The notes beneath the pieces were generated by a model. The model was not told the DNA's origin. It saw nothing but the letters and a program-made list of their open reading frames with translations, and did not search any database. DNA of 64,000 nt from a virus (lineage: Duplodnaviria > Caudoviricetes): the IMG/VR virus record IMGVR_UViG_3300025913_000019, one strand, 5' to 3'. The position numbers and the translations under genes are program-made. Numbering within the stretch: the first letter of the stretch is position 1; each line of letters opens with the position of its first letter. Below are positions 1 to 64,000 of the stretch, piece after piece.

Positions 1-314
1 TCGGGATGCCAGTGGCTCGGCTCGCCAGCCGCAGGAGTGTCCTGCGAGTGGTTGAGCGCGAGGTCAGGCTCGACCAGCGTGGTATCGATCTGCACGGTGC
101 CGCCGGTGATGGCGGCCGCCTGCGCGAAGATGCCCTGGTACAGCTGGCCGTTGTGCACCATCAGCGCCGTGATGGGCAGGTAGATGATGTCACCATCGGC
201 ATCCGCGACGATGGTGACACGACCGAAGGGGGCGCGCTGGCGGGCGACGCCCGAGCCGGAGCCCGAAGCGCCGAGGCCACCAGAGCCGCCACCGTTACCG
301 ACGATTCGGGCCAT
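1..314 (-). CDS. hypothetical protein, 5' part only (runs off window start)
   Basis: AAGGAG RBS, then ATG at 314 directly after the TAA of the 318-1067 ORF; reads MARIVGNGGGSGG...RVTIVADADGDIIYLPI with no stop before position 1. Confidence 0.7.
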   Translation of the reverse strand, partial: MARIVGNGGGSGGLGASGSGSGVARQRAPFGRVTIVADADGDIIYLPITALMVHNGQLYQGIFAQAAAITGGTVQIDTTLVEPDLALNHSQDTPAAGEPSHWHP

Positions 315-317
315 GCG

Positions 318-1067
318 TTACTCCTTGGTTTCGGTCTGGTTGGCGGTCGACTCGACGTGCGTCGGATCGGTCGAGGCTTGCACCTGCGAGTCGGCAGCCT
401 GTTGAGCAGCGACCGCAGCGGCCTTCTCGGCTTCCGCATCAGCCTTGGCCTTGGCTTCCGCGGCAGCAGCCGCTTCGGCTTCAGCCTTGGCTTGGGCTTC
501 GGCAGCCGCCTGGCGTTCGATCGCAGCCTGGGCTTCCTGGGCTTCGGCAGCTTGCACCGCAGCAGCTTCGGCTGCGGCCTTCTCGGCGGCAGCGGCTTGC
601 TCGGCTTCTTCCGTCGCTTCGTCTTCTTCGGTGTCGACCGGCTGGCCTTCGAAGCTGAAGCCCGGCTGTTCGGCGACGGCGACCGGCGGCGCTTGATGCG
701 CGGCGTGCAGATCGGCGACCGAGATGGTGTTGGCGGTGGACCCGGGGATCGGATCGGTGTTCAGCAGCGGGCTGTTGTTCAGCGGCGGCTCCACGATCTT
801 CTTCCCGGTCTCGGGGTCGAAGCGGTCCTTCGCCTTCTCTTCGACCTTGGCCACGAGGTGCGTGACGCCGGAGACCAGCGCGTGCGCGCCCTTGGCCAGC
901 TCGGCCTCGAACTCGTGGAAGTTGTCGCCGATGTGGCCCATCCCGATGTTGGTCAGGTAGTCACGAGCCATCTGGAACTCGTGCTTGAGGAAGCCTTCGC
1001 CTTCGGAGATCAGAAAGCCGGCTTCGGCCATCGCCTTCTTCAGCGGAATCACAGAGAGATTCGACAT
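318..1067 (-). CDS. acidic Ala/Glu-rich hypothetical protein
   Basis: 249-aa ORF with AAGGA RBS, strong GC3 bias and a low-complexity EAEQAAAAEK tract. Confidence 0.75.
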   Translation of the reverse strand: MSNLSVIPLKKAMAEAGFLISEGEGFLKHEFQMARDYLTNIGMGHIGDNFHEFEAELAKGAHALVSGVTHLVAKVEEKAKDRFDPETGKKIVEPPLNNSPLLNTDPIPGSTANTISVADLHAAHQAPPVAVAEQPGFSFEGQPVDTEEDEATEEAEQAAAAEKAAAEAAAVQAAEAQEAQAAIERQAAAEAQAKAEAEAAAAAEAKAKADAEAEKAAAVAAQQAADSQVQASTDPTHVESTANQTETKE

Positions 1068-1136
1068 GTCACAGTCCTTTGTGTGGATCAGAGAGCGGGT
1101 GAGACCGTAGTCCCACCCTGTCTCATGAAATTGCGG

Positions 1137-4100
1137 TCAGCCCTTGCGACCACGACGTTGCGGTTGCACTTCTTCTTCGTCCTCGCCTCCAGCCTCCGGC
1201 GCAGCATCGACTCGGAAATCGAGCGTGTCGTCATCCTTCGGCACCAGCTTCTTGACCTTCTTCGCCTGCAGCTTCAGCTCGTCGCCGTTCATGACCTTGA
1301 CGCCGGCTTGCAGCAGTTGGTTGATGACCTTGGCTGCACCGCTGAGATTGTTGACGAAGACCGACAGGGTCGGATCGGCCAGGCGCCACGTCATGCCCGG
1401 CACCTTGTAGCGGCTGGAGGTCGCCAGCTTGGTGCCGGGGAAACCGCCGCCGTAGGGCAGACACATGTAGGCGACACCGAAGTTCGGGTTGACCCCGTTC
1501 TTCTCGGCTTCACGGATCGCGATCGGGTCGGTGTCGCCACCGTCGGTCACGAGTGCGAAGAGGCAGAGGCTCTTCTTGTCGGCACGCGGCTTGAACTCCT
1601 GCCGCATGTAGTTGCGGAAGTTGCCACCAGCCATGAGCCGCGCGTAGCGCCGGGAAGTCGCGATGTTGCCACCGGTCAGTTCCTGCGTCAGCACGTCGAA
1701 CGCGTCGTTGTCGACCTTGTCGTCGACCTCGAAGCCGGCTTCGGCCCACACTTCAGCCTGCTTGAGGAGCACGCGCGCATTCTTGATACGCGCTTGCATG
1801 TAGGCCGGATCGCGACGGAAGCCCACGGCCTCGAGTGCCTTGACCGCCGACTGGTTCGTGCCGATGTCGTAGGTGAGACGCATGTAGCCGTTCAGCATCG
1901 ACAGCTGCAGCCCGATGCTCATCTTCGACTTGCGGTCGAGGATCTTCACCTGGTTCTTCAGCTTCTCCTTCTCTTCGGCCTTCTTCTTCAGGTCGATCTG
2001 GCGCTGGCTGATCTTCGCCTGCTTGACGACCAAGCCCGGCACCGTGATCGGCGCGGTCATTTCCAGACCGGCCGCCTGCGCGATCTTGTTGCGCATGTCG
2101 ATGCCATTGGTCTCGGTCCGAGTCATGACGAAGACGTTGGTGGCCTTGAGACCACGCGCCTTGGACCCGTCTTCGAGCAGCACGTGAACGCGAGAGATGA
2201 AGTTGCCCTTGCCGAGTGCAGCAGCGCCGAAGATCGTGCCGTCGCCGAACTCGCAGTGGCATCGCATGCCCATGACCTTGGCACGCTGAGCCTTGATGAC
2301 GGCGCTGTCCTTCGAGTCGTCATCGTCGTCGCCGGTCGGCACCTCGTCCTCGTCGTCCTCGCCGGTGAGTTCCATGCCCAGGTAGTTGTCGACCCGGACC
2401 AGGCCCATCTCCGACGCCTTGTAGAGCTCGGTACCCTGGGCGTAAGGCACGCGAGCCAGCAGTGCCGCACCCGGAGGTGTAGGCGCTTGTGCGACTTGCG
2501 TGAACTTGAAGCCGCCCTCGGCAATCATCTTCTCCTTGTACTCGCGGTTCTCGGCCTTCACCGTCTCGCTGAGCATCTCCATCGAGTCCTTGTAGGCAGC
2601 AAGGTTCGAGTCGAAGTCGTTCATCGTGACGATGGTGTCCAGCGTCATCGGAATGACGGGGATCTCCGGGATCGCCTGGTAGTTCGGGTTCGTCGGGTTG
2701 TCGAACTTCGCGAGCTGCACGATCTTGGCACGCAGGCGCGCGGCCTTCGTGATGTCGATCGTCTTGTCAGCCACGATGGTGTCGAAGATCAGCTCTTCGC
2801 GCTTGTCGCCGCCCTTCGAGAAGTTCGGGCGTTCGATACGCGAGTCACCTTGCTCCTGTTCACCCGGCGTCCACACGCCTTCCATGCGGATCAGCATGCC
2901 GGCCTGCTGCAGATTCAGACCGACTTCCAAGCTCTTGCGGATGCCGATCATCCAGCGGATCTTCGGATCTTTCTTGAAGGCGTTGACCATCTCGGTCTTG
3001 CTGCTGGTCTTGTAGAGCAGCCCGCAAGCCTTGAGGTCGTCAGGCATCGCCTCGAACAGCGAGTCGGTGGACTCGTTGTAGTTGGTGAAGACCAGAGCCT
3101 TCGAGTCGTGCGTGTCGAGGTACTCGCGCAGTCGACGCGCCAGCAGCAGCGCCTTCGGGCTCTTGAGGTCGTCGCCCGAGAGCGGCGGCACACGTTGGCC
3201 TTCAGCGTTGATGAAGCCGTTCTTGGCGTACGGATGGAAGGCCGGGTTCGTGACGAAGCGCTCGATGTCGGCCAGGTACGGCTGGATGGCCGGACCGATG
3301 TCGTCCACGTCGTCTTCCGAGTCGTCGTCGGCATCCGGGTTCACGTCGCCGAGGTCGCCGAACTTCTCTTCGTCCTCGGCAGTCGCCTTCTTGCCCGTCA
3401 GCTTCTCCAGAAGTGCCTTCGCGTTCTTGTCGGTCTCGGCGGCCTTGCGGATGCTCGAGATCATGTCGTCGAAGATCGCGTCGTACATCTCCTTCTGCCG
3501 AGGCGTCAGCGTCACCATGGAGAACTGGTCGGAGCGCGGGGGCAGGGCGCAAGCCCATTCCTTGCGCTTCGCCGGCGCCCACACCACAGTCTCCTTCAGC
3601 TTCGACAGCACGGTCGAGACCGCATTCGGGCCGGTCTGGTTCCACTGCAGCACGCGCTGACCGCTGATCTTCGCGCCGTACTTCTCGTTGAACTGCGCAC
3701 GGGTGCCGAAGACCGTCGGGTCCAGGATAGCCATCTGGCCGGGGAGGTCGGACGGCGAATCCGGGTTCATCGTGCCCGAAGCGATGCGCTTCTTCTTGAT
3801 GTCGGCGACCAGGGTCATCACCGACTTCATGCGAGCCGAGCCCGTGTTGCGCAGGAAGTGCGATTCGTCCATGAGGACGTAGCCAGGCTGGAACTGACGA
3901 ATCAGGTCGATGACCGGGTAGACCGTGATGGTCGACGTGCCGTAGACGGTCGCGCGCGAGCGGAACTTCAGCGCGTCGTAGTCGACCACCAGGATGGTGT
4001 TGATCGGCGCCGCTTCCATGATCTCCTTCAGGCGCGGGAGGCCCGAAGTGCGCACGTTGTAGCTCGTGATCGGAATCACGTTGATCTTGCCGTCGGTGAA

Positions 4101-6011
4101 CTCGACGATTTCCGACACGTAGTTGGCCACCAGGTGGCTGGGGCACATCACGAGGTAGGGCGACGACTCGCCGTGCGCGATCTCGTACAGGATGTCCGTG
4201 ATCGCCAGCATCGACTTGCCACCACCGGCGTCGACCGGCCACGCAGCGAGGTCAGGACGACCGCGCATGATGTTGCGGATCTTGGCTTGGTGGGGCAGAA
4301 GACCCGACTCTTCCTCGCTGAACTTGCGCGTCAGCAGCGGGGCTGCCGGCGGAGTCCAGTTCTTGTCCACGCCTTGCAGAGCGGCCGGCTTGTTGATGGC
4401 CGCGGCCTGCACCGTCGTCGTGGCGAGATCAGCGCCGTAGGCAGCGAGCACCTGGATCTGACCCAGCTGGTCGGTCATCGTGGTCACGGCGTACTTGACG
4501 AACAGCGACTCGATGTTCCTCACCATCGTGGCCGCGAGCGTGACGATGAACCGTGCGACGGGCTGGATCGCGAGCTCGGCTTCCACGTCAGGCGAGTTGT
4601 GGTCGCCTCCAACGACGTTGAGGCTGTCCATCAGCCAGTAGCCGGTCATGAACTGCGCGTTCGTCAGCTCGTAGTACTGCTTGAAGGCGAACTTCGCGTA
4701 GTCCTCGATGCTGAGGTCGTCGCTCGCGCCGGGGAAGTCCTCGATCTTGGCGCCGTAGTTCCGGGCCACGATGCTCAGGTTGCAGGCCTCCGCGTAGTGG
4801 CTCATGCGCGTGATGAATGCATCCGGGATCGGGCGCTTCAGCAGGTTCATGGCCATCGACGCGTTGCACTTGCGCATGTGCGCCAGGTCGAGAACTTGCG
4901 GCTTGCCGGTCGAGTCCGAGTACGTGAACTTGTTGTTCACCCAGTCGGTCAGGATCGGGATGTTGATCGGGAGCTGCGGCTTGCCAGCCGAGCCCATCCG
5001 GCGCAGCGCGAACTCGCCGTCACCTTGTTGACCGGCAGCGCTGAACATGGACTCGTACTTGTTCGTGTTGTTGCAGGCACGCGGAATCCAGATCGGCTCG
5101 CCCTTCAGGTTGATGGTGATGTTGTTCTCGTCCACGCGCTCGTCGGACTCGAGATGCTTCGGCAGCGTCTCGGCGATGCGAGAGATCGAGGTCGCGCTCT
5201 TGCCGTACTGACGGCTGACGTACTCGGCCTCGACCCACATCGTGAACAGCGGGTACAGGTCGACCGGACGGATCTCGGCCCAGTCGGTCGAGATCAGGTA
5301 GCAGGCCTCGACCGGCTTGATGACGAACTCGAGGAAGATCGTGACATGGCGGCTGTCAACCTGGTAGCCGACGCCGCGCAGGCACTGGCTGAACATCGTG
5401 GTCGCGTCGGCCTTGATGCCGGCCTTGGCCACGACCTGCGAACCCGGGAACAGGGTGTACTGCGGAGTCTCGGATGTGAGGCCGGCCTGGCAGACTTCGA
5501 TGTACTTGTTGCGGGCTTCGTCGGTCATGGACTCGCCGCCGAACAGCTGCAGCACGAAGTCGACCGATTCAGGGCTCGCAGTCGTCAGCTGGACGACCGG
5601 CAGCTTCAGCAGGAAGTGCGAGTCGTTGCCGGCGTTGACCTTGCGCAGCGACGTGTACTGGTTCAGGCCCCAGTCGATGCGCTTCTTCTCCCACTCGGCG
5701 ATGGCCTGGTTGAGGTTCTTGCGCTCCTTGCGCTGCTCCGGCGTCTTGGCGGCAGGCATCTTGCCGACCGGCATGGCCGACATGTTCATCAGCGGTGCGA
5801 AGGCGAGCTTCAGCATCGTCTTGCGCGGGTCACCGCTGTACATCCAGTTGAAGACACCGAGGAAGCCCTGCTGCTTCTGCTCCTTGGTGACGTCGAACTG
5901 GCTGTTGGGTACCAGGTTCGTGCGCGGCCGCTTCACCAGGGCCGCCCTGAGCTTGCTAACGGGCAACGGCAGGAGCGGTTGGCCGATGCGTTCCGATGCG
6001 ATGGCGTTCAT
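1137..6011 (-). CDS. giant SNF2/SWI2-family (SF2) ATPase/helicase
   Basis: Motif I VDAGGGKS, motif II LMDESH, motif III ASGT, motif V SLEVGLNLQQA, motif VI QGDSRIERP; start moved to ATG 6011 behind GAGG RBS. Confidence 0.85.
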   Translation of the reverse strand: MNAIASERIGQPLLPLPVSKLRAALVKRPRTNLVPNSQFDVTKEQKQQGFLGVFNWMYSGDPRKTMLKLAFAPLMNMSAMPVGKMPAAKTPEQRKERKNLNQAIAEWEKKRIDWGLNQYTSLRKVNAGNDSHFLLKLPVVQLTTASPESVDFVLQLFGGESMTDEARNKYIEVCQAGLTSETPQYTLFPGSQVVAKAGIKADATTMFSQCLRGVGYQVDSRHVTIFLEFVIKPVEACYLISTDWAEIRPVDLYPLFTMWVEAEYVSRQYGKSATSISRIAETLPKHLESDERVDENNITINLKGEPIWIPRACNNTNKYESMFSAAGQQGDGEFALRRMGSAGKPQLPINIPILTDWVNNKFTYSDSTGKPQVLDLAHMRKCNASMAMNLLKRPIPDAFITRMSHYAEACNLSIVARNYGAKIEDFPGASDDLSIEDYAKFAFKQYYELTNAQFMTGYWLMDSLNVVGGDHNSPDVEAELAIQPVARFIVTLAATMVRNIESLFVKYAVTTMTDQLGQIQVLAAYGADLATTTVQAAAINKPAALQGVDKNWTPPAAPLLTRKFSEEESGLLPHQAKIRNIMRGRPDLAAWPVDAGGGKSMLAITDILYEIAHGESSPYLVMCPSHLVANYVSEIVEFTDGKINVIPITSYNVRTSGLPRLKEIMEAAPINTILVVDYDALKFRSRATVYGTSTITVYPVIDLIRQFQPGYVLMDESHFLRNTGSARMKSVMTLVADIKKKRIASGTMNPDSPSDLPGQMAILDPTVFGTRAQFNEKYGAKISGQRVLQWNQTGPNAVSTVLSKLKETVVWAPAKRKEWACALPPRSDQFSMVTLTPRQKEMYDAIFDDMISSIRKAAETDKNAKALLEKLTGKKATAEDEEKFGDLGDVNPDADDDSEDDVDDIGPAIQPYLADIERFVTNPAFHPYAKNGFINAEGQRVPPLSGDDLKSPKALLLARRLREYLDTHDSKALVFTNYNESTDSLFEAMPDDLKACGLLYKTSSKTEMVNAFKKDPKIRWMIGIRKSLEVGLNLQQAGMLIRMEGVWTPGEQEQGDSRIERPNFSKGGDKREELIFDTIVADKTIDITKAARLRAKIVQLAKFDNPTNPNYQAIPEIPVIPMTLDTIVTMNDFDSNLAAYKDSMEMLSETVKAENREYKEKMIAEGGFKFTQVAQAPTPPGAALLARVPYAQGTELYKASEMGLVRVDNYLGMELTGEDDEDEVPTGDDDDDSKDSAVIKAQRAKVMGMRCHCEFGDGTIFGAAALGKGNFISRVHVLLEDGSKARGLKATNVFVMTRTETNGIDMRNKIAQAAGLEMTAPITVPGLVVKQAKISQRQIDLKKKAEEKEKLKNQVKILDRKSKMSIGLQLSMLNGYMRLTYDIGTNQSAVKALEAVGFRRDPAYMQARIKNARVLLKQAEVWAEAGFEVDDKVDNDAFDVLTQELTGGNIATSRRYARLMAGGNFRNYMRQEFKPRADKKSLCLFALVTDGGDTDPIAIREAEKNGVNPNFGVAYMCLPYGGGFPGTKLATSSRYKVPGMTWRLADPTLSVFVNNLSGAAKVINQLLQAGVKVMNGDELKLQAKKVKKLVPKDDDTLDFRVDAAPEAGGEDEEEVQPQRRGRKG

Positions 6012-6321
6012 TGAATTCCTCTTTGGACTTGATGATGGCCTGGAAGTCATCCAGTGTCTTGATTTCGTCGCCTCGGAGTTGTCCCTCCCGAAACGCGAGA
6101 TAGAGTTCCTTGTACCTGCGGGCCGCGAGCGGACTGAGGCTGAGCAGGAACGGTGCATCCCGGAGTTCAGCCTTCATGATCTTGAACTTGGGATGCGTGA
6201 TTGGGTAGCCGCGCCGCTTCAGGAAATCATTCTTGGCGTGGTCGAGTGCCTGCTTGAAGCTGGTGCCCGCGCATTCGCCAGACGCTCCCTGGTAGCGGTA
6301 GTCGAAGCTGACGTAGGTCAT
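5956..6321 (-). CDS. hypothetical protein
   Basis: ATGA overlap with upstream ORF stop at 6318-6321; 3' end overlaps the SNF2 start by about 55 nt. Confidence 0.5.
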   Translation of the reverse strand: MTYVSFDYRYQGASGECAGTSFKQALDHAKNDFLKRRGYPITHPKFKIMKAELRDAPFLLSLSPLAARRYKELYLAFREGQLRGDEIKTLDDFQAIIKSKEEFNERHRIGTHRPTAPAVAR

Positions 6322-7010
6322 AGGTGTCGCACTCCTGTCGAGTCGCGAGCTCGGTACGTGTTCATCAGCGGCTTCCACAGCTCATCGAGGATGAACTGCT
6401 CCTTGGCACGGAGATCGGGACCCGTGTTCATGCCTGGCGCGTAGACCGGCACGAGCGGCGCCCTGATTTCGTAGCCGATGAACCACTGCCGTGGATTCAG
6501 GGTCTCGCGGTTGTAGACGAAGACGAGCAGACCAGGGTCGAGCTCGCACCGGTAGCGGCGCTCCGAATCGCGGATGCGGCTGAACCTGTAACCGCCGGGC
6601 ATACGGAACAGCCGGGTGTGCCACTCGGGGTCTTCGATCTTGAACTGCGCTTGCACGAGGATCGAGAAGCCGTAGCTCTCGATTCGGGCCTGCCGCTCCA
6701 AGTTGTGCCACGGGCTCAGGCCCCGCATCAGTCGGCTCACATTCAAGAACCTGACCAGGTGCCGGCGCTGGGTCCAGAGGTAGTTCCTGATTGCGATGTT
6801 GGTGTCCGCTTCCGGCATCACAAATGGCAACAGGCCAGCCGATTTACAACCCTCCTTGTAGCGTTGGAGAGCGGTAACCCATGCTGACCGTGTGTCGGAG
6901 GGAAGACCCGAGCACGCTGCAAACCAGATATTTACAGCGTGCGGGTTGAAGTTGTGCGGGAAGTCCAGAGGCCCTGGTGGCCGCTGGAGCAGCTTCGAGT
7001 ACGGGCCCAT
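6318..7010 (-). CDS. hypothetical protein (start uncertain, may begin nearer 6820)
   Basis: 230-aa ORF filling the gap between genes; the 5' part is AT-richer and contains two GTAAAT motifs. Confidence 0.5.
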   Translation of the reverse strand: MGPYSKLLQRPPGPLDFPHNFNPHAVNIWFAACSGLPSDTRSAWVTALQRYKEGCKSAGLLPFVMPEADTNIAIRNYLWTQRRHLVRFLNVSRLMRGLSPWHNLERQARIESYGFSILVQAQFKIEDPEWHTRLFRMPGGYRFSRIRDSERRYRCELDPGLLVFVYNRETLNPRQWFIGYEIRAPLVPVYAPGMNTGPDLRAKEQFILDELWKPLMNTYRARDSTGVRHL

Positions 7011-7019
7011 GTGGGACTC

Positions 7020-7772
7020 CTAGATGGTGGGAGGGCCTTGGCTCACGTCGTCGATGAGGAGCGGCTGATCGGTCGGCGGCTCGACGCCACCGTCGTTGTT
7101 CGTCAGCTCCTGCACGACCGGCTCGTCTTCCTCGTCGTCGCCGTCGATGAGCATGTCGAAGGCCGCGCCGTCGGAGATCGGATCTTCGGTCGACGCCAGC
7201 GTCTTCGCATTCGCCATGGCGATCACCTCGTCGTCGCTGAGCGGTCGGCCGGCTTCGGCCTCGAGTTCCGCGCGATAGCGCTTGCCGGCTTCACGCACCT
7301 CGGCTTCGGTGAAGAGGCGGCTGGCCGTCGTGTCGAGCTTCAGCGGGTCTTCGCCGTTCGGATCAGCGGGATCGACGTCGCCTTCCATGATGCACGGCTG
7401 CTGCGCGGAGCTCGTGTCGGCGCCCAGGATCACGTCGTCTGCGGCTTCCGCCTCGTGGTCTGTGGCGGGCAGGTCGCTCGGGTTCGAGGTCGGCAGCGAT
7501 CCGAAGTCCGACGTGTCGTTGGCCGTGACCGGCTTGGACGCGCGCTCGAGCTCGGAGATCAGGTTCTCGTAAGCGGTCACCGCATCGGTGTGACCACGGG
7601 CCTTTGCGGCGGCGTGACCACGGCGTGCATCACCCAGCTCGGTCTCGATCACGCGCCGCGAGTCGTCATCGACGCTGGCGAAGAAGGTGGCCGAGTTGGA
7701 CACGGGCTGCGTCGGCTGGTCGTAGGTCGAGCTGGCGAGCAGGCGTTGCTTGGCTTGGAGTTCGAGATTCAT
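7020..7772 (-). CDS. acidic hypothetical protein with N-terminal LQAKQRL motif
   Basis: Starts MNLELQAKQRLLA; ATGA overlap with upstream gene. Confidence 0.75.
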   Translation of the reverse strand: MNLELQAKQRLLASSTYDQPTQPVSNSATFFASVDDDSRRVIETELGDARRGHAAAKARGHTDAVTAYENLISELERASKPVTANDTSDFGSLPTSNPSDLPATDHEAEAADDVILGADTSSAQQPCIMEGDVDPADPNGEDPLKLDTTASRLFTEAEVREAGKRYRAELEAEAGRPLSDDEVIAMANAKTLASTEDPISDGAAFDMLIDGDDEEDEPVVQELTNNDGGVEPPTDQPLLIDDVSQGPPTI

Positions 7773-7972
7773 TTGCTGTGATCCCAGTGTTTGGAGGTCT
7801 CGGCGAACTCAGCCATCTTTGCGGGATGGCCGCCGGCCGCCTTGCCTTTCGCGATGTCCGCTTCGGTGATGGGTTCGTCCTCGCTCTTGCCCAGCCACTT
7901 GTGGAAGTCGCCGTGCTTGATGGGGCCGATCTTGGCCATGAGCCTGGACTTGGCTTTGAGCTGGAGGATCAT
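7769..7972 (-). CDS. small basic protein with N-terminal LKAKSRL motif
   Basis: 67 aa, MILQLKAKSRLMAKIGPIKHGDFHKWLGK...; GAGG RBS upstream of ATG 7972. Confidence 0.7.
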   Translation of the reverse strand: MILQLKAKSRLMAKIGPIKHGDFHKWLGKSEDEPITEADIAKGKAAGGHPAKMAEFAETSKHWDHSK

Positions 7973-7979
7973 CTTGACC

Positions 7980-8339
7980 TCACGGGCGATAGGGTTTGAG
8001 GGCGGGTTTGCGACCCCACGGGTTCTTCGGCTTCGGCCGCTCGTGGTTGCCACGCTGCAGGTGCGTGTGTCGCGCGTCGTGGCAAGCGCCGCAAAGCGTG
8101 ATGAGATTGCTCATGGTCGTGGTGCCACCGGCAGACAGCTTCAGGATGTGGTGGACGTCCTTTCCAGGTGCTCCACACGCACGGCCTGAGCGCCGGTCTT
8201 GGCACTTGCCATCGTCGCGATCCCACACACGCTTGCGAATCTCCCACCAGTCGGTTTGCGTGGTCGAGTAGGACTCACGCTGAATGCGGGCGGTGCCATC
8301 AGCACGCCGGCGGACGTTGGGTCTGCGTTGCATGACCAT
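7980..8339 (-). CDS. HNH endonuclease
   Basis: C...C-x-DVHHILKLSAGGTTTMSNLITLCGACHDARH matches the HNH/Zn signature; start trimmed to ATG 8339. Confidence 0.85.
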   Translation of the reverse strand: MVMQRRPNVRRRADGTARIQRESYSTTQTDWWEIRKRVWDRDDGKCQDRRSGRACGAPGKDVHHILKLSAGGTTTMSNLITLCGACHDARHTHLQRGNHERPKPKNPWGRKPALKPYRP

Positions 8340-8352
8340 AAAATTGGACCTT

Positions 8353-8685
8353 TCAGCCGCCTTGTCGATCGTGACTGTTGTACCGTCCGTCCAGGTAGTT
8401 GACCGACATGACCCTGGCTCTGACCATGAGGCACTCGAGCTTCGACAGCCTGTAGAGCGTGTCGTCGCCGCAGACCAGGATCGGACCACCCGCGCACTCC
8501 CACACGATGAAGGGTTCGTGCGCATCGTGCTCGTTGGCGAGGTCGGACGAGTCGCGAACGATGGTCTTGCCACGGGTCTTGATGATGCAGCCCTTGACCA
8601 TGCGGTCGCCCGGCAGGAACGACTCGTCGTCCGTGACTTCGAGAGCTTGCAGCAGCTCGACTTGATCGCTGATAGATCGGACCAT
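8353..8685 (-). CDS. hypothetical protein
   Basis: 110-aa C-terminal part of the 8353-9117 ORF; ATG overlaps the stop of 8685-9029. Confidence 0.6.
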   Translation of the reverse strand: MVRSISDQVELLQALEVTDDESFLPGDRMVKGCIIKTRGKTIVRDSSDLANEHDAHEPFIVWECAGGPILVCGDDTLYRLSKLECLMVRARVMSVNYLDGRYNSHDRQGG

Positions 8686-9029
8686 CACACACCCCCACCC
8701 GTGCGGGCTTCGAAGTACCACTTGATGACCGCGGTCTGGAATGCAGCCAGCGGCACGTTGATGGCCGCGATGATGAGGCCGATGTCGGTGCCGTTGCGAG
8801 CCTCGTTCACGTCGGCGTAGTGCATCGACCACTTGATGACGCCGAAGGTGACGAACAGCGTCGCCATCGCCACGATGTGCTTCTCGACATCGCGCTTGTC
8901 GAACCAGTCCCACAGCATGGTCATGGTCGCGACGATCATGCTCACTTCCTTGGGCGGCTGCACCGTGACTTCGGTCTTCACGGTTGTGGTCTCGGTCACG
9001 GCCGATTGTGTGGTGTTGTCTTCGCTCAT
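8685..9029 (-). CDS. two-TM membrane protein, holin-like candidate
   Basis: Two hydrophobic segments (HIVAMATLFVTFGVIKW; IGLIIAAINVPLAAFQTAVIKW) in 114 aa; no endolysin seen nearby. Confidence 0.5.
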   Translation of the reverse strand: MSEDNTTQSAVTETTTVKTEVTVQPPKEVSMIVATMTMLWDWFDKRDVEKHIVAMATLFVTFGVIKWSMHYADVNEARNGTDIGLIIAAINVPLAAFQTAVIKWYFEARTGGGV

Positions 9030-9259
9030 TTTGTCCAGTCCTCAATGATGGGTGTGCCGACCGCAGTCGACGGGGTAGGGACGGTCGTAGGCTGCCACAC
9101 ATTCGGGCCGCAAGCACTCGTCCAGACGTTGAGCCACCTACCTCCGTACCACCGCCTGTAGAACGGCAGGGAACCGAGATGGGAGACGAAAAACGGGAGC
9201 CGAAAGAAGTTCATGGTCACGCTCCTCGAAAGAAGGGTGACCATGAAAGTGACCCTTCG

Positions 9260-9550
9260 CTAGTACAGGTCCTCGCTGAAGAGTTCGGTGGAGTCCGGGT
9301 TGCCGGTCTTGTGACGGATCTGACCTTGACGAGTCGCGATCTCGAAGGCCTGCTCACGATCGAAGAAGGTGCCGAACTGATCGATGAAGCCCTGGATGCC
9401 GTCGGCCTCCGTCTGCTTGAGCCCCATCGCCTTGTACTGCGCCATCATGACCGCGTCGTAGTGCCGCGGGCCGACGATCATGCCCTGCTCGAACAGGATC
9501 GCGGCACAGACGATACGCCGGCGTGCAGGATCGGGAATCCAGTCGCTCAT
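9260..9550 (-). CDS. conserved phage hypothetical protein
   Basis: RIVCAAI..G.RH.D..QGFIDQFG.FFDREQAFEIA..GQI..LFSEDLY pattern typical of a widespread phage family; ATGA-coupled to nrdB. Confidence 0.7.
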   Translation of the reverse strand: MSDWIPDPARRRIVCAAILFEQGMIVGPRHYDAVMMAQYKAMGLKQTEADGIQGFIDQFGTFFDREQAFEIATRQGQIRHKTGNPDSTELFSEDLY

Positions 9551-10617
9551 ACCGCCACCAGCTCTTCAAGGCTCAGCTTGCGACCGGAGAGCTTCGGCTT
9601 GAAGCTCTCCATGTCGTTGAACAGCGATGCCGCCGACAGGTACTCGAGTGCGCCGTCTTCCTGCGGCGCCGCCTGCACCTTGTCCGAGCCGTCCACGAAC
9701 TCCTCCATGTAGCTGATGTTCAGCGGAGGCAGCTTGCGGCTCGTGAGGCCGATGCCGTTCGTGGCCTTGATCTCACGGTAGTCGATGTGGTCGCAGAGGA
9801 TGCCCTCGTTGAGACCCAGGATCGGGCCATGCGAGAACAGGTACTGCGCCCACTGCTTCTCCTGGTCGGCCGCCGTGCGGTAGATCTGCAGCGCGCGCTC
9901 GCGGTTGTCGCCGATGATCTGCACGAACTCCGGATCGTCCTTCGGCAGCGCTTTCAGGATGTGCATGACCAGCGACAGGTGGATGTTCTCGTCACGAGCG
10001 ATCAGCTTCACGACGTCACCCGAACCCGAACACAGCAGGCGCTTCTTGAAGTTGAAGACCGTGGCGAAGAAGTTGAAGAAGCGTAGGGCCTCCAGCGCGT
10101 TGGCCTCGCACAGCGCGAGATACAGGTTCTCCTTCGTCGGGTTCGTCTTCATCCGATCGTAGGCATCGGAGATCGCGGCCGCGCAGTCCGTGATGGCGGT
10201 GATGCCAGGGATCGCATCCACCACGGCAGTGCCGCCGTCAGGGTACACGGCTTGCAGGATGTGCGTGTAGCTCTCGCTGTGGATGGTCTCGAACTGCTGC
10301 CAGGTCGTGATGCAGTTGCTCAGGCTCGGGTCCGTGCAGCTGGGGCCGAAGACCAGAGTCGGCTCCTCGCCTTGCTTCGTATCCAGCATGATCGCACGCT
10401 GGAGGCCCGACGTGAAGATGAACTGCTCGGCGTCGGTCATCGAGTTGTAGGACCGTCGCTCCCCGGACATGGTCACCGTCTCGGGCTCCCAGTTGAAGCT
10501 GCGCATCAACTTGTTGAGCTTGTCGAAGATCGGGTAGCGCGGCTTGTCGTAGCGCGCGATGGGCTTGCCTTCCGGCGCGAAGAAGAGCTGGCTCGGGTTG
10601 GAGTAAAGGGGTCGCAT
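9547..10617 (-). CDS. nrdB: ribonucleotide reductase class Ia beta subunit
   Basis: Di-metal ligands LDTKQG, ETIHSESY (with radical Tyr), EALRFF, DENIH. Confidence 0.93.
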   Translation of the reverse strand: MRPLYSNPSQLFFAPEGKPIARYDKPRYPIFDKLNKLMRSFNWEPETVTMSGERRSYNSMTDAEQFIFTSGLQRAIMLDTKQGEEPTLVFGPSCTDPSLSNCITTWQQFETIHSESYTHILQAVYPDGGTAVVDAIPGITAITDCAAAISDAYDRMKTNPTKENLYLALCEANALEALRFFNFFATVFNFKKRLLCSGSGDVVKLIARDENIHLSLVMHILKALPKDDPEFVQIIGDNRERALQIYRTAADQEKQWAQYLFSHGPILGLNEGILCDHIDYREIKATNGIGLTSRKLPPLNISYMEEFVDGSDKVQAAPQEDGALEYLSAASLFNDMESFKPKLSGRKLSLEELVAV

Positions 10618-10626
10618 CTTTGTTCC

Positions 10627-12993
10627 TCAAATCTTGCAGGCGCCGGACTCGCAGCCGTCGTCTTCGGTTTCCTCGACGCCGAGCTTCGGCGGCTTGCGCA
10701 CGTTCGAGTAGTACGCAGTCTTGTAGCCGAGGTCGTACATGAGCGTGAAGATGGAAGCGAACGTGGACAGCAGGACCTTGCCCGTCTTCGGATCGCGCGC
10801 CATCTTCATCGGGTCGAAGCTGTTGTTGATCGAGATGGCCTGATCGTAGTAGTGCTGCTGCGGAGCCAGCGTCTTCAGGTACGCCACAGGATCGACTTCC
10901 CACTGGGTTTCGTACAGGTGGTTGTACTTCGCGAACTCCGGCACCACCTGCGGCAGCGATCCGTCCTTCGAGTCCTTGACCGTGACCAGGCTCTTCGGCG
11001 GTTCGTCGCCGTTGGTCTCGTTCGCCAGCTGGCTGCTGGTCTCGCTGGGCATGCCAGCCATGAGGGTTGCGTTGCGCGTACCGCCAGCGGCCTTCATGCG
11101 CTTACGCAGCGCTTCCCAGTCGAGAGTCTTGGGCAGCACCAGCTTCGAGTCCTCCCACGGGAACCAGCCATCGCTGTACTTCGTGCGCTTCTTGCACGGG
11201 CCCAGCTCTTCGGCCAGCTCGACCGATGCTTCGATCAGGTAGTAGCTGATGTGCTCGTACAGCTCGTTGACCATGGCGATGGTCTTGGCCTCGCCCCAGC
11301 GGAGACCGTGACGCACCATCCAGTGCGCGAAGCCGATGACGCCGATACCGAGCGGTCGGTACTCCTCGACCGACAGACGCGCTTCTTCTAGCGGATAATC
11401 CTGGTAGCTGAGCAGCGAGTCCTTGGTGCGGACCGCGATACGGCAGACGCGACGCAGCTCGTCCTTGCCGGCCTGCGTGCTGAGGTCGACCTTGCCCAGG
11501 TTGATGGCGCCCAGGGTGCAGAGGGCGATGCGACCGACGCTGTGGTCTTCGGCGCTGACCGGCGTCGTCGCCAGACAGATTTCGACGCACAGATTGGTGC
11601 TCGTCACCGCTTCCAGGAACGGCGTCTGCGTGTTGACCGTGTCGGCGAACATGCAGTAGACACGGCCGGTCTCGAAGCGCTCGAGTAGGAACTTCTGCGC
11701 CATCTCGGCGGCAGGGATCTGGCGCTTCGTGATCTTCGGGTCGGCCTCGTACTTCTCGTACAGAGCCTTGAACTTCTTGAGGTCCGGGCTGTAGAAGGCT
11801 TCATAGAGGCCGGGGACTTCCTCCGGGCTGAAGAGCGTGACGTGCTTGTCCTGCGACCAGCGCTCGAAGAACAGGCCGTTGAAGGCCGGCACGTAGTCCA
11901 GGGTCCGGACGCGCGTCTCGTCGGTGCCCTTCTCGTTCTTGAGCTCGATGAGGGACTCCCACTCGAGGTGCCAGAACATGTAGTTGTAGGTGGCACTCGC
12001 GCCGCGGACGCCGCCCTGGGCGCTGGACTTCAGGTCGCCGTTGAACTTCTTGATGAACGGGATCTGGCCGGTGCTGATGGCTTCGCCGCCGCGGATCGGC
12101 TGGTTGACAGCACGGATGCGGCCGCCGTCGATGCCGATGCCGGCCTTCTTCGATGCGTAGCGCAGGATGGCCTGGCCAGCGCGCTCGATCGAATCGAGGC
12201 TGTCGCCAGCGCTGATGACGACACAGCTGGAGAACTGCTTGACGAGGGTGCGGACGCCAGCCATGACCGGAGTCGGCTCCGACAGGCTGTGCGTCGAGAT
12301 CGCGTCGTAGTAGTCCTTGATAGACTTCATCCGCGTCTCGCGCGGCTCGTTGCTGCACAGCGTGGCCGCGACCATGATGTACGGGAACTGGAACGACTCG
12401 GTGGGCTTCCGGGTCTTGCGGTTCTGACACAGGTACTTGAGTCGCATCTGCTCGGCGCCTGCGTAGCGGAACAGGTCGTCACGCGTGTGATCGATCATGC
12501 GGTTCAGCTGGTCGATCTCGTCTTCGTCGTACAGCTCGTAGATCGCCGGATCGTAGAACTTCATCTTCACGTTCTTGGCGATGACGTAGCTGAGGTGCGG
12601 CGGATGGTTCTGCCCGAACGCTTCCTTCCGGACCTTGAACCAGACCAGGCGTGCTGCCACCTGGTCGTAGTTCGGCGTGTCCTCGGAGATGAGGTCGCGC
12701 GCCGACGCGATCAGCGTGTCATGGATCTGGCTGGTCTTCATCTTGTCGAAGAACTGCAGCTCTGCATTGGCCTCGATGTCGGCGACCGAGACCCCACGGA
12801 TCGGGCCCATGTTCTCGTCGCCGTTGACTGCCCACTCGAGCACCGCGTGGATCTTGTCGATGTCGCGCTCTTGCAGCGATCCGTCACGCTTGGTGACACG
12901 AGCCTTCGACTGGATCTTCGGGGCCGGCACCGCGTTGCCTGCGTCAGCGATTGCAACTGCGGCGGTGTTGTCAGTTTTGTCCATGTGTTCCAT
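10627..12993 (-). CDS. nrdA: ribonucleotide reductase class I alpha subunit with N-terminal ATP cone
   Basis: VTKRDG ATP cone, SSCVV, TNLCVEI, CTLGAINL, RPLGIGV, MPSETSSQ, KTAYY, C-terminal CESGACKI. Confidence 0.96.
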   Translation of the reverse strand: MEHMDKTDNTAAVAIADAGNAVPAPKIQSKARVTKRDGSLQERDIDKIHAVLEWAVNGDENMGPIRGVSVADIEANAELQFFDKMKTSQIHDTLIASARDLISEDTPNYDQVAARLVWFKVRKEAFGQNHPPHLSYVIAKNVKMKFYDPAIYELYDEDEIDQLNRMIDHTRDDLFRYAGAEQMRLKYLCQNRKTRKPTESFQFPYIMVAATLCSNEPRETRMKSIKDYYDAISTHSLSEPTPVMAGVRTLVKQFSSCVVISAGDSLDSIERAGQAILRYASKKAGIGIDGGRIRAVNQPIRGGEAISTGQIPFIKKFNGDLKSSAQGGVRGASATYNYMFWHLEWESLIELKNEKGTDETRVRTLDYVPAFNGLFFERWSQDKHVTLFSPEEVPGLYEAFYSPDLKKFKALYEKYEADPKITKRQIPAAEMAQKFLLERFETGRVYCMFADTVNTQTPFLEAVTSTNLCVEICLATTPVSAEDHSVGRIALCTLGAINLGKVDLSTQAGKDELRRVCRIAVRTKDSLLSYQDYPLEEARLSVEEYRPLGIGVIGFAHWMVRHGLRWGEAKTIAMVNELYEHISYYLIEASVELAEELGPCKKRTKYSDGWFPWEDSKLVLPKTLDWEALRKRMKAAGGTRNATLMAGMPSETSSQLANETNGDEPPKSLVTVKDSKDGSLPQVVPEFAKYNHLYETQWEVDPVAYLKTLAPQQHYYDQAISINNSFDPMKMARDPKTGKVLLSTFASIFTLMYDLGYKTAYYSNVRKPPKLGVEETEDDGCESGACKI

Positions 12994-13018
12994 TCCAGTA
13001 GTTGATCGGATTCGGTGC

Positions 13019-14152
13019 TCAGCAGGCGCGGTCGTGGATCAGGTAGTCGCGCCAGATGTCGGCGCTCTTGCGCACGTACTGGATGAGGGTACGCTTCTGG
13101 CGCTGCTGGACCGAGTCGTTGCCGCTCTTGATCCAGGTGTGATGCATCACGTTCGCGATCTCGGTCACGTTGTTCGGGTCGGCCTGGTAGGCATCGTCGA
13201 GCCACGGGATGTTGGCGCCGACGACCGGCACGTCGCAGACCACGGAGTCGGCGAGCACGATATTGAAGGTCTCCGAGTTCGACACCTGGGAGACGATGTC
13301 CATCTCGGTCAGCAGCTTCATGAAGTCGTGATGGTCCATCCACGGGACCTCGACCAGCTCGTGCGGCTTCATGCGCTCGAACAGGGACTTCAGGCTCCGC
13401 AGCAGCGCGTCGCCCTTGTTCTCGATGCGGCTCGCGTTGATGTAGAACTTGAGCTTGAGGCCCAGCCGCGATGCGACCTTGAGGGCTGCCAGCGCCTGGT
13501 TCATGTTGTTCTTCAGCGGACGGATGGCGCCGAAGCAACCGACGTGGAACTCGCCGTGGTGCTTGACCTTCTGGTGACGGATGACCAGGAGCTGCAGCCA
13601 CTCGCGCGGCAGCGACAGGTGCGTGTTGAAGTCGTAGTAGTTCGGCAGGTAGACGATGCGACCGGGCCGCTCGACATCCGAGTCGCGCACGAGTTCGCGG
13701 ATCTCGCGCGCCGCGTCGGGGCTGTTGAAGCCGACGGTGATGCCGCGCTCCAGGTAGTCCAGCGCCCAGCCGAACACCGTGCCCTCGTGAGCCAGGAACT
13801 CGGTGTTCGAGTGACAGCGGACCATCCACTCGATCTCGGGATTCATGGCCGCCAGCACCTTGAACTTGTCGGGCACGACCCAAAAGCCTTCGATGATGAC
13901 ATGGGTCGGCGCGTAGGACACGACCTCCTGGTGGATGAAGTTGTTGTCCTGGACCTGGACGAGCTTGGCCTCGATGCCCATGTCTTCCAGAGCCTTGACC
14001 ATCTGCTTGACGCTGACGCTCATGCCCGAAGGGAGCAGGCCGCCGTTGGCACTGTAGCCCCAAGTGCCGTAGCCACCGCTGGGCCTGGCCTTGAGGACGA
14101 AGAGGACACGAGGACAATGGTGGTGGTGATGTGGTGCGTGACCGAAGTTCAT
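13019..14152 (-). CDS. GT-B fold (GT4-like) glycosyltransferase
   Basis: VGCFGAIRPLKN and SETFNIVLADSVVCDVPVVG resemble the GT4 nucleotide-sugar binding motifs. Confidence 0.75.
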   Translation of the reverse strand: MNFGHAPHHHHHCPRVLFVLKARPSGGYGTWGYSANGGLLPSGMSVSVKQMVKALEDMGIEAKLVQVQDNNFIHQEVVSYAPTHVIIEGFWVVPDKFKVLAAMNPEIEWMVRCHSNTEFLAHEGTVFGWALDYLERGITVGFNSPDAAREIRELVRDSDVERPGRIVYLPNYYDFNTHLSLPREWLQLLVIRHQKVKHHGEFHVGCFGAIRPLKNNMNQALAALKVASRLGLKLKFYINASRIENKGDALLRSLKSLFERMKPHELVEVPWMDHHDFMKLLTEMDIVSQVSNSETFNIVLADSVVCDVPVVGANIPWLDDAYQADPNNVTEIANVMHHTWIKSGNDSVQQRQKRTLIQYVRKSADIWRDYLIHDRAC

Positions 14153-14210
14153 GAACTTTCCTTTGGAGTCGCCAAAGGGTCCGCTTGGGACCCGTTGACC
14201 TCTATTTACC
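14145..14210 (-). promoter_or_regulatory. GTAAATAG motif followed by two hairpins and a 14-bp palindrome over the glycosyltransferase start codon
   Basis: GGGTCC/GGACCC (14177-14193), CTTTGG/CCAAAG (14161-14177), AAGTTCATGAACTT (14145-14158). Confidence 0.5.
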
Positions 14211-14217
14211 GTTTGAA

Positions 14218-15702
14218 TCAGAAGTACGGGAGCCCACGGTATGCTCCGTAGGCACCGCCGTACAGGCTCGCGGGACTGATGGTGATGCCCACCGCTCCCA
14301 TGGCGCCACGCTGCAGGGCGCCGAAGTTGCCGTCTCCATTGGGGCCCGATCCATCCCCGTTTTGGTTCCCCTTGATGATGAGGTTCTGCTTGAACGGCTT
14401 GAGCTCGTTGTCCAGTGCCGACTGGATCTTCGAGGCCATGTTGTCGAGGTACTGCGTGCGATCCACATCGAGACTGATGTTGGCGCCGCTGAAGTTGAAT
14501 GCCTTCTCACCCTCCAGGAGATACTGCGCTTCGAGCGCGTACTTCTCTGCGCACAGCAGCCAGTACTCGCGCACCGGCCCCATGGCGTTCGTCATCGTCA
14601 GGCTGGAGAAGACGCCCGCGTAGCCGTTGAAGAAGTCCATGCCGCGGCGCAGCCACTTCATGATCTCGGTCGACGGGAACAGGGAGTCCGGCGTGCCATA
14701 CAGCGTCGTGCGTGCCTTGTTGATCTTCGCCTTCACATCCTCGATGGCTTGGATCATCGAGTCGGTGACGATCCACAGCTCGGTGGCCTGACGGAAGGTC
14801 TGCGCCGGCACGTTCCAGAACTTCCAGTTGATCTGATACGGCACGCAGCTGGGCGGGAGACTCGTCGTGTCGATGGTGGCGCTCACGCAGTAGCCGCCCG
14901 CGATCTTCTCCGGGTTGAGGACCGGCATCGAAGCCAGCACCTGACCGCCTTGACGCAGCTCCACCACGTAGTTCTGGTACAGGTCCTTGGTCGCGAACAG
15001 GACGGTCGCGGGATCACCCTGCATCTCGATCGAAGGCTGGCAACCCAGCTGCACATCGATCAGACCTTCGACCGTGATGGCTTCGAACTGGTAGATGTTC
15101 TGCTCGCCGACTCGCAGCGTATAGCGCAGCTGGTAAGGCTTGCCGACCGACGGCGGGATCGACGACGGCACGTTGATGACCGAGCGAGCGATCACCGTGT
15201 TGGCAACGCCCGTAGCCATGATGCGCATGTCGAAGGCATTGCCCGAGGCGTAGACGGTGCCCGTCTCGTCCAGGATGTCCCACAGCACGTAACCACCGCT
15301 GGGATCGAACGTGTTGGGGAACGGGATGGCAGCGACCGCGACCGCGCTCTTGCCCGCCTGGATCGAACCCACGAGGTCCTGGTACGAGTCGGGGTCTGCG
15401 TTCGGGTACGGATCGAACGAATCGGAGATGACGTTGAGCGCCACCGTGAGCACGAACGTGCGCAGGTTGGTCACGAACGTCAGCGGCCAGCCGTAGCTCA
15501 CGCCAGTCGAGCCACCGGTGGCCGTGAATGCGACAGGCAGCGCGGTGCCGCTGGTCACGGTCAGGGTCGGCGCACCCGTGTCCGCAGGCGTGACGGCACC
15601 GACCGAGATCGATGTCACGGTCTCACCTGCTTGCAGCGCCGGCGTGAACTGGTTCGAGATGTCGGACCCGTCCTTGGTGAAGACGTAGAGCTTTTGCATC
15701 AT
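14218..15702 (-). CDS. probable virion structural protein (beta-rich N-terminus, possibly neck/adaptor-like C-terminus)
   Basis: 494 aa with Thr/Val-rich beta-strand pattern and a helical C-terminal region; structural role inferred from composition and context. Confidence 0.5.
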   Translation of the reverse strand: MMQKLYVFTKDGSDISNQFTPALQAGETVTSISVGAVTPADTGAPTLTVTSGTALPVAFTATGGSTGVSYGWPLTFVTNLRTFVLTVALNVISDSFDPYPNADPDSYQDLVGSIQAGKSAVAVAAIPFPNTFDPSGGYVLWDILDETGTVYASGNAFDMRIMATGVANTVIARSVINVPSSIPPSVGKPYQLRYTLRVGEQNIYQFEAITVEGLIDVQLGCQPSIEMQGDPATVLFATKDLYQNYVVELRQGGQVLASMPVLNPEKIAGGYCVSATIDTTSLPPSCVPYQINWKFWNVPAQTFRQATELWIVTDSMIQAIEDVKAKINKARTTLYGTPDSLFPSTEIMKWLRRGMDFFNGYAGVFSSLTMTNAMGPVREYWLLCAEKYALEAQYLLEGEKAFNFSGANISLDVDRTQYLDNMASKIQSALDNELKPFKQNLIIKGNQNGDGSGPNGDGNFGALQRGAMGAVGITISPASLYGGAYGAYRGLPYF

Positions 15703-16709
15703 CAGCCTTTGGGTACGTGATAGAGACGGGGAAGCCCCTGCTCATTGAACTTGGCGAGCGACGGCCACGTGATCTGCACGGGAGCGCCCGTGTAGTGGAG
15801 CCGGAACTTGAACGCGTAGGTCTTGCCCGCCTTGTCGAGTTCGCCCTTGATGGCACGACCGTTCTTTTCCAGGATCGCAGGGCCCGGGACGAAGCCGTCC
15901 ATCTTGTGCAACGACTTGAAGTACGAGGCGTCGACACGCGGACCATACTGATCCGTGTTCTTCTCTTCCTCCTGTGTGCGCTGCAGGCCGGTCTTGTACT
16001 CGTAGTCGTCGGTGGGATCGAAGCGTCGGGGGTCGAGGCCAACGTGCACCATCCAACGCTGCCAATCCGGCCCGTGGCCCTGCGCTGTGCGGTCGTGTAC
16101 GTGATCCACCGTCCACACCGCCTGGTGGCACATTTCGTGGAGAAAAACCTCCAGAAAGAAGGGCAAACGGGCGTTCCACATGATCGTATTGAACCAGAGG
16201 AATTTGGTCCGAAAACCGGCTTCTCCGACGTGCAAACCGCGTGTCGATGGGCGACTGCCGATGCCCGGAACCTTTGCGTCCGAGACCAATTTCGGCAGCT
16301 TCATGCGGCCCTGGAACTTGTGCTCGTTGTAGTACTCCCACAGCGCCTTCATGAAGGCTTGCCGCTTGGAATCCGAGACCTGCGCCTTCTGGTACATGGC
16401 CTCGAGTTCCGGGGTCACACCGCTCGACTTGGACAGGTGGGTGTCAGTCGCCTTCTTCTCGGTGCGCTTGCCGGCGTCGATGAAACGCACGACGTTGTTG
16501 CTGGGGCTGACGCCGAGCTTGCCCACATCCGGGATGTCGTAGACGGCGACCGTACCCTTGGCCGCCATCGTCGGCTTGACCGAGATGACCTTCGGGTTGA
16601 AGAAGCGGAACTTGAAGGTGTAGGTCGCTGCTTCCTCGTCAGCCTTGATGAGGCTCAGCTCCGTGAAGCTGAGCCGCGTCAGCAGCGACTTGACTTCGGT
16701 GATGTTCAT
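15702..16709 (-). CDS. SprT-like zinc metalloprotease
   Basis: LEVFLHEMCHQ (HExxH) followed by GHGPDW; start at ATGA overlap 16709. Confidence 0.8.
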   Translation of the reverse strand: MNITEVKSLLTRLSFTELSLIKADEEAATYTFKFRFFNPKVISVKPTMAAKGTVAVYDIPDVGKLGVSPSNNVVRFIDAGKRTEKKATDTHLSKSSGVTPELEAMYQKAQVSDSKRQAFMKALWEYYNEHKFQGRMKLPKLVSDAKVPGIGSRPSTRGLHVGEAGFRTKFLWFNTIMWNARLPFFLEVFLHEMCHQAVWTVDHVHDRTAQGHGPDWQRWMVHVGLDPRRFDPTDDYEYKTGLQRTQEEEKNTDQYGPRVDASYFKSLHKMDGFVPGPAILEKNGRAIKGELDKAGKTYAFKFRLHYTGAPVQITWPSLAKFNEQGLPRLYHVPKG

Positions 16710-17668
16710 TCCTGGGCTCCGTTCTTGCGAGTCCACTCCGACATCGCGTGCTCGAGCCTCGGGTGCATGGGCTCGGGCAGCTCGTCAGCGCCGCACCACT
16801 TGTAGTCTGTGTGCTCTTCGTTGAGCGTGGGCTCGAACTCGTCGGGCACGACAGCCATATGGTTGTGGAAGATGAAGTTGGGCTGGACGTCGCGATGCAT
16901 GAACAGCAGTTCGATGGGCTCATCGTAGCCGCACTCTTCCGAGAGCTCGCGCTTCGTGCCCTGATCGATGGTCTCGCCATCCTCGATGCCGCCGCCGGGA
17001 ACACACCAGGTGCCAGGGCAGTCGCCAGTCTCCGAACGCTTGATGAACAGGAAGCGACCCGTGGCCTGGCTGTAGAGCAGGACGCCGCCGCCGAAGCCGG
17101 TCTCGCGGCCAGCCTGCGTCCGTCGCTTGTAGGCGTCGAGCAGCACCTGCTGCGAGATCGCGGCCTTGACGACCTTGGCACCCGCAGCTTTGAGGCTCGC
17201 GAGCTTGGCTTCTGCGCGTTCGATTGCCTGCTCGGTCGACAAGGCCATGACGTCGAAGCTGACGATGTTCATCGTGCCGTCTTCTTCGTTGTAGCTGTCT
17301 GCGAGCTGAACGGTGAACTCGCGCTCGGTATCAGCGGTCAGCTTGCGCACCAGCTCTTCACCGACCGGGCGATCCATCGAGCCGATGTCCACGGACTCGG
17401 GATCGAAGTTGTGCCGACGCTCCGGCATCCGATCCAGCTTGTCGACCGCGACCGCGAGCTCGTGATCGGCGCTCATGCCATCGTGACGCGGGACCACGCG
17501 GTCGAGGTCTTCATCGGAGGCAGCGAGCTCGCGACCGCGGGCTTCCGACCAGGCAAGACCCGAGTACGGCAGGCCGTTGCGGCGTTCGTGCAGCCGCTGC
17601 AGAGCCATATCGATGTCGATCTTGGCCGCGAGCCTTGTCGCGGCGCGAAGTTCTTTGGGTTTGGTCAT
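16706..17668 (-). CDS. Nudix hydrolase with unknown N-terminal domain
   Basis: Nudix box GGGIEDGETIDQGTKRELSEECG, plus LNEEHTDYKW. Confidence 0.85.
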   Translation of the reverse strand: MTKPKELRAATRLAAKIDIDMALQRLHERRNGLPYSGLAWSEARGRELAASDEDLDRVVPRHDGMSADHELAVAVDKLDRMPERRHNFDPESVDIGSMDRPVGEELVRKLTADTEREFTVQLADSYNEEDGTMNIVSFDVMALSTEQAIERAEAKLASLKAAGAKVVKAAISQQVLLDAYKRRTQAGRETGFGGGVLLYSQATGRFLFIKRSETGDCPGTWCVPGGGIEDGETIDQGTKRELSEECGYDEPIELLFMHRDVQPNFIFHNHMAVVPDEFEPTLNEEHTDYKWCGADELPEPMHPRLEHAMSEWTRKNGAQE

Positions 17669-18201
17669 GACGGTGAGAGCGGATCGTTGAAGACGAGCTG
17701 GGTACCACGCATCATGAAGTTGCGTGTGTAGAGGTCCAGCCGGTTGAAGTGCTTGGCCATGAAGACGCAGAGCTGTCGCTCATCGATGCCCTTGGCGAAG
17801 CGGACAGCCTGCATCCACTCCGGGTACGAGAGTCGGGTCTGCTCACTGAAGCGCTTGAGGTCAGCACCCGGCGCCAGCGTCTGAAAGCCCAGGACCACAT
17901 CCTTGTCGGTCGCGGGCTTCAGAACCTTCATGAACACGATGTCGATTCGCTTGTCGTCCAGCGTCGACTCGTTGACATCGATGATCTCGGGCAGCCACGG
18001 GTTGCCCTTGTTCTTGCGACAGAACGCGACGTACTGCATGTACGCATCGTCGGCCTTGACGATCTTGACCGCCACGTCCTTCATCGTCGGGTGCTGGAAG
18101 ATGACGCCGAACTCACCGCTGGCGATCTCGGCGACGTCCAGGTCTCGAAGACGCTTGATGTACTCGTCGTAGGTCTCGGCCAGCAGTTGGTTCGGTCCCA
18201 T
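17665..18201 (-). CDS. Ser/Thr protein kinase resembling the T7 gp0.7 kinase domain
   Basis: SGEFGVIFQHP, VAVKIV, DAYMQYVAFCR..GNPWLPEI, catalytic loop DLYTRNFM, NDPLS. Confidence 0.75.
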   Translation of the reverse strand: MGPNQLLAETYDEYIKRLRDLDVAEIASGEFGVIFQHPTMKDVAVKIVKADDAYMQYVAFCRKNKGNPWLPEIIDVNESTLDDKRIDIVFMKVLKPATDKDVVLGFQTLAPGADLKRFSEQTRLSYPEWMQAVRFAKGIDERQLCVFMAKHFNRLDLYTRNFMMRGTQLVFNDPLSPS

Positions 18202-18202
18202 C

Positions 18203-19396
18203 TCAGTCGCCTTCGTTGATGATGTTGCAGAGCTTGCGCACCTTCGTCGGGCTCAGCTTGTACTTGTCTTCCATGAACTCGAGGTCGATCGGATGGACGC
18301 CCTCGGAGTGGTCCATGTTCGAGAACGTGAAGGTCAGCACGTTCTGGTCGCGCCGGACGCGAATCTGCGTGCCCTTCTTGCGCTTCACGATCGCCTTGAG
18401 TTCGAGGAAGATTTGGGCCTGAGCCTCGGCCACCTTCGCAGGGTCGTTCGTGTTGAGCGTGAAGATCAGCTCGTCGCGTGCGGCATCGACCGACTCGATG
18501 GCCTCGGCTGCCGAGAAGGCTTCACGGCGCAGGCCACCGGCCGGCTCGCGAATCTGCATCGAGACCGGGAGGTTGCCGATCTGGCTGGAGAAGCCTTCGA
18601 GGCTCATCTGCTTGGCGATGGCCTGCGCGGCCGTCGTCAGGCTGGTGATGGTGTGCCCGCCTTCGAGCTTGCCCGGCGGCACGAAGTCGTGGTCGATGAA
18701 GAGCTCGACGTTGCCGCCGACCGTCCACTTGACCGCGATGTAGAGGTGGGGCACGTCCTTGCCCTCGTCGTTCACCGCGTTCTGGAGGATGATGTAGCCG
18801 CAGAAGACCAGCTGGTCTTCCTTGTCGAGCGCGGCGTACGTCATCGTCTGCAGCGACTCGCACTCGATGTACTTGTTGTTCTCGATTTCTTCGGCCAGCG
18901 CCTTGACGAAGTTCTTGTACTGCTTCGGTGCGTGTCCTTCAGCGATCTTGGCCAGCGCCTGGAACAGGGTCTTGAGCGAGTCCTCGATCTGCGTCTTGAG
19001 CTTCTGGAAGCCGCCCAGGACTTCCTGGAACTGCTTCGAGTTCTCGCCCCGCATGTTCATCTTGAACTCGTTCTCCGCGTTCACGAGGAACTTGTAGCGC
19101 TCGCTGAGCCGCTCGGTCAGCGCGTAGTGCTGCTTCAGCTCGTCGGCGTTCGGGACCTCGACCTCGGGGAAGTCGATGTTCATGGTGCGGCGACGCTTCT
19201 TGCCGTCACCGCTGATGTCGAGCGTCTTCACGTCGAGCGCGATGACCGGAGAGGCCTTGACGACGCGTGCGATCTGGCTGAGTCCGCGGTCGACCATCTG
19301 ACGGTCGAGGTCGAACTCCTTGGTCTGCTCTTGCAGGAAGCGCTTGACCTCTTCGAGGCTGCGGAACTTCGTGGTCTGATTGGAGGGCATGTTCAT
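18203..19396 (-). CDS. hypothetical protein with coiled-coil segment
   Basis: 397-aa ORF, strong GC3 bias, ATGA-coupled. Confidence 0.75.
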   Translation of the reverse strand: MNMPSNQTTKFRSLEEVKRFLQEQTKEFDLDRQMVDRGLSQIARVVKASPVIALDVKTLDISGDGKKRRRTMNIDFPEVEVPNADELKQHYALTERLSERYKFLVNAENEFKMNMRGENSKQFQEVLGGFQKLKTQIEDSLKTLFQALAKIAEGHAPKQYKNFVKALAEEIENNKYIECESLQTMTYAALDKEDQLVFCGYIILQNAVNDEGKDVPHLYIAVKWTVGGNVELFIDHDFVPPGKLEGGHTITSLTTAAQAIAKQMSLEGFSSQIGNLPVSMQIREPAGGLRREAFSAAEAIESVDAARDELIFTLNTNDPAKVAEAQAQIFLELKAIVKRKKGTQIRVRRDQNVLTFTFSNMDHSEGVHPIDLEFMEDKYKLSPTKVRKLCNIINEGD

Positions 19397-20379
19397 TCCT
19401 TGTCGTCAGGTTCGGGATACACGACGTCGCGTGTGTAGGTTCGTACTTGACCGTCGGAGCCGTATCGGTCGTTGTAGGCTTGGGCGCTGTCGGGCCCGAT
19501 GTTGAGCATCAGGTTGTCGCCGTGTTCGCAGCTGAGGCGGGCCATGTCCTGACCGACCTTCATCATCTCAGGCGGGATGCCCTTGACCTGCATCCGATCG
19601 GAACCATCGCCGTCGACGAACATGCCGACGACGACGCTGTGACCGGCGGTGCCTTCCCATTCGACAGCTGCCAGGAAGTGAGCCATCGCACGGTACTGCT
19701 CCTCGGATGCGAACCCGAGCTTGAGGTCGAGGTGGAACGGCAGGTCATCGATGTGCTTCCGAGCCTCGATCTGCTCGCGCTGCGCTTCGAGCTCGATCCT
19801 GGCGCTCATCTTCTCGGCTTCGACCATCAGGGGATGGATGCCTCCTGCGAGCAGCTCGACCTCACGGGCGCACATGGCGCACGCCAGACGAGAAGAAGGG
19901 CCGCCGCACTTAGTGCGAAGGCCGTCGGGACGAGGAACCACGTGACCATGGACTTGGAGCGGATCGACATACTTGGCGATGAAGTCGTGGACGTTGATGG
20001 TGTACAGCGTCTGAAGATCGGCGTGCTCGCCGTTCGACAACGTGCAGGTGTAGATCCCGTCGTGGTAACGCCCGTGATACGAGTCGGCCACGGGCTGACC
20101 ATTGACACCGACGGTGAAGGTGTGGATCGGATGGCCGGGCTCACCGACGATCACGATCTCGTGGTTGCGCTCGAGCTCATGAGCGAGACTGCGAATCACG
20201 GTCGCCCTGCAGTCGTTGCCCTTGACCGGCATCAGGCCAGCGCCCATCTGCCCCATGCGCTTGAGGAATGCTTCGACGCTGACGTTGCCACCGTCGCCCA
20301 CCTGCTTGGCTTCAACAGCCAGGAGCGCTTCGATGAGTTCGAGCCTTGCGGCCGCGTGTAGCTGCTTGACTTTGGTCAT
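19393..20379 (-). CDS. hypothetical protein with N-terminal LHAAARL motif variant
   Basis: 328-aa ORF with ATGA overlaps at both ends. Confidence 0.75.
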   Translation of the reverse strand: MTKVKQLHAAARLELIEALLAVEAKQVGDGGNVSVEAFLKRMGQMGAGLMPVKGNDCRATVIRSLAHELERNHEIVIVGEPGHPIHTFTVGVNGQPVADSYHGRYHDGIYTCTLSNGEHADLQTLYTINVHDFIAKYVDPLQVHGHVVPRPDGLRTKCGGPSSRLACAMCAREVELLAGGIHPLMVEAEKMSARIELEAQREQIEARKHIDDLPFHLDLKLGFASEEQYRAMAHFLAAVEWEGTAGHSVVVGMFVDGDGSDRMQVKGIPPEMMKVGQDMARLSCEHGDNLMLNIGPDSAQAYNDRYGSDGQVRTYTRDVVYPEPDDKE

Positions 20380-21023
20380 CGCATCAGCTCCGCGATGATG
20401 GCGTTCATCTCCGCCAGCTGGTTCTTGCAGTCGACCAGCGCATCATGATCGCCCGGCAGCCGAGGGACGTCGCGGTCGAACTTGCGTCCGGCCTTCTGCC
20501 GCGCCACTGCCTTGATGGCGTTCATGTCGAAGTACTCGTAGTGGAACGTGCCGTCGACCGGCGTGTCGCCATCGTAGTGGCTGAGATCGATCACGTTCTT
20601 CATGTAGAGGAACAGGATGTCGGTGGGCACGCAGTCGCCGCACGGACTGACCTTGCCTTTCCACGTTCCGAGCCACTGCTCGAGCAACGACCGCGCCATC
20701 TTGTAGTCGATCTTCGACTCGTTGGCCTTGCGGTAGATCTCGGTCAGGTGCTTGCGCGCGAAGTCCGAGGTCGGCGCCAGGTCGGTGTGGATGAACAGGT
20801 TCAGCGTCGACTCGTCGTCATCGAAGTAATCGGGTCGGGCGTACGCCTTGCCGTTCCATTCGAGCTTCAGAGCCGTGAGCTGGATGATGTCGTCCTTCTT
20901 CGGATCGAGGCCGGTCATCTCGCAGTCGAGCATGACCAGCCGCTCCGGCATGAACAGCGGACTCGGGTCCATCGGTTGTTCCGCGCTCAGGAGGCGCGCC
21001 TTGGCTTTCAGTTGGAGTTCCAT
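20376..21023 (-). CDS. DEDDh 3'-5' exonuclease, oligoribonuclease-like, with N-terminal LKAKARL motif
   Basis: ExoI LVMLDCEMTGLDP, ExoII region VPTDILFL, YFDMNAIK, ExoIII HDALVDC; start ATG 21023 behind AGAG RBS. Confidence 0.85.
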   Translation of the reverse strand: MELQLKAKARLLSAEQPMDPSPLFMPERLVMLDCEMTGLDPKKDDIIQLTALKLEWNGKAYARPDYFDDDESTLNLFIHTDLAPTSDFARKHLTEIYRKANESKIDYKMARSLLEQWLGTWKGKVSPCGDCVPTDILFLYMKNVIDLSHYDGDTPVDGTFHYEYFDMNAIKAVARQKAGRKFDRDVPRLPGDHDALVDCKNQLAEMNAIIAELMR

Positions 21024-21037
21024 CTTGTTCTCTCTGG

Positions 21038-22294
21038 TCAGAACGTGAAGCTGCTGCCACCGTCGGTGATGCCGCTGATCGTGTTCGCCTTCGACGGCGT
21101 CGCAGCGTTGGTCGTCTGCTCCTTGACCATGACGTGACCACGGACTGGGAGGATGCGCCAGAGCTCGGCCGGCTGCGCGACTCGCACCTGGACCTCTTGA
21201 CCGAGGAAGTTGCGATCGCGCGTCGTCCACGGGTTGACTGTACCGACGATCAGCAGCCGCCCCGATTGCGACTCGGCGATGATGTCCAGGGTCTGGACTT
21301 CCGGGCACTCCGGGCTCATGAGGATCTGGAACGGCTCGGTCTTCTCGAACACCGAGATGTCCTGGCTCTTGCCCTTCTTCGGGAACTCGAAGTACACCGG
21401 CTCGGGGTTGAGACCGGCCTGGGCCTCGAAGTGCGTGACCGGGTCCTGGCTGTTGATCGTGATGGTGTGAGGCCGACCGTCAAACCAGTTGAGGACACGC
21501 TTGTTCATCGTGTCGGTTCCGTCGATCAGGATCTGCGCCCTGACCATGCGGTCGCCGTTCATGACGCGGAAGCAGTCGACGACGGCAGCACCGAGAGGCA
21601 GGACCATGACGAACGTGAAGGTACCGGGCCGTAGGGCCAGCGGGCTCGTCGTCAGGTCGAGAGTCGACGTGGTCTGCATCCGGGTCGCATCCACGACCTG
21701 ACGCCAGCCCCGGAAAGGCGAGAAGCCGCCGATGTACCCCGATCCGAAGCACAGTGGGCAGCTCACGTCGGTGAGACCGATCGATCCGTAGTCGAAGTCG
21801 CGCAGCAGCGCGTCGATGTCGGGACTGAACATGCCAGTCTCGGTCATCGTCGGTTCGTCGGTCACCAGGTTGTTTGTTCCGTCGTCGGGACCCGCGCGCC
21901 GCAGGTCACCGAGGAACTGATTGGTCGCGTTGTTCGGGCTCGTCTCGTGGTCGTGGAAGTTGTCGATGTCGTCGAACTCGGAATCCGGCGACAGCGGGTT
22001 GTAGGCGCCGACGCCGAACTTGGATTCACCGGTCAGCACGCGATTGATCGTGCCTGTGTCGGCCTTACCATCGGGATTCAACTTCAGGCCCACCGCCTTC
22101 TCCGCACCCTTGCAGGTGCAGGCGATGCCCTGGCTCAGTCGCGAGTAGAGGATGGCCTTGAACCCCTGGACACGAAACGCAGCGATCATGCGCTGCTGTT
22201 GCATCGATGCCACGTGCTCGACCATCGTCTTGGCGACATCCGACGCCCGCATGTTCGCAGGCGTCAGATTGGAACGGTTGTCCATCAGCGGCAC
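21038..22294 (-). CDS. probable virion head-completion/neck-type protein
   Basis: CTC...CPLCFGSGYIGGF Cys pattern; AAGGAGG RBS then GTG 22294; function inferred. Confidence 0.5.
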   Translation of the reverse strand: MPLMDNRSNLTPANMRASDVAKTMVEHVASMQQQRMIAAFRVQGFKAILYSRLSQGIACTCKGAEKAVGLKLNPDGKADTGTINRVLTGESKFGVGAYNPLSPDSEFDDIDNFHDHETSPNNATNQFLGDLRRAGPDDGTNNLVTDEPTMTETGMFSPDIDALLRDFDYGSIGLTDVSCPLCFGSGYIGGFSPFRGWRQVVDATRMQTTSTLDLTTSPLALRPGTFTFVMVLPLGAAVVDCFRVMNGDRMVRAQILIDGTDTMNKRVLNWFDGRPHTITINSQDPVTHFEAQAGLNPEPVYFEFPKKGKSQDISVFEKTEPFQILMSPECPEVQTLDIIAESQSGRLLIVGTVNPWTTRDRNFLGQEVQVRVAQPAELWRILPVRGHVMVKEQTTNAATPSKANTISGITDGGSSFTF

Positions 22295-22305
22295 GTTGGC
22301 CTCCT

Positions 22306-23187
22306 TCAGTTGCTGACCGCGGACTCGAAGTCGTCCCACACCTTCGAGACGTAGGTCTTGACCAGATCAGGGTCCACGCCCTTCATCAGCGCCTTGACCC
22401 GCGGGTCCTTCATCACCAGTTCGGTGACCTTGGAGACCGGAGTCGGGCTCTTCAGGTTGTAGATGGCGATCCTTGTGATTGCGTTCTTGAGGTCGGCGCT
22501 CAGCGACGCAACGATCAGGCTCATGTTGAGCTTCGTCGGTGGGCCGATCTCGACGCAGCGGATGATCTTGAACTTCGGGTACTTGTGACCCTTCTCCTTG
22601 CGGAAGACGCGCTTGGCCTGCTCGGCATCGACGCAGTGGTCGATCTTGATGCGGGCCGACGCGAGGTCGCCGCCCTGGCGCGGATCTTCGTAGCTGATGT
22701 AGAGCTCGAAAATCTTGTCGCTGGCGGCGCTGGCTGTTGTCTGCACGTGCGAGGCCACGAGACCCTTGCCCTTGCATTCCTTTACGACGTAGGCCTTCGC
22801 GTCGTACAGGTCCTGGTGGGTTGCACCCGTCGACATCGACCCGAAGTACTTCTTCGGCTTGCCCGGAATGTCGACCTCGAACACGTCGACGTTCTTGCGA
22901 CCTTGCTGCTGGACGCGGATCACGGCAGCCATCGTGCCGTTCTCGTCGTAGTAGTCGATGCGACCGAAGCCTTCTTCCCAGTGGCCTTCGGTGGCCAGCA
23001 GGCGGCTCTTGGCCTGGAGCTCGAGCGACGCATGGCTCATCTTCTTGAAGATGTTGGTGACGTAACCGTAGTCCTTGGCGTGGCCTTGCTTGCCAGCCGC
23101 TTCCTTGGCGTCGTCCCACTTCTTCTCGAGTTCGGGCACGGAGCCCTTGCCTTCGCGGCTCAGTTTCTTGATGTACGGTGTCGGCAT
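22306..23187 (-). CDS. hypothetical protein: small N-terminal helical domain plus internal LQAKSRL motif
   Basis: MPTPYIKKL..KW..AK..Y.YV..IFKK, then MSHASLELQAKSRLLA starting at in-frame ATG 23040. Confidence 0.75.
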   Translation of the reverse strand: MPTPYIKKLSREGKGSVPELEKKWDDAKEAAGKQGHAKDYGYVTNIFKKMSHASLELQAKSRLLATEGHWEEGFGRIDYYDENGTMAAVIRVQQQGRKNVDVFEVDIPGKPKKYFGSMSTGATHQDLYDAKAYVVKECKGKGLVASHVQTTASAASDKIFELYISYEDPRQGGDLASARIKIDHCVDAEQAKRVFRKEKGHKYPKFKIIRCVEIGPPTKLNMSLIVASLSADLKNAITRIAIYNLKSPTPVSKVTELVMKDPRVKALMKGVDPDLVKTYVSKVWDDFESAVSN

Positions 23188-23199
23188 GTTCAGCTCACA

Positions 23200-23577
23200 T
23201 CAGTCGTAGTACGGAAGAGTAGACTGCTTAGCCTTCTTCGGGCCAGTGATCCAGACGTAACCTTTTCCGTTGATGGTCACGGTAGCGACGACCGCTCCTT
23301 GGTACAGGAGTCGCACCGCTTTCGGGTCAGTCGCGTACTCGAGATTGCGTTCAACCTTCCAGCCGTTGGACTCGAAGGTCTTCACAACGTCCTCGATCTT
23401 GCTCGGATCGAGCTGACAGGTCATCTGCTGGAAGTCTTCGTAGGGATTGGAATTTCCCCACTGGCCGTGAGCTTTGGCTCCCCAGCGCTTCACCAGCAGA
23501 TTGCGGATCAGTGTCGCAGTAGGCTCCGACACTTTTGCTGCTGTCATTTGCAGACGGGATTTGGCTTGGAGTTTCAT
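23200..23577 (-). CDS. hypothetical protein with N-terminal LQAKSRL motif
   Basis: MKLQAKSRLQ at ATG 23577 behind GAGG RBS; more AT-ending codons than neighbours. Confidence 0.7.
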   Translation of the reverse strand: MKLQAKSRLQMTAAKVSEPTATLIRNLLVKRWGAKAHGQWGNSNPYEDFQQMTCQLDPSKIEDVVKTFESNGWKVERNLEYATDPKAVRLLYQGAVVATVTINGKGYVWITGPKKAKQSTLPYYD

Positions 23578-23584
23578 CTGGTCC

Positions 23585-25210
23585 TCACGAGTCATCGCGG
23601 AGAAGCTTCTCCAGGAAGCTGGGTGGGCGGAAGCCCCAGCGGGCCCACAGCTCGGCTTGCAGGTCACCGTCGATGTAGGACAGCGCCGCAGTCGTGCCGG
23701 TCACGCTTTCCTTCTCGGTGCCGACGCCACGCTTGTGATTCAGCAGCTCGCCGACCTTGGCGGTCATGGCCTTGTACCGCTCGAGCGCTTCCTTCTCGTT
23801 CGAGGGCGGCCGACGCGTCTGCGCGTCCTTGTCGATCAGCTGCTTGAAGAGCGTGGTACCGCGACACGTGCGCAGCTTGTGGACCGTCACCGACTCGGGT
23901 GCGCCGAACGTGTGGAACGCCTTGTTGACATCGGCCGGGCTGACTCTGGCGATGCGGCCGTTGACGTTCACGGTGTAGAGCCACATCGACGGCTTCTTGT
24001 CGCCGATGAGTTCGAGCAGGCGCTTCACCAGCAGCGCGTGCTCCGGGCTGTCGGCCTTGCGGATGATGTGCTTCGTCGGGATCGAGTCCTTGCCGATGTA
24101 GGCGAGATTGACGCCGGCTTGCGTGATCGACGCGTTCTTGACCAGCAGCGTGCCGGCACCGCGGCCAGGGGCCGAACCGATGCGAGCAGCGTAGGTGTAG
24201 AGGATCTCGAGCACGACAGCGGAGACGCACAGCTTGTCAGCCGGGTTCCACTTCTTGATCTTGGCACGCCACGCGTTCTGGATCGAGCCGATGTTGCGCA
24301 TCAGGTCGGCCACGTGCTCGTACTTGGCGCTCGACTGCGAGCGACGGAAGTTGGCCGTGTAGCCGTAGGCGACTTCGCCGTCGACCTTGTAGGCCTTGAA
24401 GACCCAGTTGGCTTCCGGGTCCTTGCCGTCGTTCATCGCGACGTGGGTGTAGGTGTTGAGGTTCGGCACACCACCGATGAGCTCGCCGTCCTTCGTGTAC
24501 CAGTTGCCCTTGTCGTCGATCAGGCCGTCGAAGCCGGGCACCATCGAGTGGGTGAAGCCCATGCTCGTGATCTGCTTGTAGACCTTCTGATAGTCGGCCT
24601 TGTCCTCACCGCTCTTGCGGATCAGGTTCGACAGCGTGGCCTTGAACTCCGCGTTGTGGGCCTTGCGATGCTCGACGTACTGCGCGTATTGCTTCGGGTT
24701 CGTCTCCTTCAGCATCTCCGACTCTTGGCGAGTCAGGTGCGTGCCGTCGCGACCGACCAGCGACTTGACGACCTTGCGCAGCGCCTGGTTGTCGGCCTTC
24801 GGGATCGGCGGCGTGAAGATGGCGGCCATCTCCGGGGAGCCGAAGGTCGACGCGTTCTCACGAATAAACTTCAGCGCCGACACGGAGTCCGAGGTCAGGT
24901 AGGTGCGCAGCGCGTTCAGCATCCGCAGTTCCGGAGTCGTGTACGCGTTGTTGGCCTTGAACTCGGGGAACGCGGACTTGAGCTCGCGACCGAGTTCGAC
25001 CAGAGCCTCGATCTTGTTGGTGCCCGAGGTCGCAGCCTGGATGGCATCAGTCAGCCCCGGCAGCGTCTTCCACTTCGGAGCCGCCTTGACGTAGGGCTTG
25101 AGGTCGGCCTTCATCGCGGCCTTGGGGTTCGAGATGTAGTCCGCGACCAGCGCGCCAAGGATCTGGAGCAGCGAGGTCAGCTGACTGGCGGTGAGTTCGT
25201 AGACTTCCAC
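23585..25210 (-). CDS. type IB DNA topoisomerase (bacterial/poxvirus-like catalytic domain)
   Basis: Catalytic pentad in order: AARIG (R), YIGKD (K), HKLRT (R), LLNH (H), LSYID (Y); GTG start 25210 behind AGGA. Confidence 0.8.
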   Translation of the reverse strand: MEVYELTASQLTSLLQILGALVADYISNPKAAMKADLKPYVKAAPKWKTLPGLTDAIQAATSGTNKIEALVELGRELKSAFPEFKANNAYTTPELRMLNALRTYLTSDSVSALKFIRENASTFGSPEMAAIFTPPIPKADNQALRKVVKSLVGRDGTHLTRQESEMLKETNPKQYAQYVEHRKAHNAEFKATLSNLIRKSGEDKADYQKVYKQITSMGFTHSMVPGFDGLIDDKGNWYTKDGELIGGVPNLNTYTHVAMNDGKDPEANWVFKAYKVDGEVAYGYTANFRRSQSSAKYEHVADLMRNIGSIQNAWRAKIKKWNPADKLCVSAVVLEILYTYAARIGSAPGRGAGTLLVKNASITQAGVNLAYIGKDSIPTKHIIRKADSPEHALLVKRLLELIGDKKPSMWLYTVNVNGRIARVSPADVNKAFHTFGAPESVTVHKLRTCRGTTLFKQLIDKDAQTRRPPSNEKEALERYKAMTAKVGELLNHKRGVGTEKESVTGTTAALSYIDGDLQAELWARWGFRPPSFLEKLLRDDS

Positions 25211-25274
25211 GATGGGTCCTTTGTTTGATGCGTAGTGACAGCGTCGTATGCGCATAAAATTGGGACCCAGGAAT

Positions 25275-25310
25275 GCAAAAGGGCACACGGAGTTGCCACC
25301 GTGTGCCCTT
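25275..25310 (-). terminator. intrinsic terminator
   Basis: Perfect 12-bp stem AAGGGCACACGG/CCGTGTGCCCTT (25279-25310), followed by TT-GC on the minus strand, at the end of the thyA/folA run. Confidence 0.7.
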
Positions 25311-25313
25311 CGA

Positions 25314-25547
25314 TCAGTCGTCAGAACTGGAGTGCGGAACGCCGTCTTTGACGGTGACCGTGACGCCGCAACTGCGGCCGCTTGGCGCCTTCTCGGTCTC
25401 GAACTGGTAGGTGCGACCTGCGCCGGCCTTGTCGAGAGCCGCGAACTGGCACACGTTGGTAGCCTGGATGCCGAGGTATGACCCGTCGGCGGGGACCTCT
25501 GTACCGCGTGCCACGATCGCAGCCAGGTAGCGAAGTTCGACGGCCAT
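25314..25547 (-). CDS. hypothetical protein
   Basis: 77 aa; ATG abuts upstream TGA. Confidence 0.55.
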   Translation of the reverse strand: MAVELRYLAAIVARGTEVPADGSYLGIQATNVCQFAALDKAGAGRTYQFETEKAPSGRSCGVTVTVKDGVPHSSSDD

Positions 25548-25861
25548 CAGTCGTCCTCGTCTTCGCCGTCGACGCGGTCGTGAACGTCGATCCAGTCCTG
25601 GTCGGTGTTGTCCCACACGACTTCGCCGAGACCGATGATGGCGTCACCCGTCAGCACATCGTCCAGCGGGTTGCCGTCGAACCGGTACATGCGACGCTTC
25701 TCGACTGCCATGAGACACGCGTCGAGCGGGACGCGAACCGTGACCTCGAGCATCGTGCCCGTCTTGGTGCCGACTGCACGACTGCGCAGCACCTCGGGCG
25801 TCAGGCTGTTCTTGACCAGCAGCGGCGTCTCGACTTTCTTCTTGCTTTCTTCGTTGGTCAT
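25547..25861 (-). CDS. hypothetical protein
   Basis: 104 aa; GGAGG RBS; ATGA overlap with folA. Confidence 0.65.
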   Translation of the reverse strand: MTNEESKKKVETPLLVKNSLTPEVLRSRAVGTKTGTMLEVTVRVPLDACLMAVEKRRMYRFDGNPLDDVLTGDAIIGLGEVVWDNTDQDWIDVHDRVDGEDEDD

Positions 25862-26409
25862 GCGTCCTCCCGATCGATTTGGTGAACCGGCCGCGCCAGA
25901 CCGTTGTGGCGCAACCAGCGGGTGACAGCGAACTTGCGACCGTCAGCAGCAGTACGTGAGTCGATGTCGTTCGCGTACCAATGCTCGCGATGCCAGAACG
26001 GGAACAGGACGTCACCGTCGATCCGTTCGTGCAGCGTCGTAAGCAGCAGCTCGTGAGCGTATGGCAGCGCCTGCTCGTACATCTGCGCGCCGCCAGCGAT
26101 GTAGATCGGCACGCCGGCATCGCACCGATCATCGAGGACACGAAGCGCGTTCATCAAGTCCGTGAAGACGTGAGCGCCCTTGGCCTCGTAGCCCGGCTGG
26201 CGACTGATGACGATGTTCTCACGGTACGGCAGCGGCCGGTACTTGGGCGGGATCGATTCCCAGGTTCGACGACCCATCACCACGTAGCGACCCGTGGTCG
26301 TGGCCTTGAAATGGGCCATGTCCTCGGGCAGATGCCACGGGATCGAATTCGAGTCCGAGCGGCCGATGACTCGGCCTTCCGCCATCGCGGCGATGAGTAC
26401 GATCTTCAT
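25858..26409 (-). CDS. folA: dihydrofolate reductase
   Basis: LIAAMAEGRVIG, IPWHLPEDMAHFK, VVMGRRTWESIP, PLPYRENIVISR, IAGGAQMY, GDVLFP. Confidence 0.96.
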   Translation of the reverse strand: MKIVLIAAMAEGRVIGRSDSNSIPWHLPEDMAHFKATTTGRYVVMGRRTWESIPPKYRPLPYRENIVISRQPGYEAKGAHVFTDLMNALRVLDDRCDAGVPIYIAGGAQMYEQALPYAHELLLTTLHERIDGDVLFPFWHREHWYANDIDSRTAADGRKFAVTRWLRHNGLARPVHQIDREDA

Positions 26410-26421
26410 GTCGAGCCCTGG

Positions 26422-27927
26422 TCAGACGGCCACCGGTGCCTTGATGGACGGATGGTGCCGGTAGTTCAGCACCTCGAAGTCCTCGGGCTCGTAGTCGAAG
26501 ATCGACTCGGGCTTGCGCTTGAGGCGGAGCGTGGGGAAGGGATACGCTTCACCCACGCGCGCGAGTTGCGTTTCCACCTGTTGGGTGTGCGACTTGTACA
26601 GGTGGACGTCGCCGCCGGTCCACACGAAGTCGCCGACGGCCATGCCGACCTGCTGCGCGATCATGTGCGTCAGCATCGCGTAGCTGGCGATGTTGAACGG
26701 CACGCCCAGGAACGTATCGCAGCTGCGCTGGTACAGCTGGCAGCTGAGGGCGCGACGCGGCACCTGCTGCTCGTCCAGGAACTTGTGCATGTGGGCTTCG
26801 ATCGCTGCCGCATCCTCGTCATGCAGCGACCAGGAGCCGACCAGGCCCGGGCCTTCGTACAGCTTCGCGCGCTCGTCCACCGTCAGCTCGTGCGAGTAGA
26901 ACTGGAACAGGCAGTGGCAGGGCATGAGCGCCATCTTCGAGAGCTCGGCCACGTTCCAGGCCGAGACGATGATGCGCCGGCAGTCCGGGTTCGTCTTCAG
27001 GCGGTTGATGACCCAGTCGATCTGGTCGATGGGTTTCTGGTACACAGTGGCGGGCGGGCGGCCCTTGCCGTCGATGTCCGTGCTGGCGATTTCGACCAGC
27101 GTGTTGCAGCCGGGAGGCACGGCGCCGCCGGGAGCCGTGACATCGACCTGGCCGGGCCACGCGCGCCACTGCGCACCGTAGACGGGACCGAGGTTGCCGT
27201 CCTTGTCGGCCCACTCGTCCCAAATCGTGCAGCCGCGTTCCTGCAGCCACTTGACGTTGGTGTCGCCGCGCAGGAACCACAACAGTTCGGTGATGACCGA
27301 CTTGAGGGCCACCTTCTTGGTCGTCACGAGCGGGAAGCCCTTGCTCAGGTCGTAGCGCAGCTGGTAGCCGAAGATCGAGGTGGTGCCGGTACCCGTGCGA
27401 TCACCCTTGTAGCGGCCGTTGTCACGGATGTGGCGCATCATCGTCTCGTACTGCACGTCCGGTGCAGCTTCCGGCGTCGTCGGCTCCGGGAAGAACGCTG
27501 CATCGTCGACGATGACCATGCTCGGGGTGACACCACGCTGCTTCGGCTCCGACTTCTCGGTCGCCTGGCTGAAGTCAGGATGCGCACGCGACCAGCCGGC
27601 CTTGTGACAGGCCGGGCACGCTTCCTTGGCCAGCGTGCAGTCGCCGCAGAGGCAGCCTTCGGGAGCACTGGCGTGCATGTAGTTCGTGTTCATCGTCTGT
27701 TCCTTGTCGTTGAGACTCATGGCATAGGCCAGGAGATCGTTGAGGTTGCCGGGGGTGATGTGGATCGTTCCCCTCGGCGACTCGGGGTTCTTCGTGCCGT
27801 CGCGGTAGTGGAAGTTCGCGACCAGCCCGACGACCTGCATCTTGCGCTCGGGCGACGACCTGATCCAGCAGCCCTTCATCTCCCGCTTGACGTTCAGTAC
27901 GAACGTGCTGTGATCGTCGGCCATCAT
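26422..27927 (-). CDS. thyA: thymidylate synthase ThyA with ~155-aa N-terminal extension
   Basis: [65 protein letters not shown]. Confidence 0.95.
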
Positions 27928-28505
27928 GCACGCTCCGCTTGTTGACGGAGTCGAGTATCGTCATCGACCGCACCCGTCGTCTTCGCCCCGCCGGTGTGGA
28001 CGTGTGCCTGCATACGTGTCTGCGACCAGCGCAGGCAGTCGCTCTGCGTCAGACACCGCATTGCCATGTTGGACTTGGTCTCGCGGACCTCGACCTTGGT
28101 GCAGACGACACGCGGCCAGTAGCCGTGGATCTTCAACCAGCCGTCTGGCCCGTTGAGGTAGTCGAAGATGAAGTCCGAGAGGCCTTCGCAGCCGGTGCGT
28201 TCGACCTCGACCACCTTGGCCAGACCATGAGCGCGAAGTGCGATCAGGGTATCGCGTTGCGGATCGTCCTGCGCCACCAGCAGCGTGTGGTCGAACCAGT
28301 CCTCGAAATCGTCCTTCAGCGGCTTGAGCGATCCGAAGTCGACCACCCAGTTGCGGGCGTCCAGGTCAGCGGCGCCGAACTCGAGATGGATCGACAGCGC
28401 GTAGCCGTGCACGACGTTGCAGTGGCTGTCGGCACGCCACTGGCGGTACGCGACCGGGAACGCCTCGCTGTACGTCTTGGTCGAGTAGAACGGGAACTCC
28501 ATCAT
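27924..28505 (-). CDS. queD: 6-carboxy-5,6,7,8-tetrahydropterin synthase (QueD/PTPS-like)
   Basis: [40 protein letters not shown]. Confidence 0.88.
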
Positions 28506-28515
28506 GGTCAGCCTC

Positions 28516-28959
28516 TCATCTCATCGTGTAGATGCGACGACCCGGAGTAGGCTCGTCGCACGTGTGACTCTTCTGCGGCTCAAGCCGCCTCTGTACTTCC
28601 TTGGGAAGGTCCTTGGCTTCAACAGGCTTCGGTTCCTTCTTCGCACTCTCTTTATAGTTCCGCCTCGGTGGCAACTCGGAACCAGGCAGAGCACGGAACT
28701 GCGTGGCCGTCAACCTGGTCTGGTGCACAGGAACGCCACAAGCGCCGCCAAGCTCAACACGCTTGCGGCGCTTTCGGATCTTGCGCACGTGTAGGTTCTG
28801 CGCGATCTGGTATGCCATGGGGTCCACGAACTGCTTGTCGACCGACCAATACTTGTGACCTTTCGGGCAATCGTGTGCTATGACCTGGCCCTTGCGACCT
28901 GCGTTGGCCATGACGGACCCGCAGTCGGGACAGCTCAGTCTGCGTGGTCCGCCACCCAT
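28516..28959 (-). CDS. basic zinc-ribbon protein
   Basis: CPDCG and CPKGH motifs; Lys/Arg-rich. Confidence 0.55.
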   Translation of the reverse strand: MGGGPRRLSCPDCGSVMANAGRKGQVIAHDCPKGHKYWSVDKQFVDPMAYQIAQNLHVRKIRKRRKRVELGGACGVPVHQTRLTATQFRALPGSELPPRRNYKESAKKEPKPVEAKDLPKEVQRRLEPQKSHTCDEPTPGRRIYTMR

Positions 28960-28961
28960 GG

Positions 28962-29186
28962 TCAGCCCTTCTTCAGGTACTCGGAGAGCGCCGGTTCCTC
29001 GTGGACCAGGAAGTCGCGGATGAACGAGGTGTTGGAGAGACCGACATAGCGCCAGCGCTCCTTCACCTCGTCACTGATCACGACCTGCTGGCCGTTGTTG
29101 AAGACCTGGAGCTGATCGAAGGGAACAGCGTCGAGGGTGCGAAGAGCCTCGACGTGCGCCATCACTTCCTCGACGTTGATCCTCAT
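28962..29186 (-). CDS. hypothetical protein
   Basis: 74 aa, tightly packed between neighbours. Confidence 0.6.
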   Translation of the reverse strand: MRINVEEVMAHVEALRTLDAVPFDQLQVFNNGQQVVISDEVKERWRYVGLSNTSFIRDFLVHEEPALSEYLKKG

Positions 29187-29189
29187 GGC

Positions 29190-30110
29190 TCAGACTCCTT
29201 CGTCTTCCGGCTCGTCGTCGACCGGCGCTTCGTCGGCCAGGTCACGCGCCACGTCCTGGTGCTCGGCGTCGGTCATGTTGGCGCCGAAGTCCGTCGTGGC
29301 CGTGCCGGCCGAGCCGCCCAGCAGGTTCGCGACGCTGTTCGGATGCGCGTCGGTGCCGCGGGCCGCGATCTCGGCAGCGGAACCACGGAGCATCACGCCC
29401 GACTCGGTGACACCGATCGTGGCTTGCGCAGCGCGCAGGCGATCGTTGGATTCCACCTGGTCGATGTAGGCCTTGGCCAGCGGCAGCGCGAGCTTGGACC
29501 AGCCTTCGAGGCGTTCCTGGACCTTCTCGAGTTCGGCGATCGTCAGCCATTCGCTGTTGTCGATCTGGCCGGCTTCGGGGTTGATCGCCGCCTTCTCGGC
29601 CGCGCTGACGTAGCGGATGGCGACGACGCCGCAGTGCACGCAGCCGACCTCGTTGGTGTCGGCCAGCAGGTGCGTGAAGCTCAGGGTCTGCTCGGGCAGG
29701 CCGGCTTCTTCCGCGAGTTCGCGGTTACCCTCGATGCTCAGCCAGGTCGCGAAGTTCGTGGCGGCGGGGATCGCTTCGTCCATGTGGCCGCCCAGGCCGA
29801 TGCTGAGGTTGCCGATGAGCCGGCCTTCGCCGCCGGCGCCGCCGCGGCTGTAGGTGAACACGCGGTAGTCGTCGTCGATGCAGAGGATGTAGGGGATGAT
29901 CTGGCGCAGGCTCGTGTCGGACTCGCAGTAGGCGCGGTCGACGAGGCGCAGCTGCGTGTTGTCCAGCGAGTAGAAGCTGGAGTCGATCGGCAGCGACATC
30001 GGGCGCGAACCCGAACTCGGCTTGCCGTCGGAGCCGTAGATGGCCTGGTAGCTGGGCTGGAGAGCGGACAGTGCGACGCACAGGGCGTACTTGATCTTCG
30101 GAGCGTTCAT
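29190..30110 (-). CDS. Nudix-family (MutT-like) predicted phosphoesterase
   Basis: RQIIPY..Y.R...E.RL....SIGLGGHMD..RELAEE..VG.VH.G..LEGWS pattern of a non-canonical Nudix clade. Confidence 0.75.
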   Translation of the reverse strand: MNAPKIKYALCVALSALQPSYQAIYGSDGKPSSGSRPMSLPIDSSFYSLDNTQLRLVDRAYCESDTSLRQIIPYILCIDDDYRVFTYSRGGAGGEGRLIGNLSIGLGGHMDEAIPAATNFATWLSIEGNRELAEEAGLPEQTLSFTHLLADTNEVGCVHCGVVAIRYVSAAEKAAINPEAGQIDNSEWLTIAELEKVQERLEGWSKLALPLAKAYIDQVESNDRLRAAQATIGVTESGVMLRGSAAEIAARGTDAHPNSVANLLGGSAGTATTDFGANMTDAEHQDVARDLADEAPVDDEPEDEGV

Positions 30111-30159
30111 GGGAACCTCAGTGTGGTGATGAGCTTGCGCTCGGATTAGAGCTCAGGGC

Positions 30160-30846
30160 TCACTTGTGGAACTTGTTGTCGGACATGGAGACGTTGATGT
30201 CGCTCATGTCGAAGAAGGGCTCGTCCGGCTTGCAGCCGAAGAGCGTGGTCTTGATCGCCGACGCGATGGAGAAGCCTTCCTGCTGTGCGCCGATGATGGC
30301 TTCGAGCACGTTCTCCATCGGCATGCCGAACTTCATGGCTTCGGACCGGCACGCGATCATGAGGGCACCGAGGCCGGAGGCGAACTCGACCATCACGTCC
30401 TTGCGGGCCGACTCGAGATCGTTGCTGCACAGGCGGTTGAACTCGAGCAGTCGCGCCCACGGTGCGTCGAACGAGTGCTCGCCGAACGTCTCCTTCATCG
30501 TCTGCTGCGCACGCGAGAGCATCTCGAAGAGCAGCTGCTCGAAGCCGCGGTAGCCGACGCCCAGCTTGACCTCGTCCGGCGTCTCGTAGTGGCCGATGAG
30601 ACGGACCTTCCAGTAGATCTCGTAGAGCGACTTCATGTGCTTGTCGAGTTCGTACCGGAAGTGGTACAGGCGCTGGTCGGCGGACTCCGGCACCTTGTTC
30701 TTGTCGAAGAGACCGTACAGGCTGGTCTCGGTCGAGACCGGGAGCTTGTTGCTCTCGTTGTAGCGCTCGATGTTGAACGCGAAGTTGTGCTCGCTGGTCC
30801 TGCTCAGGACCTGCTGCATCTGCGAAGCAGTCAGGTGTTGGTACAT
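30160..30846 (-). CDS. hypothetical helical protein, possibly a degenerate MazG/dUTPase-like fold
   Basis: 228 aa from MYQHL at 30846; helix spacing recalls MazG-like NTP pyrophosphohydrolases but the acidic metal ligands are not evident. Confidence 0.55.
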   Translation of the reverse strand: MYQHLTASQMQQVLSRTSEHNFAFNIERYNESNKLPVSTETSLYGLFDKNKVPESADQRLYHFRYELDKHMKSLYEIYWKVRLIGHYETPDEVKLGVGYRGFEQLLFEMLSRAQQTMKETFGEHSFDAPWARLLEFNRLCSNDLESARKDVMVEFASGLGALMIACRSEAMKFGMPMENVLEAIIGAQQEGFSIASAIKTTLFGCKPDEPFFDMSDINVSMSDNKFHK

Positions 30847-30848
30847 GG

Positions 30849-31568
30849 TCAGTCCTTGAAGGTGGGGATGAAGCGCATGAACTCGGCGCGGAGCTCCGGG
30901 GCTTCCATGAACTTGCCGCCGAGCTTCGATGTCACGGTCGAAGATCCCTCGTCGCGGACGCCGCGGCTCTTGACGCAGTAGTGCTCGGCTTCGATCACGA
31001 CGGCGACATCGTCGGTGCCGAGGACGAACTGCAGCGCATGGTAGATCTGCATCGTCAGCCGCTCCTGGATCTGCGGTCGCTTCGAGAAGAACTCGACGAT
31101 GCGGTTCAGCTTGGAGAGGCCGAGCACCTTGTCTTTCGCCAGGTAGGCGACGTGGCACTTGCCGGCGATGATGACGAAGTGATGCTCGCAGTTCGACTGC
31201 ACGCTGACGCTGCGTTCCAGCACCATCTCGTTGTAGCCGATCTTGTTCGAGACCACCGTCGCCTTCGGGAACTTCGCGTAGTCGAGGCCGTAGAAGATTT
31301 CGTCGACGTACATCTTGGCGACGCGCTCGGGCGTGTCGCACAGGCTGTCGTCGGTGAGATCGAGACCCAGCGTCTCCATGATGGCGTGGAAGTGGTACCG
31401 GATCTTGGCCTTGCGTTCAGCGTTGGTCATCGGCGTCGAGTCGCCATTGACGTCGATGATGCCGTTGCGGCCGACCTGCGGGCTCATCGGCGTCTCGACG
31501 CCTTGGGCCTTCAGGTGCTGGTGGACCTGGAAGCCCAGGCTGTAGTCGGTCTTGGTCATGTCGGTCAT
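30849..31568 (-). CDS. folE: GTP cyclohydrolase I
   Basis: DTPERVAKMY, SNCEHHF, LGLSKLNRIV, RPQIQERLT, AEHYCVKSRGV. Confidence 0.96.
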   Translation of the reverse strand: MTDMTKTDYSLGFQVHQHLKAQGVETPMSPQVGRNGIIDVNGDSTPMTNAERKAKIRYHFHAIMETLGLDLTDDSLCDTPERVAKMYVDEIFYGLDYAKFPKATVVSNKIGYNEMVLERSVSVQSNCEHHFVIIAGKCHVAYLAKDKVLGLSKLNRIVEFFSKRPQIQERLTMQIYHALQFVLGTDDVAVVIEAEHYCVKSRGVRDEGSSTVTSKLGGKFMEAPELRAEFMRFIPTFKD

Positions 31569-32428
31569 GCGATTGCGCAGAAGAGGTGTTGCTGGATCGA
31601 GAGCCGGAGGCCGTTCTCGATGGCGTACTGGGCGGCGTAGCCGTAGTTCCTGGCCGTCGCCACGGGGTCGATGAGGTCGTGATCCCAGGCCGAACTGATC
31701 TCGCCCTGGTACGGCTTCTTGTAGACGGCGATCGGGCTCACGTAGAGCGGGATGCGGTGCTCGCGTGCGAAGACCTGGGCCCACTGGGGCACCTTGTTGT
31801 ACAGCGGGTCATCGGCGCTGATGAGGAACTTGAGCGCCGTCGAGTCGAAGACGTTGCGGAGCACGGTCTCGCTTGTCGGCGTGTAGGTGCCGGTGAGCTC
31901 GGAGGCCTTCGGGCTCACGACGATGGTCGTCTTGTCCAGCATCTCGCGGAGACCGAAGGCCGTGTTCTCGGCCTGGCGGAAGAAGCGCGCCTGCGTGCCG
32001 TTGGTCTCGATCTGGATGCGGGAGAAGAACGGCGCCGCCACGTTCATGAAGCGCAGCAGCGTCTGGACTTGGAGCGTCGGCTCGCCACCCGTGATGACCA
32101 GGATCTGGCTGGCGTCGAAGCGCTCGTCCTCGATGATGGAGCGAAGCAGGAAGCTGGGATCGTACTCCGTGGCTTCGCTGAGCTTGAAGTTCGTGTCGCA
32201 GAAGGCGCACATGCCGGGGCTCTTCTCAGCCGTGGTCTTGTCGCCGAAGTTGCAGCCCGCGAGGCGAACGAACCACGCGGGCTTGCCTGCTTCCGGCCCC
32301 TCGCCTTGGATGGTGAGGAATGGCGCGCCGGTGACGTAGAGCAGAGGCGAGTTGTCGAGCTCGGACGGCTTGACGATGCGATCGACGTTCTGGATCACAC
32401 GCTGGATGGGGATGACTGTCTGTTTCAC
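31565..32428 (-). CDS. queE: 7-carboxy-7-deazaguanine synthase (radical SAM)
   Basis: FLTIQGEG..AG.PAWFVRLAGCN, CX14CX2C cluster motif, VITGGEPTLQ, IETNGT, VSPK; GTGA-overlap start. Confidence 0.92.
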   Translation of the reverse strand: MKQTVIPIQRVIQNVDRIVKPSELDNSPLLYVTGAPFLTIQGEGPEAGKPAWFVRLAGCNFGDKTTAEKSPGMCAFCDTNFKLSEATEYDPSFLLRSIIEDERFDASQILVITGGEPTLQVQTLLRFMNVAAPFFSRIQIETNGTQARFFRQAENTAFGLREMLDKTTIVVSPKASELTGTYTPTSETVLRNVFDSTALKFLISADDPLYNKVPQWAQVFAREHRIPLYVSPIAVYKKPYQGEISSAWDHDLIDPVATARNYGYAAQYAIENGLRLSIQQHLFCAIA

Positions 32429-32940
32429 GAGAGGCCCTCGGTCGAGAAGACGTGTTGGCTGTAGGCGGGGAACACTCGCTTGCACGCCTTGATGATCTGG
32501 CGCTTGAGCACGAGCGTTGCGGGGGTCGGGACTTCGATGCCCAGTTCCAGGCCTTGACGCTTGGCCCACATACGGTTCGAGTCGCCGTACTTGTCGAAGA
32601 GCGGGATCAGGTTGCGAGACCCGAAGTAGACGCGCTGGTAGCCGATGGCGGCCGCGGCTTCGAGGAACCGGCCGTTGCGGTTGTCGAAGATGCCGGGCTT
32701 CCCGTCCTGCGTCGGGATCGGCGGGTACTTGATGTACTTGAGGCGCTTCAGGCCTTCCTTCTCCATCGATTGCACCGCGATCATCTCGCGCTCCAGGTAC
32801 GACTGGCCGTAGTCGAAGAACAGCAGGTCGGGCTGCTCGATGCGACGCTCGGCTTCGATCAGACAGTACAGGCTGTCCCAGCCACCCGAGAAGAGGATGG
32901 CGGTGCGGCTCGACTGCCGGATGCGCCAGAGGTCAGTCAC
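32425..32940 (-). CDS. QueC-like PP-loop ATPase lacking the C-terminal zinc domain
   Basis: ILFSGGWDS PP-loop, FFDYGQ..RE, NRNGRFL, YGDS; ends where the T-SC-Y/CxxC zinc region of QueC would begin. Confidence 0.75.
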   Translation of the reverse strand: MTDLWRIRQSSRTAILFSGGWDSLYCLIEAERRIEQPDLLFFDYGQSYLEREMIAVQSMEKEGLKRLKYIKYPPIPTQDGKPGIFDNRNGRFLEAAAAIGYQRVYFGSRNLIPLFDKYGDSNRMWAKRQGLELGIEVPTPATLVLKRQIIKACKRVFPAYSQHVFSTEGLS

Positions 32941-33352
32941 GACGGGTTCGGTCTTGTCCTGCACGACGCAGGACGTATGGAAGGACGAGGGCATGGGGCC
33001 ATTTCCAGTTGAAGGGGAAGAGAGGGCGCGGCTGCATGACGCCAGCGTGGCTGGGGATGTCGAGGCAGACGTGAACGAGCCAGCCGAGGCACCACCAGGC
33101 GGTGCCGAATGCGCAGTAGCTGAATGCGGCCACGAAGGCGATGACCAGCAGCGAGTGGACGAGTCGGTACGGGATCAACTCGTTCTCGGTCAGGGTCCAG
33201 GACCAGACGTACCAGTCGTGGAAGCCCGACTTGCGGAACTTGCGCTCGACCGGCAGCCACACGAGGTCAGGTGCGACACACATGGCGGCGGCACCGTAGT
33301 GGCCGGTGAGCAGGAACGGGATGGCCGAGGCCGCGTGGACAAGTACGTGCAT
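32933..33352 (-). CDS. YdjM-like membrane-bound metal-dependent hydrolase candidate
   Basis: VH..., APDL, VHSLL, GWLVHVCLD, PLFPF with hydrophobic segments. Confidence 0.55.
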   Translation of the reverse strand: MHVLVHAASAIPFLLTGHYGAAAMCVAPDLVWLPVERKFRKSGFHDWYVWSWTLTENELIPYRLVHSLLVIAFVAAFSYCAFGTAWWCLGWLVHVCLDIPSHAGVMQPRPLFPFNWKWPHALVLPYVLRRAGQDRTRRD

Positions 33353-33364
33353 AGGAACTCCTAT

Positions 33365-34702
33365 TTACGGTTTGAGCCCTGCAAAGAAGTCCGTCTTGTG
33401 GTACTTCCCATAGCGCTTGATGATCCAGTACTGTCGGCTCAGGTCTTCCTTCGGAACCGTCTTCACGGTGTCGAAGAGCGTGCCCATCGCTGTCTTCTTC
33501 ACCGAGTAGTCGATGGCACAGGCCTGCTCGTACTTCTTAGTCTGGAGGATCAGATCGAAGGCGCGACCCATGGCCGGCAGCACGCGCTTGTCGAAACCGA
33601 CGCCTGCCTTGTAGAAGAAGCGCGCGATCTCCGTGCCCTTCAGCTTCTTGGCGATGGCGATCGAAGCCAGGCCATTCAAGGTCTCGCAGCCCTTGTTGAT
33701 CTGCTCCGCGTTGTGCAGCAGCATCAGCGTCGGGAAGCCATCCATCCAGTACTCGTACTCGATGAAGTTGCAGATGGGGCAGCTGCACTTGATGCGGCCG
33801 TAGTTCCCTTCGCGCGGCGGGATCGTCCCGTTGATGAAGTTCTTGAACTGCTGGCCGTTCAGATACGTCGTCGAGTCCGAGGTCACGACCTTCTGGTGCA
33901 GGTTCGCGATCACGGCCGCGAGGCTCATGCCGATGACAGAGCTCAGACCCAGCAAGTGGTAGTGCTTGTAGTCGGCCGGATGGAGCATGCCCACCAGCAT
34001 GTGGGCCGCGATCGCCATCGGGTTCGCGCCCACCGCGGTGTCGAGGATCGAGCCGCGCAGGCCTGCGATGCACAGGCTGTCCATCGGCTCGGCGAGCGCG
34101 ATCTTCTGCCATTTGGCGCGGAGCTGCGGTGTCAGGCCGTGGCTCACGTTCATCAGCGCCCACTTGGCCTTGCGCGCCTTGACCATGACCTTGGAATTCG
34201 CGGCCAGCATCCGGGCGCCGGCTTGCACCAGGATCGGATCGTCGACGAGCGAGAGCGGGAGGTCGAGACCGACGCCCGAGTCGGCGAACGTGTCGTGCAG
34301 CGCTGTCAGCTCGATAGGATCGATGAAGTCCTTCAGGCCGGTGAAGAGCTGGAAGCCGCCCGAGTCCTGGATGCGGTAGCACAGCTTGCCGAGCTCACGT
34401 GCTTGATGAAGGTGCGACTCCTTCATCACCTTGTCCTGCGCGTTGTAGAGGCCGAAGTGCGTGCGCTGCAGCAGCTCGCGACCCGGATGCCAGGCGTCCT
34501 TGAGTTTGATGCGCGCGCTGTGAGCGATGCGCTGACCCATGCCCTCCATGATGCGGACGCCGGCAGCCTTGCCCTCGATCTCCTTGCGGTACATGTGCGG
34601 CTCATACGAGCCGTGGAACGGCTTCTTGATGAGAGACTGGTTGTAGAGCTGCTCCATGGCAGCAGGCGCCCAATAGTATCCGGGCTTCGGAAGCTGTCGC
34701 AT
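33365..34702 (-). CDS. tRNA-guanine-transglycosylase-fold protein (DpdA-like base-exchange enzyme)
   Basis: QDSGGFQ, GLDLP, NVSHG, IAGL, YHLLG, TSDSTTY, zinc site CSCPIC...LLHN; heads the que/fol operon. Confidence 0.85.
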   Translation of the reverse strand: MRQLPKPGYYWAPAAMEQLYNQSLIKKPFHGSYEPHMYRKEIEGKAAGVRIMEGMGQRIAHSARIKLKDAWHPGRELLQRTHFGLYNAQDKVMKESHLHQARELGKLCYRIQDSGGFQLFTGLKDFIDPIELTALHDTFADSGVGLDLPLSLVDDPILVQAGARMLAANSKVMVKARKAKWALMNVSHGLTPQLRAKWQKIALAEPMDSLCIAGLRGSILDTAVGANPMAIAAHMLVGMLHPADYKHYHLLGLSSVIGMSLAAVIANLHQKVVTSDSTTYLNGQQFKNFINGTIPPREGNYGRIKCSCPICNFIEYEYWMDGFPTLMLLHNAEQINKGCETLNGLASIAIAKKLKGTEIARFFYKAGVGFDKRVLPAMGRAFDLILQTKKYEQACAIDYSVKKTAMGTLFDTVKTVPKEDLSRQYWIIKRYGKYHKTDFFAGLKP

Positions 34703-34712
34703 CGTCTTCTTT

Positions 34713-35072
34713 CTATTTCGAGAGCAAGAGCTTGCGGCCTCGATCGAGGAACTCGCGCATCATCTTGGCTTGTTTGGCTTCGAGGTTGAAGTTGGCGCTC
34801 AGAACTGTCGCATCAGCGTTCAGCTGCAGGAGGTACTTGTGCTCCGGCTTGAGGACGTGCTTGATGGCCGCAACGGAAACCTCGGCATCGAACTTGACCA
34901 GGGTCCACGTAGGCGTCACTTCGGCGTCGATAAAACTGTTGATCGACTCCTTGATCTTGAGCAGCTCCTGCTCGGTCAGCACCGCATTGATCCACAGCAG
35001 GAAGATGCGGGTCGGCGGCGCTCGGAGCTCTCGTCTCTCATCGACGTAGGTACGTGGTACCAGATCGTTCAT
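34713..35072 (-). CDS. hypothetical protein
   Basis: 119 aa; GAGG RBS. Confidence 0.6.
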   Translation of the reverse strand: MNDLVPRTYVDERRELRAPPTRIFLLWINAVLTEQELLKIKESINSFIDAEVTPTWTLVKFDAEVSVAAIKHVLKPEHKYLLQLNADATVLSANFNLEAKQAKMMREFLDRGRKLLLSK

Positions 35073-35073
35073 G

Positions 35074-35448
35074 TCACCACCTCATTCGGTAGACGCGTCC
35101 ACCGTATTCGTTGGTGGACACGAAGTGTCCGGTCTTGATGTACTGTCGAGGTCCGGAGCTCGTGTCCTCGGGTTCGGACTCCGGTTCAGGCTCCGGCCTC
35201 GGAGGCGGCTCCGGCGGATCACCCGGTTCGAGGAATCGCACGTCAGCATCCGTAGGGCTGGGCCGCTTATGCTGCCGTGCCACATCGAACTTGTTGTACG
35301 ACGGACGGTCGATGAAGCGCAGGCCAAGCGTGAAATGGACATGACCCTCGTCACACCGACGCTTGCGAGCCTCGAAGCGGGTCTCTTTCGTCTTCAGGGG
35401 CAGACCGCAGTCAGGACAGTCTTGTCTCAGGATCGGCTTCAGATACAT
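35074..35448 (-). CDS. zinc-ribbon protein with Pro/Glu linker
   Basis: CPDCG...RRCDEGH; start trimmed to ATG 35448 overlapping the primase stop. Confidence 0.55.
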   Translation of the reverse strand: MYLKPILRQDCPDCGLPLKTKETRFEARKRRCDEGHVHFTLGLRFIDRPSYNKFDVARQHKRPSPTDADVRFLEPGDPPEPPPRPEPEPESEPEDTSSGPRQYIKTGHFVSTNEYGGRVYRMRW

Positions 35449-36422
35449 AGCGCTCTCAGCTGCTTCACTTTCTTCATGGGCATGTTGCCCGGGTCCCACA
35501 GGTCGACGCCCGCGGCCTTTGCTGCCTTGGTAGGCTCTTCCTCGTCACGGTACGGCCAGTACGGGCTGTCCTTGCCACAGAGATCGAAGACCACGACCTT
35601 CACCATCGTCTCGAGCGTCGGCTGTGCCAGCTCCGTTGCCTTGATGCCCGCGTCATCTCCGTCAAATGCTAGGACGATGCGTTCAGCGCCGGTCATCTCG
35701 ATCAGTTGGCTCTTGCGTGTCGACCACGACTGCGTGCCCAGGATCGAGATGGCTGGGATGCCCAGCGTCTGCAAGCGCAGAGCATCGCGCGGGCCTTCGC
35801 ACAGCACGATGGTCTTGAGGCCGAGCTTATTCATCAATGCTACGGCCTGGTCGTAGAGGAATAGCCCGTAGTCATGCGACCAGCCACCACGCGAGTTCAG
35901 ATAGCTGGGCTTCCCGTTCTTGTCCTTGCGTGTCCGTGCACGGATGTAGCCCCTGAGCTCACCCTTGACCATGACCGGGAAGTAGAGCATCTTGGCGCTC
36001 CTGATCCCGTCGTCGTAGATCGCACGGCACATGCGTGCCTTCACAACTTCGAGCAGGAAGTCGGTCTTGATCTCTCGCCAGACCTTGCCTGCGGGCAGCG
36101 GATAGAAGACGAGCTTGACCTCGCCGGGGTCCTGCCTGCGTTCGCGCAGGGTGTGGGCATACTGCTCGCTGGGCGGTGCCCACTTGTAGGCCTTGAGGCC
36201 GAGCATCGGCGCTACTTCATCCCAAGGCGCAGTCTTGCCACAGCCATAGCACTTGAAGAAGCCGGGACTCTTGGTCGACTGCGAGTGGAAGATGCGTCCA
36301 CTCGGTGTGTTCTCGGAGTGGAACGGACACGAGACGAACGTGGTGTCACCAGACCCACGCTTCTTCGGACCAGAGTAGTGGCCGAGCTCTCGGATCACGT
36401 GCTCCAGTTTACGACTGTCCAT
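35439..36422 (-). CDS. DnaG-type primase (CHC2 zinc finger plus TOPRIM)
   Basis: CPFHSENTPS...FFKCYGCG, VLCEGPRDAL, LAFDGDDAG. Confidence 0.88.
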   Translation of the reverse strand: MDSRKLEHVIRELGHYSGPKKRGSGDTTFVSCPFHSENTPSGRIFHSQSTKSPGFFKCYGCGKTAPWDEVAPMLGLKAYKWAPPSEQYAHTLRERRQDPGEVKLVFYPLPAGKVWREIKTDFLLEVVKARMCRAIYDDGIRSAKMLYFPVMVKGELRGYIRARTRKDKNGKPSYLNSRGGWSHDYGLFLYDQAVALMNKLGLKTIVLCEGPRDALRLQTLGIPAISILGTQSWSTRKSQLIEMTGAERIVLAFDGDDAGIKATELAQPTLETMVKVVVFDLCGKDSPYWPYRDEEEPTKAAKAAGVDLWDPGNMPMKKVKQLRALCI

Positions 36423-36424
36423 CG

Positions 36425-37081
36425 TCAGAGTTCCATGGGTTGGCCGAACAGCCTGCGCTCCAGAGCATTGAAGGGCTGGAGCGCATTGAAGTCGGTGCGC
36501 TTGATCCACGTCCACCACTGCGCGCAGATGCGCTCTTGCGGTAGGAACAAGGTGTCGTACGCCAGGGTTGGAAAGCGGTAGAACAGATACCGCAGAGGGT
36601 CGGAGTCGGATACCAGCAGCTGCTGGATGTCCTTCAGGTCGGTTGACCACGCGAGGTAGGAGCCCTTGTGCTTCAGGTCGTGCAGACCGTAGAAGTGAAT
36701 GGGCGTCTCACCGGCAAGGAAGGCAAGGCTTCGATGCGTCGAGGTGGAGACATTATTTACAACACCGATGAAGTCGGGTTGCAATGCTCCGAGCACGTGA
36801 CGCAACTTCTCCCTGTAGTTCTGACCATCGGTCGAGTCGATGATGGACATCATGTCCCGGAAGTCGGGATGTCCACGGGCCGGCAGCCACTGAGCGCCGT
36901 GGTTGAAGAACAGCTGCACCTGCTTGTCCCGCGATGGGATCGACAGCGTGTGGGTCTCAAGGTCGGTGTCCATCTTCCACCGACCTCGTTTCGGACCCAC
37001 GCCCTCACCTTCATACTGCGTGAAGTGAGGGAACACGACCTCTTGCCCTCCACCGAGGGCCATGTAGCCTCTGAGCTTCAT
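36425..37081 (-). CDS. hypothetical protein
   Basis: 218 aa; ATGA-coupled within the replication block. Confidence 0.65.
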   Translation of the reverse strand: MKLRGYMALGGGQEVVFPHFTQYEGEGVGPKRGRWKMDTDLETHTLSIPSRDKQVQLFFNHGAQWLPARGHPDFRDMMSIIDSTDGQNYREKLRHVLGALQPDFIGVVNNVSTSTHRSLAFLAGETPIHFYGLHDLKHKGSYLAWSTDLKDIQQLLVSDSDPLRYLFYRFPTLAYDTLFLPQERICAQWWTWIKRTDFNALQPFNALERRLFGQPMEL

Positions 37082-37599
37082 GTCTTGCGCGCGCCAACGA
37101 GGGCGCGTCCTTTCTCTGTGAGTGCGAAGTCACCGCGGCAGTTGCAGGCACAGCCATCAATGAGACCGCGGGCAATGAGCGACCTCATCTTTGCGAGCAC
37201 GAGCTTGGGTGGCGTCTTGTCCCCTTGAGGAAAGGCTGGCGTCACCGAGTTCTCGAAGCCCGGCCACGGACAGCCTTGGCGTTGGACATGGAACAGACCG
37301 GCGACCTTCCAGTTGGGGAGATCGCGCAGGAGTTCGAGGATCGGCAGGTCGGGGATGTCCTTGCACTGCAAGCGCTTGGGGATCGACGATGCCTCACGGA
37401 CAACGATACCCTGGGCCTCACAACCTGGAGGCAGCTTCGTCGCTCCGTAGAGAGCACCCAGCTCGCTCGTCATCATGAGCGCGTGCTTGGAGACGGGGTC
37501 GGCGATGGGGACGACGGGCTGCGGCTTGAGAGGCCAGCGGATCGTCCACATGCCGTAGTAGTGCTTGTCGGTCCGACGCTTGATGGCTCGGAGCTTCAT
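37078..37599 (-). CDS. conserved phage hypothetical protein
   Basis: QCKDIPD..IL..KL.LAKMR.LI.RGLIDGCAC.CRGDF pattern; ATGA overlap with polymerase stop. Confidence 0.65.
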   Translation of the reverse strand: MKLRAIKRRTDKHYYGMWTIRWPLKPQPVVPIADPVSKHALMMTSELGALYGATKLPPGCEAQGIVVREASSIPKRLQCKDIPDLPILELLRDLPNWKVAGLFHVQRQGCPWPGFENSVTPAFPQGDKTPPKLVLAKMRSLIARGLIDGCACNCRGDFALTEKGRALVGARKT

Positions 37600-40500
37600 G
37601 CTGCTTCCTTCTCTTTCGGTTTGGCCTTCGCGCGCTTGCGGTAGTCCTTGTCGAAGACGGCCAGCGCTTCCTTGATCTCGGCTTCGAGGTCGACGCCCAG
37701 GTACGGGAAGCGCTTGTTCAAGAACGCGAGGCACTCGTCGCTCCGGTATGGCTGGAGGATCTGCTTCATGATCTCGTCCTTCGACTCGGTCAGGTAGCCA
37801 GCCTTCACGCCATCGTCGACCGCGGCCTCGATGTGGGCGAAGAGCTCAGGCAGAGCCCAGCCCCACTTACGGCTCTTCGTGTCCTGGACGCCGATTTCCA
37901 TTTCGATCTCGGGCTCGACCGTGAACTCGAGATCGAACTCGTCCTTGTAGGCCTTGGTCACGCCGTAGGTCGCATCGTACTGGAGGATGTGCATGAACGG
38001 CAGCACCATCGAGTACGGCACCGTGAAGTACGATGCGTCGTGGACGATGCGGTTGAACCTGACCGGGAACTTCGCCTTGGCGTCGAGACCGATCATGGCC
38101 TTGAGCTTCGGCTGCAACCGGTAGTAGTTCATCATGACCAGACGACTGCCCTTGACCGCGACCTCGGATGCGAAGCCTTGAATCGGCGCGTTCATACCAC
38201 GACGCACCTGGCGGCTCACGATCTGGCGATCCTTGGTGAGGGAGGCCCACAGGTGACGGATGCGATAGATCGGGCTGTAGACGTGCTGCTCGTTCTCCGC
38301 CTTGTCACTCATGCGCTGCAGCCACTTGTGACCCATCTTGAACGCCGAGAACATCTTGTCGATGATGTTCTGCGCGTAGTCCTCGCGGTCGTCCTCCATG
38401 AGCGCGCGGTACTGCTCTTCGAGATCAGCCAGCTCCTTCTTGTTGCCGGCCTTGTAGGCGACGCCCATCTTCTCCTTCAGCGCATCGAACTCGGCCTTCT
38501 TCGTGTCGTGCCCGAGGGTCGATGCCGACTTGCCGTAGATGGTACCGAAGACGACGGCCTTGATGGCGTCGCGCAGTGGGTCCGACTTCTCGACCCACTT
38601 GTTGAAGAACCGGTAGACGTTCTGGATGTGGACGTCGCCTTCCTTCTTCAAGCGCGTGGCGATGTCGTCGGTCTCGATCACGCGCTTCAGCAACGTGATG
38701 CGAGCCTTGTCCTTGCACTTCTTGAGCTCGGCCTCGTAGGTCTCGCGGATCTCCTTCGCCATCGGCAGCTTGATGGGCTCGCCCTTCGAGTTGACGAGGA
38801 TCATCGGCGGATGCTTCTTGATCCAGGCTTGGCGCAGACCCTGGCCGACCTTGAACGTCGCCGCCAGGATCTTGTCGAGCGCAACGATAGACCAGCCACG
38901 TACCTCGTGCGCCGAGTAGTCGAACCGGATCTGGAGATGACCATCGGCAGTGATGAACATTTCCTTGATGATCTTCGACAGCTTGCCGCGAGTCGGGATG
39001 TTCTGGAGATTGGGATTTCGGCTTGCGAGTCGACCCGTGTCGACATCGAAGAACACGATGTCGGAGCGGAGGTGATCGTCGAACAGGCCGTCGATCGCCT
39101 TCAGCAGCTTGAGCCATCCCTTGACGTTGGTGCCCAGCATCTTCGACGCCGCGGTGTACTCGCCGAACTTGGCAACCAGGAAGTTCCGATCCTTGTAGGT
39201 CTCGATGAACTCCTTGTCGACCGAGGGCTCCCCCTTCTCGGTCTTGTTGATGGCCTCCATGCCCATGACATCGAAGAACAGCTTGGCCTTGTGCTTCGGC
39301 TTCGTGAACGAGAATGTCCAGGCAGCGTTGCCGGAACCGAACAGGCCGCCGGTCTTGAAGCCGGCCTCGGCCAGCAGTTGCTTGTTCGCTTCCTTGACTT
39401 CGGGGAAGGTCTTGAACTCGTCGCCCAGTTCTGCGATGGCCTTGACCAGCACCGAGTCGGGATGCAGGAGCGAGCGCAGGTACTTGCGGTTGACGAGCGA
39501 GCCAGCTTCCTTCAGGTGGGACAGCTGGTGGATCGTGTCGCTCATCTGACACAGCATGTGGCGGATGAAGAGCGGCCGATAGTTCTTGCCGTCGACGGTC
39601 TGGAAGCCCGCGCGCTCGATCTGCGAACGCTTGATGCCGAGCATCGAGACCGTGTCCATTGCGGCGTACCGCAGGAAGTCCTTGTCCTTCGGACTCACGT
39701 TCGCGACCGTGGCTCGATCTTCCTTCGTGAACCCGGACTCGAGCAGATAGAAGTCGTTGCCGTAGGAGGCGAAGACACCGGCCAGGCCGTTGGCGCTCAT
39801 GCGCTTCTTGCCCACGCCGTCGCCGTAGACGCCCACGTACTTGAGACTCGAGCAGTTCTCGTCGAGGTTGTGCTCGCCTGCCATGCACTCCCAAATGGGC
39901 ATGCCGATGATGTCGAGGTGCAGCGCCTTGCGAATGACGCGCAGGTCGAAGGCACCGTTGAAGCAGATCATGAGGCACTTGCGCTTCATGTCGCCGAACC
40001 TGTGCTTGAGCTCGCGCTTGATGTACTTCCGTTCGTCGATCGAGAACGGGTTGTCCGCGTGCGGGTGGTCGATGGGCAGGACGTAACCCTTATTGGGGCT
40101 GTGGTCGAACGTCATCTGCATCGTGAAGATGCGGTTCTTGTTCACCGTCAGGTTCTTGGTCTCGGTGTCGAGCCCGAACTCGCCGCCACGATCAGCCACC
40201 GCATCCCACTCGACCATCATCTGGTCGAACTTCTTGATCGTGTCGACCAGGACCGGCTTGACTTCGAGGCCCGCCAGGCTATGCGGCAACGTGCCGACGA
40301 GCAGGTTGGCGAGGTGCTGGCACCAGAAGCCCAGCAGGTTGGCGTAGAGCCCGACCTTCTCCAGCAGCCGGCTGAAGTCGACGGTCGACACGACCTTGCG
40401 TCCGTCGATCTCGTGCACCCAGCCGTTCTTCAGCTGAGCATGCTTGATGCTCGGGTACAGCTTCTGCACGTCCCCGCTGAAGAGGATGTGCGTCGGGTTG

Positions 40501-40859
40501 AGCTTCTTGATGATGGTCTGGAGCCTGGCCTTGAACTCCGACTCGGCTTCGGCCTTCGCCTGGTCCTTGAGGTGGAGGTGCCGACGTGCGTTGTAGTTGA
40601 CGACGGCCCACCCGAAGTCGGGTAGATTCGAGTTGCGAAGGCGAGCCATTTTGCGTGCCATCTTCACCGATTCGACGAAGGCGGTACGTGTCTGCTTCGA
40701 CGCCAGCAGTCCCTCTTCCTTGAGGTCGCGGCTGTCGACCGTCTGCAGCACGACCAGAACGCGACGCTTCTGGTTGCTGTAGTTGGGGTCGATGGGGAGG
40801 GTCAGGTTCCAGTCGTGCGGGTTGGTACCTGACTTGTAGGTGATCGTCTTCTCAAGCAT
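37596..40859 (-). CDS. polA: family A DNA polymerase with N-terminal UDG-like domain and 3'-5' exonuclease
   Basis: Exo FGLDTET, FNGAFDL, YAAMD; pol TGRLASRNPNLQNIP, motif A DYSAHEVR, motif B KAVVFGTIYG, NAPIQG, motif C VHDAS. Confidence 0.93.
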   Translation of the reverse strand: MLEKTITYKSGTNPHDWNLTLPIDPNYSNQKRRVLVVLQTVDSRDLKEEGLLASKQTRTAFVESVKMARKMARLRNSNLPDFGWAVVNYNARRHLHLKDQAKAEAESEFKARLQTIIKKLNPTHILFSGDVQKLYPSIKHAQLKNGWVHEIDGRKVVSTVDFSRLLEKVGLYANLLGFWCQHLANLLVGTLPHSLAGLEVKPVLVDTIKKFDQMMVEWDAVADRGGEFGLDTETKNLTVNKNRIFTMQMTFDHSPNKGYVLPIDHPHADNPFSIDERKYIKRELKHRFGDMKRKCLMICFNGAFDLRVIRKALHLDIIGMPIWECMAGEHNLDENCSSLKYVGVYGDGVGKKRMSANGLAGVFASYGNDFYLLESGFTKEDRATVANVSPKDKDFLRYAAMDTVSMLGIKRSQIERAGFQTVDGKNYRPLFIRHMLCQMSDTIHQLSHLKEAGSLVNRKYLRSLLHPDSVLVKAIAELGDEFKTFPEVKEANKQLLAEAGFKTGGLFGSGNAAWTFSFTKPKHKAKLFFDVMGMEAINKTEKGEPSVDKEFIETYKDRNFLVAKFGEYTAASKMLGTNVKGWLKLLKAIDGLFDDHLRSDIVFFDVDTGRLASRNPNLQNIPTRGKLSKIIKEMFITADGHLQIRFDYSAHEVRGWSIVALDKILAATFKVGQGLRQAWIKKHPPMILVNSKGEPIKLPMAKEIRETYEAELKKCKDKARITLLKRVIETDDIATRLKKEGDVHIQNVYRFFNKWVEKSDPLRDAIKAVVFGTIYGKSASTLGHDTKKAEFDALKEKMGVAYKAGNKKELADLEEQYRALMEDDREDYAQNIIDKMFSAFKMGHKWLQRMSDKAENEQHVYSPIYRIRHLWASLTKDRQIVSRQVRRGMNAPIQGFASEVAVKGSRLVMMNYYRLQPKLKAMIGLDAKAKFPVRFNRIVHDASYFTVPYSMVLPFMHILQYDATYGVTKAYKDEFDLEFTVEPEIEMEIGVQDTKSRKWGWALPELFAHIEAAVDDGVKAGYLTESKDEIMKQILQPYRSDECLAFLNKRFPYLGVDLEAEIKEALAVFDKDYRKRAKAKPKEKEAA

Positions 40860-40883
40860 CGGTGATCCTTTGTGTCCCTCTAT

Positions 40884-41099
40884 TTACAGCACCGACCGAA
40901 GTTTAATCATGAAGCGACCCACCTGATCTTCCGTCGGATGGCCCTTGAGTCCGACGTGAGCGCAGAACTCCTGGACCGTCATCTCGTTCGTGGTCGACAT
41001 GCATTCGCCGGTCTGACGATGTTGCCAGTAGCACTTCCCGGCTTCAAGCGGACACTTCGAGACCACGAGCTCTTTGTTCACAGCGACGCAGTGAGTCAT
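40884..41099 (-). CDS. small Cys-rich hypothetical protein
   Basis: 71 aa; ATGA overlap. Confidence 0.55.
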   Translation of the reverse strand: MTHCVAVNKELVVSKCPLEAGKCYWQHRQTGECMSTTNEMTVQEFCAHVGLKGHPTEDQVGRFMIKLRSVL

Positions 41100-41374
41100 G
41101 CTCCCTGTCCCTTCTTCGACATCAGTGACGCAACCTCGGCCCTGAGTTCCTCGGTGCGGAGCTCGAAGTTCGCAAGCTGCACGCGCTTCTCGGCCAGCGT
41201 AGCTTCGTCGGCAGCCATGCGAGTCGGGTGCAGGTTGATCCTTGACGCGTAGCGCGCGCCGGTGCCGTCCGGCTTCGAAACCAGGACGTTGATGCCGACG
41301 TTGATGACCTTGACTTCGGTTGCGGGCCATGCGCCCGACTCGTAATAGGTGAAACCGGCTTTGAGGTCAGCCAT
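41096..41374 (-). CDS. hypothetical protein with C-terminal coiled coil
   Basis: 92 aa from MADLK; AAGGAG RBS. Confidence 0.6.
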   Translation of the reverse strand: MADLKAGFTYYESGAWPATEVKVINVGINVLVSKPDGTGARYASRINLHPTRMAADEATLAEKRVQLANFELRTEELRAEVASLMSKKGQGA

Positions 41375-41771
41375 GGCGCTGCTCCTTCGCGAACTTGATG
41401 ATGTCGGGATGCTTGACCATCTCATCGTGGAGGCTGGTTGGCATCAGTGTGGTGATGAGTGGGCCGCCCGGACCCGACGGAGCCTTGATCTCGGTCATGC
41501 CATCGTCGTAATGGGTGACCGAGCCTCGCTCTTGGTCGAGGTCACGTGGCTGACCCAGGTACTTGATGGCCACGAGTTCATTGGGCTGCCGGTAGAACAT
41601 GTTGCCGTCACCGCGCGCCAGGTTCGGGCTCGTGTTGAAGTGGAGCAGTGCCGAGTGCGGGTAGTCGAAGGCGAAGCCGGCCATGATGTAGGAGCAGGCA
41701 GCATCGTGATCGGCTTGCGCGCGCTTCAGGGCCTCCACCACTTGGTTCTCGTGGCGTTGCTTGCGGCTCAT
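41367..41771 (-). CDS. hypothetical protein
   Basis: 134 aa; ATGA overlap. Confidence 0.65.
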   Translation of the reverse strand: MSRKQRHENQVVEALKRAQADHDAACSYIMAGFAFDYPHSALLHFNTSPNLARGDGNMFYRQPNELVAIKYLGQPRDLDQERGSVTHYDDGMTEIKAPSGPGGPLITTLMPTSLHDEMVKHPDIIKFAKEQRHG

Positions 41772-42286
41772 TGCTTCAGCTCCTTGGCGATGTCATCCAG
41801 CAGTTGACGTGCGAGTTCAGCGTCGCCGACCGACGGACACGTGATGGTCGCGTGCTTCAGGAGATGGATCACCGATGCCATCTTGGAGACGATACCGGGG
41901 TTGAGCTCGAGCTTGACCGGCGAGTCGATCCAGCCGACGCCGTTGACGAAGACCTGCCCGCTCTTGCCCAGCTGCGATCCCATCGTGATGACGTCACCGC
42001 TGGCCACGGCAGTGCTCGGGTCGACGCCACCGATCACGGTTCTGACCTTGCCCGTGATCTGGCCCTTCTCGTCCATATTGATCTCGGAGATCGCGAGCTC
42101 CCTCGGTTTCATGTCGTCCTCGGTCAGGTACCGGAGGATCTTCGGCTGGCAGCACGCCATGATGTGCATGACACCGGGGATGCGATGGCAGTCGCACCTG
42201 CAGTCTTCGCCGAACGAGTCGACACCTTGCGTCGGCAGCGACTGTCCGGTACGGAACGGGTCTTGACCCGGATCACAGAATGTCAT
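41768..42286 (-). CDS. hypothetical protein
   Basis: 172 aa; GGAG RBS. Confidence 0.65.
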   Translation of the reverse strand: MTFCDPGQDPFRTGQSLPTQGVDSFGEDCRCDCHRIPGVMHIMACCQPKILRYLTEDDMKPRELAISEINMDEKGQITGKVRTVIGGVDPSTAVASGDVITMGSQLGKSGQVFVNGVGWIDSPVKLELNPGIVSKMASVIHLLKHATITCPSVGDAELARQLLDDIAKELKQ

Positions 42287-42295
42287 GATCGTCTC

Positions 42296-42745
42296 CTAGA
42301 AGTTGGGCTTGGTCAACGGCTCGCCGATACGCGCGTAGAGATTGCTGATCTCAGGATTCGAGCAGCGTTGCCTGGACAAGCGACGGTACAGCTGCTGCCA
42401 GAACTCGGCGCGATCGTGATGGTAGCGCAGCGGGATCGTGAACATGCGCGCGTAGAACCGCATGCCATGCTGGGCCTTGACGCGCATGAGCTCGTACTGA
42501 CCGATGCGTTCCACGCTCATGGTCTTCGTGTACTCGCCGGTGGCCTTGATGTGATGATTCGGCATCCGGTACACGATGCAGCCGGGCCTGACGTGGAAGC
42601 CGATCATGGGGCCTGTCGACACTTCGTACCCCGTCCGGTACTCGATCAGTTGGCCGGTCTGGAAGTCGTGGACAAGGCTTATGAGCACGCCCTTGTCGCC
42701 GGCTTGCAGGTCTCGATGATCGTAGCTGATTGCCTTGCGTTTCAT
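42296..42745 (-). CDS. hypothetical protein
   Basis: 149 aa; ATGA overlap with the nuclease gene. Confidence 0.65.
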   Translation of the reverse strand: MKRKAISYDHRDLQAGDKGVLISLVHDFQTGQLIEYRTGYEVSTGPMIGFHVRPGCIVYRMPNHHIKATGEYTKTMSVERIGQYELMRVKAQHGMRFYARMFTIPLRYHHDRAEFWQQLYRRLSRQRCSNPEISNLYARIGEPLTKPNF

Positions 42746-43764
42746 TGTCCTACTCCTGACAGGAGACGCTTGCGAAGTGCGAGCGTGCGTTGCTTCAGTT
42801 CGTCAGGCCGTGTCTGGTTCTCCAGCCATGCCTCGAAGAACTCGTCCGAGCTGACCTCGACGCTGCGGCCGCCACTGACCTCGCTGAAGTACTCGGCGAC
42901 ACGGGCCTGCATGGCTTCGACATCGGTCTTGGCGGCCATGACCTTGACGACGTTGAGGTGCGCCCAGTCCTGCGCCTGCATCTTCGACGAGCGCACGATG
43001 AGCTTGACCAGGTGCTCCTTGCCCGTCGGCACGTTCTTGAGATCAGCCTTCGACTCGCACTCGATCGTGTGGAGGGTGTACGTGGGCTTGACCGGGATGA
43101 GCTCGACATCGAACCCATCGTCGTCCTTCACGACGGCGAAGAACTTGGATGCGTCCTCCCCGAAGTTCGTCTGATACAGGGTGCCGGGGTACACCGAGTT
43201 GCGCACGCGCTGGCTCGTGTGGATGTGACCGATCAAAGCGTGCGCCTTGCTGGTGTTGAGGCCCTCCTTGTCGTTGAGCCTGCCGCTGTCGGTCTTCGAT
43301 CCTGCTACATCGATGTGCGCCAGGTTGAACCGCGACTTCGAGAACCTGGAGTGAGGCCACGGCAGGACTCGACACGGAATGCCGCCGATGTCACAGTCGG
43401 TGACCTCCGTGATGACCGTCACGTTGTCGAAGCCCCACAGCTTCAGGACTTCGAGGCTGTGCCCGATGGCCGGATCTTCGGAGAACAGGTCGTGGTTGCC
43501 CAGGTAGAACCAGCAGTGGATGCCGTGCTTCTTCGCCTTGCGGATGATGTACGCCATCGCAAGCTGGGCGCTGTAAGAGAGGCGGGTCGACTCGCAGAGG
43601 TCGCCCAGGAACACGAGGTCACTGATCCCGTGCTTGACCGCGTACCGCATGGGCTGGGATTCGACCAATCGAGCGACCATCATGTCGTGGTCTTCGATGT
43701 AGTTCGAGAGCCCGCCCTTGCCGGTGCTGTCGGTCAGGTGGAGGTCACCGATGCCGACGAACAT
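42742..43764 (-). CDS. SbcD/Mre11 (T4 gp47-like) metallophosphoesterase recombination nuclease
   Basis: GDLHL, FLGDL, LGNHD, GHIH, YPGTLYQTNFGED. Confidence 0.88.
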   Translation of the reverse strand: MFVGIGDLHLTDSTGKGGLSNYIEDHDMMVARLVESQPMRYAVKHGISDLVFLGDLCESTRLSYSAQLAMAYIIRKAKKHGIHCWFYLGNHDLFSEDPAIGHSLEVLKLWGFDNVTVITEVTDCDIGGIPCRVLPWPHSRFSKSRFNLAHIDVAGSKTDSGRLNDKEGLNTSKAHALIGHIHTSQRVRNSVYPGTLYQTNFGEDASKFFAVVKDDDGFDVELIPVKPTYTLHTIECESKADLKNVPTGKEHLVKLIVRSSKMQAQDWAHLNVVKVMAAKTDVEAMQARVAEYFSEVSGGRSVEVSSDEFFEAWLENQTRPDELKQRTLALRKRLLSGVGQ

Positions 43765-43766
43765 GG

Positions 43767-44498
43767 TCAGTGCGTCCCGGCCGCGTACTCTTGCATGATG
43801 CGACCGAGCGTCTCCGCGTCAGCCGGGTCACCGTAGCAGTCGGAGCCCAGGACTTCCATCTTGGTCACCAGCAGCAGCGGACCTTGCTTCTGGCCGCCGA
43901 TCTGGCGATTGCCGCTGATGTCCTCCGGGCTGTAGAACAGGCCGTAGAACGTGTGCGTGAAGATGTAGTGCTTCTCGGGCACAGCGTCCTTGACCTCGGG
44001 GTCCGTGATCTCGACGTAGTAGCTGATCTTCACCGAGGTGCTGGGCCGCGGGTTCTGGCCGAAGATCCACTTGTTGATCTCGCGGAAGGAGGCGCCGGTG
44101 ATCTGGTGGGTCAGCACGAGCTCGCGGTAGTCGTCGACGAGCTCGCCCCGGTCTTCGTCATCGTCCGAATCATCGTCATCACCATCATCGTCTTCGTCGT
44201 CGTCGGCCAGCTCCTCGCTGCTGAGCACCGGACGAGTGACGCGACCGTGCGCGTCGGTCTCGGGACCCTGGTCGTCGGACGGGTCATCGAAGTGCAGGTC
44301 GGAGTCGTCGGCCTCGGGTCCGAGATCGGGCGGAGGTGGCGCCGCCTCGAAGCTCCAGCTGACGATGGTCGACCCGAACTCCGACAGCTTCTTGACCGAC
44401 TTGCCATCGTCGTCGAGCACGTTGATCTCGATGTCGAAGTGGCCGCTGTCGACCGGGAGGTTGGATGCCTTCATTGCGCTCTTCAGTTCGTTGCTCAT
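43767..44498 (-). CDS. highly acidic hypothetical protein
   Basis: 243 aa with a long Asp/Glu tract; first gene of the leftward unit. Confidence 0.7.
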   Translation of the reverse strand: MSNELKSAMKASNLPVDSGHFDIEINVLDDDGKSVKKLSEFGSTIVSWSFEAAPPPPDLGPEADDSDLHFDDPSDDQGPETDAHGRVTRPVLSSEELADDDEDDDGDDDDSDDDEDRGELVDDYRELVLTHQITGASFREINKWIFGQNPRPSTSVKISYYVEITDPEVKDAVPEKHYIFTHTFYGLFYSPEDISGNRQIGGQKQGPLLLVTKMEVLGSDCYGDPADAETLGRIMQEYAAGTH

Positions 44499-44535
44499 GT
44501 GAGACTCATGTGTGGGTTGGGGACAGACACCACTT

Positions 44536-44868
44536 CTTTACAGTCTCGTCAACGTGTGCAGACTGGGCTCCTGTGAGGACTCACTTGTTGCACACGACCC
44601 AAAAGTGAGCTGCCAAAGCAGCGGCCACATAGAGACCGGAACCAACTTCTTTCCGTAGCACCTGGAGGACCGTCAAGGGGATGGATGCAGCATTCTTGTG
44701 TCGGCTTCGCCTCCACAAGGAGGTCGCCCTGCGGGCACGAATTGCTGCATGTAACCCCTGAATTTCGGAACGAAAGTATATGGTTGCTCCATCTTTTAAG
44801 ATACAGAGGTTCCCATATACTTTCACAGTCCGTTCCTAGCAGCTGCCCGAAGGGCAAAGACTGTAAAG
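44536..44868. promoter_or_regulatory. divergent control region with inverted AGACTGTAAAG motifs and a central long dyad
   Basis: AGACTGTAAAG on minus (44536-44546) and plus (44858-44868); GAAAGTATATGG/CCATATACTTTC arms at 44772-44783 and 44813-44824. Confidence 0.6.
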
Positions 44869-44889
44869 GAAGGGGACAGGAGAACAACG

Positions 44890-47082
44890 ATGAACACACG
44901 CACGTTCCACTACATCGATGCGATGCCGGGAGCCGGGAAGACGGAGTACTTCGTGAACAAGGCTGCGAAGCTCTTGCGCGACGGAGGTGACTACATCCTG
45001 GTCTATGTGGCTCCGACCGCACGACTGTTGCACGAGACATACCGACGACTGCAGAGCAAGGTCGGCTACGAACTCATGCTGGCAAAGGTGCAGGTGGTGG
45101 CCGAACCTCATCGCGTGTCGGAGGCATTTCATTCCACACCGTACAAGGTGATCGGTGACCAACCGACGGTGGCACTGAACTACATGTTCGACCTCATCAC
45201 TCGACAGCAGTATGTGGACACGAAGTACCGCGTGGGCTTCAGCCACAGCTTGCAGGCAAACGCGCAGCTCGGTCACGTGGTGATGACGACACATGAGTCG
45301 TTCGTGCGGATCAACCGTCAGGATCAGACGGGTCATGGCTTCGCACTGCTTGGCAAGATGATCGTCGTCTTCGACGAGGCGCGCAAGTGCGTGATGCAGC
45401 CGAGCGACTTCAAGATCCCGAAGGATCAGTGGTCGATGCTTTGGAAGTCGCTGACGGTCGACACGGTCGACTCTGAGACACCTGCCTTCCGCAAGAAGCG
45501 TGAGCTGCCTCCGATCCAACTCGCAGCCGGTGTCGTTCCTCACACGCTCTACCGCATCAAGCAGGTCGAGCCGCTCAAGCGCATCCTCGAAATCTTCGGA
45601 GTCAAGCTCAAGTCGCTGCTACCGCCCGAGGTCAAGGCCATGCTCGCCATGTACCGTGAGTACGCAGAGACAGGTCGAGGTTCCATCTACATCCTGTCGA
45701 CCGTCAACCTCGACGAGATGTACGAGCCGCTGGCGAGCAAGGAGAAGATCAGCGTTCAGATCGTCATGCGGCCGACAGCGTTGTTCGACAACTACCAGCA
45801 CGTGATCTTGACCTCGGCCTTCTTCACCGACAGCCAGATGTACCACTTCTTGAAGAAGGACGGTCACAAGCTCGTGCCGATGCTGAAGCCGAAGAAGCTC
45901 GGACCCGCACTCGCTGCCATCAAGGAACGCTCTGAACGCTTGCGTAAGTCTGCGGCAGAGCGTCTTCACGTGGCAACGCTCCTGAACTCGGACATGCCAT
46001 CGCGGCCTGGCCCCAAAGCCTACAAAGAGAACCTGACCTCGACGTTGCTGACGACCGGCATGGTCTTGCCACGTGCACTTGAGGTCCAGGCACGTGGCGC
46101 ACTTGACCGAAGCCTGAGTCACAGAGAGATCGTCTACAACCTGGCACAGGTCAATGGCCCGTCCGTGTCAGAAGATCCCGACATCGACGCACGACTACGC
46201 GACTGGGCAGTGCCGCCGCTGTGGGTCTTGCTCTTCTACGCAGCCGTGATCGTGCGGCGCTGGATGAACAAGTATGGCAAGCCCGGACAGCGGTCGCTGT
46301 TGACCCTCAACGTCAACGACAAGAAGGTGTGGCTGCCGAACGGCACGCGTTACCTGCGCACCGTCAAGTTCACGCTTGCGCACGGGACGCTTGATCGCAA
46401 GGCTGGCCACTCGAACTCCGATGTCTACGACGACAAGCACCTGCGTGATTCAGCATTGATCCCCGACCTGTGGAGGACGCGTCTGAAGGAGAGCTTGTAC
46501 GATCGGCTCAAGACTTCGACCTTCACGGTACCGCAGTCGCCTGCACTGCACGGCATCAACCGCTACTCGAAGATGTGCGCCTTCACGCACATGGCTGCAC
46601 TGAACCCGAGTCCTACTCAGACACGCTTCTACCGCATGCTCATCCCCGACTACGACGTTGACCAAGATCACAGCATCGAGAATCTGGTGCAGACCTTGTA
46701 CCGGACATCCTTGCGTGATCCAGACGCTGCTGATCCTGTGCTCATGGTCATCCCATACGAGTCGAGCGCACGTCTGCTGGCGACCAAGATCGGTATCCGG
46801 TCTTTCAAGAAGGAGGTGAACAAGCCACCGCTGACGACACTCAGCCACGTGAAGCTCATGGGTGAGGAAGCGCGCGAGCATCAACGCCAGCGGACGCAGG
46901 AAGTGAACCGCAAGTATGACAAGGATCTCAGCAGCGAAGTCGACAAGGCTCGTGCTCGTGTCATCGCCGCGCGCGCGAACTTGAAGAAGGCGCCCGACTC
47001 CAAGGCTCGGCAGGCAACTTTGGCACGCCATGAAACCGCGTTCGAGGCTCTGAAGGCCAAGGCGACGCTGAAAGGAAAGTGA
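44890..47082 (+). CDS. SF2 helicase-like protein, possibly origin-binding
   Basis: Walker A DAMPGAGKT, MTTHES, Walker B VVFDEA, motif VI-like QTLYRTSLR; basic C-terminus. Confidence 0.7.
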   Translation: MNTRTFHYIDAMPGAGKTEYFVNKAAKLLRDGGDYILVYVAPTARLLHETYRRLQSKVGYELMLAKVQVVAEPHRVSEAFHSTPYKVIGDQPTVALNYMFDLITRQQYVDTKYRVGFSHSLQANAQLGHVVMTTHESFVRINRQDQTGHGFALLGKMIVVFDEARKCVMQPSDFKIPKDQWSMLWKSLTVDTVDSETPAFRKKRELPPIQLAAGVVPHTLYRIKQVEPLKRILEIFGVKLKSLLPPEVKAMLAMYREYAETGRGSIYILSTVNLDEMYEPLASKEKISVQIVMRPTALFDNYQHVILTSAFFTDSQMYHFLKKDGHKLVPMLKPKKLGPALAAIKERSERLRKSAAERLHVATLLNSDMPSRPGPKAYKENLTSTLLTTGMVLPRALEVQARGALDRSLSHREIVYNLAQVNGPSVSEDPDIDARLRDWAVPPLWVLLFYAAVIVRRWMNKYGKPGQRSLLTLNVNDKKVWLPNGTRYLRTVKFTLAHGTLDRKAGHSNSDVYDDKHLRDSALIPDLWRTRLKESLYDRLKTSTFTVPQSPALHGINRYSKMCAFTHMAALNPSPTQTRFYRMLIPDYDVDQDHSIENLVQTLYRTSLRDPDAADPVLMVIPYESSARLLATKIGIRSFKKEVNKPPLTTLSHVKLMGEEAREHQRQRTQEVNRKYDKDLSSEVDKARARVIAARANLKKAPDSKARQATLARHETAFEALKAKATLKGK

Positions 47083-47675
47083 TGAACGCCGAAGAGAAGA
47101 TTGTAAAGAAGGGGATGCAAGTCAAATGCGATCGCCACTTCTTGCGCTACGCAGTACCGTCACCTGTGTGGCGCCAGTCCGAGTTCCGTTGGTACCCGAC
47201 CGAGATCGATGGACTCACCCTCGAGTCGCAGATCCACTCGGTCGGGCTCTGGAACCTGAACCCGATCAACGCGCAGACCTTCGTCGTCACCGCGTCCGAC
47301 ATCCTGCGGGCCGAGTACTTCGCAGCCATGCTGGTCGAGGCCCACGTGCGACAGAACCGACATGCCAACGTCCAGTGGCTGCCGATCTACCACGACGAAC
47401 TCGATCGGTCGACAGGGGAGTTCCGACACGCTGTGCCGTTGAGGAAGCAACAGGAGCTCGACCCGACGCTGCTGGTGCTGTCCAACCTGGGCCTCGAGTC
47501 CAGCGACGTGCAGGTCGAGAAGGCGCGCGATGTCATGGCACGCTGGCCTTCGTGTCCGGTCATCCTCATCGGCGCCGGAAAGCACATCGGGCCCAAGGCC
47601 TTCGCCAAATACATGCTGGTCGCGATGCACCGCGCGGTCCACGTCAACTACAAGAGAGGGCAGATCGATGTCTGA
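47079..47675 (+). CDS. hypothetical protein, possibly a degenerate DnaC/IstB-like loader
   Basis: LLVLSNLGLE...PVILIG resembles the Walker B/sensor region; no Walker A. Confidence 0.45.
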   Translation: MMNAEEKIVKKGMQVKCDRHFLRYAVPSPVWRQSEFRWYPTEIDGLTLESQIHSVGLWNLNPINAQTFVVTASDILRAEYFAAMLVEAHVRQNRHANVQWLPIYHDELDRSTGEFRHAVPLRKQQELDPTLLVLSNLGLESSDVQVEKARDVMARWPSCPVILIGAGKHIGPKAFAKYMLVAMHRAVHVNYKRGQIDV

Positions 47676-49197
47676 CCTGAGAGATCCGAAAGCGCTGCTC
47701 GGGCTGCTGCTCGACCACTGGCGCTTGAAGGACGAAGCTACCGTCCACATGACGCTCGACACCCTGGTCTACGAGCAGGATCGAAGGCAGGGCTTCAAGC
47801 CTGCGCCACCGAACACGATGACGCGCCTGCTGGACACGCAGATGGCGGCCAGGACTCCGGTCACTGCGTCGCCTATTGCCATTCCTGGACGACAGGACCC
47901 GGCCTTCATCCCGCCGAAGGACAAGAAGCTGGACGACAACAAGGCCGGCGAGTTCGAGATGACCGCGGGTCAAGCCGAAGCCTGGGCCAAGATCACGGCG
48001 TGGCTCAAGACTGAAGAACCGTTCTTCGTCCTCGAAGGCTTCGCCGGCACCGGCAAGTCATTCCTCCAGCAGAAGCTCGCCAAGTATCCGGGCCACTCGT
48101 TCTACTTCAGCGCTCCGACCAACAAGGCGACGAAGGTGCTGGCCGACTTCATCGGCGAGATGTGCAAGACCACGTACTCGCTGCTGGGTCTGAGGATGGT
48201 GAACGAGGGCGACAAGAAGGTGCTCTCGAACTCGGGCCGATTGCCCGACCTCGGCCACGCACCCATCCTCGTCATTGACGAGGCCGGCATGGTGCCGAAG
48301 ATGCTCGCTGACATGCTGAAGGAACTTTCCGAGTCGCATGGCTGGCGTGTCATCTTCGTCGGCGACCCCGCACAGCTCAACCCGGTCGGCGAGAGCCAGT
48401 CGCGCGTCTGGAAGATGGCGCCGAAGCAATGGAAGTCGCGGCTCACCGAGGTCAAGCGCTTCGACAATCAGCTGCTGCACCTGTCGGTCAAGGTCCGCGA
48501 CTGCCTGCGCAACAAGGACTACTCGCAGTCTCCCATTGCGAACGACAACGATGGGCGCGAAGGCGTGTTCGTCATCGACCGCAAGGCCATGTTCGACGAG
48601 ATCAAGAAGTTGCAGCTGCAAGACTGGCGCACGACCAAGGTCGCTGCCTGGCGCAACAAGACGGTCGTCGCCTACAACAAGATGATCCGCAAGAGTCTCG
48701 GCTTCCTCAACGAGTACGATACCGACGACCTCATCATGCTGGCCGAGCCCATTGTCGACTCGAACGGTCAAGTCATCGCCTACACAGACGAGGAGTACAA
48801 CATCAAGGCCATCGGTAGTCGCGTCTTCGACTTCCCCGAAGGCAAGATCGAGGCCAGAGCCATCACGTTGCAGGACTCGCCACTCGTGCTGTACGTGCCG
48901 GATGACGACGGCTCTTCTGTGCTCTCCATGTTCCTGTCGGAGCGTGCATCGAAGGCCGGTCGCGCCACCAAGGCACACGAGCGCAAGATGCTGTGGGATC
49001 GCTTCTGGCAGATGAAGAACCAGTTCCACGCGATCCGGTATGGCTACGCGCTGACGGTGCACCGGCTGCAGGGATCAACGCTCGACCACATCTACGTCGA
49101 CCAGGCTGACATCCTTTGCAACCAGAACGAGCGCGAAGCCTACCGCTGTCTCTACGTGGCGGCCACAAGGCCTCGGTTCAGCCTCACCACTTACTAG
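47668..49197 (+). CDS. Dda/RecD-like SF1B helicase
   Basis: EGFAGTGKS, SAPTNKA, VIDEAGMV, FVGDPAQLNPV, LTEVKR, YALTVHRLQGST, LYVAATRP. Confidence 0.92.
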   Translation: MSDLRDPKALLGLLLDHWRLKDEATVHMTLDTLVYEQDRRQGFKPAPPNTMTRLLDTQMAARTPVTASPIAIPGRQDPAFIPPKDKKLDDNKAGEFEMTAGQAEAWAKITAWLKTEEPFFVLEGFAGTGKSFLQQKLAKYPGHSFYFSAPTNKATKVLADFIGEMCKTTYSLLGLRMVNEGDKKVLSNSGRLPDLGHAPILVIDEAGMVPKMLADMLKELSESHGWRVIFVGDPAQLNPVGESQSRVWKMAPKQWKSRLTEVKRFDNQLLHLSVKVRDCLRNKDYSQSPIANDNDGREGVFVIDRKAMFDEIKKLQLQDWRTTKVAAWRNKTVVAYNKMIRKSLGFLNEYDTDDLIMLAEPIVDSNGQVIAYTDEEYNIKAIGSRVFDFPEGKIEARAITLQDSPLVLYVPDDDGSSVLSMFLSERASKAGRATKAHERKMLWDRFWQMKNQFHAIRYGYALTVHRLQGSTLDHIYVDQADILCNQNEREAYRCLYVAATRPRFSLTTY

Positions 49198-49205
49198 GAG
49201 TCACT

Positions 49206-49653
49206 ATGAGTGTCCAAGTCATCGACAGCTTCCGTGGCGAGTACATGTTCCTGTCGAACTTCGACACGGAGTACTCAACGCTGTACCGCTCGATCTTCTT
49301 CAAGTCGAGCGAGCACGCCTACCAGTGGGCGAAGTGCGCGAACGATGCTGGCCGCCGTCGGATCAGGGACGCGAAGACACCCGCTGACGCGAAACGCATT
49401 GGTCACCACGTGCTCATGAGGGCCAACTGGGACACCGAGCGCGTCAAGTACATGCGCAATATCATCCACGCGAAGTTCTCGCATGGCTCTGACTACGCGC
49501 GCATGGTTACTCGACACCGGTGACGCATTGCTGATCGAGGGCAACAAGCACGGCGACACCTTTTGGGGTCAGTGCAACGGCGTCGGAGAGAACTGGCTGG
49601 GCATCCTGTTGATGGAACGCAGGGCCGAACTTCGTGCCCTGGAGAAACTGTAA
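49206..49653 (+). pseudogene. NADAR-family protein interrupted by a +1 frameshift near 49505
   Basis: Frame 1 gives FLSNF..SSEHAYQWAK..AKRIG..NWD..MRNIIHAKF and stops at 49523; the +1 frame continues LLDTGDALLIEGN..DTFWG..GENWLGILLMERR to TAA 49653. Confidence 0.8.
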
Positions 49654-49681
49654 AGAAACCATACACAAGGAGTTACCACCC

Positions 49682-50287
49682 ATGAGCACGAACGAGCAAC
49701 AAAGTCAGCCGGCGGAACAGCAGCCGCAGACCATCGACCTGTCGAAGCCGAACGTCGAGCACGGCATTCCCGCGCTGCAGCTCGCCGGCTACTACGACAA
49801 GAGCCGCGGCGTCGTCCTCGGCTTCATCCCTCGCGGCCAGAACGAAGTGAGCCCCGACGACTTCGTGTCGAAGATCACGTACCCGAACCTCACGGCCGCG
49901 ATCAAGGACATGCAGGCGTGCCTGGACATGGCGTTCCAGGCGACGGCGACGCTGGCGACCGACATCGGCTACGCCCGCGGCTACAAGGCGGCCATGAACG
50001 ACGTGGCGGCCAACATCAAGACCGCGACCCGCGTGCCCAACTCCGAGTCGAAGGCGAGTTCGCCGACGCTCGACGCCGAGGACGCGGCAGTCATGGACTC
50101 CGTGGCCGAGCCGGATCGCGTGCAACCTGATCCCGCCGTGGAGAAGGTGGTCGGGCAGAAGGAAGACCCGGAGGACGACCCGCTGAACTTCAGCCTCGAC
50201 CTCAGCATGAGCGGTGCCGACTCCAAGCCGACGAAGCGCAAGGCGCCGACGGGCACGATCAACCTCAACGCCGACGCGGAGGAATGA
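49682..50287 (+). CDS. acidic hypothetical protein
   Basis: 201 aa; AAGGAG RBS. Confidence 0.7.
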   Translation: MSTNEQQSQPAEQQPQTIDLSKPNVEHGIPALQLAGYYDKSRGVVLGFIPRGQNEVSPDDFVSKITYPNLTAAIKDMQACLDMAFQATATLATDIGYARGYKAAMNDVAANIKTATRVPNSESKASSPTLDAEDAAVMDSVAEPDRVQPDPAVEKVVGQKEDPEDDPLNFSLDLSMSGADSKPTKRKAPTGTINLNADAEE

Positions 50288-50655
50288 TGGCCGACCCGTT
50301 CTACACCGACCACCTCGGCTGCAAGGTCACGGCCGACGACGAAGGCGGCTTCGTCTACTACGTGGACCCACCGACGACCCCGGTCATGCCCGAAGGAGTC
50401 GACTGCGATCGCGATGGTCTCGCTGTCGCACGGCTGCAGTTCCAGAACGGCAACCCGCACACGCTGGGCATCAACGGCCTGACCAACGAACACCTGCTGG
50501 CGATCCTGTACCACCGCATCGGCGTCCTCGACGCGAAGATGCCCGACCAGGAGAACAAGATCGCCAAGCACTACGTGAAGAGCGCGCTGACGGCGCTCGA
50601 GCGCAGGACCAAGGCGCGACAAGCGCGCAACGTCGAGGGAACGGACGCGCCCTAG
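50284..50655 (+). CDS. Tad1-like anti-defence nucleotide sponge candidate
   Basis: LQFQNG...G.TNEHLLAILYHRI...ENKIAKHYVKSALTALERRTKARQARNVEGT follows the Tad1 pattern FQxG..LL.I..DRL..EN..A..HV..AL...RR...R..RNV.GT as I recall it. Confidence 0.7.
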   Translation: MMADPFYTDHLGCKVTADDEGGFVYYVDPPTTPVMPEGVDCDRDGLAVARLQFQNGNPHTLGINGLTNEHLLAILYHRIGVLDAKMPDQENKIAKHYVKSALTALERRTKARQARNVEGTDAP

Positions 50656-50756
50656 CCGCGTTCCGAATCGGCGACAAAAGTAGAGCGTAGACACGCCTTC
50701 CAACAGCACCACACGGCAACTGCTTCATCAACTTCTCGCGCATAGCGCACACCATC

Positions 50757-51416
50757 ATGTCCTTCATTCCTTCCCTCGACGACGAAATCACCATTGCCTC
50801 TCTCGAAGAAGGCGACCACACCAAGGCCATCTGGGCACTGAACGGCAGCGCCAACAGCGCGGCCCGCCAGGCCGGCGAGGTCCACATCGGCATCCCGAAG
50901 CGCAACGGCACGAAGGTCGACGACCTGTTCCTGCCGATGACGTGGCTGCCGATCCGCATCACGGACCAGATCCCGCGCGCCCAGCTGCTGGAGAGCTCCG
51001 AGTTCCGCAACGCCGTGAACAACGGCCTGCTGACGCTCATCAGCGAAGAGAAGGCCCGCGCCATCATGAGCGAAGACGGCGCCGCCGACGAGCGCGAGCG
51101 CCTGTCCGAGCGCGCGAAGCAGATTCGTGACGCCACGGCCGCTCGCACGATCAAGGACTCCGGCGCCGAGGTCGTATCCGTGCAGGAGCTGGCCGACGCC
51201 AGCCGCAACCAGGACCAGGCCGAAGAGCGCGACCCGAATGCCCTGGACGCCGGCTTCGTCATGTTCGTCAACGCGGTCAAGGACCTGCCGGACGTCGACG
51301 CCCTCAACCGCATCCGCGGCCGCCAGAACTTCACCCGCCCCGAGATCCAGCACATGGTCAAGGAGCTCAAGGGCAAGGAGAAGGTCGTCGCCTTCCTCAA
51401 GAAGGCGCTCGGCTGA
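50757..51416 (+). CDS. hypothetical protein
   Basis: 219 aa with very strong GC3 bias, followed by a terminator. Confidence 0.75.
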   Translation: MSFIPSLDDEITIASLEEGDHTKAIWALNGSANSAARQAGEVHIGIPKRNGTKVDDLFLPMTWLPIRITDQIPRAQLLESSEFRNAVNNGLLTLISEEKARAIMSEDGAADERERLSERAKQIRDATAARTIKDSGAEVVSVQELADASRNQDQAEERDPNALDAGFVMFVNAVKDLPDVDALNRIRGRQNFTRPEIQHMVKELKGKEKVVAFLKKALG

Positions 51417-51466
51417 CCCCGGTCCACCGCTTGCTTTCCTCCTAGCGCAGACCCCTGTGCTTTCCA

Positions 51467-51501
51467 CCCCGTCACTGGGCCCCTGGTGACGGGGATTTTT
51501 T
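51467..51501 (+). terminator. intrinsic terminator
   Basis: CCCCGTCAC/GTGACGGGG stem followed by ATTTTTT. Confidence 0.75.
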
Positions 51502-51552
51502 CGCCCTGTCAAGGCCCGAAACACCCGTTTTTGACCCGTTTTTGGCTCAAAA

Positions 51553-51630
51553 TTGCACAAAAATGAGGCAAAAACGGGGCATTTTCCCTCTGAAACACGG
51601 TTTTTGTCACATTTCCGGGTCTATAATGGA
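51553..51630 (+). promoter_or_regulatory. putative early promoter, copy A
   Basis: TTGCACAAAAAT...CAAAAA upstream, GGTC-TATAAT-GGA at 51618-51630, phased A/T tracts. Confidence 0.7.
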
Positions 51631-51700
51631 GGCGAGGGACGGTTCGCTCGCCCGCGGTCCGGTGATCCCTCGCATTCCCCATTCACAACGGAGTTCCCAC

Positions 51701-52009
51701 ATGGCCAAGCGCCTCATCTCGAAACAGCAACGCGCCAACATGCTCGACGACGCCGCGAGCATCATCTTCGACAAGCTGCCGACCATCGGCAAGCGCGACC
51801 AGAAGAAGATCAAGCCCGGCGTCATCGTCGTCATCAAGTGGAAGGACTCGATGCCGACGACGGAGATGGTGCTCGACGTGCTCGATGTCAACAGCGACGA
51901 GTGCAGGTACAGCGCGGACGCGAGCCTGCAGTCCTTCAACCTGAAGGATCGCTACATCCACAGCAACGCGACGTGCGACCAGATCGTCGCTGTTCTCGGC
52001 AAGCTCTAA
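51701..52009 (+). CDS. hypothetical early protein
   Basis: 102 aa; GGAG RBS; first gene after promoter A. Confidence 0.7.
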   Translation: MAKRLISKQQRANMLDDAASIIFDKLPTIGKRDQKKIKPGVIVVIKWKDSMPTTEMVLDVLDVNSDECRYSADASLQSFNLKDRYIHSNATCDQIVAVLGKL

Positions 52010-52047
52010 GACGAACAGGGCGGCGACGCCGCCCGCATGAGGAGCAC

Positions 52048-52383
52048 ATGGACAAGAAGCTGATCGAATCCGTTCGCAAGCGTGTCGACTTCGACACATA
52101 CGAGCTGGATCGCAGGAGCGCCGACAAAGACGTGGCGGCGCTGTTGAAGACGTTGCCGAAGAACGGCGCCGACTGCAGAGTCAGAGGCGCACTCCCCGGA
52201 ATGTGGGAGCCGGCGACAGTCGTCGGGTACATGATGACGAGCCAAGGCCTCAAGGCGCTCGTTGTCTACATCGACCGCGAAGACGAAGACAGCGCTGCCT
52301 TCGACTTCGTGCCCCACAAGCGCATCATGCAGCCGCATCAACCGAAACCCAAGCGCGACATCCTCGACCGTCGCAGCCGCTGA
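52048..52383 (+). CDS. hypothetical early protein
   Basis: 111 aa; GAGGAG RBS. Confidence 0.7.
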   Translation: MDKKLIESVRKRVDFDTYELDRRSADKDVAALLKTLPKNGADCRVRGALPGMWEPATVVGYMMTSQGLKALVVYIDREDEDSAAFDFVPHKRIMQPHQPKPKRDILDRRSR

Positions 52384-52406
52384 ACACACAACGCAGGAGC
52401 ATCCAC

Positions 52407-52859
52407 ATGTCTGACTTCGAACTCTTCTCTTTCGATGACAAGCCCGCACGCAAGGCCAAGCCCGTGGCGCCGATCAAGAAGGCGACGCCGGTGCCCAAGG
52501 CCAAGGCCAAGGCCGTGAAGGCGAGCCCGAAGCCGGTGATCGTCGTCGCGCCGGTCGCGCCGGTGAAGAAGGAGAAGGCGATCGCCGTGCGCAAGCACGT
52601 GCGCCAGACGAAGGTGCAGCGCGTCATCAAGGTGCTGGCGGGCAACGTCAAGGTGACGTTCAAGCGTGTCAAGGGCGACGCCGTCGTTGCCTCCATCCGC
52701 GGCACCGGCACGAAGATCGTCGTCGCCCCGCGTCTGGACGCGAACCCGGAGCGTCAGTTCCGCGCCGTCGTCGAGTACAGCACGAGCAACATGGCCGTGT
52801 ACTACGGCCCCACCGCCCGCGAGGCGTATCGTCGCGCGGCCTCCATCGCCTGGCATTGA
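52407..52859 (+). CDS. basic Lys/Ala/Pro-rich early protein
   Basis: 150 aa; AGGAG RBS; KAKPVAPIKKATPVPKAKAK tract. Confidence 0.7.
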   Translation: MSDFELFSFDDKPARKAKPVAPIKKATPVPKAKAKAVKASPKPVIVVAPVAPVKKEKAIAVRKHVRQTKVQRVIKVLAGNVKVTFKRVKGDAVVASIRGTGTKIVVAPRLDANPERQFRAVVEYSTSNMAVYYGPTAREAYRRAASIAWH

Positions 52860-52870
52860 AAGGAATCAGC

Positions 52871-53149
52871 ATGAGCAGCCTCAAAGTGCGCGCCATCAAC
52901 CGTCTGGTGGCGCAACCGAAGCCCTGGAACCAGGGGCCGAAACCCGGCACCCGCAGCGCCTTCGAGCAGATGCGCGCCGCACACGTGCCGGTCAACGAGA
53001 TCAACGTGGGCTCGCGTCGCTGGAAGAAGGCGATGAAGAAGATCGAGCGGAAGCAGCCGATGGCCGGCCGCGTCGAGCGCGTCGTCTTCTACTGCATCCA
53101 GCGCGAGCTCTGGCGCCAGGCCGAGGATCGCATCTACGGCGGACCCTGA
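52871..53149 (+). CDS. hypothetical early protein
   Basis: 92 aa; AAGGA RBS. Confidence 0.65.
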   Translation: MSSLKVRAINRLVAQPKPWNQGPKPGTRSAFEQMRAAHVPVNEINVGSRRWKKAMKKIERKQPMAGRVERVVFYCIQRELWRQAEDRIYGGP

Positions 53150-53207
53150 TCGGGCCCCCACCTACCGCATTCACATTCATCACAACCGAACGAACGAAAG
53201 ACAGATC

Positions 53208-53729
53208 ATGATGAACACCAACCCGCACCGCGCTCTCCAATCCACGAACGGCAAGACGTTCTACGCGCACCCCGATGGCACGTACAGCTACTGGTTCGCA
53301 CCGGCGCACGGCCGCCAGCACAGCGTCCTCAAGCTGCGCTGCTCGAAGGCAGTGATGGCCGCCTTCCGCAAGAGCAGCGAAGGCCGCGCCCAGGATCGCT
53401 TCGCCGACGTGCTCGAGATCGGCAACGGCTGGTACGAGATCACCAGCAAGGACATGACCGAGTGGAACGCGTGGTTCGGCACGAACGCCGACGGCACGAA
53501 GACGTGGCTGAAGGCGTTCAACCTCGCGCACGTCCGCAACGTCGATGCGAACCCGAAGTTCAACATCAAGCGCGTCAAGGAGCGTGTGCGGGCCATCGAT
53601 CCGAACACGCTGCTGACGACGAAGACGCCGCCGCTGTTCGTGCCGACGCCGCGCCAGGTCGTCGATCAGCAGCTCATGCAGCGCAAGCTCGGCGCCCTGG
53701 TCGAACGCTTCGGCCGCAAGGAGCGCTAA
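53208..53729 (+). CDS. hypothetical early protein
   Basis: 173 aa with strong GC3 bias. Confidence 0.7.
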   Translation: MMNTNPHRALQSTNGKTFYAHPDGTYSYWFAPAHGRQHSVLKLRCSKAVMAAFRKSSEGRAQDRFADVLEIGNGWYEITSKDMTEWNAWFGTNADGTKTWLKAFNLAHVRNVDANPKFNIKRVKERVRAIDPNTLLTTKTPPLFVPTPRQVVDQQLMQRKLGALVERFGRKER

Positions 53730-53730
53730 C

Positions 53731-54051
53731 ATGCGGCTCGTCCATCAGCACCTTCCCGTCCACGGCTGCGTCGGCGGTGAAGAGATCATCCTGGCTCGTT
53801 GCAACGAGCAGGGACACCGCAGCGCCGACATCTACGTCTACTACGCGGCGACGCGGAAGTGGAACTTCGTTCGCGCTGCGACGACGCAGGAGATCGTTGA
53901 CACGGCCGACGCCGAGTCGAAGCTCCCCGGCGTTGCCGCCGTCGTCGGCTGCGTCCTTCCCTTCTCGTGGGTTCACACGAAGAAGGTGTGCCAACGCTGG
54001 CAGGCCGCGTTCGCTGCGATGCCCGGCCAGAACCCGAACAACGTCTGCTAA
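53731..54051 (+). CDS. hypothetical protein
   Basis: 106 aa; AAGGAG RBS within the upstream gene end. Confidence 0.6.
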   Translation: MRLVHQHLPVHGCVGGEEIILARCNEQGHRSADIYVYYAATRKWNFVRAATTQEIVDTADAESKLPGVAAVVGCVLPFSWVHTKKVCQRWQAAFAAMPGQNPNNVC

Positions 54052-54060
54052 GGAATCAAC

Positions 54061-54465
54061 ATGGCAACCATCTCCCAACTCCAAGCTGCGGGCTTCAAGA
54101 TCAGCTCGGCACCCGTCGGCACCGATCTCACGCAGGTGTTCCACGAGCGAGCCTTCCGTTTCTGGAACAACCTGCACGAAGACCTGCGGCACAGCGCCGA
54201 CGCCGAGAAGGCGAAGCCGCTTCTCGACGCGGAGGGCAAGGCGCGCGGCTTCGTCATGCTGACGACCGACGTCTGGAAGCGCGGCTACGAGCACACGGAC
54301 GACCCGCAGTTCCCGTTCTCGTTCATCATGGAGAGCGACGCGGTCATGCTCGACGCCATGGACGACTTCGCCGACCAGATGCTGCGCACGGCACACAACG
54401 CGAAGAACGCAGCCGACCGCGCAGCCGCAACGTGCGCGCAGTGCCTCAAGGAGCGTTCGCTGTGA
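54061..54465 (+). CDS. hypothetical protein
   Basis: 134 aa; AAGGA RBS. Confidence 0.65.
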   Translation: MATISQLQAAGFKISSAPVGTDLTQVFHERAFRFWNNLHEDLRHSADAEKAKPLLDAEGKARGFVMLTTDVWKRGYEHTDDPQFPFSFIMESDAVMLDAMDDFADQMLRTAHNAKNAADRAAATCAQCLKERSL

Positions 54466-54773
54466 GCACGATCATGTCGGGCAGCCGCTACCTCATCGTC
54501 AGCGGCGACACCTCCAAGTTCTTCGTCAAGGCGGACATGGAGGACGAGGACGACGCGGATTCGCTCACGAACGAGCCGCTGAAGGCCACGCTCTTCGCCC
54601 ATCCGTCGATGGCTCAGCGCCTGATCGATGATCGCTGGCGCGACATCGTCGCCGAGTGCAAGAGCGGCGTGATCCAACCGGGACAGCTCAATTCGTGGCA
54701 GCTGTTCTGGAAAGACGCGCAGGTCGTCACCTTCCACTTCTCGGTTCGCAAGGAGAACAGTCATGGACGATAA
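54462..54773 (+). CDS. hypothetical protein
   Basis: 103 aa; GTGA overlap start. Confidence 0.6.
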   Translation: MSTIMSGSRYLIVSGDTSKFFVKADMEDEDDADSLTNEPLKATLFAHPSMAQRLIDDRWRDIVAECKSGVIQPGQLNSWQLFWKDAQVVTFHFSVRKENSHGR

Positions 54774-55284
54774 CGAGAACCTGGCCTGGCTCACAGCCGA
54801 GCGTGAGCTCCGGGATCGCAAAGCTGCGAAGAAGAAGCCACGCGAGCCCAGCTCGACCGATGCGCCGCCGAAGTACTGGATGCAGGGCAAGCTGTTCTTC
54901 ATCACCAACAGCGACCACACCCTCTTCTTCGTCAAGGGGCAAGGTGATGTCGGTCCCAACCGTGAGGAAGGACACTGGGTCACGGACACCTTCGCATCCG
55001 CCTCGACGTTCAAGACCTTGCGTGAGGTCAATCACGTCATCGAGGAGTTCGCCGAGTACGAGCGCAAGGACTTCGAGCGCGGCAACGTCGGGCGCTGGAT
55101 GTTCAAGCTGTTCCAGGACGCGCAGCCCGGCGTCGTGGTCTTCAAGTGCCGGGACATTCGTGTCCCGACTCACCTGCAGGCCGGCGACGACGTGAAGCAC
55201 GTTCACAAGTGGGTGAACTTCATGGACAAGGCCGACCGTGTGATCGGGCAGCGCTGCAAGTGCGGTGCCCAGGAATGGTTCTAA
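54763..55284 (+). CDS. hypothetical protein
   Basis: 173 aa; AAGGAG RBS. Confidence 0.65.
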   Translation: MDDNENLAWLTAERELRDRKAAKKKPREPSSTDAPPKYWMQGKLFFITNSDHTLFFVKGQGDVGPNREEGHWVTDTFASASTFKTLREVNHVIEEFAEYERKDFERGNVGRWMFKLFQDAQPGVVVFKCRDIRVPTHLQAGDDVKHVHKWVNFMDKADRVIGQRCKCGAQEWF

Positions 55285-55294
55285 GGAGATCAAG

Positions 55295-55648
55295 ATGGCA
55301 ATGCATCGCTTCACCTACAAGGCATCGGAGGCGACCCTCGGGCTCGCCGCCGTGCAGAAGAAACTGGCCCTGGCGCGCAAGCGCGTGCGTGAGCTCGAAG
55401 CCGAAGAGCTGGGCCTCAAGGGCTTCCTCGTCCCGTACTACAACGAAGGCGAGCTGGTCGATGTCGAGTACCCGGACGGCACCGTCGTCCAAGTCTCGCG
55501 CGCCGAGTTCGAGCGCTTCGATGTCGACGACGAGGCCGTGAAGGCCTTCTACGCGAAACACAACAGGCCCGTGCCGTACAAGAAGACGACGATCAACAAG
55601 TTCACGGCCAAGCTGCTGGGCCGCATCATGAAGGGAAGCAAGACATGA
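55295..55648 (+). CDS. hypothetical protein with N-terminal coiled coil
   Basis: 117 aa; AAGGAG RBS. Confidence 0.65.
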   Translation: MAMHRFTYKASEATLGLAAVQKKLALARKRVRELEAEELGLKGFLVPYYNEGELVDVEYPDGTVVQVSRAEFERFDVDDEAVKAFYAKHNRPVPYKKTTINKFTAKLLGRIMKGSKT

Positions 55649-56007
55649 ACCCGACCCGACAACGCATCCGGGACGCCCGGGATCGAGAGATCAAGCGTCT
55701 CCGATGGGGCGCATTCAAATCGTGGCTGATGATGTTCATGCCCTACGTCATCGCCAGCGCGGCAGCCCTGTACTTCGGTGTGCTGAGGGCGCCGGTGTGG
55801 GAGTTCGTCGTGCTCCACATCATCGCCAACGTGATCCTGGTCGCCTTCGCTGTCGTCTCCTATCGCAGTAGGCAAGTCTACGCGCTTGCCGACTGGGCAT
55901 TCATCGAGCCGCCGCCCAGCATCCTCGAAGAGCCCGACGATGATACCGTCTTCGACGACGCGGAGGACCAGGCAGCGTGGGCGGCGCACGCCCGAGACGG
56001 TAAATAG
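55645..56007 (+). CDS. two-TM membrane protein
   Basis: 120 aa with two hydrophobic helices; ATGA overlap. Confidence 0.65.
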   Translation: MNPTRQRIRDARDREIKRLRWGAFKSWLMMFMPYVIASAAALYFGVLRAPVWEFVVLHIIANVILVAFAVVSYRSRQVYALADWAFIEPPPSILEEPDDDTVFDDAEDQAAWAAHARDGK

Positions 56008-56032
56008 GGATCTCTGCAAGGGGACCTCTATC

Positions 56033-56446
56033 ATGAACGACATCGTTGGCAACTTGAATCCGAATCCGCGAGCCCTGCTCCAGACCCACATCGACGCCCT
56101 GAGCGCGAAGTTCGGCTGGGCTGACTTCAACGCCGTGCGCAGGAAGCACGGCGGCGTACAAGACCCAGGCACTCCGCCGGCACAGCTCAACTACGAGAAC
56201 TGGAAGCTGGTCGAGGCCTACCAGCAGGAGCTGCATGAGATGGCTCGCAAGGTCAGGATCGAGGCATTCGACCTCATGGTCAATGACCTCGCAGCAGCGC
56301 TGGGATCGTCGGCGCCGGAGCACCTGCTGGCCAAGATCAAGGCCGCAGGCATCAAGATCATCGACGATGACGTTCACGTGGTCGACTGGCCACTCTCCAT
56401 CGTCCCGCCCGTCTTCGACGACGAGGCGTGGCGTCTGTACTACTGA
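56033..56446 (+). CDS. hypothetical protein
   Basis: 137 aa, downstream of a GGTAAATAG motif. Confidence 0.65.
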   Translation: MNDIVGNLNPNPRALLQTHIDALSAKFGWADFNAVRRKHGGVQDPGTPPAQLNYENWKLVEAYQQELHEMARKVRIEAFDLMVNDLAAALGSSAPEHLLAKIKAAGIKIIDDDVHVVDWPLSIVPPVFDDEAWRLYY

Positions 56447-56456
56447 AGAGCAAAGC

Positions 56457-56489
56457 GCGAGGCGACCAGGGTGTCGCCTCGCTTTCGTT
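56457..56489 (+). terminator. intrinsic terminator-like hairpin
   Basis: GCGAGGCGAC/GTCGCCTCGC 10-bp stem followed by TTTCGTT. Confidence 0.6.
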
Positions 56490-56514
56490 GACTGGAAGGA
56501 AGAAAGGAAGCACC

Positions 56515-56796
56515 ATGAAAACCATCGACTATCTCCCGTATGCCGTCATCTTGGCCCTGAGCGCTGTGGCCACGACGCTCGTTCTCAACAACTTGAAGAA
56601 GCCGCCCCGGCACGACTACGACGCGGCCGACCTCGCGCGCGACACGCAGGTCTGCAAGAACTTGGGCTTCGGCATCGCCCCGCGCACGAACCACAATCGC
56701 TCGGGCGATCGATGGATTCAGGGCGCCGACTGCATGGGGCCCGACGGCGCGACGATCCCGCTGCCTGCTGTTCCGGCTTCGGGAGCGCAGCGATGA
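56515..56796 (+). CDS. small exported/membrane-anchored protein with Cys pair
   Basis: N-terminal hydrophobic helix; C...C in the downstream part; AAGGA RBS. Confidence 0.6.
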   Translation: MKTIDYLPYAVILALSAVATTLVLNNLKKPPRHDYDAADLARDTQVCKNLGFGIAPRTNHNRSGDRWIQGADCMGPDGATIPLPAVPASGAQR

Positions 56797-57047
56797 GCGG
56801 TCGCACCGTCCACGGCAACATCATGCCGGTCTTCGCGCTCATCGTCATCGCTGTCACGGCCATCGCCTGGCACTCGGAGCCGGTGACCTACACCCAGGAT
56901 GCGTACCACGACGACATGAACTGGTGCATCATCAAGGGCTACGAGGTCGCGTCCTCCGGCATCAACCAGCCGGTCACGTGCCTCAAGGACGGTCAGCCCG
57001 TGGCGATCCCGCCGCACTCCATCAACGCTCCGGAGCACAAGCAATGA
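56793..57047 (+). CDS. small exported/membrane-anchored protein with Cys pair
   Basis: VFALIVIAVTAIAW helix, WC...TC; ATGA overlaps. Confidence 0.6.
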   Translation: MSGRTVHGNIMPVFALIVIAVTAIAWHSEPVTYTQDAYHDDMNWCIIKGYEVASSGINQPVTCLKDGQPVAIPPHSINAPEHKQ

Positions 57048-57394
57048 GCACCACCAAGGAACCGAAGACGGTCAACGGTCTTCTCCAGAGCTTCTACATC
57101 GCGAGCATCAAGTGCAAGAACGGGATGATCGCGACCCTGTACCCGGGCTCCGGAAGCAGCAAGGCCTTCGAGTCGGGACACAGCAACACCCTCTTCTTCA
57201 ACCGTGGGCATGAAGGACACTCGCTCACGCAGTACCGTCTGACCAAGGCGCAAGCGCGCAAGGTCCAGAAGCTGATCGACGACTGCACGCCGAGCTGGTT
57301 CGACACGCACGGCCTGATCAAGCGCACGTTCAAGATCGAGTACGTGATGCACAGCCGCTGCAAGGTCCATCGTTCCGAACTCCTGGGGAAGTAA
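57044..57394 (+). CDS. hypothetical protein
   Basis: 116 aa; ATGA overlap. Confidence 0.6.
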   Translation: MSTTKEPKTVNGLLQSFYIASIKCKNGMIATLYPGSGSSKAFESGHSNTLFFNRGHEGHSLTQYRLTKAQARKVQKLIDDCTPSWFDTHGLIKRTFKIEYVMHSRCKVHRSELLGK

Positions 57395-59296
57395 ATGATC
57401 CACACCACCCTCGCACAACAGAAGGTTCTCTACAAAAAGGCCAAGGCCGCCTATGAGGCGGGCAAGCCCATCATGTCGGACTACAAGTTCGATGAGCTGG
57501 AGGACTGGATCTTGGCCCTCGATCCCAAGTGGAAGGAGCTTCGCAAGACCGGCGTCACCGTCAAGTCGAAGAAGGCAAAGCGTGAGCTGCCGCAGAAGAT
57601 GCCGAGCCTCAACAAGCGCTACCCCGGCGAGATCGACAAGTGGCTCGATGGTGACGACAAGGTCGCCATGGACAAGGAAGATGGCTCGTCGTTGCTGCTC
57701 GGCGCCAAGGGCGGCTGGTTCACGACCCTCATCACCCGTGGCGACGGCAACGTCGGCGGTGACATCAGCTTCCTGCTGCCGTACATCAACGTCCCGAAGA
57801 CGCTCAAGTACAACAGCACCTATTGGTTCAGGTGTGAGGCCGTGATGTCGGAGGCGACGTTCAACAAGTACTACGCCGACAAGTACGACAACCCGCGCAA
57901 TCTCGTGGCCGGCATCCTCAACCGCAGTATGACCGGGGCGCCGACGGCCGAGGAGCAACGCGCACTCCGGCGCACGGACATCATCGTCCTCGGCACTTTC
58001 GACACGAAGCTGCTCGAGGGGCTCGACTTCGCCAAGCGTTGCGGACTCACGGTCGTGCCCCATACCTTGATCCAGAAGCCGACGGCCGACGGCCTGGCCA
58101 CGATGCTGGCGCGAAGGCGCAAGGCCAGCCCGTATGCGATGGACGGTCTGGTCATCGCTGCCCCGGACTTCCAGTACAGCTACAAGACCAACGACAAGCC
58201 GAAGGACATCATCGCCTTCAAGATCAACAGCGAGGCGGACGCGGTCGAGGCCAAGGTCAAGTGCATCCACTGGCAGGTGACGGGTCACGGCCGCATCGTT
58301 CCCAAGGTCGAGATCGAGCCCAAGCGTGTCGGCGGCGTCACCATCAAGCACGCGACGGTGCACAACGCTGCCTGGATGCTGGAGCGCAATATCGGCCCCA
58401 GCGCGATCATCAAGATCGTCCGCTCGGGCGACGTGATCCCGAAGATCGTGGGCGTCGTCAAGGCTGGCAAGATCCAGCTGCCGGAGATCCCGCACAAGCT
58501 GGAGGGCAAGCACTTCGTCGTCAAGCAGGCGACGGCCGGGACGCAGGGGCGTATCGATGTCCTGAACATGCACAAGTTCATGACCACGATGGGTATCGAG
58601 CTGCTGGGCACGAAGACGCTGACGACTCTCCAGCAGCAGGGCTTCGACTCCGTTGCCCACTACCTCAATCAGTGGCATCGTGGCAAGCTCGTCTCGGCAT
58701 TCTTTCACGCGGGCCTCGGCGAGAAGACTGCGGCCAACATCCAGGCGCAGTTCGACAAGGCGTTCAAGGGCAAAATCATCCCGATGAAGGACCTCATGGT
58801 CGCATCGCGGTGCTACCCCGCAGGTGTCGGTGGCCGCAAGCTCTCGGCGCTCGAGGCCGGCGGCATCAGCATGGACGATCTCGTCGCTGGGATCAAGGCG
58901 AAGAAGCCCGTGGCGCTGGAGAAGCGCATCGTGGACGTTCATGGCTTCGAAGCCACGATGGCGCGCGCCATCTGCAAGGGCACGATTGCTTTCGTCGAAG
59001 AGCTGGAGGTCTATCAACGCTACCTGTCGATCGACGGGTCGCTGCCCAAGGCCAAGGCGAAGAAGACCGCCGGCGAGCCGCTCAGTGGCCAGTTCATCTC
59101 ATGGACGGGCTACCGCGACGAGGACGAAGAAGAGACGGCCGAAGGCCTCGGTGCCGACATCGGATCGTTCGGCGCCAGGACCACGATCCTGCTGTACAAG
59201 GAAGGCGGCAAGGCGAGCTCCAAGGTCGACAAGGCGCGAGAGAAGGGCATCAAGGTCATGACGTGGCCGCAACTCGTGAAGGAGTTCAAGCTGTGA
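57395..59296 (+). CDS. ligA: NAD-dependent DNA ligase (no zinc finger, with BRCT)
   Basis: Domain Ia YEAGKPIMSDYKFDEL, KEDG adenylation motif, NPRNLVAG, MDGLVI, IAFK, OB WQVTGHGRIVP..ATVHNA, HhH motifs, BRCT LSGQFISWTG. Confidence 0.93.
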   Translation: MIHTTLAQQKVLYKKAKAAYEAGKPIMSDYKFDELEDWILALDPKWKELRKTGVTVKSKKAKRELPQKMPSLNKRYPGEIDKWLDGDDKVAMDKEDGSSLLLGAKGGWFTTLITRGDGNVGGDISFLLPYINVPKTLKYNSTYWFRCEAVMSEATFNKYYADKYDNPRNLVAGILNRSMTGAPTAEEQRALRRTDIIVLGTFDTKLLEGLDFAKRCGLTVVPHTLIQKPTADGLATMLARRRKASPYAMDGLVIAAPDFQYSYKTNDKPKDIIAFKINSEADAVEAKVKCIHWQVTGHGRIVPKVEIEPKRVGGVTIKHATVHNAAWMLERNIGPSAIIKIVRSGDVIPKIVGVVKAGKIQLPEIPHKLEGKHFVVKQATAGTQGRIDVLNMHKFMTTMGIELLGTKTLTTLQQQGFDSVAHYLNQWHRGKLVSAFFHAGLGEKTAANIQAQFDKAFKGKIIPMKDLMVASRCYPAGVGGRKLSALEAGGISMDDLVAGIKAKKPVALEKRIVDVHGFEATMARAICKGTIAFVEELEVYQRYLSIDGSLPKAKAKKTAGEPLSGQFISWTGYRDEDEEETAEGLGADIGSFGARTTILLYKEGGKASSKVDKAREKGIKVMTWPQLVKEFKL

Positions 59297-59697
59297 CATT
59301 CAAGCCGTGGGAAGATCGCGGCCCGTGCTCCATTCGCATCCTTGAAGGATCGGACGTGGGCCGAGCGCTGTGGGTCAAGAACCCGCATCCGGCGCCGAAG
59401 CCTCACAGCTTCAACATGCCTGGGTCTCAGGTCAAGGGCATGTTGCCGGCCATCGACAAGGCGACGGGACAGGTCAAGACGTTGCTCGTGCCCGAAGACG
59501 TACTGGCAACGATGCGTGAGTGGGCCGAAGAACTGCGCCAGATCGAAGAGCGCGAATCCGAGACCCGCAAGCTCATGAGCTTTCAGCAGGCGGATCACGA
59601 GCGCTTCAAGGCCAAGCGCACGCGAATCCGCGCCCTGGCCTCGTGGTGGCGTCACGAGCGTGACCCGATCAAGAACCGAGCAGCCAACAGGAGGTAA
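59293..59697 (+). CDS. hypothetical protein
   Basis: 134 aa; GTGA overlap with ligA. Confidence 0.6.
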   Translation: MTFKPWEDRGPCSIRILEGSDVGRALWVKNPHPAPKPHSFNMPGSQVKGMLPAIDKATGQVKTLLVPEDVLATMREWAEELRQIEERESETRKLMSFQQADHERFKAKRTRIRALASWWRHERDPIKNRAANRR

Positions 59698-59700
59698 CCA

Positions 59701-59988
59701 ATGCTCCAACTCTTCGTCATTCAAGCCATCTACCACAGCCGCGGGTCGATGCCTGAACCTGGCCACTACCTCGGCTTCCTGGATCAGGCCAGCGCCGAGG
59801 CTCACGTCAAGGCACAGTACGCTGGCCGCGACGTCAAAGGCCCGACGCCGCACAAGTACGTCAATTGGGAGATCCTCGGGCTCAAGGAAGCAGGGTCCAG
59901 GACGGTCGGCATGCTGATCCGCCAGGTGCAGCAGGGCGGCGGCAATCACTTTCGTTTCGACAAACTGGAGGACATGCACGATGCCTGA
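59701..59988 (+). CDS. hypothetical protein
   Basis: 95 aa; GGAGG RBS. Confidence 0.65.
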   Translation: MLQLFVIQAIYHSRGSMPEPGHYLGFLDQASAEAHVKAQYAGRDVKGPTPHKYVNWEILGLKEAGSRTVGMLIRQVQQGGGNHFRFDKLEDMHDA

Positions 59989-60343
59989 TCCAATGTGGGA
60001 CCCACTCGCGAAGCCGAAGCTCCAATCGTGCTTCACCATCAAGCTGAGCGACTATCAGTGTGCGATCGCCGATCTCTGCGAGTACTACGGCAAGGGCTAC
60101 CTGCTGACGCGGGTGAACGTGCCGGCCGAGTTCCGTGGCAAGGGCTATGCCACGCAGCTGCTCAAGCAGGTCCTGGCTGCTGCCGACGAAGCGCAGATCA
60201 CGCTCCTGCTTGAGGTCGCACCTGGCATCGGCTCCAGCATGACGGCCGAGCAACTCCGGGCCTGGTACAGCCGGCATGGCTTCCTCGACTGGAAGGGCAT
60301 CATGCGCCGCAAGCCTCACATCCCCAACAAGGAACCGCAATGA
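59981..60343 (+). CDS. GNAT-family acetyltransferase
   Basis: VNVPAEFRGKGYATQLL acetyl-CoA motif; LRAWYSRHGF. Confidence 0.85.
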   Translation: MPDPMWDPLAKPKLQSCFTIKLSDYQCAIADLCEYYGKGYLLTRVNVPAEFRGKGYATQLLKQVLAAADEAQITLLLEVAPGIGSSMTAEQLRAWYSRHGFLDWKGIMRRKPHIPNKEPQ

Positions 60344-60684
60344 ACGAACTCCAACCGACCTTCTTCATCCTCCCCAACCTCGACGGCAACGACATCCTGG
60401 TGCAGGCGAACCAGATCACGGCCGTGCTACCTCGCTTCGAGTACGAGGACGCGGCGGACGATGATCGAGAGATGCCCAAGCGCGGGCCGCGCAAGATCAA
60501 CGGCGCCATCCTCGGCCTCGGCATGAAGAAGGAGGCCGTGGGCGCCACCGTCGAGCAGGTCATCGCGCTGATGAAGCGCGCTGGCCTTCCCGTCTTCGGT
60601 CTCTCCGACATCAACTGCTACCCTGCGGCGACCAGGCCCCTGTCTCGGTCCGAGGCGTACGGACCGGCCGGTGGCGACGACTGA
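60340..60684 (+). CDS. hypothetical protein
   Basis: 114 aa; ATGA overlap. Confidence 0.65.
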   Translation: MNELQPTFFILPNLDGNDILVQANQITAVLPRFEYEDAADDDREMPKRGPRKINGAILGLGMKKEAVGATVEQVIALMKRAGLPVFGLSDINCYPAATRPLSRSEAYGPAGGDD

Positions 60685-60968
60685 TGGCCAAGCTCGTCTG
60701 GCACGACGCCCGCATTCGTGACTCCGACATCTGGCGCTCCTCGTGGCCGGCAGGGACGAAGGTGCTGGTCGCGAAGTCGGGGCACAAGCTCGCAGTCGGA
60801 ACCATCTGGTGGGTCTTCGACGGCAAGCACCTGCGCTCCGTCGCCGAGCCCCTGCATCGACAGGCGTTCGTGGTCAAGGGCCAGCACTCGGATCAGCGCG
60901 CGTGCAACGCCCATGCGCGCCCCTTCCTCGTCCGGCATATGGAGTTCCGACGCCCTCCCGAGGACTGA
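60684..60968 (+). CDS. hypothetical protein
   Basis: 94 aa; TGATG overlap. Confidence 0.55.
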   Translation: MAKLVWHDARIRDSDIWRSSWPAGTKVLVAKSGHKLAVGTIWWVFDGKHLRSVAEPLHRQAFVVKGQHSDQRACNAHARPFLVRHMEFRRPPED

Positions 60969-61001
60969 AAACGGCCCCTGGGAGGCCGAAAAGTGGGCAT
61001 T

Positions 61002-61079
61002 TTGCACAAAAATTGAGCAAAAAGTGACGAAAAATCGCCCCTGGGGTGGTCCTGGGGGCGATTTTTGGTCTACAATGGA
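61002..61079 (+). promoter_or_regulatory. putative early promoter, copy B, containing a 12-bp inverted repeat
   Basis: Same architecture and spacing as 51553-51630; AAAAATCGCCCC/GGGGCGATTTTT at 61030-61066. Confidence 0.7.
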
Positions 61080-61115
61080 ATCACAGGATAGGGAATCCCG
61101 ACCCTGAAATTTCCG

Positions 61116-61137
61116 ATCCCGCGCAATCCCGCGCAAT
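61116..61137 (+). repeat. tandem repeat ATCCCGCGCA x2
   Basis: Read directly in the leader of the 61167 gene. Confidence 0.8.
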
Positions 61138-61166
61138 GTTCCATCCGTGATCTAGAAAGGTCCATC

Positions 61167-61427
61167 ATGAAGTCCAACACTTTCGCTCCCGTCGTCGCCA
61201 ACGTCAAGGTCGGTGGCAACGTCCACAAGGTGCGTTTCGTCGCCTACCCGAACCGCGTGACCGTCACAGGCCACGGCCTGCCGAAGCTGACGATCAAGCC
61301 GACCAAGGACGGCACGGTCGTCGCGACGGCGCTGGGCGTCACGAAGCGCGGCAAGCCCGTGACCGCCGACGCGAAGACGCCGTTCGGCGCCTTCAAGAAG
61401 ATCGTCGCCGCGGCCTGGAAGCACTGA
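61167..61427 (+). CDS. small basic early protein
   Basis: 86 aa; CTAGAAAGG RBS. Confidence 0.7.
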   Translation: MKSNTFAPVVANVKVGGNVHKVRFVAYPNRVTVTGHGLPKLTIKPTKDGTVVATALGVTKRGKPVTADAKTPFGAFKKIVAAAWKH

Positions 61428-61445
61428 GCGCCGGCGCTCACAATC

Positions 61446-61472
61446 AAAAGGGGACCCTCGTGGTCCCCTTTT
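61446..61472 (+). terminator. intrinsic terminator
   Basis: GGGACC/GGTCCC stem followed by CTTTTT. Confidence 0.6.
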
Positions 61473-61506
61473 GCCGTTCCTGTCCGCAACCTTGGAGGGT
61501 TTGCCC

Positions 61507-61746
61507 ATGCCTCGTCCCCAACTTGTCGCCACGTTCGGCCTCGATGCCGAGCGGCTCAAGCGCATCAACGCCGAGTTCGGCGCCGTCACCGAGAACCCGC
61601 TGGTGATCGAACCGCATCGCACGTTCCTCGAGCATGCCAACGCGTGCGGTGACGCGCAGAACGTCATGCACCTGATCGGCGCCGTCGCTGCCCAGGGCGA
61701 AGACGCGCTGATCCGCGTCGACCGCGTGCTCAATCGACCAGCATGA
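61507..61746 (+). CDS. hypothetical protein
   Basis: 79 aa; GGAGGG RBS. Confidence 0.6.
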   Translation: MPRPQLVATFGLDAERLKRINAEFGAVTENPLVIEPHRTFLEHANACGDAQNVMHLIGAVAAQGEDALIRVDRVLNRPA

Positions 61747-61988
61747 AGCGCCGCCATCTCCGCAGCACGTTCGAGCAGCGAGAGGCGCTGCGGCGCTGCG
61801 TCGACCGTGACGAGGACATCACCTCGTCCGAGCTCGATCTCATCGAGAACTACGAGGAGCGCGATAGCAACATCCGTGAGCAGCGCACTCACGATGAGAT
61901 GATGTCCTCGGTTGGCCTCGTCTTCGCCATCGTCATCATCTTGCTCGTGCTCGTCGCTCTCTATCCCGAGCTCAAGCCTCACCCCTGA
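61743..61988 (+). CDS. small protein with C-terminal TM helix
   Basis: VGLVFAIVIILLVLVALY; ATGA overlap. Confidence 0.6.
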   Translation: MKRRHLRSTFEQREALRRCVDRDEDITSSELDLIENYEERDSNIREQRTHDEMMSSVGLVFAIVIILLVLVALYPELKPHP

Positions 61989-62058
61989 CAGCCAGAGCCC
62001 TCCCAGTTGGAGGGGCTCTTGCCGTTTGTGTCCGCCACCCAGCCTAGAAAGGCATGTC

Positions 62059-62829
62059 ATGAGCCGCAAGATCAAGGCCCCGTTCAAGGGCATCGTCACC
62101 CTCTTCAACATCAACGGCAAGACCAGCCGCAAGAACAGCAACTACGGGCGCAAGATCACGGCCCTGCCGGCCGAAGGCCGCTCGCAGCGATACCCCGCCA
62201 TCAAGATCGTGCATCACCGCGACGGCGAGCGCTACTGGGTGAGCCCCGCGCTCTATCCGGGCGCCGAGGTGCTGGTCATGGCCGGCGACCGCGTGAAGAA
62301 GGGCACGACCATCGCGCTGTATCCGCGTCCCCGCAAGGATGATGCGACGCGCAAGGAACTCGATATCGTGGCACGCGCGCTCAAGGGCAAGAAGGTGCGA
62401 CCCCTGACCCGGAGCGAAAAGGACCTCGTCAATGCGAACATGGTCAAGACGGCGCTGGAACGCCAGTCGTGGCCGTGCCGCTACGGCCGCAAGATCAACA
62501 CCGGCACCTCCTACGGCCTGGTTGAACTCGACTTCTTCGCCAACGAGAACGACACGGTCATCAAGGTCGACATCGGTTACGTCGACCAGGATGATGGGCA
62601 AGAGTTCTATCTGATCCGCATGCCGTTCCCTGAGCGCAAGGCCAAGCCGTGGGTCGTCTACACCGAAGGCATGCGGTGTGACATCGATCCGCAGAAGACG
62701 GCGTACCGCGCGTGGCTCGAAATCCTGGACGGCCTGGGCATCGACCCGGACACGACCACCGACGTCACCGACTACACCGAAGAGGACGAGGACGAGAGCG
62801 GCCCGCACGGCTTCCACTTCCACGAGTGA
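62059..62829 (+). CDS. hypothetical early protein with barrel-sandwich-hybrid-like motif
   Basis: 256 aa; GAEVLVMAGDRVKKGTTIA; CTAGAAAGG RBS. Confidence 0.65.
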   Translation: MSRKIKAPFKGIVTLFNINGKTSRKNSNYGRKITALPAEGRSQRYPAIKIVHHRDGERYWVSPALYPGAEVLVMAGDRVKKGTTIALYPRPRKDDATRKELDIVARALKGKKVRPLTRSEKDLVNANMVKTALERQSWPCRYGRKINTGTSYGLVELDFFANENDTVIKVDIGYVDQDDGQEFYLIRMPFPERKAKPWVVYTEGMRCDIDPQKTAYRAWLEILDGLGIDPDTTTDVTDYTEEDEDESGPHGFHFHE

Positions 62830-62943
62830 TGGCCGTCCTGTAAAGAGAATGAGTCGACCCGCAGCGACATCCACTGCGGGCGTGAGCGAGGATGCTGGTA
62901 GCCGGCCTCGTCAACGTACCATTTGGTTACCTGGAGAAATGAA

Positions 62944-63840
62944 ATGTCGAAGACTGAAAACAAGCTGGTGAACGGTGTCTCTTGCGTCCTGGCCGCGATC
63001 CAGCGTGCCAGCGTCCTGAGCGCCGCCCTCGACGTCGCGAAGTTCCGCGACACCTTCAAGCTCACCTCGATGGGCAAGAAGCGGATCGCGTCGGCCATCG
63101 ACGACCTGCTGACCACGGAGCTGATCGTCAACCAGTTCGGCCCGTGGGTGCTGGCCGAGATCGAGCACCCGAACTACCAGCTGTCGGCCGCGACGGGCAA
63201 CACCGTCGTCCTCTTCCACAAGGAAGGGGCGCCGAATCCGGGCGCCGATGTCGTGGCCGGGTACGGCACCAAGCCGGCGGGCGACGACGAGGACGACTCG
63301 GAGATCGATGATGACCCCGACAACAAGAAGCCGGCCGCGTTCGACGCAATGAACGCGGATGCGATCGACGACAAGGAGCGCGCGGCGTGGGACGCGTTCA
63401 TGGCGCTGGTGGCGCAGGAATACAAGGACGCCTTCACCTGGGCTCAACTCGAGTTCCTGTGGTCGAAGGGTGTCTTCTATGACGATGCCTCTACGGCGCT
63501 CTCGATCCCGTACCTGCGAGTCATGGTCGCCAACCACGACCGTGAGTCGAGCCAAGCGATCAAGGATGCGGAGTCGGACTACTACGCGTCGATCCAGTCG
63601 GAGTTCAAGGCCGACGACTGGGAATGGCTGCTGCGTGAAGGCCTGGTCGGCGAGAACGCGGACTCGCCGGCTCTCGCGGTCGAGAAGCTGCGCGATGCGC
63701 TCGAGCGCAAGGCGCCCAAGACCAAGGTGAAGAAGGCCAAGGCTGGCAAGGCCAGCGTCAAGGAAGCGCTGGCCTCGAACGCGAAGCGCAAGGCAGCTCC
63801 GAAGGCCAAGAAGGCGCCGGCGAAGAAGGCCGGCAAGTAA
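62944..63840 (+). CDS. acidic protein with Lys/Ala-rich histone-H1-like C-terminal tail
   Basis: 298 aa; ends KAAPKAKKAPAKKAGK. Confidence 0.72.
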   Translation: MSKTENKLVNGVSCVLAAIQRASVLSAALDVAKFRDTFKLTSMGKKRIASAIDDLLTTELIVNQFGPWVLAEIEHPNYQLSAATGNTVVLFHKEGAPNPGADVVAGYGTKPAGDDEDDSEIDDDPDNKKPAAFDAMNADAIDDKERAAWDAFMALVAQEYKDAFTWAQLEFLWSKGVFYDDASTALSIPYLRVMVANHDRESSQAIKDAESDYYASIQSEFKADDWEWLLREGLVGENADSPALAVEKLRDALERKAPKTKVKKAKAGKASVKEALASNAKRKAAPKAKKAPAKKAGK

Positions 63841-63850
63841 GGCCGTAGAC

Positions 63851-63882
63851 AAGGGGTCGATCTCAACCGGGGTCGACCCCTT
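63851..63882 (+). terminator. hairpin (terminator or RNA-processing stem)
   Basis: AAGGGGTCGA/TCGACCCCTT perfect 10-bp stem. Confidence 0.6.
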
Positions 63883-63933
63883 CTCCATTTCTGTGTCCCC
63901 AACTGTTCCATCCGACCTAGAAAGGTTACCGCA

Positions 63934-64000
63934 ATGAACCGCTACATCAAGTACGTCACGAGCCTCGGCTTCTCAGGTGTCACCGAAGCCGCGCAGAAGA
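63934..64000 (+). CDS. hypothetical protein, 5' fragment
   Basis: CTAGAAAGG RBS, MNRYIKYVTSLG..., open to the window end. Confidence 0.6.
   Translation, partial: MNRYIKYVTSLGFSGVTEAAQK

Follow-up and report, generated by a model that had tools for sequence, protein, structure and literature searches.

Tad1 is a protein with which phages sequester the nucleotides that bacteria use as alarm signals. An open reading frame at positions 50284-50655 of a 64,000-nt stretch of viral DNA, the whole of which is called the window here, had been described from its letters as a divergent Tad1-like sponge, which raises the question of whether the encoded protein belongs to this family and, if so, which signal it would bind. 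Profile searches, the predicted fold and the predicted dimer all bear out the Tad1-like identity, and on these grounds we assign the protein to the family as a genuine but divergent member. As a newcomer to a well-described sponge family it is unremarkable, and one more Tad1 is no discovery in itself. The one feature adding something new is a natural pair of alleles in which the N-terminal half of the protein has been swapped.

The Tad1-like gene and its phage

The window is part of an IMG/VR virus record of 139,364 bp, 59% complete according to CheckV. The head-tail connector of this virus is 45-47% identical to those of phiRSL1 (Ralstonia), BcepSauron and BcepSaruman (Burkholderia) and Motura (Achromobacter), and the window also codes for ribonucleotide reductase, thymidylate synthase and DNA polymerase. 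The source virus is therefore an uncultured soil jumbo phage and, judging from its phage relatives, its host is probably found among the Burkholderiales. The same phage recurs across several metagenome assemblies (JGI, ENA, Logan). By megablast, the 6-kb neighbourhood of the gene had no match among phage records, and no related locus was found in the viral contig collection; a metagenome scan for related loci returned only one further contig with the second allele described below (allele B) and one distant relative. Since tblastn searches at E <= 1e-3 found no Tad1-like homologue in the cultured relatives phiRSL1, BcepSauron and Motura, the gene is an accessory one.

The reading frame lies on the + strand and runs uninterrupted for 123 aa, or for 122 aa when counted from the second of its two tandem ATGs (50287), the start chosen by gene callers on identical contigs. 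Its first ATG overlaps the TGA stop of the upstream 201-aa gene (ATGA/ATGATG), so translation of the two genes is probably coupled. Codon-position GC contents (GC1 0.67, GC2 0.40, GC3 0.89) follow the coding-frame pattern of this genome (62% GC). The motifs on which the original prediction was built can all be read in the translation, namely F53-Q-N-G56, G65-L-T-N-E-H-L-L-A-I-L-Y-H77-R78, E90-N91, A94, Y97-V98, A101-L102, L105, R107-R108, R112 and R115-N-V-E-G-T120. Coordinates of the gene, of its parts and of its neighbours are collected in Table 1.

Table 1 Features in and around the Tad1-like gene (window coordinates)
Feature	Position	Strand	Remarks
SF2 ATPase	44890-47082	+	first gene of rightward unit
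198-aa protein	47079-47675	+	second gene of rightward unit
Dda-like SF1 helicase, 509 aa by the gene calls of identical contigs	47668..49197	+	phrog_325, E 3e-81
NADAR gene, broken into two frames of 105 and 56 aa	49206..49653	+	one extra G at 49505/49506
201-aa acidic protein, no recognisable function	49682..50287	+	directly upstream of Tad1-like gene
Tad1-like gene	50284..50655	+	phrog_2428, CmTad1 match, AF2 fold
Hypervariable N-terminal cassette, about residues 5-50	50295..50432	+	beta1-beta3, beta2-beta3 pocket loop with F23, long low-confidence loop
Conserved part, 100% identical in both alleles	50433..50652	+	beta4 (FQNG), GINGLTNE loop, alpha1 and alpha2 (R78, N91, R108, R112), lid RNVEGTD
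219-aa protein, no recognisable function, last gene of unit	50757..51416	+	phrog_17686
Terminator-like hairpin, 12-bp stem with 8 G-C pairs, then T run	51467..51494	+	

Sequence evidence for family membership

When PDB sequences were searched with the protein as a single query, CmTad1 (8KBB) was recovered at E 3e-5, phiKZ gp184 (8Y6V chain I) at 5e-3 and CbTad1 (7UAV), with weak similarity, at 0.1. In the HMM comparison with Tad1 that had been proposed as a check, a profile of 118 relatives matches CmTad1 at 2.5e-23, CbTad1 at 2.7e-19 and gp184 (8y6v_I) at 2.4e-17, spanning profile positions 5-114 of 115, which puts the likeness to Tad1 well outside what chance would give. In PHROGs, residues 48-121 match phrog_2428 (E 1.6e-19), a family listed there as 'unknown function'. 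An exhaustive phmmer search of 1.84 billion representatives yielded 1244 representative clusters of relatives at E <= 0.001, just one of which is more than 50% identical to the query, and in the tree a long branch of 0.93 substitutions per site separates the query from the sequence closest to it. Most near relatives carry the precomputed annotation PF24729 (Acb2_Tad1_hairpin), one of them is named 'Acb2/Tad1 domain-containing protein', and tblastn found matches to annotated Tad1 genes of Bacillus phages.

Pfam, NCBIfam and PADLOC gave no match for the Tad1-like protein. The PF24729 model itself (27-bit gathering threshold) left the query unmatched both in hmmscan at E <= 10 and in a six-frame search of the genome. 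The same model also misses the annotated 'anti-thoeris viral protein' of the Bacillus phage Atlee and an Acinetobacter-phage homologue. Because the annotated Tad1 of Atlee is missed as well, the negative result reflects limited sensitivity of the model and is no evidence against membership.

The best match in both sequence and fold is CmTad1 of Clostridioides mangenotii (8KBB, 8KBC, 8KBD), at ~23% identity. Both have an antiparallel sheet at the N-terminus and then two long helices, and they share the loop type FQ.G ... GINGxxNE, the N, R and R residues of the pocket and a C-terminal (I/V)EGT lid, whereas one residue is deleted here in the alpha1-alpha2 turn and the Phe of the F.DSPY turn is replaced by Leu. 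CbTad1 from a Clostridium botulinum prophage (7UAV, 7UAW, 8SMD, 8KBE-8KBH), weakly similar by single sequence, is a full-length fold match with which the lid RNV.GT. is shared. SBSphiJ7 Tad1 and its Bacillus-phage homologues, such as that of Atlee, belong to the same family (tblastn, 40% identity over residues 42-120, E about 2e-6); they are of an F/Y-C motif type where the protein described here has L..M.D, and they come from phages of Bacillus rather than of a probable betaproteobacterial host.

The profile match to gp184 raises the alternative that the Tad1 fold serves here in the virion or in some other role than that of a sponge. In phiKZ, a jumbo phage like the one studied here, gp184 is a minor capsid protein (PMC11297242) of 230 aa that carries a Tad1-like C-terminal domain, lies on the inner capsid surface at the vertices and is proteolytically processed. 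The protein described here, however, has only 123 aa and lacks the roughly 110-aa N-terminal part of gp184; its gene lies in a helicase/NADAR unit and not among head genes, and it keeps the otherwise invariant Arg78, whose equivalent is lost in gp184. A virion role is thus extremely unlikely in our estimate.

Predicted fold and dimer

An AlphaFold2 (AF2) model computed from the alignment of 118 relatives (pLDDT 89.9, pTM 0.78) displays three or four N-terminal strands, a low-confidence loop at residues 30-47 and long helices at 68-85 and 89-114. Tad1 chains fill the first 20 places of a Foldseek search of the PDB with this model (TM 0.64-0.77, probability 1.00), and the match that comes after them has E about 1. 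VIA-align superposes the model on apo-CmTad1 with Z 11.4 and an rmsd of 2.5 A over 114 residues, and on CbTad1 bound to 1''-2' gcADPR with Z 10.9 over 115 residues; in non-Tad1 chains the helical hairpin alone is matched, at Z <= 7.4. The structural comparison that had been suggested therefore yields the Tad1 fold over the full length of the model, with Tad1 structures as the sole full-length matches.

Modelled as a homodimer, the protein reaches ipSAE 0.85 compared with 0.02 for the best control, with 187 confident contacts and a partner pLDDT of at least 84, a pass that may come from likeness to solved Tad1 dimers in the PDB and is not proof of assembly. Contacts agreed to 100% across three runs. 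In calibration, 20 of 30 proteins with solved pair structures attained the dimer mark, compared with 1 of 23 known as single chains. The modelled interface is made up of beta4 (48-53) and both helices, the same elements that form the beta4-beta4 seam and the four-helix bundle of CbTad1.

Ligand contacts in the candidate gcADPR pocket

In CbTad1, 11 residues contact 1''-2' gcADPR. [quoted passage not shown] These contacts were mapped onto the protein via HMMER alignments, with native CbTad1 numbers equal to the 7UAV chain number minus 1, an offset checked on R57, F82, R90, N92, T97, R109 and R113. Six of the 11 are identical, G55, R78, N92, R109, R113 and G120 of CbTad1 corresponding to G56, R78, N91, R108, R112 and G119. 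Two are conservative replacements (F82 to L82 and F87 to M86), and three are changed or lost: H29 is replaced by F23 and N122 by D121, and R57 is without an aligned counterpart, H59 being the nearest candidate. The C-terminal lid is kept, since RNVEGTD (R115-D121) aligns to residues 116-122 of CbTad1 (RNVLGTN), with two residues following it.

Judged from these alignments, the adenine- and diphosphate-reading side of the pocket appears intact (N91, R78, R108, R112), and the side facing the ribose-ribose linkage appears altered. Specificity for 3'cADPR/2'cADPR in particular is doubtful, because H29 and N122, the readers of that linkage, are both replaced. That the protein departs from characterised Tad1s at ligand-contact positions is thereby confirmed, and such residues may point to an altered ligand specificity. 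The combination of an apparently intact adenine/diphosphate core with altered linkage contacts makes the protein a sensible candidate in screens for sponges of new ADPR-derived signals.

Two features that had been singled out as peculiar turn out to be the rule among relatives. In a tally of 266 relatives, a sample biased towards query-like sequences, His at position 77 ("HR for DR") is the majority state, with 186 H vs 68 D, and so is Leu82, at the F82 position of CbTad1, with 193 L vs 49 F. R78 is invariant in this set, and N91, R108 and R112 are near-invariant. F23 is rare and peculiar to this protein, the position being His in 204 of the 266 and Phe in essentially none; the same holds for K95 (Ile or Leu in 251/266) and D88 (Cys or Ser in 255/266), and M86 and Y76 are rare in a 152-sequence sample. 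As far as residues tell, the real differences lie in the loss of the cyclic-trinucleotide (CTN) site (Q89, H96), in the changed linkage contacts (F23, D121) and in the missing counterpart of R57.

Cyclic-trinucleotide site and hexamer signature

The CTN pocket is marked by R90/T97 in CbTad1 and R88/T95 in CmTad1, with C87, A91 and M92 facing the bases, and inter-dimer contacts in CmTad1 are made by M102, W103 and K106. The single mutations R90A or T97A markedly reduce cA3 binding by CbTad1, and interface mutants yield dimers without cyclic-trinucleotide binding (Li et al., 10.1101/2023.11.15.567273). In the protein described here, the R90/T97/W105 signature of CbTad1 is replaced by Q89/H96/A104, the first two also taking the place of the cA3/cAAG contacts R88 and T95 of CmTad1. 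The CmTad1 base contacts C87 and A91, both hydrophobic, become D88 and K92, M92 becomes I93, and the inter-dimer contacts M102, W103 and K106 become T103, A104 and R107. Because the Arg/Thr pair and the Trp are missing, the protein is probably dimer-only and probably does not bind cyclic trinucleotides (cA3/cAAG).

The R/T/W triad (positions 89, 96 and 104) is found in ~17-20% of the 266 relatives, R in 17% and T in 20%, and its members co-occur. Since it is absent from most of the relatives sampled, the CTN pocket is a feature of the characterised Tad1s and not one that defines the family. Li et al. reported CTN-site substitutions in 6% of the orthologues of a PSI-BLAST set, most orthologues keeping both sites (10.1101/2023.11.15.567273). 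The present protein adds to the evidence for a large, mostly metagenomic Tad1 branch without the CTN/hexamer triad, although published surveys describe most orthologues as keeping it.

That conservation is an argument for a canonical two-site hexamer, binding gcADPR or cyclic dinucleotides as well as cyclic trinucleotides, in which Q89 and H96 stand in for Arg and Thr and from which phosphate hydrogen bonds would still be possible. Against it speaks that either R90A or T97A alone cuts cA3 binding, whereas here both positions differ, and A, D and T also take the place of W105, C87 and M102. Moreover, the triad acts as a unit across relatives, and all three of its residues are absent, so that we regard such a hexamer as very unlikely.

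We consider it moderately probable that the protein is a dimeric Tad1-family sponge for an adenine-nucleotide immune signal, without cyclic-trinucleotide binding. Two copies would interlock through a beta4-beta4 seam on the front side and a four-helix bundle on the back, leaving at the dimer interface two positively charged pockets closed by the C-terminal tail RNVEGTD. Each pocket would trap one adenine-containing second messenger that the infected host produces. The most probable ligand would be a cyclic ADP-ribose isomer of TIR origin (3'cADPR or 2'cADPR), with a CBASS cyclic dinucleotide as the alternative. With the signal trapped, the defence effector would stay off. Such a sponge would be of a dimer-only, single-site type, unlike CbTad1 and CmTad1. 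For this sponge we infer ligand binding, ligand identity, loss of the hexamer and anti-defence activity, the loss of the hexamer from residue identity only.

Two natural alleles differ in their N-terminal half

Exactly this protein is encoded on 7 contigs, and a second allele is intact on 2 more, giving at least nine contigs from several metagenomes. Allele B is carried by a sister lineage whose flanks are 98.1-98.9% identical. In that lineage, positions 50298-50415 (118 nt) are replaced by 138 nt that blastn cannot align, and over the N-terminal cassette the alleles agree in 17 of 55 aligned amino acid columns (31%) and in 82 of 151 nucleotide columns. From 50433 on, zero differences separate the lineages over 521 nt, compared with about one per 58 nt elsewhere, a pattern suggestive of recent recombination in a tract that borders the cassette. 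By this comparison, the front half of the Tad1-like gene is swapped between near-identical phage strains. The AF2 model of allele B (pLDDT 90.1) has the same architecture as that of the first allele, and the residue equivalent to H29 of CbTad1 lies within the cassette, as Phe in the first allele and as Asn in allele B. With identical C-terminal and very different N-terminal halves, the two alleles form a matched pair for locating the specificity determinant of Tad1.

A diversity-generating retroelement was considered as the cause of the cassette and rejected, because indels of 18 and 3 nt separate the alleles and no template copy is present in the 139-kb record, in which the best second match to the cassette covers 30 nt at 87%.

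The allele pair also bears on the possibility of a retargeted sponge, with the same fold and dimer, that binds another adenine-nucleotide signal (canonical cADPR, N7-cADPR, His-ADPR, or only CBASS dinucleotides) and uses the cassette as its specificity module. The H29 equivalent, F in one allele and N in the other within the swapped cassette, would fit such a role, as would linkage contacts that are changed while adenine and diphosphate contacts are kept. Known systems speak for it as well: neither SBS Tad1 nor MoTad2 inhibits the Thoeris types VII and VIII of Proteobacteria, which use canonical cADPR (10.64898/2025.12.03.692087), and shifts of specificity are known in sponge families (PMC12393519). 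Yet type I Thoeris was inhibited by every one of the ten diverse homologues of Tad1 that Leavitt et al. tested (10.1101/2022.05.03.490397), and among 20 Tad1 proteins tested by Hadary et al. (1,587 homologues) only CBASS and type I Thoeris inhibition was seen. Retargeting thus appears unlikely to us. We hold it to be decidedly unlikely that the cassette is a natural specificity module which a betaproteobacterial jumbo-phage lineage recombines to retune the Tad1 scaffold, for example to a TIR signal that has no known Tad1 sponge, such as canonical cADPR (type VII/VIII Thoeris), or to escape a sponge-detecting host factor.

Neighbourhood and transcription unit

The Tad1-like gene lies in a rightward transcription unit that opens at 44890 after a strand switch. 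The gene order of the original prediction holds, with the Dda-like helicase followed by NADAR, the 201-aa gene and then the Tad1-like gene (Table 1). Its description as an anti-defence spot has little behind it: NADAR is frameshifted in this genome, and the genes flanking the Tad1-like gene are without recognisable function. NADAR is intact (148 aa) on four other contigs of the same phage, and the extra G that splits it is seen in two independent assemblies; the split is therefore a real polymorphism. A wider anti-defence island is unsupported, the 201-aa and 219-aa neighbours having neither a PDB sequence match nor a usable Atlas match. A search of the 139-kb record, which is ~59% complete, gave no Tad2 (PF11195). 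The Acb1 model (PF23474) had no match either, but as it also gave none in any control genome, this negative carries no information.

The frameshift in the adjacent NADAR gene, together with the absence of the Tad1-like gene from phiRSL1, BcepSauron and Motura at the tblastn cutoff given above, would fit an accessory gene that is decaying or neutral and at present serves no function. The reading frame is nevertheless intact and identical on 7 contigs, with the second allele also intact, its composition is that of a coding frame, both alleles are predicted to fold confidently, and the near-invariant residues of the family are kept, all of which leaves decay scarcely likely for a gene that we take, with the reservations given above, to encode a dimeric sponge.

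RNA of the interval 50640-50760 folds no better than shuffled sequences (z 0.40), giving no sign of a terminator right after the Tad1-like gene. The rightward unit that starts at 44890 likely ends downstream of the 219-aa gene, at the strong terminator-like hairpin listed last in Table 1.

Organization and variation of the Tad1-like locus

The divergent Tad1-like gene (window 50284-50655) overlaps with its start codon the stop codon of an upstream gene for a 201-aa acidic protein (ATGA), and the two genes are kept together in all contigs of both phage lineages, that of the window and its sister lineage. The hairpin and T run downstream of the 219-aa gene likely constitute the terminator of the rightward helicase-NADAR-Tad1 unit.

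Features of the locus and of the FLC9 fusion gene
Feature	Position	Strand	Description
NADAR gene, split	window 49206-49653	+	one inserted G at 49505/49506
Acidic protein, 201 aa	window 49682-50287	+	no family detectable
Tract without lineage differences, 521 nt	window 50433-50953		comparison of the two phage lineages
Hairpin, 12 bp, G+C-rich, then T run	window 51467-51494		3' of 219-aa gene
Burkholderia phage FLC9 gp131 (LC667451.1), 338 aa	L011:1742-2755		cyclophilin-type PPIase and Tad1-like domain

Within this unit, the single inserted G divides the NADAR gene of the window into frames of 105 and 56 aa. As the identical split recurs in ENA (ERZ27252312) and Logan (SRR6056503) contigs, and a 148-aa gene is unbroken in the JGI/ENA metagenome contigs L003, L004, L007 and L008, the extra G is a polymorphism within the phage population, excluding a single-assembly error. 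Directly adjoining the variable N-terminal cassette of the Tad1-like gene on its 3' side, a 521-nt tract is devoid of differences between the two lineages, compared with approximately one per 58 nt elsewhere, and resembles the trace that recombination in the recent past would leave.

Detection of Tad1 proteins

The Pfam model PF24729 (Acb2_Tad1_hairpin) yields no match to the annotated anti-Thoeris protein of Bacillus phage Atlee and likewise misses both the homologue from Acinetobacter phage ABMM1 and the Tad1-like protein of the window. Therefore, Tad1 family size is underestimated wherever Pfam-based counts are used. FLC9 gp131 is a fusion whose N-terminal part is a peptidyl-prolyl isomerase of the cyclophilin type (PF00160, E 2.5e-44) and whose C-terminal part is a Tad1-like domain.
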